Assembly: GCA_002269645.1 (NCBI GenBank)
Contig: NIVC01000637.1
Span: forward strand, 101,866 to 165,865
DNA length: 64,000 nucleotides
Source: Macrostomum lignano
Lineage: Eukaryota
Direction: 5' to 3'
In this document: piece after piece, positions 1 to 64,000 of the stretch
Layout: every line of letters starts with the position of its first letter
How positions within the stretch are numbered: position 1 is the first letter of the stretch
The notes under the pieces: generated by a model
What the model was told of the DNA's origin: nothing
Seen by the model: only the letters and a program-made list of their open reading frames with translations
Databases searched by the model: none
Made by a program: the position numbers and the translations under genes

Positions 1-37
1 GCGTATATCTAAGAGTAAGAGTCAATATATTCCTCGA

Positions 38-990
38 GTGCAGAAGTCAATATATTCCTCGAGTGCAGAAGTCAATATATTCCTCGAGTGCAGAAGTCAA
101 TATATTCCTCGCGTGCAGAAGTCAATATATTCCTCGCGTGCAGAAGTCAATATATTCCTCGCGTGCAGAAGTCAATATATTCCTCGCGTGCAGAAGTCAA
201 TATATTCCTCGCGTGCAGAAGTCAATATATTCCTCGCGTGCAGAAGTCAATATATTCCTCGAGTGCAGAAGTCAATATATTCCTCGCGTGCAGAAATCAA
301 TATATTCCTCGAGTGCAGAAGTCAATATATTCCTCGCGTGCAGAAGTCAATATATTCCTCGCGTGCAGAAGTCAATATATTCCTCGCGTGCAGAAATCAA
401 TATATTCCTCGCGTGCAGAAATCAATATATTCCTCGCGTGCAGAAGTCAATATATTCCTCGAGTGCAGAAGTCAATATATTCCTCGCGTGCAGAAGTCAA
501 TATATTCCTCGCGTGCAGAAGTCAATATATTCCTCGCGTGCAGAAGTCAATATATTCCTCGCGTGCAGAAGTCAATATATTCCTCGAGTGCAGAAGTCAA
601 TATATTCCTCGCGTGCAGAAGTCAATATATTCCTCGAGTGCAGAAGTCAATATATTCCTCGCGTGCAGAAATCAATATATTTCTCGCGTGCAGAAGTCAA
701 TATATTCCACGAGTGCAGAAGTCAATATATTCCTCGCGTGCAGAAGTCAATATATTCCTCGCGTGCAGAAATCAATATATTCCTCGAGTGCAGAAATCAA
801 TATATTCCTCGCGTGCAGACGTCAATATATTCCTCGAGTGCAGAAGTCAATATATTCCTCGAGTGCAGAAGTCAATATATTCCTCGAGTGCAGAAGTCAA
901 TATATTCCTCGCGTGCAGAAGTCAATATATTCCTCGAGTGCAGAAGTCAATATATTCCTCGCGTGCAGAAGTCAATATATTCCTCGAGTG
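38..990. repeat. 25-bp minisatellite (GTGCAGAAGTCAATATATTCCTCGC)n, about 38 copies
   Basis: Direct reading; near-identical units. The three 316-327 aa ORFs here are artefacts of the repeat. Confidence 0.97.
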
Positions 991-1009
991 CTGAGATCAG
1001 AGATGCGCC

Positions 1010-1568
1010 CTAATAACAAAGTCAACTCTAAAACAATAACGAGGTCCTCCAGAAAGGGTGTCTTCTTCTAGAAATAACGGAATCGGAGTCGTGTGCCCGT
1101 ATCGATTACTCTAGGGTACCAAAATCAATCAATCAATAATCCTCTAAGGGTATCGGAATCGGTCCGCAGATCCTATCCAATCCTTTAGGAAAAGGAAGGC
1201 CTCAAACTTAATAGACTTAGTGAACTCAACTGATCAGTAACGGCCGGCAATAACGCAGCTCTCAATAATCAAATAACGAAGACTCGAACAAAGACTTACC
1301 GAATGGTATTTATTTCCCTCGGAGATGTAGCCTCGCTTAACTGCTTCGGCAAACTCAAGATCTTTGGAGGCTGCTCCGAGTCTGAGATTTTAGCTCGGAT
1401 TTTGGCTTGTATTTATAGGCAAGTTTTTTACGTATTAACATGATTCCTCTTTTTGTTATAAATGGTAAGCCGACTCATCTTTCATCATATGTAGTAACAT
1501 GATACATCTTCCCATTATAAATAGTAACATGCTTCATAGCTTCGTTATAAATAGTAACCTGATTCACA
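1010..1568 (-). mobile_element. Possible solo LTR or LTR fragment
   Basis: Minus strand starts TGTGAA at 1568, has repeated GTTACTATTTATAA-like motifs, CCTATAAATA (about 1409-1418) and AATAAA (about 1313). No clear 3' end or TSD. Confidence 0.3.
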
Positions 1569-1740
1569 GTTTAAGTTTTGCTGCGCATGTTTGCATTAGT
1601 CTACTTACAGTAGCATTTTATGAATAATTATACTCTACAAGTCAAGATTAGAGTGAAGCAGTTTACTCAAGGCAAACAAGGGTGACGAGAGCAAGCTTTA
1701 AGCTATGAGCATAAACATTATTTTAAATAAAACATTCCAG

Positions 1741-2141
1741 AGCAGCTGCAGCTGTCAGGATGTAGCGAGTCAAGCACACTTGAAGGAAACTGCAACAATG
1801 CCATTGACGGAAGCGTGGACCAAAACCACAATCCTGGAGCCGTCTGCACCCATACTGACCGGGCAACAGTGGCCAACGAGTGGTGGCAGGCCTCCATGAC
1901 CTCCAGGGCCTTCGTCAGTCTGGTGCGCATCTACAACCGGCAGGACTGCTGCGAGACAAGACTGAAGAACTTCGCGATCTCAGTGGACGGCCTGCAGTGC
2001 GCCAGCTACAACTCCACCCAGGCATTCAGCATCGAGGACTTTCCTTGCGAGCAGGTTGGCACGACTCTCATGGTCACGCAGCGCTTCAGTAATGAGTTCC
2101 TCACCCTGTGCGAGGTCATCGCGTTCGGACGGCTGCTGTGA
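1741..2141 (+). CDS. F-type lectin (fucolectin/FTP) domain, terminal exon; upstream exon not in window
   Basis: Acceptor TTCCAG|AG at 1740, phase 1. Reads QLQLSGCSESSTLEGNCNNAIDG...CTHT...WW...RIYNRQDCCETR...LTLCEV: AIDG Ca-site motif and H-x28-RxDx4-R, matching the F-lectin fucose motif. Confidence 0.88.
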
Positions 2142-2231
2142 AGAAAGAAGAAGTGACCGGCCAAGTGTTTCTCAGCAAAGTCGATGGCTGATGCTGATTT
2201 GTGAAGTGAAAGCAGACGGTTACTTTGAAGC

Positions 2232-2655
2232 TGATCAACTGTAGCCATGAGCACACCTATGCTAAACATGATCAACTGTAGCCATGAGCACACCTATGCT
2301 AAACATGATCAACTGTAGCCATGAGCACACCTATGCTAAACATGATCAACTGAAGCCACGAGCACACCTATGCTAAACATGATCAACTGTAGCCATGAGC
2401 ACACCTATGCTAAACATGATCAACTGAAGCCTTGAGCACACCTATGCTAAACATGATCAACTGTAGCCATGAGCACACCTATGCTAAACATGATCAACTG
2501 TAGCCATGAGCACACCTATGCTAAACATGATCAACTGTAGCAATGAGCACACCTATGCTAAACATGATCAACTGTAGCCATGAGCACACCTATGCTAAAC
2601 ATGATCAACTGTAGCCATGAGCACACCTATGCTAAACATGATCAACTGTAGCCAG
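2232..2655. repeat. 37-bp minisatellite (GATCAACTGTAGCCATGAGCACACCTATGCTAAACAT)n, about 11 copies
   Basis: Direct reading. Confidence 0.95.
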
Positions 2656-2949
2656 TACACCTATTATATGTTAAACATACACCTATACAATCTGGAGCTT
2701 TTCTCTCGATTTTTCTTCACTACATAATGTTGCCTAGAATTACTGCCTGTCCCTTAATTTACACACAAAACAGATTTTATCATTGTTTCAGACGTAACTC
2801 TTATCCGATAGATTTGACAGCATCAGCCCCACAAATGATTGACAGGTTTGCGAACTTACATCAAATATGAAAAGCAAGCCAGCTGTGCAGCACCTGCAAC
2901 TTTTTTGTTTCTCCATCAACCAGCCCAGTTTCCCACAGTGCAATGATAA

Positions 2950-3340
2950 GCCTGCCCTCAGCCTGCCCTCAGCCTGCCCTCAGCCTGTCCTCAGCCTGCC
3001 TCAGCCTGTCCTCAGCCTGTCCTCAGCCTGCTCTCAGCCTGCCCTCAGCCTGTCCTCAGCCGGCCCTCAGCCTGCCCTCAGCCCGCCTCAGCCTGTCCTC
3101 AGCCTGCCCTCAGCCTGCCCTCAGCCCGCCTCAGCCTGCCCTCAGCCTGCCCTCAGCCTGTCCTCAGCCGGCCCTCAGCCTGCCCTCAGCCCGCCTCAGC
3201 CTGTCATCAGCCTGCCCTCAGCCTGCCCTCAGCCTGTCCTCAGCCTGCCCTCAGCCCGCCTCAGCCTGCCCTCAGCCTGCCCTCAGCCTGTCCTCAGCCG
3301 GCCCTCAGCCTGCCCTCAGCCTGTCCTCAGCCGGCCCTCA
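2950..3340. repeat. 11-bp repeat (CCTCAGCCTGC/T)n
   Basis: Direct reading; the overlapping ORFs are artefacts. Confidence 0.93.
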
Positions 3341-3679
3341 AAGTGAAAGTTTTCAATCTCTTTCTGAACGATACAACAGCGAATTACCTGCTGTCTGAAA
3401 TAAACAAAAGCATATTTATATCAAATAAGTCTTAAAAGTCCTCTCGCAGTTTCTGTAAAATTTTGTCGGCTTTTCATTTTATTTGACTTGCAACTTTCGG
3501 TCCTCAGCAGTGCTCTCATGCAGCTGGAATGCCAGGCTGACCATGCAAACATTTCCCGAGTGGAAAGCTTATAAAATGATAAATGTACACATTTTAGTCA
3601 CGATAAAATTATTTCACGATAATAATTTTAATTATTTTAATTATTTCACGATTTATTCACGATAAAATTTTTTCACGAT

Positions 3680-3822
3680 TATCAGAGAATCATCAGAGAA
3701 TCATCAAAGAATCATCAGAGAGTCATCAGAACATCATCAGAGAATCATCAGAGAATCATAAAAGAATCATCAAAGAATCATCAGAGAGTCATCAGAAAAT
3801 CATCAGAGAATCATCAGAGAAT
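3680..3822. repeat. 11-bp repeat (AGAGAATCATC)n
   Basis: Direct reading. Confidence 0.9.
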
Positions 3823-4609
3823 CTAACATTAAAATCACGAATCTTAAAGTTCATGCAGCATTTGAATGCTAAACCCACACACAGGCAGTCATAGGAGATC
3901 TTTCGTTCCCTTCCTGCAGATTCTGTGGCTGGGAACAGCAAAAAGTGACTGGGATGCCAAACACGTCAATTCTCCTCCTCTTGGGCCTCGCAATGAGGAT
4001 CAGAGCGAAACACCGGCCAGCTTCCCAGCTGCTCTGCATTCATGCAGGTGTGCTGGAGAGCATTTTCGTCCCCTCCTCAATTCTTCCTCCCGTTGCCGGG
4101 GCAACGATCACAGACAATGTGAAACCGCTCGCTTCGCTTCTTGGGCTGTTGGCGCCACTCTCGACTGTGGCAGCACAGCAGGCAGAGTTGACAGGGAGAA
4201 GCTCTTTGAATTGTTGCCTTTCTGTTGACTGACTCACGGCGCTACGGCTCCGCAGTCAGGCCGGGGCTCTGAATGGGAGCTGCTGGTTAGTTGGCATGCT
4301 CTGTGCGCCTAAGCAACCATGCAGCAGACTTAAACAATGGTGTGTTAAGGAGGAGGCTGAGAAGACACTTGAATGAAGATGAGCAGAAAACATATTTAGC
4401 AAAGAAACCTTCCGAACTCTGTAAAAAAGCGAGACAAATTTAAAGCATTTTGCAAAGCAGAAAGGCAGCGCAGCAAGACAAGGCTTTCCAACATGGCAGG
4501 TGCAAACCTCTCTGTTTCTGGTCGGAAAACGCAGGTGAGTCGGAGATTTTCGATTCGGGTCTGATGCTACAATTTTCTTGGTTGGACTAATTATGCTTAT
4601 CGATTGAAA

Positions 4610-5000
4610 CACTGTGACTGAGGGTCTCAGCTCACCCATGCACACTGTGACTGAGAGCCTCAGCTCACCCATGCACACTGTGACTGAGGGTCTCAGCTCA
4701 CCCATGCACACTGTGACTGAGGGTCTCAGCTCACCCATGCACACTGTGACTGACGGTCTCAGCTCACCCATGCACACTGTGACTGAGTGCCTCAGCTCAC
4801 CCATGCACACTGTGACTGAGTGCCTCAGCTCACCCATGCACACTGTGACTGAGGGTCTCAGCTCCTTCATGCACACTGTGACTGAGGGTCATAGCTCACC
4901 AATGCACACTGTGACTGAGGGTCTCAGCTCACCCATGCACACTGTGACTGAGTGCCTCAGCTCACCAATGCACACTGTGACTGAGGGTCTCAGCTTACCC
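4610..5000. repeat. 33-bp minisatellite (CACACTGTGACTGAGGGTCTCAGCTCACCCATG)n, about 12 copies
   Basis: Direct reading; gives the TVTEGLSSPMH artefact ORF. Confidence 0.95.
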
Positions 5001-5031
5001 ATAGCAACTCCACATATTGCTGACATTTCAG

Positions 5032-6894
5032 GTTGCCCAAACGCGAGCCGAGCTGGTGAAGGCGCTGGCCGCGGTCAGCTACTGCCTGCTGCTGCCGCTG
5101 CTGCTGCTTCTGCCAGTTTTTGAGGCTGATGCGGCGCAGCACCGCAGCTCAGTATCGACCTTTCTGCCCAGAAATCCGGCCGCCTCCTGCTCCGACGGCA
5201 GGTTTTGGGACGCACTGTCCCGCTGTTCCATGAGATGCGCTGTGGAGGCTCGCTGCCGCGGAATTCGCCTCGCTGATAACGGCGGAAGCGGCGGCGTCTG
5301 CGCCCTGCTGAGCAGCGAGCTGGAGGTCAACGCGAGTGCGAGTGCCGCCAGCGCGACCGACTGCACGGGCGACCGGGTGTTTGAAATGAAATGGAAGATT
5401 GGCAAGTTGCAGTGCGGGGAAGCTTCATTCGATTCAATGAATTTTACGAAGATAAATTAGGTATGTTATGAGATTATTAGGTCATTAGGTTTTTGTACAG
5501 AACAACCGTATGTGGATAGACTGATCCTCTGAGCTCAAAGTAAACAAATAAACTAACACACAGCCCACACACTCAAACAGGGCTCCACGGACTCTTCTTC
5601 TTTAAGTGTTAAAGCACGGATAGCTGAAGCAGAAGGATGCTAGACTCGATTTTCTTAGAAACGAGATGCGAACTCGTAGAGGCCAGAAAGGAATTTATAT
5701 TTGTCGCATTGCTGCACCGTTCTACCGGTTTATTTTGACCATTGTCTGGCACTTGTTTGCATTTTTATGACCGCTGATTATTTATCCAAAGTCACATCAA
5801 ACAAACAAAAATCAGTAAGAACCCCCTCATTCCCCACGACTCCAGAGAATCAATAAGAACACACCACACCTTAGCAATGTTGAATAACAAGCAACAAGAT
5901 TAGCAATGTTGACAGAGGCAGAATCATTGTGAGTCTAAGTATAAGTCTCAAGACACGGAAATTGTATATCAGTAAAAAGCTTAATGGTTAACAGCAAGCT
6001 GGCAAGGGAACTGCCAGACGAAACACCACGGGGCGCTTGAAGTTCTGCGAGTCGATTTGTTCAACGGAGGATGTCACAATCTGTAAATATAATTGAAGAG
6101 TTCGAATCGATACCCGGGGCCGGCCAGCTCACAGTGACTGAATAGAAAGAAGTGTCGCGAGTTTTTCGATGCGAATTTGGTCAAAATAGGCGACAAAACG
6201 GCGTAGCGCTGCAGAGAACGCATAGCGCTGAATTGGTTTTTGCCATAGACAAATCCGGTCGAGAAAAATCCGTGTTGCTCGAGAGCATGCTGAAGGCACT
6301 GGCGTTGCGACAAACATTCGTTCCTTACCGGCTCTTCGGCTCATTTCTAAGAAAATCCAGTGTGGGGTCCATATGTTAGAGCTTTCAAAGCTTAAACCCT
6401 AAATTATCGCCTGACATTTCTACGCAGGAGCAGGACTGTTCTAAATTGAAGTCTTCAGGTAGTTAATACTCGCTCAATCGAACAAAAACATTCCAGAGCA
6501 GCTGCAGCTGTCAGGATGTAGCGAGTCAAGCACACTTGAAGGCAACTGCAACAACGCCATTGACGGAAGCCTGGACCAAAACCACAACGCCGGGGCCGTC
6601 TGCACCCATACCCAGGCAACAGTGGGCAACGAGTGGTGGCAGGCCTCCATGGCCTCCAGGGCCTTCGTCAGTCTGGTGCGCATCTACAACCGGCAGGACG
6701 GCAACGAGGGCAGACTGAATAACTTCGCGATCTCCGTGGACGGCCTGCAGTGCGCCAGCTACAACTCCACCCAGGCATTCAGCATCAAGGACTTTCCTTG
6801 CGAGCAGGTTGGCACGACTCTCAAGGTCACGCAGCGCTTCAGTAATGAGTTCCTCACCCTGTGCGAAGTCATCGTCTTCGGACGGCTGCTGTGA
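5032..6894 (+). CDS. Secreted PAN/apple-like + F-type lectin protein (paralog 2); exons 5032-5401 and 6497-6894
   Basis: Exon A: hydrophobic signal (LLLPLLLLLPVFEADA) and C..RC..E..CRGI...CALL...DC pattern. Phase-1 donor G|GCAAGT at the same position as the GT donor of paralog 3. Acceptor TTCCAG|AG at 6496. The lectin exon is closely similar to 1741-2141. Start codon unresolved (GTG at 5056). Confidence 0.75.
5645..6360. mobile_element. MITE-like element with imperfect inverted ends, inside the lectin intron
   Basis: CTCGATTTTCTTAGAAACGAG (5645) vs reverse complement of 6340-6360 CTGGATTTTCTTAGAAATGAG (19/21). Further inverted TTTGTCGCA and ATTTTGACC blocks inside. No TSD found. Confidence 0.5.
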
Positions 6895-6984
6895 AGGAAG
6901 AAGCGACCGGCCAAGCGTTTCTTAGCGGAGTCGAATGCGGTTGCTGCTGAAATAGTGAAAGAAAACAAAAGCTGAAAAAGAAAC

Positions 6985-7275
6985 TTGAATACTCTACAAT
7001 ACTCTGAAATACCCTGCAATACCCTTTAATACTCTGAAACTCTGCAATACTCTGTAATACTCTGCAATACTCTGTAATGCTCTGCAATAACCTTTAATAC
7101 TCTGTAATACTCTGCAATACTCTGTAATACTCTGCAATACTCTGTAATACTCTGCAATACTCTGTAATGCTCTGCAATAACCTTTAATACTCTGTAATAC
7201 TCTGCAATACCCTGTAATACTCTGCAATACCCTGTAATACTCTGCAATACTCTGAAATACCCTGCAATACTCTAC
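6985..7275. repeat. 10-bp repeat (TACTCTGCAA/TACTCTGTAA)n
   Basis: Direct reading. Confidence 0.92.
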
Positions 7276-7350
7276 TGAAGGTAATATGGTTGCGCATTGC
7301 ATCAAGCCAGTTCACCTCTGGCTACTGCCACAAGGCTTTGACCTTGACAG

Positions 7351-7351
7351 C

Positions 7352-7392
<41 letters not shown>

Positions 7393-7400
7393 ACTCTCTC
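7351..7400. repeat. (CT)n microsatellite
   Basis: Direct reading. Confidence 0.95.
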
Positions 7401-8516
7401 TGGTTGAGGCGTGAAGTTTTTACAAGCTCTTTTCTAGAAATTTAGGCCGACAGCAGGGGCCGTAGCCCAGTTGTCTAGCACGGCGCTCTTGTGTGCCAGC
7501 GGCCCAGGCTTGGGTCTGTTAGTGTGATTAACGCCCTTGGCACAAGGTTACATGCCTAACGGTGAATTAAGTGAGGGCCGCTGTGCACTCCTGTGTGAGT
7601 AGTGTGTGCCTGTGTGTGCATGACTGCGCAGTGCGCACGCATCCGAGCGCTTGTGTGCCTGCTCAGGGGAGTCAGCGGAATGACAATTTCGCTAAAAGTG
7701 CGCCAGGGTGCACACAGCCCCTCTGCCTCTAATAAAAAGTTAGCCAGACAGTTGGAAATGTTTGTTTACAAAGAATTGATTGACGCAAACAGCAGCAATA
7801 GCCACTTAATTGATTCTGTCGGTCATGTTTGGCTCGGTGTATTTTCTCTAATGGCTGCATTGTCTTGAGAGCCTCTGCGGACTAGTGGGAGGCAGCAGCA
7901 GCACTCAAGTGGGGCAGGCAAAAACCGAGGCTGGCGGGTCTCCTATGCCGTGCGATGTCGGTAATTTTGCTAATTTTCCCTGCCAACTGACCTACCAAAT
8001 CCACGCACTCCGATTGTTATTGATTGGGTCCGGGAATAGCGACAAAAAAGTGGGCACCTGCAGAAATAGACAGGTAGCAGAGACGATAGTATAAAATCAC
8101 CCACAGTGCTTCAGTGAATGCCAAATAATTGGCAGTTGCGCCCCGCAGCTGCAGTTTCTTTTCATTACAGCAGCCTATTTCTGTATATTCGGCATCTGCT
8201 GAGTCGAGTCTGCATGCTGGTAAGCCCGCAGTTTTCTAGCAGGGACAGCTAAAGCAGAATAGCAGACCTCTCAAATCGTACAAACTTCGCAGCAAAATGC
8301 ATTGGCAATATAGGAAGTATTTTCAGTTTATTTAGCACAAATTTTCCTATACCTCCCTTCTGCACTTCAGAATACCAAAATGAAGCAATTTCCAATGTTT
8401 GCATGAAATTTCACGGAATTTGCATCATCTGCACCATAGTAGACTCGAACTGACGCAGGCTGAACGACTCATCCCTGTACAACTCGTAATTTTAGGCTGC
8501 CAAACCGACTTCAACA

Positions 8517-9433
8517 ATGACGGTGTCGATGCCGCTGATCGCTGTATTCTGCTGCAGCTGTCTGCTGCTTGCAGTCCGCGGCGCTGAGGCTCTGCAGCCG
8601 TGCAGCTCGCGACTGATTTTCGAGCCGAGAAACCCGGCCACCGCCTGCTCGGGCGGCAGATTCAAAACTGCGCTCTCCGCGTGCGCCTGGAGATGCACAC
8701 TGGAGCCCCTGTGCCGCGGCATCCGCCTTGTTGACGACGGCAGCTGCGCCCTGCTAGGCAGCGAGCAGGAAGTCAGCGCGGCTGCATTGGCCGCCTCCGC
8801 GACTGACTGCAGCGGCGATCGGCTGTTTGCCTGGCGGTCAGGTGAGAAAGCTTAGTCTGAAGGAAGCTGACATGCTAAATTATGACAGAATTTTTTTGGC
8901 CATGCAGTTACCTGGAAAATAACTTTGAGTCTGAGGACTAATATTGCAATCCCGTATCCTCGAGGCTCTGAATTTAGGCTTCATATAAATATCCTCCATA
9001 AAAACATTCTGCAGAGCAGCTGCAGCTGAGCGGCTGCAGCCAGTCCAGCACCAGCTACAACGGCATCTGCGAACGCGTCACAGACGGCGGCACGGCACAG
9101 ACCTACTCGGCCGGGAGCTGCGGTCACACAGACAACTTGGCCAACACCAAACAGTGGTGGCAGGCGGCCGCGGCCTCCAAGGCCTTCATTAGCCTGGTGC
9201 GCATCTACAACCGGCAGGACTGCTGCGCCAACAGGCTGACGAACTTCACCATCGCCCTGGACGGCCAGCAGTGCGCCAGCTACAACTCCGGCCAGACATT
9301 CAGCGTGAAAGACTTCGCCTGCGATAAAGTCGGCAGCAACCTCAGGGTGACGCAGCGAACCGAGGGCGAGTACCTCACACTGTGCGAGGTCGTCGCCTTC
9401 GGCCGCCAGCTTCCAGCGTCTGGTCAGGAGTAG
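8517..9433 (+). CDS. Secreted PAN/apple-like + F-type lectin protein (paralog 3), 247 aa; exons 8517-8841 and 9015-9433
   Basis: ATG at 8517, signal peptide (LIAVFCCSCLLLAVRGAEA), PAN-like Cys pattern. Donor G|GTGAG (8841) and acceptor TCTGCAG|AG (9014), both phase 1. Lectin motif GHT...RIYNRQDCCANR. Confidence 0.9.
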
Positions 9434-10179
9434 CGACGGGATTATTGTTGATCAGCATTGTACTTTAATCACCCTGTCTCTTCACCCGCTCTTTCTCCTC
9501 TGCTGGCAACTCAGCCACAGTCAACAATTGCATAGGCCAGATGGTTTTCAATCACTTGGCTGCCAGTGCAAGCGAGACTGGCTGACTGAGCTCTGTGTGG
9601 AAATTTCGAGTGTTCCTGTGCCTGCATTTACTTCAGCTCATTGCCTTAAATGCGATGGGAAAAATCTTGCGCTGCAGCCCCCCCCCCCCGAGTCCACATT
9701 CTGTGGCGTTTCCAGTCCCATTCTGTATCTTTTGCAGTAAGAAGTTTGGAAAAATGAAAAATGAAAATAGAAAATGAAATTGTTTCTGATTTCAACTCAA
9801 AATTTAATCAATTTGTCTTCAACGCTAATGAAACAACTCAAGCAATTATTTTATCAAGAAGAAAATCGGAGTTCCAAAAGACTGAATATTGAACGATCAA
9901 GAGCAAATTAAAGCATTTGCAAGTATGAGTTGCAAATCACCGAGAAGCTGCGGTGCATGTACTCGGATCCTTAGCCAAGTTAAAATTCCTTATTGTCAAC
10001 CCTATATGTCAACTTCATTACGTAAGCCAGGAGGCTGCAATATTAGACACTGCATTATCATCTCAACAAGAAGACTGCCAGTTCTTCCCAGTCCGACGAA
10101 TGTACCGAGCAACCAGGCGATTTTTTTGAATGAAGTGGCATGCGAACGAGTCGGTCAGTCAAGTAGCCGTAAAAGCCAC

Positions 10180-13100
10180 CTAACCGAATTCCGCAACAAC
10201 ACTGCGGCAAACTCCCACAATGGGAGAATAATTTCTCGCATCGCCGTAGTTGAAAGGCCGGGCGACTTCCACAATCTGCCAGATACTGCGGTCCTTCTTC
10301 AGCAGGCAGACGATAAGGCCGCGGTAGCCACAGAATCGGCTGAAGTTCAAGGTGCTCTCGGACAGACTCTGGGTAGGCCGGGCGCTGTCGTAGAACTCGA
10401 GCGTCGGCATCCGGAAGCCCTGCATGCTGGACCGACGCCAGGCGCTCATCAGGAACAGCAGGTGAGTCACTGGCTGGCCTCGCACCACCAGATTGTCCAG
10501 GTTCTGCACCCACACCTGACGGGCAAGGTGTGACATGCGATTGCAATCAATAACAAGTAGAATTGGAACGACCATTCTTCTATAGTCTAGTTTGTAGTTG
10601 TTTATAAATCCGGCCGAATCAGCCCGTCACAGCCTGTCAGAGTGTCGAAATGACATTTTTATACCCAAGATGCTAGTTTATCAGTACAGTACAATCGGAG
10701 TTTCTCTTAAAAAGAGGGCCGTCAAGATGCGACAAGTTGTCGGTAGGTGACTTTGAGTGACCTTGAACCTTACGCATAAAGACAAACTCACATTGAATGT
10801 CGATGTGCTACGCTGCCTAAGAATGTCCCTGGTTGCATTGCCGCAGTGCTGGATATAGTTGGCATAACACGTGTACCTATACGCCTGCTGCGGCCAGGTG
10901 GAGCGGAAGTCTATATTGTCTAGGTGAATGATGTGGTCTCCCACTTTGGAGAAGGTGATGCAGGCCGTATCCAGGTAATTCTTTGGATTGTTTTCCGGCC
11001 AGCCCCAGGACATGGAGAAGCGAATCTTGTTCAGGTCGCTGGGCACTTCGTACAGCACGCGGATGGCTCTGAGGCCGGTGCAGCCGCTGGCGATGCCCAG
11101 ATCAGCGAGTGTCCGGTGGTCTCCCTGCGGTTGGTGCAGCAGTGGGACAAAGAAATTGATGAAATAAGACCGTTAGAAGAATGGTGGACTGTCAAGCCCA
11201 GGGCTGGGGTGCAGGGAGGAGAACAGATGCACTGGTGAGGTGCAGGGAGGAGAACAGATGCACTCGTGAGGTGCAGGGAGGGGAACAAATGCACTGGTGA
11301 GGTGCAGGGAGGGGAACAGATGCACTGGTGAGGTGCAGAGGGGAACAGATGCACTGGTGAGGTGCAGAGGGGAACAGATGCACTGGTGAGGTGCAGGGGG
11401 GAACAGATGCACTGGTGAGGTGCAGAGGGGAACAAATGCACTGGTGAGGTGCAGAGGGGAACAGATGCACTGGTGAGGTGCAGAGGGGAACAAATGCACT
11501 GGTGAGGTGCAGGGGGAACAGATGCACTGGTGAGGTGCAGAGGGGAACAAATGCACTGGTGAGGTGCAGAGGGGAACAGATGCACTGGTGAGGTGCAGAG
11601 GGGAACAAATGCACTGGTGAGGTGCAGAGGGGAACAGATGCACTGGTGAGGTGCAGAGGGGAACAAATGCACTGGTGAGGTGCAGAGGGGAACAGATGCA
11701 CTGGTGAGGTGCAGAGGGGAACAGATGCACTGGTGAGGTGCAGAGGGGAACAGATGCACTGGTGAGGTGCAGAGGGGAACAGATGCGCTGGTGAGGTGCA
11801 GAGATCACTGGTGAGATGTGCACAGGCTGAAGCAGTGAATGCTCACCTCGAGTGATGTCCCGCCCATGAGGATTTTGATCTCGCGCACCGGCGGCCTGTC
11901 ATCCATTTTCTGCTGCAATTTCAGCTTGAAGGCATTGAGGGAGTCCAGACTCTGGGCGCTGATGATGGCCGTGTCGCCTGACATGAAGCTGACGGACAGG
12001 TTGAGCGGGATTGAAACCAGCTGCGATACTGCAACCTGCGGCTGGGACACTGTGGGTGGGAAACGCAGCAAGCTGGAGACAGTCTTGCGCTCTGAAGGAC
12101 TGCAAAAGTAAACCGAATATTGATACCTCAGCATCAATATCCCATCTCTGATACCTCAGCATCAATATCCCATCTCTGATACCTCAGCATCAAAATCCCA
12201 TCCCTGATACCTCAGCATCAATATCCCATCTCTGATACCTCAGCATCAATATCCCATCCCTGATACCTCAGCATCAATATCCCATCCCTGATACCTCAGC
12301 ATCAGTATCCCATCCCTGATACCTCAGCATCAATATCCCATCCCTGATACCTCAGCATCAATATCCCATCTCTGATACCTCAGCATCAAAATCCCATCCC
12401 TGATACCTCAGCATCAATATCCCATCTCTGATACCTCAGCATCAATATCCCATCCCTGATACCTCAGCATCAATATCCCATCCCTGATACCTCAGCATCA
12501 ATATCCCATCTCTGATACCTCAGCATCAAAATCCCATCCCTGATACCTCAGCATCAGTATCACATCCCTGATACCTCAGCATCAATATCCCATCCCTGAT
12601 ACCTCAGCATCAATATCCCATCCCTGATACCTCAGCATCAATATCCCATCCCTGATACCTCAGCATCAATATCCCATCCCTGATACCTCAGCATCAATAT
12701 CCCATCCCTGATACCTCAGCATCAATATCCCATCCCTGATACCAGGTACCTCAGCATCAATATCCCATCCCTGATACCTCAGCATCAATATCCCATCCCT
12801 GATACCTCAGCATCAATATCCCATCTCTGATACCTCAGCATCAAAATCCCATCCCTGATACCTCAGCATCAATATCCCATCCCTGATACCTCAGCATCGA
12901 TATCCCATCCCTGATACCTCAGCATCAATATCCCATCCCTGATACCTCAGCATCAATATCCCATCCCTGATACCTCAGCATCCATATCCCATCCTTGATA
13001 CTCCAGCATCAGTATCCCATCCCTGATACCTCAGCTTCAATATCCCATCCCTGATACCTCAGCATCAATATCCCATCCCTGATACCTTAGCATCAATATC

Positions 13101-13745
13101 CCATCGCTGATAACTCAGCATCAATATCCCATCCCTGATACTCCAGCATCAATATCCCATCCTTGATACTCCAGCATCAATATCCCATCCTTGATACTCC
13201 AGCATCAATATCCCATCCCTGATACTCCAGCACCAATATCCCATCCCTGATACCTCAGCATCGATATCCCATCCCTGATACTTTGGTCTGAGACTCCAGT
13301 GGTATTTAACGAAACTCCAACCTCATTGCAGAGTCCTTCAGCATCCACACTGCATCAGCTTACCGGACACCTCCTTGTCCCTGTAGTCATAGACAACGCT
13401 CTCCAGTTGCAGTCTGTAGATGGCGGCGCTCTCTGAGTCCGGCTCCACCTCGCCATCGCACTGGCTGTATGGGCAGACACCTTCCGAGTCCACAGACTTC
13501 AAGCAGCACTATGGAAATTGTGCACCAACAGTTCATATTTAGATACTCGTACAGGCATGCAAGTTTAAATGAATAATCATTTTCATTTAGTCAAAATTCA
13601 AACCCGAATGCAGATCTGCAGCAGCGGATGGTGACATGCGTCAGTCAGTGGCTCCAGTGGATATTCATTTGATGGTTTGTCAATGCAGCAGCTGCTGCAC
13701 TTCATTGTCCAATTTGCATGCATTAGAATGCCATTTTGTCACTGG
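10180..13745 (-). CDS. RING finger + ubiquitin-like + TerD-like domain protein; exons 13745-13604, 13508-13364, 12091-11847, 11124-10792, 10515-10180
   Basis: All junctions are GT-AG with matching phase. RING: CSSC...CHH...CIRC...CPYSQC. UBL: LNLSVSFMSGDTAIISAQSLDSLNAFKLKLQQK...IKILMGGTSLEGDHRTLADLGI. TerD-like: KIRFSMSWGW...YLDTAC...IQHCGN...VTHLLFLMSAW...LIVCLLKK...WQIV...GDARNY. In-frame TGA at 13741-13739; next ATG at 13723 (392 aa). Confidence 0.8.
11210..11810. repeat. 29-bp intronic minisatellite (GCACTGGTGAGGTGCAGAGGGGAACAGAT)n, about 20 copies
   Basis: Direct reading. Confidence 0.95.
12118..13280. repeat. 28-bp intronic minisatellite (GATACCTCAGCATCAATATCCCATCCCT)n, about 41 copies
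   Basis: Direct reading. Confidence 0.96.
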
Positions 13746-14541
13746 CTAAACTTATTCAAAAACCAAAACTTGTATTTACTATTTAAAAAGTAGCTTTCAA
13801 AACATTGTTGCATCAATAGAATTTGATTAATAAGCATGCTTTGATATACATATAATAATTTTTTTTAAACTGTCATGAGAGAGTTATGAGTCCTAGGTCC
13901 TAGATAGAAGATGCAAGACTCTTAGACATTTTGGTGGCTATAGGAAAATTTTAGCATATATTTATTATGCCTTTGCTAAGTATTTTTTAAAATAAATATG
14001 TGATCTTTTACAAGGGGAAAAGTAAATTTAACCTTTGATATTCCTTAGATAAGTCCTTAATACTAAATAGATATTAAATAATAATATTATTACAATGCCA
14101 CAAAAGCAACTATACTTTTTTCTTTTCTTATTATATTAATATTGATTTTTAGAATAAATTTATTTAGTATATTAGCTATTTATCTGTGTGATATCTATTC
14201 AATATGATTTGATATCATTTAATTCTTTGGTTTAAAACCAATGTTTAATATATTTATACAGTTAATTCTATATGATAGACTAGAAAAAAATTATGCATGT
14301 TTTAAGAAATAATATATACAAATGCAGAAACTATCAGTTTATTATATTAATTTTAACTTCTACTAGCATTTTTATTTGGACACTAGTGTCCAACTATAGT
14401 TATAGATATAGAAACATATTAAATAAAAAACGAAATAAATGATTTGATTTTTTATCTATAACTAATTAAAATTTAATTCATAAAAAGTAAAAAGCCTGAA
14501 AAACCACATTTAGTGCAAACAAGAAAAAGAAAGATTAAGTA

Positions 14542-14894
14542 CTGGGTTTTTTAGGCCATACAGTAGCCACTGGCTACCCAAAAAAGCCATTGGCAACTGG
14601 ATTTGTGCCATCAGAGGCCAATCTGGCAACCAACTTGAACCAAGGCAGTTGCCAATGATAAAACAGTCTGTCACATTTTATTACTACTAAGATTGGCTTG
14701 GCTGAAAACCTGAAGCCTGAGCTGATTCAAGCATATTCTTTTTTTATCAATGTGTGAAAATTGTGCTTCGCATATGATTTTTGCTATGCACAGGCACTGG
14801 GACACTGAAATAGGTCAGTTGCCAGTTGGCAACTGAGGATGGCAATTGGCAACTAAATTTTGAGTGGCAACTGGATTTTGGACAAAAAACCCAG
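14542..14894. mobile_element. MITE, 353 bp, 11-bp TIR, 8-bp TSD
   Basis: CTGGGTTTTTT...AAAAAACCCAG flanked by ATTAAGTA on both sides (14534-14541, 14895-14902); internal TTGGCAACT/AGTTGCCAA motifs. Confidence 0.8.
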
Positions 14895-17387
14895 ATTAAG
14901 TATACAACCAAGAATTGATAAGGTACGAGTAATAAAGGAAAGACTAAACAAAGATATAAGGCAACCAAACTAAAGAAATGATTTAGAAATTTGAAATAGG
15001 ATAAAAATTAGAAATAAATAAAACTGGTTTTTACACATTTTAAACATTATAAGCACCAGTGTTGCCACTACAACAACCAAAGAAATTATTGCAGGATAAG
15101 AAAAAAATTGCAGGAACAAATTTCTTATTTGTCATAGAAAAAAGGGTGCCAGTATATGAAAAAAAAATTATTTTAAGCTTTCCATTTTTAATTCCATTTT
15201 CTATTTGACCAAAAAGAACTACTACAATTTGCAATAACTGTATACAACTCTCATTTACGCCAAATCAGTGAAGTAGTCATACAACACAAGCATTTTATTA
15301 AGGGAAGACAGGCATATATATAATATAGATTACTGTTGTTCATTATGGAACTGACCCAAGAAACCAACTAAAATACAGGATGCCACAATTGCTGATGAGT
15401 AATAACAATTTTACAACTAAATTTCATGCTATATTCAAGTTGTCTGAATCTGTTCTCAATTCTATATATCTGAAATGAATTCTTTTAATATTTTAATTGT
15501 TGATCAATGTTGGTAACTATATGGGAAGAAATACTTTTATGTGAATCTTTGTTTGGCTAGTCAAACGTTAGTCAGGCAAAACTGCAGGCTCTTCAGTGGA
15601 TGTTAATTTTTTCTTTGGAACCTTTGGCAGAACAGATCAAGCGCCGAACTCTGCCTGTCTCTTTTGCTGAGCCGTTTTGTCAGCAGCTTTCTTCAGTGCT
15701 CGCTTGACTGCAGCATGCTCAATCTCCTTTTGCCAAGCTTCAAAACTGGAGGCTTGCACAGCCTCACGCTATATTGATGACATTCATGACACTCAAATTG
15801 AGCACAAAATGAAACACAGTACTTGATAAAAACTTGAAAGGACTTATATCCACAAAAGAATCATATGAAACAAGCATAGGCCCTAATGGATAAAATTATT
15901 GCTGAGCAATTAAAAATTGCTGAATGATGAAAAATCGCAGTGGTGGCAACACTGATAGGCACTTTAAATTTATAAAAATGTCTAAAAAGGCATAAAAAGG
16001 GTTATAATCATTCAATCAACTAAACTAAAGAATATAAAAAGATCATAAATGTTTTTACACAACATTGCCTAGTCTCCTAACAATTTTCTAGGTCTCTTTT
16101 AAAGAGAAAAATGGCAGCTGCCTTACACTTTTTTCAACTATGGCCTTAAATGACATTTTCTCGATTCTGTTATCTAATTATTAGAATTAGGCCTAGTCAT
16201 TAGATAATTTCATTTCTCTTCTTGGATACTGAAAATCAATCATAATTAACCTATTAAACTAGTTACTTGTCCGTTTTTATAAACAAATTAGACTCTCTTA
16301 GCTACTAGGTCTACTGAAAGGCTTAAAAATCGTGTACAGACAACTGAATTTTTCTTTTATAGTTTCACTCAAAGGTCATAATTCTAAGTATAAATTAGGA
16401 TTCCAATAAGTGAAAAATTAACATCCTTAGAACACAAAATTACATACAATAACACTTTGATCTATTTAACTTCGTTCTTATAACTAGAAAGAGCAAGAAA
16501 CTGAGGTTCTTAAAAATGACGATCGATCACCATTTGATCAATCATGCGTGGCAGTGAGCTCGATCATGTATTTTTTAAAGTCAAGTTCGAAAATTAAATC
16601 GCGAAAACGAAAAGCGAAAATCTTTGAAGAACTAAAAAAATAATGGCTTAGCACCTTTTAAATGTAATATAAAACAAAAAGCTTAGCTTTCATATTAAAT
16701 AGTCACGAAATTCGTGGTCTATTAGTATAGTGCATAGCTACTTTGTTATAATCGATAGTTTCGTTACTTTTAAATTAAATAGTACAAAATGAACGGAATT
16801 ACACTACTGTAATTTTCAGCTAAGCTCGCTAAGGTATCTATGATGCCGTAATTCGGAAAGACAAATTTTTATCAATATCGACCAACAACCGCATACATGT
16901 ACTTGAGCAGAAGGATGGTAACATGACACTAGCTGTGTACACGTAACATCAGAAGATAATTACTTTTTAAAGTCTGGCTTTCCGAGAAAAATTGCCTTAC
17001 CGCAGGAAATCTTCACTCTCTCAACACAGAAAAGCAATAGTTGTTTACAGCAGAGTTTTAATACTCGTATCTTAATTTGAATCGTCCTTGCTTTTCTTGC
17101 GACTCTCTAAGGCTTACAATTCAATTAACCTCTAAGTCTTCAGGATCCTATGCAAAGTTGGATAATAGAAACGTGATATTCTATTGTCTTTCGTCCTAGA
17201 CGGGCTCAATGCGGCTGGGGATGAGGAAGCGTAGGTCCCAGAGCTCTCCTCTTTCATAGTGCACATCTTACAGGGACTTAGAATATTACAGCTGCTATGA
17301 TTATTTTGTTGGAGATACCACCGATACTGTCGGTGATAATTGGTACTTTGATCCTCAGCTTCTATTTCATGCTATACTGCGACAGGC

Positions 17388-17827
17388 GGTTTACCCCCGA
17401 CTCGCCGAATCCCGATTTGCCGATTCCCATCTCGATTTGCCGATTTTGCTTGTTTCATTCACTCTACTATTTCTTAGTGACTTACTAATACTAATACTCA
17501 AGAAATAATAGAGTAAATGATAGCAAGCAAAAATGTACACAAGGTTCGAACAAAGAATGGCTTATCTATTAGCTAGCACAGGCCACAGGCATTACCAGAG
17601 ATTCGACGTAGTACGAATTGACCTAATAGTGAATTCGCCGAGTCGGGAATTCGGCGAATCAGGAAATCGGCAAGTCGGGATTCGGCAAATGAGGAATTTC
17701 GGCAAATCAGGAATTTCGGCAAATCGGGAATAGGCGACTCGGGAATTTCGGCGAACCAGGAATCGGCGAATCAGGATTCGGCGAGATGGGAATCGGCAAA
17801 TCGGGATTCGGCGAATCGGGGTAAACC
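17388..17827. mobile_element. MITE, 440 bp, about 47-bp TIR starting GGTTTACCCC, 8-bp TSD (Merlin/MULE-like ends)
   Basis: TSD CGACAGGC at 17380-17387 and 17828-17835; TIR includes CGCCGAATCCCGATTTGCCGATTCCCATCTCG. Confidence 0.85.
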
Positions 17828-19081
17828 CGACAGGCGCACTGTCTACTCACACTTCATGCCACGTACAGTTCATGACAAATAAGAAAATAGGCAGAAACAG
17901 ACAAAGATTTGAATGGCTAATGCCCTGAATTTCCTGCCCTGCAAGCCGCACTAAAATACAAATAATTCGGTTAATTATTTACGTGAAACGGATTGAGAAT
18001 GAATTTATTAGAAAACGGTGAGCAAAAGGAGGTGAAGACCTGACTGGAAATACCCAGACAGCGCAAAGGAGGAAGAAACCTTAGCAGACACGGCTGACGG
18101 GCAGGGCTGCTTGGCGCGGTGGTCGTCGGGTGGTCACGGTAGCGGCTGCAGTCATGGATGAGCCAGGCGGAGGTCGCAATGATGGGGAAGTGGAAGACAA
18201 GTTAGCGGATGTCTAACTAGCGGAAGATCCTGAGGATCTATGAGCAATCAAGTGTTTAGGGGAATCTAGCTTGATTAACTTAGGACTGAGATCACGCGTC
18301 AGGCGATCACGTGAGCGTGAAGCGTGATATTGAAGGCCGTGACTTGTCCTTGACCTCCGTTACCAAGCAACCCTGATGACGTCACCCGCGCTGTGATTGG
18401 ACGAGAAATTTGGCGGTCGCAGAGGCGGGAAAAAGCTTGAGAGATAGGGAGTCATCATGAGACTGACATCCTAATGATCCCAATGAGTCATCCTGGGGCA
18501 CAGGTATCACAGGGGAGGAAGGCAGGATGCGCAAAAATTAGTGGGAGGCGCAGGACGTCCCTACATCAGACTATACAGTCCAACTTGAATTATTTCCTTT
18601 GTGGCCACGCATGTGGATTGAAATTGGAATTTATCCACCTGCATATACACAATAATTCAAAGCATATACTTTCGAAACGGAGCTCCTGGATTGCGTATTA
18701 AAGATAAATTCTTCTACAAATTAGAAAAGTTGGAGAACAGGAGCTAATAAAATTTCTCCCTGCCAGAGCGCTGCAGAAGTAGCTGTTCCATGTCCACTAG
18801 CTATAAGCCAAATGGAATCAGAAAGAACTGGTAATGTACAAGACGCTGGAATATCGTGTACTTTCGACAAAAATAGACAGTCTCACTTTGCCGATGCGAT
18901 TGTCGAAGCACGAGGTGGAGGTGTGTCACCTACACAGGTGTTCAACAAATTTTCTATCGCCATTTCAACCATACGGCTTATACTGTGTATTATTTCGCAT
19001 AATTTAGAAGCGTCAAGTCTCGCAGTGAGTCGTTCAAAAGTTTCTGCCTGCTTGCCGCTGCTCTCTCTTTTGCACGCTCAC

Positions 19082-21446
19082 TCCAGCTTGTTCGTCCACA
19101 CCGGAGGCACATAGCAGAAATTCTTGTAGCTATCGGGGCACCTCCTGTGCTTGGAGCTCAGCCCTGCAAGTTGTGTTTGAGACTGACTGACTGACTGACT
19201 GACTGACTGACTGACTGACTGACTGACTGACTGACTGACTGACTGACTGACTGACTGACTGACTGACTGACTGACTGACTGACTGACTGACTGACTGACT
19301 GACTGACTGACTGACTGACTGACTGACTGACTGACTGACTGACTGACTGACTGACTGACTGACTGACTGACTGACTGACTGACTGACTGACTGACTGACT
19401 GACTGACTGACTGACTGACTGACTGACTGACTGACTGACTGACTGACTGACTGACTGACTGACTGACTGACTGACTGACTGACTGACTGACTGACTGACT
19501 GACTGACTGACTGACTGACTGACTGACTGACTGACTGACTGACTGACTGACTGACTGACTGACTGACTGACTGACTGACTGACTGACTGACTGACTGACT
19601 GACTGACTGACTGACTGACTGACTGACTGACTGAATTGAGTGAGTGGGTGACTGACTGACTGACTGACTGACTTGAGTGAGTGGGTGACTGACTGACTGA
19701 CTGACTGACTGACTGACTGACTGACTGACTGACTGACTGACTGACTGACTGACTGACTGACTGACTGACTGACTGACTGACTGAATTGAGTGAGTGGGTG
19801 ACTGACTGACTGACTGACTGACTTGAGTGAGTGGGTGACTGACTGACTGACTGACTGACTGACTGACTGACTGACTGACTGACTGACTGACTGACTGACT
19901 GACTGACTGACTGACTGACTGACTGACTGACTGACTGACTGACTGACTGACTGACTGACTGACTGACTGACTGACTGACTGACTGACTGACTGACTGACT
20001 GACTGACTGACTGACTGACTGACTGACTGACTGACTGACTGACTGACTGACTGACTGACTGACTGACTGACTGACTGACTGACTGACTGACTGACTGACT
20101 GACTGACTGACTGACTGACTGACTGACTGACTGACTGACTGACTGACTGACTGACTGACTGACTGACTGACTGACTGACTGACTGACTGACTGACTGACT
20201 GACTGACTGACTGACTGACTGACTGACTGACTGACTGACTGACTGACTGACTGACTGACTGACTGACTGACTGACTTACTAAAGAAGGCCGCGTAGTCTT
20301 TGTACGCGCTGACGGCGATCATCAGGCAGTTCTCGAACTGCTTGGCGCCCAACTCCTCGTGGTCCATCAGAGCCTCGCTGACGTTGCGCAGCAGGGTTCG
20401 CGACGGGACGTTCACGCAGAGGGGCTCGCTGGTTCCGCTCATGTCTATGATTAGGAACAGCTGAGAGTTGTGCCGGTTGAAGGGAAAGAAGAACCTGTAC
20501 ACCTGACTGTACATGATGGACAAGTAAAACTTGTGCTTGAAGTCCCACATAAAGTCGCTCGCTCGTGGTAGTGGAATAGTCACCTGAACCCTATAGGGCA
20601 TATTATGGGCAAGTCGTTGTGGGTAAATATGCGGCCTGCTACTCGAAAACTTCCTGTATTGCTGATTCCCTCACGGCTACTATGAAAAGTAACTCACTTC
20701 AAAACCACATTATTCGCAGCTGTCTCAACTCTACAGACACCTCACTCCAGAGCCACCTTACTCCGCAGCCACCTCACTCCAGAGCCAACTCTCTCTACAG
20801 CCACCTCACTCCACAGCTACCTCACTCCACAACCACCTCACTCCACAACCACCTCACTCCACAGCCACCTCACTCCACAGCCACCTCACTTCACAGCTAC
20901 CTCACTCCACAACCACCTCACTCCGCAGCCACCTCACTCCACAGCCACCTCACTTCACAGCTACCTCACTCCACAACCACCTCACTCCGCAGCCACCTCA
21001 CTCCACAGCCACCTCACTTCACAGCTACCTCACTCCACAACCACCTCACTCCACAACCACCTCACTCCACAGCCACCTCACTTCACAGCTACCTCACTCA
21101 CCGCTATCTCAACTCCAAAGCCACCTTACTCTGCAGCCAACCTTAGCACATATACTTACTCAAACGGATAGAAGAGTGTGTCGGAGCTGACAAACTTCCT
21201 AAGGTTGACCCGGGCCAGTCGGACATCCGTGTTCAGCCTCACCAGGGGGCCCAAGTTGGGGAAGTTCGGCATCGTGTGCACATTGTAGCCGCTGATGAAC
21301 AGATCATACTGATGGTCGGCTGACGAGGAGACGGTCTGGGATTGGCTTATGAACTGGGTACTCGGCTGCTTCAGCTGCATTTGCATCTGCTGAGCAAGTA
21401 GGGATGGTTTCTCCTCCTGAGGTGCTGTGTCGCTATCGATCTCCAT
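19082..21446 (-). CDS. Upstream exons (21446-21160, 20590-20280, 19163-19082) of unknown function, probably the 5' part of the RING-UBL-TerD locus
   Basis: ATG at 21446; junctions GA|GTAAGT to TATAG|G, A|GTAAGT to TTGCAG|GG, and GA|GTGAGC are all phase-consistent; GC3-rich codons. No family recognised. Confidence 0.7.
19187..20277. repeat. (GACT)n microsatellite, about 1.1 kb, filling an intron
   Basis: Direct reading; an interruption block is duplicated at about 19634-19687 and 19783-19836. Confidence 0.98.
20740..21100. repeat. 16-bp intronic repeat (CACCTCACTCCACAGC)n
   Basis: Direct reading. Confidence 0.93.
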
Positions 21447-21879
21447 CAGCCAAGCCGCTGCTGAGCTTAACAAGATTCAGTCTTCTAGTCTTTTAACCTT
21501 TGTTTCTGAAGAGCCAAACAAATTCAGAACATATTTCGTACAACACAGTGTTTACACAGGGCGTGGATCTCGGCAAGCGTCTATGGCTTAACCTAAATGA
21601 AAAATGAGTTCCAAAAATAGAAGCTCAGCTGCATGGGAATGGGGATGGCTGAATGCGCTGCACAAATTTACTCGTAGCTTTTTGCAGCCCATTTGGGCTA
21701 ACGCGCATTGAATTTAATCTAAGATTCATTTGCAAATGTAACAGAGCTTTTGTCTATGGTAGCAAGGCTGGCACAGCGGCATTTTATTTGGTCCAACAAG
21801 CATCAATTTGGTCCATAGTTTCATTTTCAAGTGCTACGGAGGAGCAAGATCAGCCCCACAATTGTTGGACCAAATGCTA

Positions 21880-22335
21880 GGCTATCGAACGAATGCCATT
21901 GGCTTGTGATCGAAGCGCTTGACTGCAGAGGTGAACACCCAAAGAACATTGCAAGGTTGCTGAATGTAAAGGAAAAAATGGTTTACAGAATTCATTGCTA
22001 GTGCGTTGAAACCTCTTCCGGCAGAGGTCGCCTGCGAAGGGGTGGCAATCGCCAAGGCAAGTTGCGAGAGCCTCAGGTCCAGCTGCTACTCGATGCAGTT
22101 AAGACGAACCCTTTGTTCACTGTGCAGAAATGCAGCAAAAGTTGAGGGAACAGTTTCAGTCGGTTATCAGATTTCTACTATCAGCAGAGCTCTGGAAAAG
22201 CGACTGAAAATTGTCGGTAGAGACGCTGACATTCCAGCGGTACTCAGCAACCCGCAGACGGTTGCGAGAGGGCAAGAGTTTGCCGATTGGCTCACAAGCG
22301 TCTGGACCAAATTGATGCTTGCTGGACCAAATTAA
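21880..22335 (+). mobile_element. Degenerate Tc1/mariner transposase N-terminal fragment
   Basis: VIEALDCRGEHPKNIARLLNVKEKMVYRI (HTH), then LLLDAVKTNPLFTV...STISRALEKRLK...ARGQEFADW, with frameshifts and stops. Confidence 0.6.
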
Positions 22336-22497
22336 ATGTCAATGTGCCAGCCTTGCTACATAGACAAAAGCTCAATTGCATTGGCAAACATATCTTGGAA
22401 TTAACTCATGCGCGTAGGCCCAAATGGGATGCAAAAATCTATATTTATCGATATGATAGGACCGTACCGTGACAGGCAGCTCACTAAGTCCAAGAAC

Positions 22498-23131
22498 TAT
22501 CGCTTTTGACGCTCTAGATAAGACTTTAGACATTCAAAATAAGACTGCATAGGATCGCAAGCAAGGCCAGGCTAGCCACGGCCAGAGCATGCCCAGTCTT
22601 GGCTGCAGGAATGGCTTGGCCATAGACTAAAAAATGGAATATCAAAATGAGAATAAGACGCTCAATATGAGACTGAGTGTGAAAGCCTTCAGATATCGCT
22701 CTAACCCTCTGACCTTCAGCCAGCTCTCCTTCTTCACCCCTTGGGTTGCATCTGACCCCTTGGATTTCACTGTGATGGCACCATCGATTCCTGCAGCAGA
22801 CCGTCAGCGTCTGATCGACGCAGTAAACAATGGATCAACCATCCTAGCTGCCGCTCAAATTCTCAAGATCAAGAGAGCGTCCGCCTTGCCTAATTTCTCC
22901 TTAGCTGTTTGTATATGGTGACTGCCAAAAAGCAAATAAATTACGTTCACTCCCGGTCTCATATTGAGCGTCTTATTCTCATTTTGATATTCCATTTTTT
23001 AGTCTATGGCCAAGCCATTCCTGCAGCCAAGACTGGGCATGCTCTGGCCGTGGCTAGCCTGGCCTTGCTTGCGATCCTATGCAGTCTTATTTCGAATGTC
23101 TAAAGTCTTATCTAGAGCGTCAAAAGCGATA
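22498..23131. mobile_element. Foldback element with about 186-bp inverted arms and an internal Tc1-type HTH fragment
   Basis: 22498-22683 is nearly the reverse complement of 22946-23131; the spacer encodes MAPSIPAADRQRLIDAVNNGSTILAAAQILKIKRAS. Confidence 0.8.
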
Positions 23132-25516
23132 TTGAAGCTGATGGATGGAACCCTTGGTTTCTTAGACATTTTTGAAGACTGGCTTACACAAAAAGTACCC
23201 TACTGAGACAAAAATAGCGATCGTTTTTTATGGAGCCAGATCAACTGTTCATCTTTTAATATGAAAAGTCTGCTTTACTTCTCTATATGCATAAATTATG
23301 GATTGATACTCGTATAAGATTGAATCACGAACCATTTGCGATGGAAGTGCGCATGACAATCAATTATTTGTTTTGCCGAGCAACAAAGCAACAAAGGGCG
23401 CACTTAATTGACTCCTCACGAGTCGTCGGCATTTTTTACGAAGATTTATTGATAAAATTGGAAATTAGACCGCGTTTATTGTCTGAATGTTTACATGTAT
23501 GTGTAGCTCAACAGAGTTCTTTTTCACACATCAGTTGAATTAGTTTGACGCAACTCGAGCAGCAGAAGTTAAAATCTTACGTTGTGAATGCACGGATACA
23601 GTACTGGAGCAAGGACTTCTAGACTAACAGGACGTAAAACTCAAAGATCGTGCAATTTTTTGGAGGCCACGATTTCCTGGAAAAAATACACTGCGAAGAT
23701 AGGAAAAAATCAGTTTTTCGTCACAAAATCTGTGATTGTATTTGATCTGGGGCAGTCAAGACTACCATTCTTTTAATTTAACATGCACAATATGTTACTC
23801 TATTATATTTTAGTCTAGAAGTCCTTGTACTGGAGTCATGCAGTCAGCTGACAGGATGACATGACAGGACAGCAGGGCTACATGTTTGTACATGATGTAG
23901 CATTTTACGAGCGTGCTAACAAACTGCACAACTCACCTAAATCTACTGTTGTTGCACCGTCCGCACTTATGGCTCCTCTACTTACTTGACAAACGGAGAA
24001 AATAACCTATATAGCTTGATCACGATCGATGGAATTGCTGCTGATAACTTTTCATGTGTACGCGATTTCACTTTTTTAAAGAAAAGTGAATTTTATGATT
24101 TTGCTGATACAATGTATAGTAGGTTCCCTTGCTGAATATGCCCTCTTGCATAGCCGAAGGCATCACAGCTAAAGGAATCGTCCTGCTTAATGTGCAGAAT
24201 TAATTCTAATGTTAATCGTAAGCTTTAGCTAATGCTTCAAGAATGTATCTGAAAAATATCTGAGTGATGTTTTCCTGGTGTTTATCTGGGTGCAGCGCAG
24301 CTAGAGCTCTTTGTTATTTACAAATTCGATCTGAATTATAGCTCAAGAAAGATAATAAATTTTCTCGATCTATTGTCGTGTTTCCACTGTAAGTCTGTAA
24401 CATCAGTAAAATATGTTTGAAATTGTTAAATAATTTATTATTAATGTTATCAGATTTTTTGGCAGAAACAAAATAATATCCAGGAAGAAACTAGGTCAAA
24501 GAAAGACAAAATTACATTTGTAAAGACTGACAAAGATTTAAAATATAGACTCGGCGCTTTTTCATGAATTTTTCTTTACGGTGCTGGTTCTCAAAAATCT
24601 GAATTATTCAGGACGGGACGGGAAACTACGTTTCTTGGAAAATTTAAGGAGGCAGTTTTTTTACCGAAAAAATACATTATGGAGATACGAGGCCTTCATT
24701 TTTAGCAGAAAAATTGTTATAGCTTTTGATAGAAAGCAGACATAATGTTTATCTTTTGATATATCTTGTCTTGCCATTTCTATAGCTTTGCCTTTATTGA
24801 TATTCATAGAGATTTTTGATTAGGATTCTATAATAATAGGCCCCTATAATTTTATATCCTGATAACAGGCACAGTCCTAACGATCCTTAAAATCATTAAT
24901 CATAATTATATAAAAAATATAAACTATTGTAATCACCTCCCTCTCCCATGCCATGGATTTAGATTGACATTGACATTTTACCAAAGATACTTTAGCTTGT
25001 TTACTTTTAAGCAAAAAATCATACTTTAACCATAAATAATAGAAACACTTAGATGGGTCACTCGCCAATTTTATGAATAATCTACTTTCAATTGGGCGTC
25101 TGTATAGAGTTTTTTGGATATATTTGTGTAGAATTTTAATTTTTTATTTTGATTATGATGTATTGTAGATAAAAAAATTATTAACATTTCAGATTCTCAT
25201 TTTTAATTAAGGTTTATTTATACAGATGGGAAATAAAAACTTTTAACAAAAATGGGGCTTGGTTAAAACTTGTTAATAGTGACATGCACATTGCACTTGT
25301 GTATTTTTATGCACAGAGTCTTATCAACTTTTCATATATACAAAAGATATTTCACAAAAAATATTATAGGGGCCTATAAGGCTATATGTATAGGGCACAT
25401 GACTAAGACCGCCACACATCAAGACCACCACAGCTATTACTGGCTACTGGTATTGAGGGGGAGCTACCAATCTTCTAGCATTGCTATTTCTCTCATAGCA
25501 TAGGTTCTTTTCTTGC

Positions 25517-27680
25517 AGTTCTTGGACACTTTGTCATCTTACCACTTCGTCATCCACTCTTATTATTGGATACTTCGTCATCTTACCACTTTGTCATCCA
25601 CTTACTAATGTGGACTGTGGACACTTTGTCATCTACCCCCATGGACACTTTGTCATCCACTATTTGTATGAAAAAATTTGTTATATATAACATGTATACT
25701 TGTACATGTGACTACATAACTATATAAAGATAAAGATTAAACATTATACATGTATATGTATCTACATATAGTTGCCCTGACACCCTCCTCCTTTCACATT
25801 CTGGGCTTGGGACCAGACAATGGCAGAGTTACGACCTACAAATTGTCGTTAAATACCGTAATTCGTAGCTACATGTAGGCACAAAGATCACTAATTTCAC
25901 AAAGCACAAAGAGAATAGTATTAAAACCTATACATTTAAACTACTGCAGAATTAATAGTAAAATTCTGGGTGGGGGTAGGCTGGCCACTTCAGTCTTGAA
26001 GGGTGTAACCATCTCTGCACCTGCACCCCCACTTGGATCTGCCACTGGTTAGTTGGTTGGAGAATCAGCACGTTGCACTCATAGACACAAATACATATAT
26101 GGCTTAGCACATTTAGGGGGTGAAAACGCTTTAGCTCAGACTGTATACGTGTAAAGGGTTGGTTAAGTCCTTGCAAGTAGAGCGAGGAGAAATCCATTAT
26201 GTAACATCACTCTAGCTCAGATTGTATAGGGTTGTGATTCAAGGGTTAGTTAAGTCCCTGCAGGTAGAGCAAGGAAAAATCCATGGCCACATACTTTGTT
26301 GCCTCCCCTGGGTTGTAGAAGTGATAATCCCTATTGGAATAAGTTTTCAGACACTGTGGACAGTGCATCTAGTGCGCCATGGCAATCATAAAGTGGCCTG
26401 GACGGTGCGTCATGACAATCTTCAAATCCTAAGGTGGTATGGACGATGTGTCATTCAAATCTTCAAATCCTAGGGTGCCATAGCACTCTAGGTTTAGGTG
26501 ATATTGTGCATGACTCCAGTCTCTATCATGTTCATTCTGATGATGCATCACTCGTTTTTGAGAGATTTAAAGAGATTGAGAGAAAATTGTCTTTGCCTTA
26601 TCCACACACTTTTTCAGTAGTAGTTGTAGCACTTTGGCTCGGGTCGGGTTATCAAATCTGATAACTATTTAGCATGGTGTTTCGAAGAATATTTTCACAT
26701 TTAAATGTCAGCATAAATAAATGTACGCGCAACCAATCAAAAAGATAATTAAACAAAGCAGAAAATTTGTTGAGACTTTTAATAGAATTTAGTTTACTTT
26801 TTTATTTCTTGCAACTGCGTTATAAGAGAACATTAAGAGCAATTAGCATTTGGCACTATGTTATAATGTTTATGAGGCAATAAAGAACATTTCTGCTACG
26901 ATCTTTCAACTACAATTTCCAATTTTACGATTAACTTGCATGCATATTCTAGATGACACAGCAATCAATACATATGATAGGAGATATGCTATACTATAGC
27001 CCATAGCAATATTATCAAAGTTATAGAAATTAGAAAAACAAGTTTTACTTACAGTTTGCTGAATTTCCACCGTGCTGCTGACTTTCTCCTGTGCATGCTT
27101 CTCATCCTTGTTCAGCAGCGCTGTATGTAGCGCGTGATGTCCTCCTTGCATCTTACCTGTGAGCTGCTGTGCGTCATGGCGCATGGCGCGCGTAGCGCGC
27201 CATGCGCCATGACTATGAGGAAAAAGAAAAAGTGCGCTGGACGCCGTCCGCGAAAATACCACTTATTCCAATAGGGGTGATAATGCCAATTTTAAGCTTT
27301 AGCAAAGAAGCAAAAATAATTATTAGAGTTTGGCAAGTTTGAACATAGAACAAAATTACAATGAGCACTAGTATATATGTATGTACTCATACATTACAGT
27401 GTGCGTATGCAAACTGCGTATACATTATGTACATTGGATGCCAATTATAGCAACAACAGACTAAATTGACTAATATGATTGAGTAACAATTTATAACAAT
27501 AACAATCAAATAACAATTTATAGCATTGCTAAATCTTGGGATGATGAAGTGTCCTCAAAATTTGGTCACTTCGTCATCTAGATTTACTAACAATTTTTTG
27601 ATATGACAAAGCATCCAAAAACCATGGTCACTTTGTCATTGAGATGATGAAGTGGTAAGATGACGAAGTGTCCAGGAACC
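25517..27680. mobile_element. Non-autonomous MULE/Mutator-like DNA transposon, 2.16 kb
   Basis: TIR (G/A)GTTC(C/T)TGGACACTT(C/T)GTCATCTTACCACTTC at both ends, subterminal CACTTYGTCATC repeats, 9-bp TSD TTTTCTTGC (25508-25516, 27681-27689). Confidence 0.85.
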
Positions 27681-27941
27681 TTTTCTTGCAGCCTTGTCCT
27701 ACTGGCTTTCCTACCCACTTATCTCTTCTTTAGCACTATCCAATAACACAATGAGCCAAATTCCTCCCTAGCTCCTCAAGTGTGGCAGTGTTGGTGTGTG
27801 GTCTTGGTCCTACACCATGTATAGCATTAGGGCTCAATAAAATCATCAAAATCATATAATCAAATCATCAAATCATCAAAACAAAATCTCAATATTGAAT
27901 GGCCTACATGATTCTGCAGTAATATAGTCTTTGGTAATAAG

Positions 27942-28660
27942 CTAAAAAAGATTCCAAGGCATGAAACTTTCCATAGGCTTAACTACTTCCAATAGTGCTG
28001 TTAATCTAGTGTGAATGGCACTGTACTGCTTGTTGGCCAAGTGAACTCCAGATGGGATTTGAGCAATTAGAGTTTCCTTGCAATATAGGCAATTCAGTGT
28101 GCCACTTTTTGTTAACACATAGCAAGCAATATATTCCATGGCTTTTAGTCATAGTTGATTAGTTATAGGCTTCTGGCTACTTTGCTAGATGATGCATATA
28201 GTCGTAGAAATGATGCAAAGCAAGATGCAATTGGTTCTAATGAAGCTGTGCTAGGTAAATCAATTACCATTGAAGAAATCTGATCTGCTTCTAGAACTAT
28301 CTCAAAGTGTGACAGAATAAGTGGGTATATAGGCCTATTATTAGCATCATCGTCATTCCAAATTATTTCCAATGGCTTCTCCCTGATTAGTCATAGAAAA
28401 ATAAGCTTGCTGTTAGGAATAGCATCTTACCATAGCCTTGTACTTTGGTCATGGTATAGCCTTAGGCAATTGTATGCCTTGTCTGTAAAATGCAAACTTT
28501 ATACCTTCTACTTCATTTGCCATAGCTTCTTGAGAGAAATGGCTTGTAACTCCAGCATTGATTGCCACTTCAATGCTATGGATTGATTCTTTGGAAACTG
28601 GTACATGCAAATCAGGATGCCATCTTTGTTTACTAAGGTACTAGTGCTAATAGCTATAGG
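27942..28660 (-). mobile_element. Degenerate THAP/P-element-like transposase remnant
   Basis: THAP-like YQFPKNQSIALKW near 28600 and P-type C-terminal EYIACYVL...CLYCKETL...K near 28130; many stops. Confidence 0.45.
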
Positions 28661-29274
28661 TTGCCACGTAGCAATCTTCACTTGTGTATTTCAACTCTTC
28701 AATATTTGCAAGCACTCAGTCTTCATGCATTCTTCCTTTGATAGCCATTTGACAATTGTTTTACTTGTTTCAATGAAAACAAAATAGTGCATTTGCAAAG
28801 GAGAAAAGTTAAAAATATATACTAGCTTTTGCTCTGATTTCTAATAGGAAAGCCATGGTAAACCCCCTACTAGTAAGTTGAATTTCAATGCTAGAAAATT
28901 TTGTCTATGGCTTAAGCCATATGAGCTAGTGCTGATGTTGATATGGCAGAACAAAAATTGATAGTCTTGTGCCCTCATATACCCCGAAGAGAGTAGGCTA
29001 TTCAAACATCAAGCAAATTTATATTAAGTGACCAGTCTAGTCTTTTTACAAGAGTATCTGTGACTTAAACTAAGCTCAAGTACTAACTTTTTCAAACTTT
29101 TTTCAACACATTTTATGTTGTCAAGATACAACCAAAGTTTTATTGCTCTAGGCTCTATCTTTAAGTTTAGGTGAAGTGCAATCTGTTCTAGACAATGAAT
29201 GTCAGACTCCCAAAATATATGACAGAGATAGGAGCACATATTATACTCTAATCTAATAAATTGGACCCCTAATA

Positions 29275-31027
29275 ACGGGTGATCCAAAAAAATGGACAAA
29301 CTTTGTAGTGAAACTGTGCCAAGGCAATACAGTGAATCTTTACAGGCTTGCAGCAGGTGAATCCTGACACCTGTAAGATTTTTTCTGCCAACTTTGGAAT
29401 GGATATCTTTATCCAGTTACCTAAAATAGCCATTCTAAATTTAGCCAACAGTCACTTTCAACTTGAAGCCATAGACAGTAGATGTGTAATTGTAGGAATG
29501 ACCACATGACAACCAACATACAAGAAGATCTTTAAGGTCAGATTTATTGAAACAATGAAGCAATGAAACAATGAAATAATTTAAAACAAAGGAACAATAA
29601 AATTTTGTCTTCATCCTTTCCCCAGTCATCTATGTCGCAGCTATCGACCATCGGCTTCAACACACTCCTGCAGACGAGGCAGAAACGCGTCAACAGCATT
29701 ATGCACTGCTTGCATGCTGTTTGTTCTAATGGCATTGAAAGCAGCAACAATTGCTTGGTTCAACATGGCAATGTTCAGGAAGCCTCCGTTTGCAAAACGC
29801 AGTCTTTCACAAAGCCCCACAGAAAATAGTCCACAGGATTGAGATCAGGAGACCTTGAGGGCCACGGCATGTCAAAAAGCCTACCAATTATTCTGTTGTG
29901 TCCAAATGTATCATGCAGAAATGCCCGCGTGGCCAAAGCAGTGTGAGCTGGGGCTCATCCTGCATAAACCAGATGTTACCTGGTTCAATGTGCATTGCCT
30001 CGAGATCTGGCAGAAGAAAATGCTCAAGCACATCTCGGTATGCTGCAGCTGATATTTTGCCAGGAAAAAAATAAGGACCTCCGAGCCAATCTTGAGACAT
30101 TGCTGCAAGCATATGTGTCTGCTGGGCATTCTGGTGCAGACCTGCTGGAGGAATGTCTGGCTGCAAACTGCAAACGGCCCAGTATCTGTCATTCCAAAGA
30201 TTGACTGTTCCGTCAGTACAGAATGCGGCCTCATCAACAAAAAGGATAAATGGAGCACCATTCTCAAACGTTTGCAGCATGTTGGTGCACAGTTCTGTGC
30301 GTTGTACAAAATTGGGCTCCGTCAGTCCATGTTTCACTTCTGTTCGGTACAGGTACATGTGCAAGTCCAGTTTGGCAATCTGTTGGGTCGAAGTGTATGA
30401 GAGCCCAGTACTTGCAGCCACCTGTCTTAATGACGTGCGAGATTCGTCCAGTTCTTGTAGAACTTCCAGAATTCTCTCCTCAGTGCGAGCACTTCTGGGA
30501 CGTCCACTGTTTCTTTATGTGCCTGCTTGACTGTCTTCTTGTCAGTGAACTTCTTAATCAGTTTGCTCACATTGCTTGCAGAGCAGAGCAGAATTTCGAC
30601 AGCATTTTCCTGTTTATTTCTCCAGAAGTTGAACCTCCAAGCTGCTGATCTTACACTACTGCCATTTGCGTAGTAAAATTGCAGAATTCTCACTTGATCT
30701 TCCTCAGTGAATTTGCTGGCCATCTCGATAAAGCACAATTCTGCCACTGGCAGTGAATTAATTTTCATCCTGTCTTTGGCTTTAAGTTGAAAGTGTCTTT
30801 GGTTGTTTCTGCAATTACACATCTACTGTCTATGGCTTCAAGTTGAAAGTGACTGTTGGCTAAATTTACAATGGCTATTTTAGGAAACTGGATAAAGATA
30901 TCCATTCCAAAGTTGGCAGAAAAAATCTTATAGGTGTCAGGATTCACCTGCTGTGAGCCTGTAAAGATTCACTGTATTGCCTTGGCACAGTTTCATTACA
31001 AAGTTTGTCCATTTTTTGGATCACCCA
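29275..31027 (-). mobile_element. Tc1/mariner superfamily transposon (DD41D/rosa-like), about 217-bp TIRs, TA TSD, disrupted transposase at about 29650-30730
   Basis: Long TIRs (GGGTGATCCAAAAAATGGACAAAC...) flanked by TA. Minus strand reads FVDEAAF..G.VN..N.RYW...GPYFF...WFMQDG(frameshift)APAHT...WPSRSPDLNPVDYFLWGFVKD. Confidence 0.92.
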
Positions 31028-32195
31028 TTATAAGAATTGTCTCCATTTAAAGTATAGAAAATTATTCTAAAGCAACAGCTGCATCCTTATTTTTTACATA
31101 TAATTTAAATTCATATATTTGGCAATTTGCCAAAATGAAATTGTTACAGAAATGACTATCACTATTGTCTTGTTGCAAAGTGTCTATTACCAATATGTCT
31201 TAGAGCCTATTGCCAAAGTGACTAATAATAGCCTAATAGGCAACAGTCCTTTAAAAAGAACTTGTCTTGCTATCTTTAGCCAAAAACAAGCATTTGGTAT
31301 AAAATAAGCAAGTGCTAGCACCACTAGATCTGATTAGCAACTTAAATAGGCCTAATAGTAGGCCCCCTAGTTGGGCCTAGATTTAGGAACTCCAAAGAAA
31401 AGTTTAGGAATTTAGAAATTATTATAAATTTAGAAAAGTTTGACATACAAACAAAAATTAATCAATTTTTAAGAATTGAATGTTTTAAGAACTTTTGGTA
31501 TATCCATTATATTAAATAATAAAAATGTATATTTAATTTTGTTTTTGCTTTATGTAAAGCTTAGTTTATGTTTAGTTTTTATATAAAATAATTTAGTGTT
31601 CACTTTAATAATTAATTTATAGTTATTTTTGTTCTTACAATTAGAATCACAATTATAATTTGAAATTTGAAATTTTCATAATCTATTATATCTAATCTAT
31701 TACATTTTAATTGAAATTTAGCAGATCCAAATGCAAGCACTAGGATTTAATTGGATCAATAAATATGGTTTTCATTGTGGATGACCAACAAAAATAAACA
31801 AATGTTATGTGCTTTTTAAAAAAAACATCAATTGTAAATTTAAAACACATGCCTACAAATTGCCAAATGACTGACCAACCCCTATTTTATACATGCCTAC
31901 TCTGTAAGACTAAGGCAATTATGTTTCTATGCTTTGTTCTCAAATAAATGAGCATCCAATTAATCTGTTGCTGGCCTTAGCAATATGGCCAATCCCTTAA
32001 TTCCTCCTCTTACTTTCCCAATTGGTATTGGGTGGCACCCAGCAGTCTCAATTCACCAGTATTGCTCCACACAAACAATTTTCAAGCCTAGCAAAGTATA
32101 AGAGAACTCAGCAGAGATGGAGAGCTGAAAATAGATAACTAATGTTGCAATCCTTCCTGCCTGCCACCAGCTCAACATTTGGTCTGTGCTCCTGA

Positions 32196-34523
32196 ATGGA
32201 AGCCTCGGAGCAGGCGGTGGTGCTGAATGTCGGCGGCATTGTGCACACCACCACCAGAGCCACGCTGTGCAAGTTCCCCGGCTCCATGCTGGCTGTCATG
32301 TTTGGCGGCAGCTTCACGCCATCTGTGCTGCGCGACCCGGCCGGCCACGTGTTCATTGACCGGGACGGCAGGCTGTTCAGGCACGTCCTCAACTACTTGC
32401 GCTGCAGCCGCCTGTGCCTGCCAGATGGGTTCCAGGTAGGCTGGACTGAGGTTGTTGGTAGTACTTATCACAAATAGACAAATGGCACTCAGCAATCACA
32501 GCGAGACAAATTGCACTCAGCAATCACATATCTAGACAAATGGAACTCAGCAATCACAGATCTAGACAAATGGCACTCAGCAATCACAGATCTAGACAAA
32601 TGGCACTCAGCAATCACAGATCTAGACAAATGGCACTCAGCAATCACAGATCTAGACAAATGGCACTCAGCAATCACATATCTAGACAAATGGCACTCAG
32701 CAATCACAGATCTAGACAAATGGCACTCAGCAATCACGTATCTAGACAAATGGAACTCAGCAATCACAGATCTAGACAAATTGCACTCAGCAATCACAGA
32801 CAGACAAATGGCACTCAGCAATCACAGAGAGACAAATGGCACTCAGCAATCACAGACAGACAAATGGCACTCAGCAATCACAGATCTAGACAAATGGCAC
32901 TCAGCAATCACAGATCTAGACAAATTGCACTCAGCAATCACAGAGACAAATTGCACTCAGCAATCACAGATCTAGACAAATGGCACTCAGCAATCTCATA
33001 TCTAGACAAATGGAACTCAGCAATCACAGATCTAGACAAATTGCACTCAGCAATCACAGAGACAAATTGCACTCAGCAATCACAGATCTAGACAAATGGC
33101 ACTCAGCAATCTCATATCTAGACAAATGGCACTCAGCAATCACAGATCTAGACAAATGGCACTCAGCAATCACAGATCTAGACAAATGGCACTCAGCAAT
33201 CACAGAGAGACAAATGGCACTCAGCAATCACAGATCTAGACAAATGGCACTCAGCAATCACAGATCTAGACAAATGGCACTCAGCAATCACAGATCTAGA
33301 CAAATTGCACTCAGCAATCACAGAGACAAATTGCACTCAGCAATCACAGATCTAGACAAATCGCACTCAGCAATCACAGATCTAGACAAATGGCACTCAG
33401 CAATCACAGACAGACAAATGGCACTCAGCAATCACAGAGAGACAAATGGCACTCAGCAATCACAGACAGACAAATGGCACTCAGCAATCACAGATCTAGA
33501 CAAATGGCACTCAGCAATCACAGATCTAGACAAATTGCACTCAGCAATCACAGAGACAAATTGCACTCAGCAATCACAGATCTAGACAAATCGCACTCAG
33601 CAATCACAGATCTAGACAAATGGCACTCAGCAATCACAGACAGACAAATGGCACTCAGCAATCACAGAGAGACAAATGGCACTCAGCAATCACAGACAGA
33701 CAAATGGCACTCAGCAATCACAGATCTAGACAAATGGCACTCAGCAATCACAGATCTAGACAAATGGCACTCAGCAATCACAGATCTAGACAAATGGCAC
33801 TCAGCAATCACAGATCTAGACAAATTGCACTCAGCAATCACAGAGACAAATTGCACTCAGCAATCACAGATCTAGACAAATTGCACTCAGCAATCACAGA
33901 TCTAGACAAATTGCACTCAGCAATCCCGCGCCCAGCTCCCAGCACTGCAAATTGCCACCCCGCAGGAATTCGACCTGCTGGAGGCCGAGGCGGATTTCTT
34001 CGGGCTGCCCGGCCTGCTGGCCGCCTGCAGGGAGCGGCGCGACGCTCACGTGTCGCAACAGCAGCAGCCGCAGGCGCAGGCGCCGTCAGCAGCCGACATT
34101 CCATTCAAGTACCTGGTGGAGGTGCTGGAGTTCGAGGAGACGGCTTACTTCTACCGGTTCTACATGCCGCCGCCTAACCGGCAGTCGAACAACGGCGCCT
34201 TCAAGTCCGGCGGCCTGGTCATCTCCGGCCACTCCGAGGCGCTCAGAGCGCTGCCGCTGCAGCGACCGGCTGAGGAGCCAGCAGGAGGGGCTGCGGCGGC
34301 GGCGGACTCTTACCAGAGCGTGTCGGTAAGCAACTCGGAAAAGCTGGCCCTGTTCCACCACATGGCCCGCACTGGCTGGGCTCTGCGCAGCGATGCCTTC
34401 GGCTATTCAACAGACAGTGACGGCTCCTACATGGTGCACAAGTACATCTGGCTCTGGCCCGGCCCCGAGTCGCCGGCCGCTGCCGCCACCGCCGCCGACC
34501 AATCGGAGCAGCAGCTGGACTAG
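32196..34523 (+). CDS. KCTD: KCTD-family BTB/POZ (T1-type) protein, 265 aa; exons 32196-32435 and 33966-34523
   Basis: VVLNVGG..HTTTRATL.K.PGSML..MF...FIDRDG.LFRHVLNYLR. Donor CAG|GTAGG and acceptor CCGCAG|GAA, phase 0; continues EFDLLEAEADFFGL. Confidence 0.92.
32470..33925. repeat. 30-bp intronic minisatellite (AGACAAATGGCACTCAGCAATCACAGATCT)n with 26-28 bp variants
   Basis: Direct reading. Confidence 0.96.
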
Positions 34524-34599
34524 CCAGCGGTCCGGCCGGTTGCAGGCGGCGTACTTGCGCGATTTTTATTGGTGTTGGACTCTGCTCAGAATTCTAAAG

Positions 34600-35150
34600 C
34601 CAATACGAGTTGAGTCAGTCTAGCAGCTAATCAGATCAGAGTCAGTATAGTTCAGCAGCCAATCAGATCAGAGTCAGTATAGTTCAGCAGCCAATCAGAT
34701 CAGAGTCAGTATAGTCTAGCAGCCAATCAGATCAGAGTCAGTATAATCCAACAGCCAATCAGATCCGAGTCAGTATAGTCTAGCAGCCAATCAGATCAGA
34801 GTCAGTGTAGTCTAGCAGCCAATCAGATCAGAGTCAGTATAGTCTAGCAGCCAATCAGATCAGAGTCAGTGTAGTCTAGTAGCCAATCAGATCAGAGTCA
34901 GTATAGTCTAGCAGCCAATCAGATCAGAGTCAGTATAATCCAACAGCCAATCAGATCCGAGTCAGTATAGTCTAGCAGCCAATCAGATCAGAGTCAGTGT
35001 AGTCTAGTAGCCAATCAGATCAGAGTCAGTATAGTCTAGCAGCCAATCAGATCAGAGTCAGTATAGTCTAGCAGCCAATTAAATCAAAGTCAGTCTAGTT
35101 CAGCAGCCAATCAGATCCGAGTCAGTCTAGTCCAGCAGCCAATCAGATCA
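34600..35150. repeat. 32-bp minisatellite (AGCAGCCAATCAGATCAGAGTCAGTATAGTCT)n carrying CCAAT boxes
   Basis: Direct reading, about 17 units. Confidence 0.93.
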
Positions 35151-36162
35151 GCCCAAAGCTGCTCTAACTGCTGCATCATGTACAGTGCAAATTTCGCTCT
35201 CTAGCTAGCTGCTGTGGCAGCCAGTGCTTGGAGCACCCCGTTTTCTTTCACAATGTCGCCTCTCCCTACTTTTTGATTTGCTGTTTCAAGCCGTTTCACA
35301 ACTGCCAGATTTGCTTTGTTTTTGCCGCGATCGCCAGTCAGCAGATTCCCATTGCGGCTCCTCGCGATTGCACACCTCAATCAGCACTGCTATTTGTTGT
35401 ACGTAAGTTATCATAATTATAATCATTCATGCTGGAGCAACTGGTAAATATATGAATCTGCAGCGGTACCGGGCCTCCTCATTGGCCAGCCGTGCTGCAT
35501 GTTGCACATGTAAGTCTAAGTGAAGACTTAAAGTCCTGGTCCTCTATTTTTAGCCTTCTCTTGCAAGCTAGCATTGTGTACATGTAAATGCGATCTATAC
35601 ACAAATTCAGCCAGCTGCGGCCCTTCCACCGCTGATTAGATTAAATAAAAGCCGGGCGCCAAAGCTTTGGTGCCAATTCCGGCGCTCGCGGCAAGCTGCA
35701 ATTTCCATGCGCAGAGGAGAAGTTGCGCCTCCCTGCAGCTCCACTGCCACAGCTCAGCTGTTTGCAACAGGACCGCCTGCTAAGCTTGGATGAAGACTGT
35801 CGGGATTTGGAGAGCTGGGTGAGCGGCACAGAAATTCCTCAACTGCTCAATCAATCTTGCTATTCTCACTGTCCGCATCTTTTGTCTGCCAAAGGAACTT
35901 GCAGTGTTGAGGTCTGTGCACATGGGAGTGGCGTGAGAGTGTCAGTAGGCCATTAACTTAACACGCCAGTAGCCGCAATGCATTGGACTTTTCGTCCTAT
36001 GCTACTTCTATCCATCCACCTATGCTAAAAGTCTTAGATCTGCTGGTCTGTCTGTAACGTTCGAAATGTATCCTATTAGTAGCATTAATTCTATATTTTA
36101 CAAAGACGCTTTGCAAAGACACCTAGAGTGCGATGTGGCCATTCGCCACTTACTTCGGCTGA

Positions 36163-37382
36163 ATGCCACCAGACCCACGATTCGAACTCACGCAGGCCAG
36201 CGGCGCTCGCCCTCTTGCTCGTGGCGGCTATCGCGGCCGCCTACGGCTCCAGCGGCCCCGCCACCATCAGGCCGCTGCCGCTGTACTTTGGCTTCTTCCC
36301 GCGGACAACAACACAGAGGCTGGCCTGAAGCAGCTGGCCAGGGAAACCCTGCTGGCCGCGCTTGGCATCGAGGAGGTGCGCCGGCTGTACTGCGAGTTCA
36401 CCAACCACAGTCTGGGTGAGACTGCTGCAACCAGCTGCTGCTCTGAACTGTTGAAGACGGCTTAGAGCCGCTGATCGAAACAACCAAATGACACCTTTTC
36501 CTGCTTGCATCGCTCCCCATCTCCCAGCAGCCTCCCCATCTCGTAGCAAACTAGCTCCCCATCTAGCAACCTCCCCATCTCCCAGCAGCCTCCCCATCTC
36601 GTAGCAAACTAGCTCCCCATCTAGCAACCTCCCCATCTCCCAGCAGCCTCCCCATCTCCTAGCAACCTCCCCATCTCCCAGCAGCCTCCCCATCTCCTAG
36701 CAACCTCCCAGCAGCCCCCCAAACTAGCTCCCTATCTCCCAGCAGCGATCCCCATTCCCCATCTCCCAGCAGCCTCCTGATCACCAGCTCCGCCAGTCCC
36801 GCAGACACTCCCGTGGCCAACCTGAGCCGCTTTGCCTACGCGAACCCGACTGCGGAGCTGCACGTGACCAGCTTCTACTGCAACTACGGTGCCGTACCCG
36901 CCTGCGCCGCCTACGCGGCCCGGCCCGCCGTGCAGGCAGCCGTGGGTGGCGGCTTCGGCCTGAACGCCACCGCTCTGCTGCTGACGCCCCGCACTTTTGG
37001 CTACCGCGCCGCTCTGGGCGTCGACGCTCTCAAACTGTGGGCGAACGGCGAAGGCGAGGCTGCACCCGGACAACGGGCGTACTTGACGCTGTCCACCAGC
37101 CCGGGGGTGCCGGCGGTGTAGACGGGCCTGGACCTGCTGCGCGTGGCCAACCGGGTTGGACGGCCGGTGCTCGACCCGGCCGGCCGGTTGCGGGTGCTGC
37201 ACTTTCAGCAGGCCGAGTTCCTGCTGCTGCTGCACCGCGCCGTGCCGGCCGAGTTTCGACCGTCCGACGATGGCGAGGGCGGCGCGGCCGCGGGTCTCCG
37301 GCCGACCTCCTGGCTGGCGGTGCTGGCCGCCGCCGCATGGAAGGCCCTGCAGAGCGCCGGCCTGATGGCCCGCGGCGGTTGA
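36163..37382 (+). pseudogene. CNP: CNPase-like (2',3'-cyclic nucleotide 3'-phosphodiesterase, 2H fold) gene with signal peptide, disrupted; exons about 36163-36415 and 36805-37382
   Basis: LPLYFGFF...LHVTSFYCNYG...YA...LLLTPRTFG...LKLW...GQRAYLTL...AV*TGLDLL parallels vertebrate CNP (LPLYFGWF, LHCTTKFCDYG, TPKT, RAHITL, AVQTGLDLL). Frameshift at about 36300, TAG at 37119-37121, second HxT changed to YLT. Confidence 0.82.
36515..36775. repeat. 19-bp intronic repeat (CTCCCCATCTCCCAGCAGC)n
   Basis: Direct reading. Confidence 0.88.
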
Positions 37383-38284
37383 TGACCCGGGAACCAAATC
37401 AGGGACAAATTCCTCTGTGCTACTTGCAGTAGTCTTGATCGCAGTTGACCCACTGTTAAGCACCGATAAGTTCAGCGAGTACTTTTTATTGTCTCGAATG
37501 ATTCCGTGCAGCAATCCAGTAAAACTGTACTTTGAAAAAGCACAATTAAGCAGAACAGTCTCTCCGTAATTAAAAGTCATTCGGAGCTCACAAGACTTAA
37601 TATTTTTTCTGCTTTGGCTTAAATACAGTACGAAACTGGGAAGTGCAGATCAATGCTCGTAGGTCAATTTAGCAATTAGAGTAGCTGGCAGCGGTGACTT
37701 GGAGCTTTGGCAGGCCGAACAGAAGTCCTGGCCGTCCGTGACTTCCTTTCGAAATGAATAAAAGCAGCTGGCAACGAGCAGGCCAGAGTTTAGTGCCGAA
37801 ATGGGAGTCAGTCATAATATTGCTAATTCAGTGAATACGTGGTGCAACCCATGTACTTTTTATTACTAAGCTTTTATTGTTCTCAGAAGATACCGGGGCA
37901 CCGCCAACTGAAACTGGAGAAACTGAAAAAAAACCTCAGCAGCGGAGTGCGGAACCAGACAACTCGGCATGGCGGGCGGGGGGGGGGCAACAGAAAGCCG
38001 ATAAAGAAAATATCAAAACGGAAACTAAAAAACAAGATTTAGCAGTTATAAATAAGCTATTGGTTGCTAGCCGGAAGCGGAAGCGGAGTACAAAGACAAA
38101 CGAAATATGGATGATTGAATTTCAATAAGGCAGTCAAGATTTGCCGCTGCATTCGCATTGCAGACTGAATAAAACAACTGAAAAGCTGATCAAAAGCAAA
38201 GAAATTAGGATTACAAAAACCAACAGGAGGAGGAGCGAGTCGGCACCTCCGCATGCAGGATGCAGTATTGAGTGAGCGTGAGTA

Positions 38285-38640
38285 CAGCAGCCAATCAGAA
38301 AATTACGCAATAGAATGCCTTTAGGCAGCCAATCAGCGACAGGCGACAGCCAATGAGCAAACGCAAATCGGCAACAGCTAATCAGTGGCAGCCAATCAGC
38401 AACCGCTAATCAGTAGCAGCCAATCAGCAACAGCCAATCAGCAACCGCGAATCAGTGGCAGCCAATCAGCAACCGCTAATCAGTAGCAGCCAATCAGCAA
38501 TCGCTAATCAGTAGCAGCCAATCAGCAACAGCTAATCAGCAATCACTAATCAGTAGCAGCCAATCTGCAACAGCCAATCAGCAATCGCTAATCAGTAGCA
38601 GCCAATCAGCAACAGCCAATCAGCAGCAACAATTAATCAA
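38285..38640. repeat. Degenerate (AGCAGCCAATCAGCAAC)-type repeat
   Basis: Direct reading. Confidence 0.85.
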
Positions 38641-39831
38641 TATTGAACCTGTCAAAAGACAATAATTTTAAGCTGTCTCAAAAACTAAAGCAATAATTAA
38701 TTCGGCCAACAAAATAACTGGGAAGACTCCAAGCAGAAGTGCAGCGCCAATAACGCGAAGGCCAGGTAGAAGCCAGCTTATATGCAACAGTTAATGTAGT
38801 TACTGCGGGTGTACAATTCTAATACTGGGCTGCCAACCGACAAGGCTACTTTGCTAGATAACTAGAAACTGGGAACTCGCTAAGCGTAGAGAGAAAAAAA
38901 ACAAAAAGCCGCGCAAGGCCCCCGGCAACGCGGCGGCGGCAACCGGGGATAAAAAAGAAGGCCAGTACAACAGAAAAGCACGCAAACGCAAGCAAAGACA
39001 ATTCGATGGCTTATTGGTGTAAAAAACAGTTAGACAGCGCAAATCCGATACTCGCTACTGACAGTAGGAACACAAGTACGACAGCAGCGTGTGGACGAGT
39101 ATAAATAAGTTCAATAAATAAGCTGGGAAGCGGTAATTCCCGCGGATGAAATTTGAAACCCCCCCATTCCCAGTGTACCGGCCCGAGCTCAGACAGCCCC
39201 CCATCCCCTGTTTCATTGGATTGGATCCTCACTGCTTGACATGGATGGAGTAGCAAGTGGCGGGACAGACAACCAATAGAGTCAAGGAGAGGCGGGGAGG
39301 CCCCAGCAACAGAGTCCCAGCTCAGCCCACCCTGGTGGCCCGCAGCTGCTCGCACTCGGAGGTGAGCTGCGCCATGGAGTCGCGCATGGACTCCACCAGG
39401 CTGGTCAAGTTTTGCACGGTGGCCTCCAGATCGGCGACGCGGGATTCCAGCGCCGAGGTGTCGGCGGGGTCGGCGGCAACGGTGGCAGCGGCGGTAGAGT
39501 CGGACGAGTTGGAGTTGGCGAGCAGGTGGTTGGCGGGGACCTGCGGATTAGGGAAGGGGGGATCGGTCAGCCGTGCTTGCGCAGCCAGGGACGCAGAGAA
39601 CGGCAGGCCCACAGCAACTCCAGCATGCTTGGTGCAGTACGAGCACATGGAAAAGACATGCCGACAGCGCATAGCCCGTCATCCTGTGTGCTGCATGCTA
39701 TGCATGTGCGAGCACAGCCACCAACGCATAAATGTATGGGGCGCGCACTAGGATAGAGCTAATTAGTATAAAAATGTATCTGCCGTACAGGACTACAGGT
39801 GCGGAGTACACACCATGCCGTTGCTGAGCTA

Positions 39832-40125
39832 TAATCCCCACTACCGACACCCAATAATCCCCCTACCGAATCCTGATAATCCCCACTACCGACACCCAAT
39901 AATCCCCCTACCGAATCCCGATATTCCTCACTACCGAATCCCGATAATCTCTTACTACTGAATCCCGATAATCCCCACTACCGATTCTTGATAATCCCTA
40001 ATACCGAATCCTGATAACCCTCACTACCGAATCCCGATATTCCTCACTACCGAATCCCGATAATCTCTTACTACTGAATCCTGATAATCCCACTACCGAA
40101 TCCAGATAATCCCCACTACCGAACC
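39832..40125. repeat. About 23-bp degenerate repeat (ATAATCCCCACTACCGAATCCCG)n
   Basis: Direct reading. Confidence 0.85.
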
Positions 40126-40442
40126 GCTATTAACTTTATTTTGTTATAGTCAATTTTTCAAACGAGTTGAGGATTCCATATGCACATTCAGAGCTCCCCA
40201 GCACAGAATCCGCACAATCGGGACAAAAATGACTGGGGGAAGTGGTTGCCATGGCAGCAGTTGGCAGTAGAAACGGAAGCATGCATCGTGCAGCAAGACA
40301 AGGCTCGGTGTCGGCAAGGCCAAGGTTGAGATCAACAGGACACCTTGGCCTCAATGTTACCCAGGCTGGTTGGCTGGCGGTGGGCGGGTGAGATGGAGGC
40401 GGGGCGGGGCCGAGGGGGGTCAGGGTCCGCGACCCCGCCCTC

Positions 40443-44979
<4,537 letters not shown>

Positions 44980-45409
44980 GTCAGCTGCGGGCCAGAGCGG
45001 GGGCAGAGATCAGAGAATGACCACTTTAACATAAAAATGAAATTTAGTGACTTGTAGGCTAGTTTGCAATACCGAAAGTGCCAGAGTATTCCCCAGATTC
45101 TGAAATATGAATAAATTTTATAGAAACAAATATCTATTCACTACTATATTTACCCTGCACTGTAAAATGCTCCAGTATTTAGACGATAGATTAAATTGGG
45201 TTTTGAGATCTTCATTCAATAATAATATAATAAAAATAATTGATTACACCTGCACTGATATAGGCAGATCATGTGCAACTGATAGCTTAGTCACAGCTAT
45301 TATATAGCACATCTGAAGGCTGCATATGGTTGTTCAGTCCAAGGATGCCATATACACACTTAATTACCCAAGCTAGTGCTAGCACCTATTTTACAGCTAG
45401 GTGAACTAA

Positions 45410-45520
45410 AGCAATGCAGAGTTAAGTGTCTTGCCCAAGGACACACACTGTTCTAGGTGAGTTAAGAATCAAAACCCCAACTTTTTAGTCATGAGTCCAA
45501 TGCTCTAACCAGTAGGCTAT
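45410..45520 (-). mobile_element. tRNA-derived SINE fragment
   Basis: Minus strand reads TAGCCTACTGGTTAGAGCATTGGACTCATGA... (A box, decayed B box), then TGTGTCCTTGGGCAAGACACTTAAC, a widespread SINE body motif. Confidence 0.65.
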
Positions 45521-46257
45521 AACTCCCTAGGCTATAATATGTATTAACTAAAGTTATAATATAAGCAGCCTATATTATATCTCTATGAATCTTTGAAAAA
45601 ATTATGATATAGTAAATAACTATTCAAGTGTTCAAACTAGAGTTGAAGCATAGTCATATGCTTTATGACTATTTTCATAAAGCATAGTCATATTCATACT
45701 AAAATCATAATAAAATTCCAAGATTTTTTAATCTTGGTTTTAAAAAGTGCCAAGAATCTGAGATATAAAATAAAGTAAAATAAAGAGCCTTAGGTTGAAT
45801 ACTAATCTTTTGAATATATCATAATTACCTAGACATCAATATAAACACTTTGACTTCAACATCAATCAAATTAGGGCCAAAAATCAACTTATTATAATGT
45901 TACCTACCCATATTAAAGGATTTAGCCAAGTGTCTAAAAAAATGATACACCTAAATTTTTATGTTTTTATGAATTTAAAGTTATAATTCTTAACAAAAGT
46001 ATAATTTTTTAAATATATAAAAAGTTGTATAAAGAGAACTGCTACTTTTAGGTTTTTAGCTTTGTCTTAAGTCTATTTGAATTAAAAATCTTAAAATGTT
46101 GATCAAATCTTATATTATACTGTCAAAAAATATTGAATCTTAAAAATCTTAAAAATTCAGCATTGTTTAACCCCTACTAATTAAATTAAATTAAAAATCA
46201 TTTAAACCTTAGCTTAGGTTAAAGGTTCTATTCTATGAAATTTTATTGACTATCATT

Positions 46258-49200
46258 TTATCAACTAATATTTTGTCAACTAGATATTATGGTAACTTAG
46301 CAAATTGTTATAAAGAGTTACATAGCAAAAGTAGAATTTAATATTAAATTTGTTTAAAACATGTGATGCATATTTCTGTCTTTAAAACTGCATATGTTTT
46401 AAATTAATGTAATATAACACTTGTTAATATTAATAGCTAATAGGGCCTATATATACTAAACAAAAAAATTTGGCTTGAAGAAAATTCCAATTGACAAAAT
46501 GCTAGTTGAAAAATGTCTGGTTAAGCCCCTACCAAGATTAGGCCATGACTTAATTAAAATAAAGTTGCTCATTAGTTGTTACGAGAATATAAATGTTAAG
46601 GCCTTATGATTAAACAAATAATGCTAAGATGCCAAATACTAGGGCCTACTAAAAAGGTTTTGATTTTGATACTGATGCTAATAAAAGAAGATGCTAATGT
46701 CTTAGGCTAGACTGCTGGCCTTCAGTTTTATTTAGGTTTAGGTTCAGCCTTTAGGCTGATGCTTTTTGCTTTAACATCTTTATCTTAGACTTAGGTTAGA
46801 ATGTTAGATAAGGTTGCAGCCTAATATTTGGGAAGCTAACAAATGAGTCATGAGTGACAAGGGCTACCTAGGGCCTACCGGCGTATGTAAATCGCTCATC
46901 GTAAAAATAAAGTTGATTCATGATGGTAAATGCAAATTCATTAGCTATGCTGAACTTTCCAAAGTAACTGCACACGAACAGTTACAGTTTCAATTGAGCA
47001 TGGAAGTTCATTGCAATTGAAGTTCACTAGACTGAGAGTTCATGCAACTACCAGAAAGTACATTCTGCAGGATAAAATTGATAAATGACCACATGAGAGC
47101 TTAAAAATACTTTGATGTCAATCCGAGAATAATAAAAGTATGGCAGTTCAGTTGAGTTAGTAACAGTCAATATGCCTAAGTCCAGGCTAGCTAACAGCCA
47201 GAAAAGCCAGATGAAAAGAAATAAAAAATTTCCGGATTTATACACGAATACCGTGAACGTAATAAGGATGTTCTCTGACAATTCACGAATGCACAATGAG
47301 TAAGGTATCCGCTGTTAAGTTTATCTCTCACGACAGCCAAGGTCCACAGGCCCAACTCTCGCTATCGCCTTGCAATTCTGCAAAGTCAACACAGCATCAG
47401 GCCACAGGCTTCTCTGTGGTGGTAGCCGCTCTTGTTTTGCTCCAGTAGCCCCAGAGGTCACTTCAGTGGCCTGTTTCTCCTGTCATGTGAGCAAGTCACA
47501 TGACAGATCTTGTTTTCTTGGAGTCCTGGACTGTGTCTGTGTTTATGGGAGAATCAAGTGCCTAAGGCCTTCCTTTCTCTAAGGAGAGGAGTGACTCATG
47601 TTTCTAAAAATACATACTGAGTCACAGCCTAGTGCACTCGGCCTGGAGACCCCAGTGACGTCATTTCTAAAAATAGAACAAGGTCATGATGTCTTGTGCG
47701 TTGGGGGCAGTGGTGAATCCCGCGCTATAAATACAGACCCCCTCACCCTTGTTTCCGTCAAGCAGTTTCCAGTCTCTAAGTTCCCAGTATAGCGATCACG
47801 TTAGTCACTTGAACGCCCGTTCTGTGTCTGCGTACATTTAACTCTCTGCTATTGGTCTGACTGAGACCCAATCTAAACCCAACTCCAAGCCTACGAGAGG
47901 CTAACACAGCCCTCCCTACCACCCACCAAAGCCCGGCAGGACTGCTGACGAGACGCAGAAAATCTGCACGTTGTGCTGCGTTCGCTCGTCTTAGTTTTTT
48001 CGTCCCGACGGAAACTCACCCCACCGAAGGCGGAGACCCGACGGACTGGTGGCAGCACTACCTACGTACGCTACTGAGAGCTACAAAGAGGCTCGATCGA
48101 CTAATAAGGTTAAGCTTAAGTGCCTAAATCGGGAAGCAGAAAGCGCATCTAATTCACTTGTATAGAAGCTATCTTCGCAGCTGTTCGTCCGCTAAGGACT
48201 TCCACACGAAATTACCAAGGACAATGCGGACCTCAGTTCGTGTCGACTGAGTTCACGGACTTCCTCAGTTCGCTGATCGACATCAAGATCGCCACTCCGT
48301 TCTACTGCCCACAGCAGAATGGTGGAGTCGAGAGGTTTAACGGATTCATCAAGAGCTCATTGTGCGCACTTCTCACCTACGGCCTGCAGGGAAAATCTAA
48401 ATAAAGCTCGTTAGTTAAAAAAAGGTTCTTCTACATGTATCTCGGCCCAAACCGGTGAAGCAGGTGGTTCAGGAGCTGCTTCTGGAGTATCGGTCATCCG
48501 AGCACAAGCTGACCAAGAAGTTGTCGGCTGATGCTATCACGGAAGCTCCGCCTGCCTCTTGATCGTCTTTGACCAGCAAGCACCGAGTCAACGACGGACC
48601 AGGAGCTGCGGTGCGGCACGTCCCAGAGCGACAGCAGCATTAGAAGGTCAAGAGCCGTCGCTGAATGCACCAGCATGCAGAACCAGCCTCTGATCAAGGA
48701 CGCAGCGCTGACTGTCGGGAGCCGCGTCCGCGCCCGTCGGCCAAGGCGTGGAAAGCTCAGCAGCAGCGTCTCCGAGCAACAGACAGTTGTCAGTCGTGAG
48801 GGCAACACAATCACTCTGACCGATGGCAGCCGCTGGCACATCAGCCGCTGCATCCTGGATGACCGCCGCGGCTGGGGTGACGGGGCCGATGACACAGAGG
48901 CTCCGCAACAGCTGGACGGCGGGCAACTAGAGGCGGCGCCGCCAACGCCACTGCGTTGCACCGCTCTGAGAGACTTCGCGCACCGCCTCATGGTTCGGCA
49001 ACGTTGTGATTCCCACGATTGACTGACCTGACTAACTCACTGTGAGCCTTGGCATGTAAGCCTTGGATCCTGGGCTCCTTGGGCAAGGGGCTTCTAAGGA
49101 GTGAGGAGGCCTAAAGTATGCAACTATAGCTCTCCCCTATGGAAGAAGAAAGCTGAGACAAAAAGACTCATGGATATCAAAGCCTTAAATTCTGCCTTCT

Positions 49201-49600
49201 CCAATATTGTGCATAAATAAATTGCCGACGATTGTACTTAAGATGCTTAATCAAGTGTTTTAAATATTTTAACGGAAACCAAAAGTTAAGGCCTTTAAAG
49301 TATGAGTAAATATGTACTGTGTATAAATACAGTACATACCTCATGCTAATGTGCAAAGCATTACATGCACTTTTGCAACATGCTTGCATGCTTACAATCA
49401 GTGAAACCCAGCCATACCGCGCGGTACACGTTCTTAAAGTTGGATATCAATTATTCCAAAAGTCGTCGCCGAAGGCGTTGCGCCAGACCACACTAGATTC
49501 AGATGTCTTTAGTGTACATGTACACCAAAACTAAAGTACGTACATTTTTCGCATAAGCCAGCAGCTTTCAAAATGCCCCAGAAGTTAGAAGTGCATATCC
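46258..49600 (+). repeat. Segmental duplication, copy 1 (copy 2 at 60012-64000)
   Basis: Colinear direct similarity from TTATCAACTAATATTTTGTCAACTAG to the end of the window. Confidence 0.92.
47430..48960 (+). mobile_element. Degenerate Gypsy LTR retrotransposon: LTR-like part plus integrase fragment
   Basis: CTATAAATA at about 47726; PBS-like TGGTGGCAGC at about 48047; PHEI..DN.GPQFVSTEF.DFL...TPFYCPQQNGGVERFN, then LLEYRSSEH...GRKLRLPLD, then VGSRVRARRP. Confidence 0.85.
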
Positions 49601-50387
49601 TGTCCGTCCTACATGTACACGATTCGCCTTTGTGTACTTTATAGTCATTGAGATACGAGAGTATTACACCAATGTCCGCACCAATATGATTGCTGCCGGA
49701 GGCTGGATTTTCACCGAAATCTCCTTATCCGTGTGCAACCATCGCACAGTAGGTTGTATCGTGCAGGCGGAGGAATTAGCCTGGCACGGTGAGGATTCAG
49801 TATGTTCGACATACATGTCGCGGTCGAGGACAACCCCGATGGCTGCATTGCAGCCGTGTACAGAAAACTTTAAAAAACATTATTTACGCCATAGAATCAT
49901 AATTTTGTTTTTAACGGTTTGCTGCGGGCCTCAGAGAGATGTTGTTAGCAAAGGCCTGCGCTCACTAGCAGTATTCGGTGTATTTATTATTTCGTCAATA
50001 ATTAGCAAGACTTATTCACACGAAAATAACGCTAAAGCACTCGCCAGAGTTGACGCCAGTAATTTGCAATTAATAAAAAAGTAAAAATTGGATAAAAGCG
50101 ACAGAAACGAAAACGCAACAATTATTACGCGAATCAGTGCAATTGTCAACAGCGGACAGCCAACACGGGTGCTTTGCCTGCTGCCAATGCTGGCTAAGAT
50201 AAAATAGTGGTGATGAAATTGTCACAAATAACACAATGTTTTGTGCGGGACGCAACATACCACAGAAAGTGTTGATATATTAATAGAAATAGCTGACAAT
50301 GCTAAATAGAAATTAGACACAAAAACGCGACCTATTTACAGAAGAGTCTGCAGCCAGTACGAGTTTCGCAAGAGTGCTAAACAGCGC

Positions 50388-50819
<432 letters not shown>

Positions 50820-51656
50820 TTACGTCATCATGCATTCGATTTTCCAATAGTCAGTTCGCAATGGGTGGGAATGCATGCCAATGGGCTCCCAATAGTCTTA
50901 CTGCACTGAGCAACGCAGGTGCACAAAATCAGGCTTAGCTGTCTTGAAATACTAGCACTGCAGGCCCCCTAACCATCACCATGCTTCAGGAATTCTTATG
51001 AAATGTCAAATTAATCAAATATATCATAAACGAATTCCCAGCATTTCAAGCAGGTTCCAAAATGTTCGAGCCTGGTTAGTCCATGTCCTTCCAGTGTACC
51101 CTGCCCGCTGCTCCCATTTAGTTTAAATTGCTGTGATAGTAAATACCGCCTTACTAAAATCAATTTTAAACTAGCAAGCAGGTTTAAATGACAATAGACT
51201 TCATTTTGAAGGGACTGAGATAAAAGATGTATTTTTTCACACTGAACTAATGTAAGTTTGATAAACAATGAAGGGATACTTTTGCTAAAACAAGCCTTCC
51301 CGACAGTACAGTGGGGAGCTGTTAAAAAGATTTTTACGCGAAAAAATGGTAAACAGCAATGTTTTCTGAAAAAATAAAAAAAGCGGAACATCTGCTGAAA
51401 TTGTAAGTTTAAACAGTCAGCTGCTTGCCCCAGAGCAGTAGCACTGCTGAACAAACTGGGGGTGAGTACGGTAAGACTCAGAAATGAATTGCAATAGAGT
51501 ACAGGTATGTCAATTCTTTGGTTTTTTGATAGATAAAAACCGCGCTAAAATACTAGATAGGGAGGCGCCCAGTGCAGGACAGTATTGCAAAATTTAAATA
51601 GGAGACAACAGAAACAGTCTGGGCCATGCCCGAGTCAGACATGATGGCCGGCTCCA

Positions 51657-51830
51657 TCACTTGCTGTCAGCCTGGGCGTCAGCGGCCTGCTTGGCGGCAT
51701 CCTTCACCTGCTTGGCTGTAGCCTTGCTGGCCTTGGCATTCTTGGCAGGGGAGGCCTTCTTGGCGGCTCCCTTCTTGCCCTTCTTGGCCTTGCTCTTCCC
51801 TTTGCGAGCAGAAGCTCTAGACCGAGCCAT
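51657..51830 (-). CDS. 57-aa Lys/Ala-rich basic protein (H1-tail or protamine-like composition)
   Basis: MARSRASARKGKSKAKKGKKGAAKKASPAKNAKASKATAKQVKDAAKQAADAQADSK; GC3-rich codons (AAG, GCC) in AT-rich surroundings. Confidence 0.65.
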   Translation of the reverse strand: MARSRASARKGKSKAKKGKKGAAKKASPAKNAKASKATAKQVKDAAKQAADAQADSK

Positions 51831-54339
51831 TGCGTTCAGAGGATGCGCATGCAGAATAGGCAATGCAAATGCGACCTTAGATAAAGGTAATATTGGTCAC
51901 AGAAAACTGAATTCTTTGTGTTCTACTTAAATTTAATTGCAAAACCAACCAATTATTCTGGCAATACAAACAGTTTGCCATTGATTAAGAAAAAATAATT
52001 TGACAGCTCACTATTTATCATCATTACTTAATCTCCACATAAGCAGCCCTTGGTTTCAATAGGAGCTATAGCCTAGAGGCAAGTCGCAATATAAACTATG
52101 ACATCTTAAGATATATCCTTAAGATTATCCTATCCACAACTGCTAGCCAACCTAGCTTATCTGACCCATACAGCATAAATTGTGGTAAGACAAAGGGAAA
52201 TTGTAAAATATACAAGTTTTGAAATAATTTTTACATTCTTGACAAAATTTGACAACAAATTAAATATTTTACTTGTGTTTTTGGGGTTTCCAGACCATAC
52301 TTTCTGTGCCTATGCTTTTTGGTGCCCTTTACCTAATGAAAGCATTATAAATTTTTAACTGGTTTGCTTTTTTAATTTAGGAGAATTCTTTGATTAAACT
52401 GCATTAGCTGTATATAAGGCTGTAAAAAGCATGAATACTAAAAAAACTTAGTAGGTAAAGAATCTATCAAAAATGTTACATATATAGTTTCTATTACTTA
52501 AAATTATGAACATTAAGGAAAAGAAAGGATGGAGAAAGAGAAGGAAAAGATGAGAGAGAAAGAGAAAGAGAAGAAAAGAGAAAAAGGCAAGAAAAGTCAT
52601 ATACAAAGTGAAAATTAAGTTGCAATTGGGAGAAAGTAAGTTGTACCAGACAGGTGAAATTTTAAGGTTGGGCATATATATACATTATACATATAATATT
52701 CAACAATCTAAATTTGTTGAAAATACAAAGTACCTAATTTTTACAAATGTCAAATATTTTTTATCCTTTTGAATGAAAAAGATGGCACAGTTTACCATAT
52801 ATGTGCACAACCTTGGGAATCACCTGGCTGTTTCTATTGGCAACACATATGTAAGTTGCTATTGGCTGAGAGCAATCACATGACTACTATTCTGTCCAAT
52901 AGTGACATACATGTATGTGTATGTGGCCAAGTGAATCCCAAGGTTGTGCCCCAAGCAGGGTTTACTATGATCTGAATGAAAACCAATTGCATATTTAGAC
53001 TTCAATAGAGGCTCCTTGACCTAAGCTATATTTTCAAGTCTAAAAGATGCTATTCTTTTTAAATTCTCATATGCAATGAGGTCCTAGACAGCCTAGTATA
53101 TGGTATACATAGAAGACTAATGTAAAGTTTCTTAGTCTATTCAATAAAATAACACAATTTTTTGGCATGCAACTATTATTAGAGACAATGTACTATGCTA
53201 CATAGAATTATTTTGGCCTTGAAACATGATATATTTTTACTTTTTTAAATCAGTAGGCTCATTCCATATAAGATGGACATATTTGGAAAATAGAAAAAAG
53301 TCAATATTTTTGCTTGCCATTGCCTAATTAGCCTATTTTTTTACCAAATGTTTATATTGTGCAATATATACAATCTAAGAATAAAGGAATGGTAAAATGT
53401 TGGATTAGTATGTTATCAATTGGCAAAAAGTCATTTTTGTAAAAATTTGGACATTTTTCGAAGCAAAAGACATCATTAAGATTTTGTACCTTTTAAAAAC
53501 AAATAGAAAGCTTTTGAAGGTTGAAACAAACTATAGATAAAAGTATAGTACTTGCATCATCAGATAAAAGCATTGGTGACCAAATAATCTATTATATTTT
53601 TAATGTATTAGTACCTCAAAGTTACTGAATTGACAGAAAAAAATATGTTACGACCATAATGTTACGACCATAAGGCTGCCTTTTCTTTTGTATCTTTGTT
53701 GCCTTTTGAGTTTATATATTCTAATAAAAGAGTATGATTTCTAAAGATGTTCTTAGTCAAATTTTAAAAATGTATTGCAAAATATAAAAAATGAAAAATG
53801 TTATAAGACTTTTACCTTTTAGTTTCTATATGTCAAAAATCCTGTCATTACGACCATAAGTGTCATTTAAGGTTTAATAGCATCTATACTAATGATGATA
53901 TCTATATGAAACTCTATAAATATATTCTAGACAAAATAATCTTTCATTTAAAATATTGGTAATTTCTAAAATTCTAATTTCTAATTTCTAATTTCTAATT
54001 TAGCAAAATAATTTCTACTTATAATAACTTGTAAAACTTGATTACTTTAGAATTTAATAGATAATAAAATTACAAATTAGAGATTTAGACTAACTATATA
54101 TCAAAATAAGGTAAAATGCAAAATTTCAATGTATTTTTAAAAACTATGTTTATTTACATTTTTTGATATATTGTCCTCCCTTTTTTGGCTATCCTTCTCA
54201 ACTTTTCAAAAGTAAAATCTGCAAATTATTCTGCAACTTACTTAATTGCAACATCCATGTCATCTTTCATTCTGCTAAGGTTGGCAACTTTGTCAGTTGG
54301 TTGAAGTCAGAAGTTCATGCTGGTGTTGTTTATTAGTTC

Positions 54340-54850
54340 CACTGCTCTGATGATCAGAGCATCTCCTACATGGGGAAGACAAAAAGGCACCTACACACTA
54401 GAATCAGGGAGCACTGGCTGAAACCGTTGGCTATCCAAAACCATCTCTTAGAGTATAATAGTTTCTCCAACTGCAAACCCAAAGAGCACTTCAAAGTCAT
54501 TGATCAATGCTCATTTGACTCCAAACTCCAGATACTTGAAGTGCTGTACATTAAAGTGCATTCCCCCAACCTCAACACTCAACTCCAACACAGTGGCGTG
54601 GGACATGTTCTCCATGTGTTCTGAGGGAAGGGACACTGGATGTACATAATATACATCAAACTTTATCGCTATCATTCTGTCCCTGGACTTTGCCTCTCGA
54701 CTTTTGGACCAACAAACATGTATTTCAAATATTGATTGAATTTATACCCCAAAATTTTGTTTTTATTTACTGCCTATCTCACTCATTTCTTTCACTCAAA
54801 AATAAACCTGAAGATGCACAGTATTGTACGAAATGCATCATTCAATTAAA
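54340..54850 (+). mobile_element. Penelope-like retroelement 3' fragment (GIY-YIG endonuclease)
   Basis: SYMGKTKRHLHTRIREH...NH...F.VID......L.ILE.LYI....PNLN, followed by CTGAAGATG...CGAAA tail. Confidence 0.85.
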
Positions 54851-56096
54851 TTAATTTAATGTTGATTTTTGCCTTCTTATTCATTATACTTACCAAGCGA
54901 GCAACTTTACTTGAATACAAAGTAGATCTTTTGAACTACTTATAAATAAAATATTGAGGCTATGACTATCTAATCTTGGTAATGCTAAGACTGAAAGAAA
55001 TATATGCAATACATATACCAGTAATAATAATAGTTATATATTGCTCAGGTCAAATTTATATATAATACTATTAGAACTAAGTGAAAATGCTACCATATAT
55101 GATAGGAATGCTACTAGTAAAAAAATAATCAGATATATACTCAGACACATTCTAAGAATTATACTCAGACCAATTCTAAAAAAAGTAGAGACTTATCCCC
55201 AGTAACAACTTAGTAATGTCAGCTTTTTAAGACATTTACTAAGATAGAAGCAAAATCATTATTACAACTTTTTAGCATCAGGGGGATAATTCAAGAAGGC
55301 AGAAGTAATTCCTATGTCAACTTTGGTAGCAGCAATGGGATAGTTTTTAAAAGATAGAATATTCAACTTTATTATAGCCCATAGTCAGGAAAGTGGCATA
55401 TGCACGCTAGAATTAAATTTGGGAAGAGGTCCCTATGTATGCCAAGTTATATCAAAAATTGGAAATGTGATTGTCATATATGCCAAAATTAAAAAAGTTA
55501 TACAACTTTACTTTTGTGCTATAACAATAAAGGACCTTTTTCCATTTTTATGATTGACTTCTATATTTAGATTATAACAAAATAAGTTTTGTGTCTATTT
55601 TTCTTTTATAATAACTTTATATGAGAAGTCCTGGTACTAAAATTATTTTAAAACACAGTTACATTCTATTAATATTACTGTTTTATTTGTATTTGTATCA
55701 TTTTTTAACCACAACCTTTGAAATATTGATACATGCTTTTTTGCAAAGGTCAAGCAGCTCTTTTGACTTGAAATGCATTGTAAGAATGCTAGAGAAAAAA
55801 CTGACTGGTTGAATTCTGATTCTGAAATAGATTGCATCATAACAATAGGCTTTTATTTATCGTCTATGTACTGGCTGAATTTTGACACTGAATTACGTCA
55901 TAGTATTGAAAACGCAGTGTGGAAGCATAGCACAATACTTGATTTATATTGTGTAACCATATTGCTAACTTTAATAGACTGGTACTGACTTGCCTAAAAA
56001 ATTGATTATGTCATAACTGCTTTGTGTAACTTTTACTCAATTGACTTGGTGTGAGTGTTGAATTATAAGTGCTACAAATTCATATAAAATTTCAAT

Positions 56097-56156
56097 GAGA
56101 GCTGGCCTAGATGTAAACACACAGGACTGCTAATGCAGCAACCTGGGTTTGAATCT
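56097..56156 (+). mobile_element. tRNA-derived SINE-like head, copy 1
   Basis: TGGCCTAGATG (A box), GGACTGCTAATGC, GGTTTGAATC (B box). Confidence 0.6.
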
Positions 56157-56316
56157 TATACATGTACATGTAGTAGTGTATAAAAGAATAAAAGTAGGAT
56201 AAATTTTTTTATTGAAAGCTTTTATTAAAAAACTAATTAAAAGACCTGGATTATGGTGCTAGATAAACCAAGGATTACTGCACTTGATAAACTAAGGATT
56301 ATTGCACTTGATAAAC

Positions 56317-56614
56317 CATACATGCGCAACAGTCGGCCGAGTCGGCCAATCCGGCCGACCAATTTGGCGGCCAACCAAGGAAGTCGCAAAAATGCCCACC
56401 CGAAAAAATAACCAAGTAGTAGTGCTAAGTAGCTGACGAGGCATTTTGGCTTAATAAAACATAGTCATAGTTACTCCTGCCGTTTACCCAAAGTTGCGTT
56501 TATTTTGCTTTGTTTTTTTTACATGTAAGTCGCATTTTGGGCCAAAAACTACGTCGCATTTTTGTTAAAACTAAGTCGCATGGCCGACCGAATTTCGGAG
56601 GTTGCGCATGTATG
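56317..56614. mobile_element. MITE, 298 bp, 14-bp perfect TIR, 8-bp TSD (hAT/P-type)
   Basis: CATACATGCGCAAC...GTTGCGCATGTATG flanked by TGATAAAC (56309-56316, 56615-56622). Confidence 0.9.
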
Positions 56615-56624
56615 TGATAAACCA

Positions 56625-57030
56625 ATAGTCCTTGGTTTATTGAGTGCAGTAGTCCTTGGTTTATTAATAGCAATAATCCTTGATTAATCAAGTGCATTAA
56701 TCCTTGGTTTATTAATAGCAATAATCCTTGGCTTCTTGTAATCCTTGGTTTATTAATAGCAATAATCCTTGAATAATCAAGTGCAGTAATCCTTGGTTTA
56801 TTAATAGCAATAATCCTTGGCTTATTGAGTGCAGTAATCCTTTGTTTATTAATAGCAATAATCCTTGGCTTATTGAGTGCAGTAATCCTTTTTTATTAAT
56901 AGCAATAATCCTTGGCTTCTTGAGTGCAGTAATCCTTGGTTTGCCAAGAGCAATAGTCCTTGGTTTATAGAGTGCAGTAATCCTTGGTTTATTAATAGCA
57001 ATAATCCTTGGCTTATTGAGTGCAGTAATC
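56625..57030 (-). repeat. 24-bp satellite in reverse orientation
   Basis: Reverse complement of GATAAACCAAGGATTA(C/T)TGC(A/T)CTT units. Confidence 0.9.
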
Positions 57031-57103
57031 TAAGTGTTTTTATTTAGTCCTTTAATAAAAGCTTTTAATAAAAAATTTTACACTACTACTTTTAAACTAC
57101 TTA

Positions 57104-57162
57104 GATTCGAACCCAGGTCGCTGCATTAGCAGTCTAGTCTGTTCAGCTCTAGGCTAGCTCTC
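57104..57162 (-). mobile_element. tRNA-derived SINE-like head, copy 2
   Basis: Minus strand reads TAGCCTAGAGC...GACTGCTAATGC...GGTTCGAATC. Confidence 0.6.
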
Positions 57163-57726
57163 ATCGAAGTTATCAGTGAATTTGTACCACTTATATAATT
57201 CAACACTCACACCAAGTCAGGTAGAGTAAAAAGTCACACGAAGCAGTTATGACATAATCAATTTCTTAGGCAAGTCAGTACCAGGGTCTATGAAAGTTAA
57301 CAATATGGTTACGTAATATAAATTCAGTACTGCGCTATGCTTTCACACTTAAAGCTGTGACGCAATTCAATTGAGTGTCAAATTCAGCCAGTACGCAGAC
57401 GATAAATAAAGTATATTGTGATGCAATCTATTTCAGAATCAAAATTCAACAGTCAGTTTTTTTCTAGCATTCTTACAATGCATTTCAAGTCGAAAGAACT
57501 GCTTGACCTTTGCAAGAAAGCATGTTTTTTGAATATTTAATCCCTTTAGCATTGAGCAATTTCTTAGCCAAGATACATGTACTGTCACGGGAAAATTTCT
57601 GATTGAACAGTGCAAGTTTGAAGAAAATCGGTCAAGCCATTCGGGAGATAATTGATTTCGTACATACAAACATGAAGCATACAAGTGCTTTATTATAAGT
57701 GCTACAAATTCATATAAAATTTCAAT

Positions 57727-57786
57727 GAGAGCTAGCCTAGATGTAAACACACAGGACTGCTAATGCAGCAACCTGGGTTCGAATCT
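57727..57786 (+). mobile_element. tRNA-derived SINE-like head, copy 3
   Basis: TAGCCTAGATG...GGACTGCTAATGC...GGTTCGAATC. Confidence 0.6.
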
Positions 57787-57889
57787 TATACATGTACATG
57801 TAGTAGTGTATAAAATAATAAAAGTAGCATAAATTTTTTATTGAAAGCTTTTATTAAAAAAACTAATTAAAAGACCTGGATTATGGTGC

Positions 57890-59385
57890 TAGATAAACCA
57901 AGGATTACTGCACTTGATAAACTAAGGATTATTGCACTTGATAAAACAATGATTACTGCGCTTGATAAACCAAGAAATATTGCACTTAATAAGCCAAGGA
58001 TTACTGCAGTTGTGTGAAAAACTAAAAATTATTGCACTTGATAAACCAAGGATTACTGCACTTGATAAACCAAGGATTACTGCTCTTGATAAACCAAGAA
58101 TTATTGCTCTTATTAAACCAAGGATTACTGCGCTTGAAAAGCCAAGGATTACTGCTCTTGATAAACCAATAATTATTGCTCTTATTAAACCAAGGATTAT
58201 TGCACTTGATAAGCCAAGGATTATTGCTCTTAATAAGCTAAGGATTATTGCACTTGGCAAACCAAGGATTACTGCGCTTGATAAACCAAGGATTATTGCT
58301 CTTTATAAGCTAAGGATTACTGCACTCAATAAACCAAGGATTATTGCTCTTAATAAGCTAAGGATTACTGCACTCGATAAACCAAGAATTATTGCTCTTA
58401 ATAAACCAAGGATTATTGCACTTGATAAGCCAAGAATTATTGCTTTTAATAAGCTACGGATTACTGCGCTTGATAAACCAAGGATTATTGCACTTGGCAA
58501 ACCAAGGAATACCACTTGATAAACCAAGAGTTATTGCTCTTAATAAACCAAGAATTATTGCACTTGATAAGCCAAGAATTATTGCTCTTAATAAACCAAG
58601 GATTACTGTGCTTGATAAACCAAGGATTATTGCTCTTTATAAGCCAAGGATTACTGCGCTTGATAAACCAAGAATTATTGCTCTTAATAAACCAAGGATT
58701 ATTGCGCTTGATAAGCCAAGTATTACTGCACTTGATAAACCAAGGATATTGCTCTTAATAAGCTAAGGATTACTGCACTTGATAAACCAAGGATTATTGC
58801 TCTTAATAAGCCAAGGATTATTCCTCTTAATAAACCAAGGATTATTGCACTCGATAAGCCAAGAATTATTGCTCTTAATAGGCCAAGGATTATTGCACTT
58901 GGCAAACCAAGGATTACTGCACTTGATAAACCAAGGATTATTGCTCTTAATAGGCCAAGGATTATTGCACTTGGCAAACCAAGGATTACTGCACTTGATA
59001 AACCAAGGATTATTGCTCTTGATAACCCAAGGATTACTGCGCTTGATAAACCAAGGATTATTGCTCTTAATAAGCTAAGGATTACTGCGCTTGATAAGCC
59101 AAGGATTATTGCACTCAATAAACCAAGGATTATTGCTCTTAATAGGCCAAGGATTATTGCGCTTGATAAGCCTAGGATTACTACACTTGATAAACCAAGG
59201 ACTATTTCTCTTAATAAGCCAAAGATTATTGCTCTTAATAGGCCAAGGAATATAGCACTTGGCAAACCAAGGATTACTGCACTCGATAAACCAAGGATTA
59301 CTGCACTTGATAAACCAAGGATTACTGCACTTGATAAACCAAAGATTACTGCACTTGATAAACCAAGGATTACTGCACTTGATAA
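57890..59385 (+). repeat. 24-bp satellite (GATAAACCAAGGATTACTGCACTT)n, about 60 copies
   Basis: Direct reading; the ITALDKPR-type ORFs are artefacts. Confidence 0.96.
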
Positions 59386-59399
59386 GCTTGGCTACATGT

Positions 59400-59720
59400 G
59401 TGGGATTCTTTCTATCCAGGGATGCTTGCTATTTAGGGATTCTGGCTATCTGCAGGATGCTTGCTATCTGGGTGGATGCTTCTACAATATCTGGGGGTGC
59501 TTGCTATGTGCAGGATGCTTGCTATCTAGGTGGATTCTTGCTATCTGGGTGGATGCTTGCTATCTGGGTAGATGCTTGCTACCTAGGTGGATGCTTGCTA
59601 TCTGGGTGGATGCTTGCTACCTGGGTGGATGCTTGCTATCTGGGTGGATGCTTGCTATCTGGGTGGATGCTTCTACAATATTTGGGAGATGCTTGCTATC
59701 TGCAGTTGTTTACTTTTGGA
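59400..59720. repeat. 19-bp degenerate repeat (TGGGTGGATGCTTGCTATC)n
   Basis: Direct reading. Confidence 0.88.
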
Positions 59721-60067
59721 GGGGGGTGCTTGCTATCTGGAGGGATGCTTGCTGTCTTGGGAATATTTTCTATTTAGGTGGAATGTCTGTTATCTTTATG
59801 AAAGCTATATTCTGTTGTCTGTTTGTTAATTTTAGAAAAAAAGATTCATAGCAAATATCATTGTCCATGACAATTTTACATTAATAAGGTGATTTTTTAA
59901 AGTGAAAAGGAATTGGTGTTTAAGAAAATGTGTTTTTTTATTTTTTTCCATGAACTATTTTTGCTCCTTGCTTATTGGGCGCCCCAAAGGGGGGCCGCAC
60001 TAGATTGCTAGTTATCAACTAATATTTTGTCAACTAGATATATGGTAACTTAGCAAATTGATTATAG

Positions 60068-61206
60068 TAGGGGTTCCGATGAGGTTTGTGAAATATGTCC
60101 CAAAACACGAAAAACGTGAAAATGTGTCCTACGTAGAATGAAGAAAAAAGGTACTAAATTACGAAATAAAGACAAACTGAAATATACAACAGAAACTAGA
60201 CAAATTATACTTTCCAAAATGTGTTGAACCTTCTTATAGTATGACATAAGAAAAAAGTTATACGTGTCGAAAGTTACCACAAAAAGCGTCACAAATACGA
60301 AATGAAGCCAATCGTAAAAATGAGGGTTCATATGGCCAATTGAAATATCACCTTAAAGCGTGCTAGGAATAACAAATTAAATGAAAGGAATGAATAAAGG
60401 ATATAGTAAAGCACAAATTTTGCAATAAAAAATGAAAAAAAATTTCTAAGGCCCTTTACTGTCAGTTGAAAATTTTCAACATGTTTTTCTTTGTGTCGTC
60501 ATGAAAGGCCGCATTTTAAACAATTCAATTTGATATGCGGGTAACGTTTGCTCCATTTTGCCAAAAAGAGGCATCTCGAATGACTTGCCACAAGGCAGCT
60601 AAGCCTCTGTTCCTTTATACATGTAAACTGCCATTAAGAAGACAATAAAGTTGATGTCTGTCTTCATAGATGCGGAGACGAGGAAATTAAACATGTTTAA
60701 TATGCAGATTTCCATGCTGAATGACATGGTATAAGTCCCATTGCATAAAAGTTTGCCGCAAGGTCAATATTTAAGTTAACCTGCCAAAAAATGTACGTCT
60801 ACTTGTAGTAGATAAATGGTAAATTTGCAGATTTGTTTCGTTTTTTTTTTTTTTTTTTCGATCAATATGATGTCTTTAATGAAACTGAATGCAAAGAGGG
60901 CATGTATAAGAAATATAAAAAATGCAAAAAATGACACCCAACATATTAAAATTGGATAAGGGACAAAAAAGTTATAAATAAAAGTATATGAAATATTGTA
61001 CTTTTTGTGAAAAAAGGTCACAGGCCGTAATGCAAAAATGCCATAAGGAATTACAAAATTTTTACAACTAAAAATGCTATAACTTTTTTATTCCTTGACA
61101 GAAATTAACAAGTGAGGCCATTTTGGATTTTGGTTGCAGAGATCTACTTAGCTGCCCAAAAATATCCAAGAATAAAAAATGTTTCAAAACCTCACTGGAA
61201 CCCCTA
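60068..61206. mobile_element. Non-autonomous hAT-like TIR element, 1.14 kb
   Basis: TAGGGGTTCCGATGAGGTTT...AAACCTCACTGGAACCCCTA, flanked by ATTATAG on both sides; absent from duplication copy 1. Confidence 0.8.
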
Positions 61207-62429
61207 ATTATAGCCATAGGCCTAGTTGCATAGCAAAAGTAGAAATTTAATATTAAATTTTTAAAACATGTGACACATATTTCTTTGTCCTTAAAAATAA
61301 TGTTTTCTATTTTTGAAGTAATCTTACAATAATAGCCTTAATGCTAAGGCTAATGTCCATCTCTCCATTTAGGCCCTATTTCAATTTTAAAACTGCACAT
61401 GTTTTAAATAATGTTATATAACACTTGTTAATATTAATAGCTAATAGGGCCTATATGGCCTATATATACTAAACAAATAATTTTGGCTTGAAGAAAATTC
61501 CAATTGACAAAATGCCAGTTGAAAAATGTCTGGTTAGGCCCTTAACAAGATTAGGCCATGACTTAATTAAAATAAAGTTGCTTATTAGTTGTTACAAGAA
61601 TAAATGTTAAGGCCTTTTGATTAAAAAAATAATGCTAAGATGCCAAATACTAGGGCCTACTAAAAAGGTTTTGATTTTGATACTGATGCTAATAAAAGAA
61701 GATGCTAGGCCTAATGACAATGTCTTAGGCTAGAATGCTAGCCTTCAGTTTTATTTAGGTTTAGCTTCAGCCTTTAGGCTGATGCTTTTTGCTTTAATAT
61801 CCTTATCTTAGACTTAGGTTAGATAAGGTTGCAGCCTAATATTTGGGAAGCTAACAAATGAGTCATGAGTGAGAACTTGAGAAGCTAGGCTACCTAGGGC
61901 CTACCAGCCTATGTAAATCACTCATTGTAAAAATAAAGTTGATTCATGGTGGTAAATGCAAATTCATTATCTATGCTGAACTTTCCAAAGTAACTGCACA
62001 CGAACAGCTACAGTTTAAATTGAGCTTGGAAGTTCATTGCAATTGAAGTTCACTAGACTGAGAGTTCAACTACCAGAAAGTAAATTCTGCAGGAGCGAAA
62101 TAGATAAATGACCACATGAGAGCTTAAAAATTACTTTGATGTCAATCGTCGAATAATAAAAGTATGGCAGTTCAGCTGAGTTAGTAACAGTCAATATGCC
62201 TAAGTCCAGGCTAGCTAAAACAGACAGGTGAAGAAAAAAAGAAAAGCCAGATGAAAAGAAATAAAGAATTTCCGGATTTATACACGAATATCGTGAACGT
62301 AATATCAGGATGTTCTCTGACAATTCACGAAATGCACAATGAGTTAAGTATTCACTGTTAAGTTTGTCTCTCACGACAGCCAAGGCCCACAGGCCCAACT
62401 CTCGCTATCGCCTTGCAATTCTGCAAAGT

Positions 62430-63420
62430 GGCAGCACTACCTACGTGCGCTACTGAGAGCTACGAAAGAAATTAAGGCTTCCGAGAGAAGAGGCTCGAGA
62501 CTTAATAAGGTTAAGCTTAAGTGCCTAAATCGGGAAGCAGAAAGCCATCTAATTCACTTGTATCGAAGCTCTTCGCAGCTGTTCGTCGCTAAGGACTTCC
62601 ACACGAAATTACCATGGACAATTCGGACCTCAGTTTTTGTCGACTGAGTTCACAGACTTCCTCAGCTCGCTGATCGACATCAAGGTCGCCACTCCGTTCT
62701 ACTGCCACAGCAGAATGACGGAGTCGAGAGGTTTAACGAATTCATCAAGACCTCATTAAATGTGCGCACTTCTCGCCTACGGCCTGCAGGGAAAATCTAA
62801 ATATAAAGCTCGTTAGTTAATAAGGTTCTTATCTCGGCCCAAACCGGTGAAGCAGGTATGGTTCAGGAAGCTGCTTCTAGAGTATCGGTCATCCGAGCAC
62901 ACGCTGACCAAGAAGTTGCCGGCTGATGCTATGACGGAAGCTCCGCCTGCCTCTTGATTGTCTTTGACCAGCAAGCACCGAGTCAACGACGGACCAGGAG
63001 CTGCGGCGCAGCGTCCCAGAGCGACAGCAGCATAGAAGGCCAAGAGCCGTCGCCGGATGCGCCAGCATGCAGAACCAGCCGCTGATCAAGGACGCAGCGC
63101 TGACTGTCGGGAGCCGCGTCCGCATCCGCGCCGTCGGCCGAGGCGTGGAAAGCTCAGCAGCGGCGTCTCGAGCAACAAACAGTCGTCAGTCGTGAGGGCA
63201 ACACAATCACTCTGACGGATGGCAGCCGCTGGCACATCAGCCGCTGCATCCTGGATGACCACCGCGCGCGGCTGGGGTGACGGGGCCGATGACACAGCTA
63301 GAGGCTGGCCGCAACAGCTGGACGACGGGCAACTAGAGACGGCGCCGCCAACGCCACTGAGTTGCACCGCTCTGAGACTTCGCGCACCGCCTCAGTGGTT
63401 TGGCAACGTTTGTGATCCCC
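62430..63420 (+). mobile_element. Degenerate Gypsy integrase fragment (second copy)
   Basis: Paralogous to 48050-48960. Confidence 0.82.
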
Positions 63421-64000
63421 ATAATGACGACTGACCTGACTAAACTCACTGAGCCTTGGATCCTGGGCTCCATGGGCAAGGGGGCTTCTGAGGATGAGGA
63501 GGCCCAAAGTATGCAACTATAGCTCTCCCCTATCAGTATGGAGAAAGCTGAGACAAAAAGACTCTGAGATCAAAGCCTTACATTTTCGCCTTCCTCATTG
63601 TTGTGCATAAATAAATTGCCTACGATTGTACTTAAGATGCTTTATCAAGGGTTTTGAAATCACGGAAGCCAAAAGTTAAGGCCTTTAAAGTATGAGTAAA
63701 TATGTACATGACTGTGTATAAATACAGCTCATCATGCTAATGGGCAAAGGCATTACATGCACTTTTGCAACATGCTTGCATGCTTATATTAAATCTGGCT
63801 TCAAAAAAGCTTGCAACAATCAGTGAAACCCAGCCATACCGCGCGGTACACGTACTTAAAGTTGGATATCAATTATTCCAAAAGTACCACACTAGATTCA
63901 GATGTACTTTAGTGTACATGTACACCAAAACTAAAGTACGTACATTTTTCGCATAAGCCAGCAGCTTTCAAAATGCCCCAGAAGGTAGAAGTGCATATCC

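Follow-up and report, generated by a model that had tools for sequence, protein, structure and literature searches.

TerD is among the least understood of the widespread bacterial stress and phage-resistance domains, and the 64,000-nucleotide stretch of the Macrostomum lignano genome analysed here (contig NIVC01000637.1; the window) appears to carry one inside an animal gene. A first-pass annotation had joined five phase-matched exons into a fusion of a RING finger, a ubiquitin-like (UBL) domain and a TerD-like domain, which raises the questions of whether such a gene exists, where it came from and what its product could do.

The reconstructed gene (13705/13723–10180, minus strand) has canonical GT donors and AG acceptors throughout, intron phases 0,1,0,0 and an uninterrupted CDS of 1179 nt, with a predicted protein of 372–392 aa, and is laid out as follows:

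13604..13705, minus strand: exon 1, with the CDS start placed at ATG 13705 and an upstream in-frame ATG at 13723; first half of the RING finger (C1, C2, loop 1 (DKPSNEYP), C3, H4, C5), ending in ...ICIR before the gt donor, phase 0
13364..13508, minus strand: exon 2, second half of the RING finger (C6, C7-P, C8: CCLKSVDSEGVCPYSQC) and the next helix; donor G/GTAAGC, phase 1
12121..13281: minisatellite with a 28-bp unit in ~41 copies, filling most of intron 2
11847..12091, minus strand: exon 3, disordered linker and N-terminal two thirds of the UBL (...LNLSVSFMSGDTAIIS...ILMGGTSLE), ending in phase 0
11216..11803: minisatellite with a 29-bp unit in ~20 copies, inside intron 3
10792..11124, minus strand: exon 4, last UBL strands (GDHRTLADLGI...LRAIRVLYEV, to ~11047) followed, from ~11028, by the N-terminal half of TerD, with SMSWGWP, NYLDTAC and HCGNATRD (the degenerate counterpart of HSGD/GDNxTGEGxGDDE)
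10180..10515, minus strand: exon 5, C-terminal half of TerD, with VTHLLFLMSAW, GLIVCLLKKDRSIWQIVEV, GDARNYSPIV and the C-terminal helix
10182-10180, minus strand: stop codon TAG, in exon 5

The spliced protein was identical to the NCBI model BOX15_Mlig027339g2 from M. lignano in all exons except at the exon-3 acceptor, for which the NCBI and UniProt models choose an alternative in-frame site at 12049, 42 nt downstream of 12091, thereby losing 14 aa of disordered linker. Junction 1 restores the family-invariant C-x-x-C of the RING finger, junctions 3/4 and 4/5 are uninterrupted in a 1120-bp contig without introns that carries a 73%-identical homolog (L001), and intron 3, which splits the UBL, is conserved in the paralog P0004 and in amphioxus. 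Homologs begin M-x-C-x-x-C in the family alignment, and this alignment indicates that translation probably starts at ATG 13705 (MKCSSC...) rather than at 13723. No further copies were found within the window, and the locus is best explained, from its sequence, as an intact, expressed-type, single-copy gene of M. lignano. The five-exon structure thus stands as first proposed, with the motifs then quoted lying on the minus strand at the positions listed above.

The product is a divergent member of a conserved eukaryotic family, ordered RING, short helical linker, UBL and TerD, and on balance we propose that it would work in ubiquitin transfer, as a single-chain ligase of the RING type or as a ligase subunit. 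The first suggestion, of an E3 in which TerD serves as sensor or substrate module, is plausible. The N-terminal C3HC4 finger would recruit E2~Ub, the TerD domain would be a recognition or sensor module selecting a partner (protein or small ligand), and the UBL surface may dock ubiquitin-binding partners or the proteasome, or it may act in cis on the RING to regulate it, as Parkin-type E3s do.

An exhaustive HMMER search recovered 213 relatives at E<=1e-3, and comparisons with Pfam were made on 144 relatives. The zinc ligands of the finger (C3, C6, C24, H26, C32, C35, C46 and C51, in the order C-C-C-H-C-C-C-C) are shared by the window protein and all 32 aligned relatives without exception, and 25 of the 32 keep the Pro behind C7. 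The significant PDB matches of the family RING profile were all RING proteins (RNF4, 4e-4; BRCA1, 5e-4; BMI1, RNF8, RAD18 and COP1), which bears out the earlier call, with spacing and E2-contact residues that are atypical. The window protein does not conform to the canonical C-x2-C-x(9-39)-C-x(1-3)-H-x(2-3)-C-x2-C-x(4-48)-C-x2-C: its H4-C5 spacing is x5, compared with x4 in most relatives and a canonical x2-3, and its C7-C8 spacing is x4, with x2 or x4 among relatives. In loop 1, DKPSNEYP is the local form of a family KLSxEFP motif. The family does not conserve the hydrophobic E2-contact residue between C1 and C2, and its linchpin position, just behind C8, holds D/N/H/S in place of an activating R/K. 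Pfam RING models left the window protein unmatched and matched 1-2 of the 144 relatives. The AF2 model of the protein has helices at 32-42 and 59-69. An isolated N-terminal AF2 model reached pLDDT 91.6; Foldseek with this second model gave no significant match, the best being ARIH1 (E 0.13), and the matches listed were mostly RING/U-box domains.

These peculiarities lend some weight to an alternative that we consider unlikely, in which the finger is a RING-like zinc module without a catalytic role (cf. the inactive partners BARD1, BMI1 and MAT1), the protein serves as a UBL/TerD adaptor or scaffold, and ligase activity of its own is absent or heterodimer-dependent. The x5 spacing, the missing R/K linchpin and the unconserved loop-1 residue fit such a module, as does the near failure of Pfam RING models across the family; BMI1, PCGF5 and MAT1, none of them an autonomous E3, were among the best profile matches, and the invariant loop-1 KLSxEFP points to a family-specific interaction surface. 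However, the eight ligands are all conserved, as is the Pro after C7, and the active E3s RNF4, RNF8, RAD18 and COP1 match equally well. Some active RINGs, such as RBX1, also have a non-basic linchpin residue, which further counts against a non-catalytic finger.

The UBL of the window protein scored 21.5 bits against the Pfam ubiquitin model (PF00240), below the gathering cutoff of 25.4, whereas the paralogs P0003 (28.3 bits) and P0004 (35.1 bits) and 68 of the 144 relatives passed. The predicted model has a beta-grasp fold that Foldseek superposed on many ubiquitin chains (TM 0.84-0.89, rmsd 1.3-1.6 A, ~77-80 columns; TM 0.88 and rmsd 1.4 A for ubiquitin overall), and the assignment of a UBL split across an intron is therefore upheld. 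The domain follows a linker with pLDDT <50 in the AF2 model and is internal: its last strand, LRAIRVLYEV, continues into TerD without GG, indicating that it is not a conjugatable modifier. In the model it leads straight into the first TerD strand in a fixed orientation.

Identification of the C-terminal domain was less direct. The Pfam TerD model (PF02342) did not match the window protein or the Macrostomum paralogs even at E<=10, hhalign of the Macrostomum clade with two bacterial TerD sequences found no match (prob 1.2%), and Pfam at E<=10 and PDB phmmer with the window protein alone recovered only ubiquitin. Because the window protein has no direct TerD sequence match, we relied on a transitive link and on predicted structure. 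The Macrostomum domain aligned with the rest of the family by hhalign (99.9%, E 1.3e-35, 181 columns); 137 of the 144 relatives matched Pfam TerD (best E 8.4e-22), and the family profile matched the solved TerD structures 3IBZ and 2KXT (E 1.6e-12 and 4.8e-12; hhalign 97.8%). The best PDB matches of the AF2 model (pLDDT 90.2, pTM 0.73) were the TerD-family structures 2QNG and 2QZ7 (Foldseek prob 1.0, TM 0.63-0.69), and the best viral structural matches were phage TerD-like proteins. Together, sequence and model indicate that this is a divergent TerD domain with a predicted TerD-type beta-sandwich. Its recognition in the first-pass annotation is noteworthy, since both Pfam and direct profile comparison are blind to TerD here. 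Two other candidates were discarded: a match of the Macrostomum-only C-terminal profile to 6VBK ('Lon211'; E 0.036) covered 38 residues of the last hairpin alone and was uninformative, and matches to PI3K chains (Foldseek prob 0.8-0.97) had an rmsd of ~25 A and TM 0.18, a composite RBD-plus-C2 artefact.

The Ca-binding segment is degenerate, as had been noticed: the bacterial residues (DxDLD and the GDN(R/L)TGEGDGDDE block) are absent from the window protein, which has NYLD and HCGNATRDILRQRS instead, while the wider eukaryotic family retains, of the TerD Ca-binding residues, D-x-LD and HSGD-x-x-DD alone. Most family TerDs keep HSGD and acidic residues and could therefore retain binding of a cation or ligand; with the site degenerate in the Macrostomum clade (NYLD, HCGNATRD), TerD is more likely a ligand-independent binding module here. 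This bears on a second alternative, that TerD in this protein is a Ca2+- or nucleotide-dependent switch, like bacterial TerD and Dictyostelium CABP1, gating ligase activity by a second messenger. TerD has been described with Ca-binding sites (PMC10953051), and recognition of specialised nucleotide derivatives has been suggested for it (PMC7159879). Retention of HSGD and acidic residues in the wider family also favours a switch, as do members of the same TerD clade that are fused to EF-hands (dinoflagellates) or vWA (a bivalve). Nevertheless, the window protein and its close paralogs carry NYLD in place of D-x-LD and HCGNATRD or HDGPARKC in place of the HSGD...DD stretch, and lack the GDNxTGEGxGDDE block, so that we regard such a switch as quite improbable in this protein, and a recognition module within a RING-type ligase remains our preferred reading.

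The fusion itself is real but not singular. Amphioxus, echinoderms, molluscs, cnidarians, glomeromycete fungi and protists have RING-UBL-TerD proteins too, each time under the label "uncharacterized protein", with representatives in Branchiostoma, Patiria, Gigantopelta, Ruditapes, Haliotis, Stylophora, Xenia, Rhizophagus, Diversispora and Ambispora. Because a word-indexed protein search with the 34-sequence family alignment returned 4 proteins, taxonomy was obtained from exact cluster look-ups of 30 representatives, and the list is a sample, not a census. The gene is thus one divergent member of a pre-existing, database-visible and uncharacterised eukaryotic family, whose wide distribution makes the gene worth following up and more than an isolated curiosity. 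We found no description of a RING-UBL-TerD protein in the literature searched, which did not include the key comparative study of Ter systems (2012); that study, by Anantharaman, Iyer and Aravind, reportedly discusses eukaryotic TerD fusions.

Introns 1 and 3 are identical in position and phase in the 32%-identical paralog P0004 and in the amphioxus ortholog, and dN/dS against a homolog was 0.155, a value of purifying selection. These ancient shared introns, together with a dN/dS of ~0.16, indicate an old, vertically inherited and constrained gene, not a recent horizontal acquisition. The suggestion of a possible horizontal origin was therefore not sustained. TerD is predominantly bacterial and phage-borne, which is what would commend a recent transfer of the gene, or of its TerD part, from bacteria; we nonetheless consider this highly improbable, given four spliceosomal introns, two of them in common with P0004 and amphioxus, the existence of paralogs, the spread of the architecture over Metazoa, Glomeromycota and protists, the eukaryotic affiliation of all named relatives of the TerD clade among the sampled representatives, the absence of matches to NCBIfam and PADLOC prokaryotic models, and a distance from bacterial TerD too great for profiles to bridge directly. 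Eukaryotic TerD domains may nevertheless have come from bacteria in the distant past. Equally improbable is that the five exons are an annotation artefact or belong to a pseudogene in decay, a view that the repeat-rich region and the minisatellites filling introns 2 and 3 would favour: the frame is intact, the splice sites are all canonical, independent gene models give an identical protein, intron positions are conserved, and the dN/dS of 0.155 and the AF2 pLDDT of 90 count against it as well.

Comparison with known systems places the Macrostomum clade, at 22-28% identity, at the divergent end of the family, which includes the RING-UBL-TerD proteins of Branchiostoma floridae (LOC118414582, XP_035674620.1), Patiria miniata (LOC119723498, XP_038050107.1), Gigantopelta aegis (LOC121378819) and Rhizophagus clarus (RclHR1_02740004). 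It shares with them domain order, length (~330-390 aa), the eight RING ligands and the UBL, as well as the TerD clade signatures W-G-x-P, YLD-x-x-C, VTHLxF and a W near the C-terminal hairpin. Residues conserved specifically in this TerD clade include the His of HSGD and the Cys of YLDxxC and of IMC. The Macrostomum clade differs in having HCGN for HSGD, with an extra loop before HCGN and an insertion after it, KPSNEYP for KLSxEFP in loop 1, x5 between H4 and C5, and in the loss of the Pfam TerD match.

Bacterial TerD/TerE/TerZ proteins (Klebsiella TerD 2KXT/2KXV; Streptomyces 3IBZ, 2QZ7 and 2QNG) have the same beta-sandwich fold as that predicted for the flatworm domain, and the order of strands and motifs is collinear (GLGWD/SWGWP, DLDAS/YLDTA, HTGDN/HCGN, IIFVV/LLFLM and GEWKF/SIWQI, bacterial sequence first). 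Bacterial TerD is, however, a stand-alone protein of ~190 aa with an intact GDNxTGEGxGDDE Ca-binding block, encoded in ter operons, whereas the flatworm domain is a C-terminal module behind a RING and a UBL, has lost the Ca block and shows no direct sequence match. The fold is likewise used, without RING or UBL, in the eukaryotic cytoplasmic proteins CABP1, FAZ28 and FAZ30. Dictyostelium CABP1 is a cAMP-binding TerD-domain protein. Trypanosomatid FAZ28 and FAZ30 are also eukaryotic TerD-domain proteins (PMC10953051).

Parkin and HOIL-1L, of the RBR class, likewise combine an integral, non-conjugatable UBL with a RING-type finger in one chain. The finger resembles RBR RING1 in its final Zn pair, C-P-x(2-4)-C, in lacking a basic linchpin and in having ARIH1 as its best, non-significant, N-terminal structural match; this resemblance is a lead only. 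Unlike RBR E3s, the protein has a single zinc finger, with the RING before the UBL and TerD at the C-terminus, and neither Pfam nor the AF2 model of the window protein gave any signal of an IBR or a catalytic RING2.

Conservation of this eukaryotic family suggests that TerD can be used as a recognition or sensor module in ubiquitin signalling. A broader interpretation, which we offer tentatively and hold to be unlikely as a whole, is that the family comprises unstudied eukaryotic ubiquitin ligases in which a TerD sensor for Ca2+ or a nucleotide-like ligand, taken over from the bacterial Ter toolkit for stress and phage defence, would determine specificity or activity. Such ligases would serve stress or innate-immune signalling in marine invertebrates, arbuscular mycorrhizal fungi and protists, and the flatworm copies would be a derived offshoot independent of ligand. 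M. lignano is amenable to RNAi and transgenesis, which, with orthologs in amphioxus and corals, makes tractable systems available for finding TerD binding partners. For annotation, Macrostomum proteins labelled 'hypothetical' or 'ubiquitin-like domain-containing' carry cryptic TerD and RING domains, and diagnostic motifs can now be given for the family: M-x-C-x2-C-x3-KLSxEFP...C-x-H-x4-C-x2-C...CP-x(2,4)-C for the RING, and F-D-L-x-W-G-x-P, DYLDxSC, HSGD, VTHLFFxLSAW, SQAVIMC and GNAxxYxPI for TerD.

Joining five segments of the reverse complement (10100-13800) produced a 1179-nt open frame on the minus strand, with GT at the start and AG at the end of each intron and phases 0,1,0,0:

13723/13705 to 13604, minus strand, exon 1
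13508 to 13364, minus strand, exon 2
12091 to 11847, minus strand, exon 3
11124 to 10792, minus strand, exon 4
10515 to 10180, minus strand, exon 5

The five phase-matched exons proposed in the first-pass annotation therefore form an uninterrupted frame, and all the strings that it quoted were found (CSSC, CHH, CIRC, CPYSQC, MGGTSLE|GDHRTLADLGI, SWGW, YLDTAC, HCGN, VTHLLFLMSAW, LIVCLL and WQIV), CIRC being rebuilt by splicing across intron 1, which interrupts the invariant zinc-finger pair C5-x-x-C6. Introns 2 and 3 are mostly minisatellite, with units of 28 bp (about 41 copies, 12121-13281) and 29 bp (about 20 copies, 11216-11803), respectively, which is why the gene was seen only as fragments in the ORF track. 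The spliced protein corresponds to the NCBI 'hypothetical protein BOX15_Mlig027339g2, partial [Macrostomum lignano]' (P0001), apart from the acceptor of exon 3, for which the NCBI model uses an alternative, in-frame site at 12049, 14 codons downstream. Each exon was recovered by tblastn at 99-100% identity, with no second copy of the gene within the 64-kb window. Because homologs uniformly begin with M-x-C-x-x-C, the ATG at 13705 is the likely translation start. Besides the canonical sites, the joins are supported by the C5-x-x-C6 pair restored across intron 1 and by an intron-less 1120-bp homolog contig from a public run, which continues unbroken over the positions corresponding to junctions 3|4 and 4|5 and whose protein is 73% identical to the window protein. 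The dN/dS between the two coding sequences was 0.155 over 278 codons, indicating that the gene is under purifying selection.

The C-terminal TerD domain had been recognised by eye where routine tools failed. Pfam TerD matched neither the window protein nor the Macrostomum paralogs, even at E<=1​0, a profile of the Macrostomum domain found no TerD in the PDB, and comparing that profile directly with a profile of two bacterial TerD sequences failed (probability 1.2%). The identification was borne out through the family. When 1.84 billion representatives were searched exhaustively by HMMER with the Macrostomum-domain profile, 213 relatives were retrieved at E<=1e-3, and 137 of the 144 scanned matched Pfam TerD (best E 8.4e-22). 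The Macrostomum domain aligned end-to-end with the rest of the family (hhalign 99.9%, E 1.3e-35, 181 columns), and the family with solved TerD proteins (hhalign 97.8%), its profile matching 3IBZ (E 1.6e-12) and 2KXT (E 4.8e-12). Likewise, an AlphaFold2 model built from a 34-sequence family alignment (mean pLDDT 90.2, pTM 0.73) had as top PDB matches the TerD-family structures 2QNG, 2QZ7 and 9a6r_B (probability 1.0, TM 0.63-0.69), the last a chain labelled SCP2 that we take to be a Bacillus TerD-like stress protein. Phage TerD-like proteins were the top viral fold matches.

Bacterial TerD carries the Ca-binding block HTGDNxTGEGxGDDE, with DFDLDAS upstream, whereas the eukaryotic family retains only D-x-LD and HSGD-x-x-DD. 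In the window protein the block is degraded further, to NYLD and HCGNATRD, in agreement with the degenerate segment noted earlier. Alignments of the TerD domain (A5/A6) also revealed near-invariant His and Cys residues in the eukaryotic clade (H of HSGD, C of DYLDxSC and C of SQAVIMC), the two Cys being absent from bacterial TerD; these residues might constitute a different, putative metal site.

The N-terminal finger is predicted to be a RING-type C3HC4 finger with atypical features. Its eight ligands (C-C-C-H-C-C-C-C) are invariant in 32 aligned relatives, whose first loop also carries a K-L-S-x-E-F-P motif peculiar to the family, and a profile of the region significantly matched only RING proteins in the PDB, including RNF4 (4e-4, single domain), BRCA1 (5e-4), BMI1, RNF8, RAD18, COP1 and PCGF5, upholding the original RING call. 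Four features speak against a textbook RING. Pfam RING models gave no match in the window protein, nor in nearly all relatives. The H4-C5 spacing is x5 in this protein and x4 in the family, compared with x2-3 in a textbook RING, the residue after C8 is D/N/H/S instead of the basic linchpin, and conservation is lacking at the hydrophobic position between C1 and C2. The isolated N-terminal model reached a pLDDT of 91.6; its Foldseek matches were all non-significant and mostly RING/U-box, the best being the RBR ligase ARIH1 (E 0.13).

Residues 122-186 matched Pfam ubiquitin below the cut-off (21.5 versus 25.4 bits); the Macrostomum paralogs scored 28.3 and 35.1 bits, and 68 of 144 relatives matched. 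Superposition of the model's middle domain on ubiquitin gave a TM of 0.84-0.89 and an rmsd of 1.3-1.6 A, which, together with the matching paralogs, confirms the ubiquitin-like domain (UBL) reported as split by an intron. Since it is internal, lacks a Gly-Gly end and continues straight into the next domain, this UBL is an integral domain and not a modifier.

The window protein thus comprises three folded domains in fixed order, conserved and constrained. If it works like established RING E3s and ligases that contain a UBL, its finger would recruit E2~Ub, TerD would supply recognition and the UBL would offer a ubiquitin-like docking or autoregulatory surface. A putative ligand-independent binding role is favoured for TerD in the flatworm clade, because the Ca/ligand site is degenerate there, and orthologs keeping HSGD may sense a ligand or cation. 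The main rival to a ligase is an adaptor protein with a non-catalytic finger.

The Macrostomum paralog P0004 (32% identity) is likewise divided into five exons in phases 0,1,0,0, and its introns 1 and 3 lie at the same alignment columns as those of the window gene; both positions also carry phase-0 introns in the amphioxus gene, one within the RING (HCFR|CLIK) and one within the UBL (EVELK|TYANS). The introns held in common, together with the paralogs and the spread across eukaryotes, favour vertical inheritance reaching back at least to the protostome-deuterostome ancestor, and disfavour a recent transfer as the horizontal origin previously considered possible. On M. lignano contig NIVC01000109.1, P0004 belongs to a tandem pair (segments 3001-6288 and 8050-9288+), the second copy, of 389 aa, starting about 1.8 kb downstream. 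Weak extra UBL-like (3385-3576) and TerD-like (4030-4599) segments, detected by tblastn in introns of the first gene, are possibly decayed duplicate exons.

Exact look-ups of 30 representatives placed RING-UBL-TerD proteins in amphioxus, sea star, gastropods, bivalves, one stony and one soft coral, three glomeromycete fungi and protist transcriptomes, all labelled 'uncharacterized' or 'ubiquitin-like domain-containing'. One relative (P0097) already carries precomputed PF00240 and PF02342. The gene is therefore a divergent representative of a family that databases already contain; the architecture was absent from the literature searched, one study likely to list it lying outside that search, and the gene is an entry point to an unstudied family. 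Dinoflagellates combine the TerD clade with EF-hands and ankyrin repeats (P0048, P0076 and P0096, from dinoflagellates and similar organisms), and a variant from the bivalve Potamilus (P0015) adds an N-terminal vWA. Because TerD genes are associated with vWA proteins (TerY/TerF) in bacteria too, the pairing of TerD with vWA may be ancient. In P0016 and P0028, vWA was read by eye only, from D-x-T-x-S-M-like motifs in the C-terminal tails. Among the viral fold matches, ranks 11 and 13 included a 'Ring and ubiquitin domain protein' from the giant virus Barrevirus (A0A3G4ZQ93) and a protein of 1248 aa from Tetraselmis virus 1, in which one region is TerD-like (TMq 0.33 over 210 columns).

The window as a whole holds some two dozen minisatellite arrays whose units measure 10-48 bp (35 listing rows, several being the same array), many creating long spurious ORFs, and a (GACT)n tract with 274 copies (19181-20280). 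Other features were:

1815-2141, 6622-6894 and 9137-9433, plus strand, tandem ORFs with common WWQA...SLVRIYNRQDCC...LTLCEV
5017-5460 and 8517-8855, Cys-rich ORFs (CSGGRF...C..RC....C.GIRL), ahead of two WWQA-type ORFs
29888-30822, minus strand, putative mariner/Tc1-type transposase remnant ORFs, by-eye likeness (DEAAF...NLWNDRYW)
42241-44979, minus strand, coronin-like gene, Pfam matches in two ORFs
50388-50798, minus strand, histone H3 gene without introns (Pfam Histone, E 1.3e-48)

Two of the three WWQA-type ORFs were scanned and matched PF22633 (E 1.6e-8 and 2.2e-5), a galactose-binding domain of the F5/8-type-C / NedA-like kind, to which the third (6622-6894) was assigned by sequence likeness; together they look like a tandem lectin-like gene cluster adjoining the 3' end of the RING-UBL-TerD gene. 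The Cys-rich ORFs, which had no Pfam match, may be upstream exons of these genes. Of the transposase-like ORFs, one (29888-30421) was scanned against Pfam and matched nothing at E<=1e-3. The coronin-like gene combines DUF1899 and WD40 (44443-44979) with a coronin-type WD40_4 (42241-42876), and its intervening intron contains a 12/27/39-bp repeat array (43587-44351). Judged by eye, residues S31 and A-A-V-G of the histone H3 look H3.3-like.

Follow-up and report, generated by a model that had tools for sequence, protein, structure and literature searches.

The window, a stretch of 64,000 nucleotides of Macrostomum lignano contig NIVC01000637.1, contains two loci in tandem orientation on the minus strand, both of which are already deposited in GenBank as separate hypothetical proteins. 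The GenBank CDS range of the first, gene 1 (Mlig018571g3), corresponds to window positions 21446-19078. The second, gene 2 (Mlig027339g2), codes for a protein with RING, ubiquitin-like (UBL) and TerD domains. In the direction of transcription, the features are as follows.

21160..21446, minus strand: gene 1 coding exon 1 with its ATG at 21446 (227-aa product; translation P0010; from the GenBank CDS range)
20280..20590, minus strand: gene 1 coding exon 2, with the IIDMSGTS motif; splice sites tatag/GG and TA/gtaagt
19078..19163, minus strand: gene 1 last coding exon, with the terminal TGA at 19080-19078, kept in 3/3 copies
13746..19077, minus strand: non-coding spacer of 5.3 kb (gene 1 3' UTR and intergenic DNA), with no ORF of at least 101 aa wholly inside it and a MITE-like element at 17378-17838
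13706..13745, minus strand: gene 2 5' leader, running from AG 13747-13746 as far as the start codon of family type; holds TGA 13741-13739 and ATG 13723
13604..13705, minus strand: gene 2 coding exon 1, with ATG 13705 (MKCSSCC...) placed by the family alignment
13364..13508, minus strand: gene 2 exon 2, second half of the RING; the acceptor at 13508 gives a C-x2-C ligand pair (ICIRCC)
11847..12091, minus strand: gene 2 exon 3, linker and first part of the UBL; acceptor 12091 as in the preliminary description, versus an inner one at 12049 in the annotated models
10792..11124, minus strand: gene 2 exon 4, end of the UBL and first half of TerD
10180..10515, minus strand: gene 2 exon 5, second half of TerD, with the stop TAG at 10182-10180

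A preliminary description of this DNA had linked the two blocks into one chain of eight exons (21446-21160, 20590-20280, 19163-19082, 13745-13604, 13508-13364, 12091-11847, 11124-10792 and 10515-10180), and its elements are indeed present. The donor GA/GTGAGC at 19082/19081 and the acceptor TTTAG/C at 13746/13745 occur on the minus strand, and the chain amounts to 1881 nt in one frame with a terminal TAG and one internal stop at codon 229. This stop is TGA 13741-13739 in the context CAG-TGA-CAA, with an ATG downstream of it at 13723. The join from 19082 to 13745 is itself hypothetical. The GT of the "donor" (19081-19080) combines the final G of GAG with the first base, T, of the gene 1 stop codon (GAG-TGA-GCG); hence, the unspliced ORF, which ends in GAG-TGA, terminates at the same place (227 aa as against 228 aa). 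The agreement in frame is likewise unsurprising because one donor-like GT and one AG match in phase with a probability of 1/3, and the compatibility of the two blocks is no more than expected by chance. GTGAG is a consensus M. lignano donor (PMC8629364) and TTTAG/C is usable as an acceptor, so rare splicing from 19082 to 13745 may occur.

The gene pair, the gene 1 stop and the leader TGA are all retained in all three genomic copies, one in the window and the others L001 and L004; both stops are thus real and conserved. The L001 paralog is 94% identical to the window and shares with it at least 3.4 kb of the spacer, copy-specific insertions and deletions apart. It differs at the codon before the leader TGA, which there reads CAA-TGA, indicating that the copies are not mere duplicates of one read set. 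One might suppose a single long gene whose TGA is a sequencing error or marks a null (nonsense) allele, a reading that has nothing in its favor beyond the frame coincidence and whose probability is close to nil, as the TGA recurs in three independently assembled contigs. For the assembly, both a base-call error and a copy-specific nonsense allele, as the preliminary description had entertained, are therefore refuted. Exon 3 of L004 has lost 1 nt, which places the two blocks out of frame. The annotated CDS of this copy (frameshifted product P0009) passes the "donor" by 88 nt unspliced, running straight through GTGAGCG..., and is hence a transcript model without splicing at this point. The three copies are too alike for a substitution pattern to be read in the segment after the TGA, and a 73%-identical relative is represented by Logan transcript L003, in which the RING exons are missing and which is uninformative on the TGA.

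The public annotations keep the two blocks apart. On the window contig, GenBank has PAA79389 (227 aa, ending in ...NKLE) and PAA79388 (371 aa, partial) as separate entries, and older UniProt/WormBase-type models agree, with 222-aa proteins ending in NKLE and 372-aa proteins starting with MKC. The gene 2 GenBank CDSs in the three copies are 5'-partial, with their first base at 13714 or 13702, i.e. 3' of the TGA. No gene model links the blocks in the three copies or the two public annotation sets; the gene identifiers are absent from paper texts and from the PMC5816591 supplements. The preliminary description had held that separate genes would follow if no transcript joined the blocks, and the absence of one, as judged from these two annotation sets together with the comparative evidence, refutes its single-gene reading.

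We consider it very probable that these are two independent tandem protein-coding genes rather than one, and the locus, already annotated as two genes, is an ordinary one. Gene 1 (21446-19078, three coding exons) would specify a lineage-specific 227-aa protein ending at TGA 19080-19078, the GTGAG that was read as a donor being its stop codon plus flanking bases. After some 5.3 kb of non-coding, repeat-bearing DNA, gene 2 would be translated from ATG 13705 into a stand-alone E3-ligase-like protein of 372 aa with C3HC4 RING, UBL and TerD domains. Depending on where the mRNA starts, TGA 13741-13739 would lie in the gene 2 5' leader, in an outron or in the promoter, and would never be decoded. The gene 2 mRNA's 5' end could be set by its own promoter, by spliced-leader addition at TTTAG/C or by a 5'-UTR intron. 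Separate genes or trans-splicing had been among the options of the preliminary description, and a downstream gene with its own ATG, trans-spliced or not, fits all the evidence, except that the start at 13705 is favored over the proposed one at 13723.

This preference rests on the family to which gene 2 belongs. The RING-UBL-TerD assignment made in the preliminary description is correct, with all three domains recovered by both profile and fold (AF2 model of pLDDT 89). The RING is of the C3HC4 type, with invariant ligands C2, C5, C23, H25, C31, C34, C45 and C50 across 34 aligned sequences and the spacing C-x2-C ... C-x-H ... C-x2-C ... C-x(2-4)-C, which needs the exon-2 acceptor at 13508. The family profile of the UBL matches ubiquitin chains (E about 1e-15 per domain), whereas the single gene 2 sequence alone gives a weak match; in Foldseek, the UBL aligns to ubiquitin with a TM of 0.88. 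A profile of the C-terminal region matches the TerD structures 3IBZ (E=2.5e-11) and 2KXT (E=3.2e-11), and the leading Foldseek matches include TerD structures (TM 0.63). A HMMER search with the gene 2 protein against 1.84 billion representatives recovered 76 matches at E<=1e-10, and RING-UBL-TerD proteins constitute an uncharacterized and phylogenetically wide family in animals and glomeromycete fungi.

The N-terminus of this family lies at the RING. About 35 full-length relatives align their residue 2-3 to query residue 1-2 in the HMMER search, thus starting with M-x-C, and proteins with this start (at least 35 representatives) span chordates, echinoderms, molluscs and fungi. In alignment A1, >90% of the rows have a Met in the column immediately preceding the first RING Cys. 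The stand-alone M-x-C start is hence widespread and probably the ancestral state. In the window, ATG 13705 is followed by AAG TGC, which yields just such a start; it has an A at -3, as against a C in the weaker context of ATG 13723, and lies about 11-13 codons from the TGA, with ATG 13723 at seven codons. From this alignment, we predict that gene 2 starts at ATG 13705 (MKC), not at 13723. As the family start matches an ATG situated 3' of TGA 13741-13739, the latter is an upstream in-frame stop in the 5' leader. An in-frame stop shortly 5' of the initiator ATG is the usual sign of a complete 5' end, and the older paralog Mlig002613 has an in-frame TAG three codons 5' of its own ATG.

The same evidence bears on the proposal of a single gene with a 5.3-kb intron from 19082 to 13745, whose UGA would be partly read through to give products of 228 aa and 626 aa. 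Compatible frames, good splice dinucleotides and the C after the UGA are in line with it, as is the existence in bivalves of a fused architecture with an N-terminal domain ahead of RING-UBL-TerD. However, every point made above for two genes counts against it, as does the L004 deletion, which breaks the frame between the blocks, and no family member has residues matching QNGILMHANWT, the codons from the TGA to ATG 13705. The context is UGA-CAA-AAU; UGA-CUAG is absent and there is no RNA structure, shuffled versions folding as well as the 102 nt from the stop (z=-0.25). An mRNA in which four introns come after this stop would, as a rule, be a target of nonsense-mediated decay. Programmed animal UGA readthrough of the UGA-CUAG type and the viral UAG-CAA-UUA type resemble the locus only in a UGA followed by C and by a CAA codon. 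Unlike programmed readthrough genes, the M. lignano locus lacks a continuous transcript model, CUAG, a 3' structure and a conserved extension, and has a canonical start codon just 3' of the stop. With no linking gene model, a family N-terminus at the RING, and neither motif nor RNA structure, the 626-aa readthrough product is unsupported and readthrough is highly improbable.

Another possibility is that the two genes form a dicistronic unit whose transcription starts at the gene 1 promoter and whose precursor is resolved by polyadenylation of gene 1 and by the 35-nt spliced leader being added at TTTAG/C (13746/13745). About 30% of M. lignano genes are trans-spliced, and operons exist, some with repeat-inflated spacers (PMC8629364; PMC5730564). 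Both genes are on one strand, they stay adjacent in three copies, and an AG lies 40 nt 5' of the start codon. Operons have been delimited by a repeat-adjusted intergenic distance of <1 kb, with a mode of ~100 bp (PMC8629364). The spacer, transposons included, measures 5.3 kb, with 3.4 kb or more of it common to the 94%-identical paralog; this raw length is far over the threshold, though the repeat-adjusted distance may be shorter. Further, GTTTAG departs from YTNCAG, the motif enriched at trans-acceptors; with its terminal AUG joined to CCAGTG..., the spliced leader would create an out-of-frame uORF of 22 codons across both candidate starts; the annotated mRNA models begin 3' of 13745; and no such neighbor exists at the locus of the older paralog. 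We accordingly regard the operon as unlikely. In such a unit too, TGA 13741-13739 would still be untranslated 5' UTR. Separately, TAATGCATG, found just 5' of annotated transcript starts, was considered as a relic of, or confusion with, the spliced-leader 3' end (TTGCATG) and rejected, its local alignment to the leader being no better than 27-55% of shuffles; that it is a trimming artefact is speculation.

The product of gene 1 has no relatives outside M. lignano in the PDB, NCBIfam or a word search of 5.8 billion proteins. Older models of it are named "VWFA domain-containing" in UniProt, and it carries a D-x-S-G-T motif, after which only ~90 residues remain, too few for a vWA domain. No significant vWA match was obtained (hhalign probability 0.14%, P=0.42; hmmsearch -2.7 bits; nothing by blastp); in the best hhalign placement, which is non-significant, residues 140-196 fall on the initial strand-helix-strand of vWA_4. 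A gene 1 AF2 model built without an alignment had a pLDDT of 34 and was discarded as unusable.

Bivalves do code for vWA_4-RING-UBL-TerD proteins, as in Potamilus streckersoni (KAK3606152, 592 aa) and Mercenaria (XP_053391520), while Ruditapes philippinarum JAKTTH010009820 has colinear vWA_4 and RING-UBL-TerD exons, with a neighbor that has Pfam PF02342 on record. These fusions resemble the architecture imagined in the preliminary description, with an N-terminal module 5' of RING-UBL-TerD on the same strand; but the bivalve module is a clear vWA (PF00092/PF25106), whereas the gene 1 protein is not detectably one. The RING exon has its own Met in Mercenaria and lacks it in Potamilus and Ruditapes. 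In M. lignano, in contrast, gene 1 ends at its own TGA, 5.3 kb away, and the Met of the RING exon is preceded by an in-frame stop.

It is conceivable that an ancestral vWA-RING-UBL-TerD gene was split in Macrostomum, with gene 1 as a truncated and diverged vWA still tied to the E3. The UniProt name, the motif and the hhalign placement would fit, along with the colinearity of the modules in the three bivalves and TerY, a vWA protein, which Anantharaman et al. are said to have described in 2012 as accompanying TerD in bacterial ter clusters. Weighing against such a fission are the non-significance of the vWA similarity (the hmmsearch score being negative), the shortness of the segment past the motif, the absence of decayed vWA exons from the spacer and the whole window (tblastn, and every stop-to-stop fragment scanned with the vWA_4 HMM), the widespread and probably ancestral stand-alone start, and the unusable gene 1 model; we judge it quite unlikely. 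The same low expectation attaches to the pair being a diverged remnant of a vWA and RING-UBL-TerD partnership, kept adjacent and perhaps cotranscribed and resolved by the spliced leader, with the frame coincidence as a fossil. Were there a fission, adjacency would have been kept because the two proteins work together, echoing the bacterial TerY-TerD association.

Under the favored reading of two genes, the locus exemplifies neither readthrough nor reinitiation, nor a bicistronic mRNA. It offers two cautions for sequence-only scans: stops of the form G-TGA-G or G-TAA-G mimic the consensus splice donor, and an in-frame stop just 5' of an ATG signals a true start, not a broken ORF. The broader interest lies in the RING-UBL-TerD family and its vWA fusion in bivalves, which tie a bacterial stress/defence domain to the ubiquitin system. 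The C-terminal 200 aa of gene 2 resemble bacterial TerD of the ter stress-response cluster (Klebsiella 2KXT, Streptomyces 3IBZ/2QZ7), with the E value and TM given above; unlike these, gene 2 is eukaryotic and its TerD is fused to ubiquitin-system domains. Anantharaman, Iyer and Aravind reportedly noted in 2012 that Ter components were recruited to the ubiquitin system in some eukaryotes. The stand-alone relatives, from marine invertebrates and glomeromycete fungi and all named "uncharacterized", include Branchiostoma floridae LOC118414582, Patiria miniata LOC119723498, Gigantopelta aegis LOC121378819 and M. lignano Mlig002613. They share the domain order, the eight invariant RING ligands, a length of 330-390 aa and a start one residue before the first Cys, and the TerD motifs W-G-Y-P and Y-L-D-A-S-C are conserved in them and in gene 2. 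Unlike these relatives, M. lignano Mlig027339/019645 have a degenerate version (HCGNATRD) of the H-S-G-D...G-H-H segment, the counterpart of the Ca2+-binding loop in bacterial TerD (2KXT).

The locus is two ordinary neighboring genes, both already annotated: Mlig018571g3 upstream and the RING-UBL-TerD gene Mlig027339g2 downstream. Their exon blocks are separate genes in two independent annotations, the transcript-guided Mlig_3_7 set in GenBank and an older set in UniProt, and the two conceptual products match only M. lignano entries in protein searches, with 95-99% identity. The GenBank upstream protein P0010/PAA79389 (CDS 21446-19078, NIVC01000637.1) is exactly the unspliced 227-aa ORF, as is its paralog P0004, and the annotated upstream proteins end in NKLE. 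The annotated downstream proteins either start with MKCSSCC or are 5'-partial from 13714 or 13702, with every start lying downstream of the TGA from which the preliminary description had derived a readthrough or bicistronic reading. Because the downstream CDSs carry a 5'-partial flag, the annotated starts need not mark the true mRNA 5' end. In the Mlig_3_7 pipeline, transcripts are cut where spliced-leader and poly(A) signals map (PMC5730564). The 5'-partial CDSs start directly after ...GCATG or ...AATG, which hints that the annotation pipeline may have trimmed a spliced-leader suffix.

Both genes and all the features under discussion lie on the minus strand, and the elements from which an eight-exon gene had been assembled are present as described; they are listed here together with the upstream gene's own stop and the family-type ATG:

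19082/19081, minus strand: supposed donor, GA|GTGAGC
19080-19078, minus strand: in-frame stop TGA of the upstream gene
13746/13745, minus strand: supposed acceptor, TTTAG|C
13741-13739, minus strand: TGA in the context CAG-TGA-CAA
13723, minus strand: ATG, first candidate start
13705, minus strand: ATG of the family type in ACA ATG AAG TGC, with A at -3, 11 codons past the TGA

With the second downstream-block exon taken from 13508, the eight exons do form a single frame of 1881 nt, whose sole internal stop is codon 229. At the end of the last upstream exon the sequence is ...AAG CTG GAG TGA GCG, and the GT of the supposed donor consists of the G of GAG and the T of the upstream gene's own stop. 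Without splicing, the upstream ORF has 227 aa and the C-terminus ...WTNKLE; the sole change in the spliced version is a C-terminus of ...KLDQ as against ...KLE. The 19082-13745 join is unnecessary to explain the end of the upstream ORF. The M. lignano donor consensus is GT[G/A]AG (PMC8629364), which an ORF ending in G-TGA-G resembles. Since such an end mimics a donor, and a given AG fits the donor phase with a chance of 1/3, the single interrupting stop is without statistical weight.

Two further copies of the whole region occur in the assembly (Mlig_3_7, GCA_002269645.1), L001 (NIVC01000636.1, ~94% identical) and L004 (NIVC01001494.1, near-identical), while the window matches its own locus, L002, with 100% identity across 15.7 kb. 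The order and orientation of the gene pair are the same in each copy, and 3/3 copies keep GAG-TGA, the natural stop, as well as the TGA of the leader, whose context in L001 is CAA-TGA-CAA versus CAG-TGA-CAA. Because all three genomic copies carry both TGAs, the earlier suggestions of a base-call error or of a nonsense allele confined to a single copy are ruled out. In L004, one nucleotide is deleted from a C-run of the last upstream exon at ~12070 (window ~19125), which puts the upstream and downstream blocks out of frame in that copy; this frameshift reflects either decay of the copy or an assembly error at the homopolymer. The annotated L004 product, P0009 (256 aa), is frameshifted, and its CDS continues into GTGAGCGTGC... 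and reaches a TAA after 88 nt. Hence, this transcript-based gene model is unspliced at the proposed donor, and, with both annotation sets keeping the blocks apart, the reading as a single gene is not supported.

With the downstream protein minus its Met as query, HMMER was run on 1.84 billion representative proteins and recovered 273 relatives at E<=0.001, of which 76 reach E<=1e-10; those named include proteins from Branchiostoma, Patiria, Gigantopelta, bivalves and glomeromycete fungi and the older M. lignano paralog Mlig002613. In about 35 full-length representatives, residue 2-3 is aligned with query residue 1-2, so that these proteins begin with M-x-C, the C being the first RING cysteine. 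Across an alignment of 34 sequences, Met is conserved at >90% in its column and the eight Cys/His ligands are invariant. The window's start of this type is ATG 13705, while ATG 13723 stands in a weaker context and adds six residues without a counterpart in the family. Mlig002613 has an in-frame TAG three codons 5' of its ATG. Since ATG 13705 matches the family's start at the RING and the older paralog also has an in-frame stop, the downstream gene is complete on its own, with the TGA as an ordinary upstream stop delimiting a complete ORF. The TGA most probably sits in the 5' untranslated leader of the downstream gene. A 10-mer, TAATGCATGC, occurs just 5' of the start codon both at window 13718-13727 and at ~9960-9970 of L005, the locus of Mlig002613 (35% identical); the likeness of the TAATGCATGC region to the spliced leader is not statistically significant. 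The Mlig002613 family comprises two tandem RING-UBL-TerD genes of 388 and 389 aa (L005 10001-17977), and lies downstream of another gene, whose 5070-aa product has AAA_5 hits and is truncated by the end of the locus.

Readthrough of the 13741-13739 stop is not supported either. Its context is UGA-C, yet not the metazoan UGA-CUAG motif; the 102 nt counted from the stop are no more stably folded than shuffled sequence (z=-0.25); and the residues that readthrough would add are found in no relative in the family alignment. An mRNA with a stop followed by four introns would normally be exposed to nonsense-mediated decay, and eukaryotic ribosomes reinitiate inefficiently once they have translated an ORF of 228 codons.

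Another reading is cotranscription of the two genes, with trans-splicing of the downstream message. The M. lignano leader CGGTCTCTTACTGCGAAGACTCAATTTATTGCATG, 35 nt long and ending in AUG, is added to ~30% of genes, and operon partners lie <1 kb apart after repeat subtraction, with a mode of ~100 bp (PMC8629364). Here the raw spacer is 5.3 kb, of which at least 3.4 kb is common to the 94% paralog; the acceptor is GTTTAG rather than the enriched trans-acceptor motif YTNCAG (PMC8629364); and the leader AUG joined to CCAGTG... would create a 22-codon out-of-frame uORF spanning both candidate starts. No Mlig018571-like neighbor is found at the older paralog locus. Cotranscription is thus unlikely, and even under it the TGA would be untranslated. 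A MITE-like element of the spacer (17378-17838, ~460 bp) is bounded by terminal inverted repeats of 57 nt, 88% complementary, and contains subrepeats of the CCGAATCCCGATTTGCCGA type; it is missing from L001, where its flanks meet at 12809/12814. A GC-richer block at 18300-18420, conserved in the paralog, clusters CCAATCAC, the CRE-like TGACGTCA and CACGTGA; the block resembles a promoter and may go with an unannotated transcript or with a 5'-UTR exon of the downstream gene.

The RING-UBL-TerD assignment of the preliminary description was correct by both profile and fold. Ubiquitin is matched by the family profile at ~1e-15 per domain, and a profile built on the last 200 residues hits the TerD structures 3IBZ (2.5e-11) and 2KXT (3.2e-11). 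The AF2 model built from the alignment (mean pLDDT 89) has its best Foldseek matches in the TerD-family structures 2QZ7, 2KXT and 2QNG (target TM ~0.63) and in ubiquitin (TM ~0.88). By analogy with RING E3 ligases, the protein probably acts as a ubiquitin ligase, with the TerD domain as a putative sensor of a ligand or Ca2+. Its exon 3 has two usable acceptors, 12049 and 12091 (ttcag|AGCGCA and ccacag|TGTCCC), 42 nt apart, so that the choice between them adds or removes the 14 aa ERKTVSSLLRFPPT within the linker, disordered, from RING to UBL; the annotations take the inner one.

Two relatives have N-terminal extensions: Potamilus P0016 (KAK3606152, 592 aa), with a full vWA domain before the RING, and Mercenaria P0027 (XP_053391520), with the end of one. 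This vWA is of the PF00092/PF25106 (vWA_4) type, usually found as a separate small protein. In Ruditapes philippinarum (L006 10007-14509), vWA exons, two RING exons, the first without a Met, and UBL-TerD exons are colinear on one strand within 4.5 kb, divided between two models. Given these extensions and the colinear Ruditapes exons with their Met-less first RING exon, a genuine vWA-RING-UBL-TerD fusion exists in bivalves, a eukaryotic echo of the bacterial association of TerY (vWA) with TerD. This raises the possibility that the flatworm upstream protein is a diverged relic of an earlier partner or fused protein; older models of it are labeled 'VWFA domain-containing' in UniProt, and it bears an IIDMSGTS motif. 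Against vWA, hhalign picked this motif without significance (P=0.42), the vWA_4 HMM gave the protein a negative score and found nothing else in the window, and blastp returned no match. Only ~90 residues follow the motif, and the AF2 model of the protein was unusable. Such an origin is very improbable.

Repeats take up several introns of the two genes. Intron 2 of the upstream gene (19181-20280) is almost wholly (GACT)n, in ~274 copies, and is stop-free in the exon frame; hence, a mechanical 507-aa ORF with SVSQ repeats extends from exon 2 across the intron as far as the stop. Three further introns (20728-21139, 12121-13281 and 11216-11803) are filled with minisatellites of periods 16, 28 and 29 nt in 20-41 copies.
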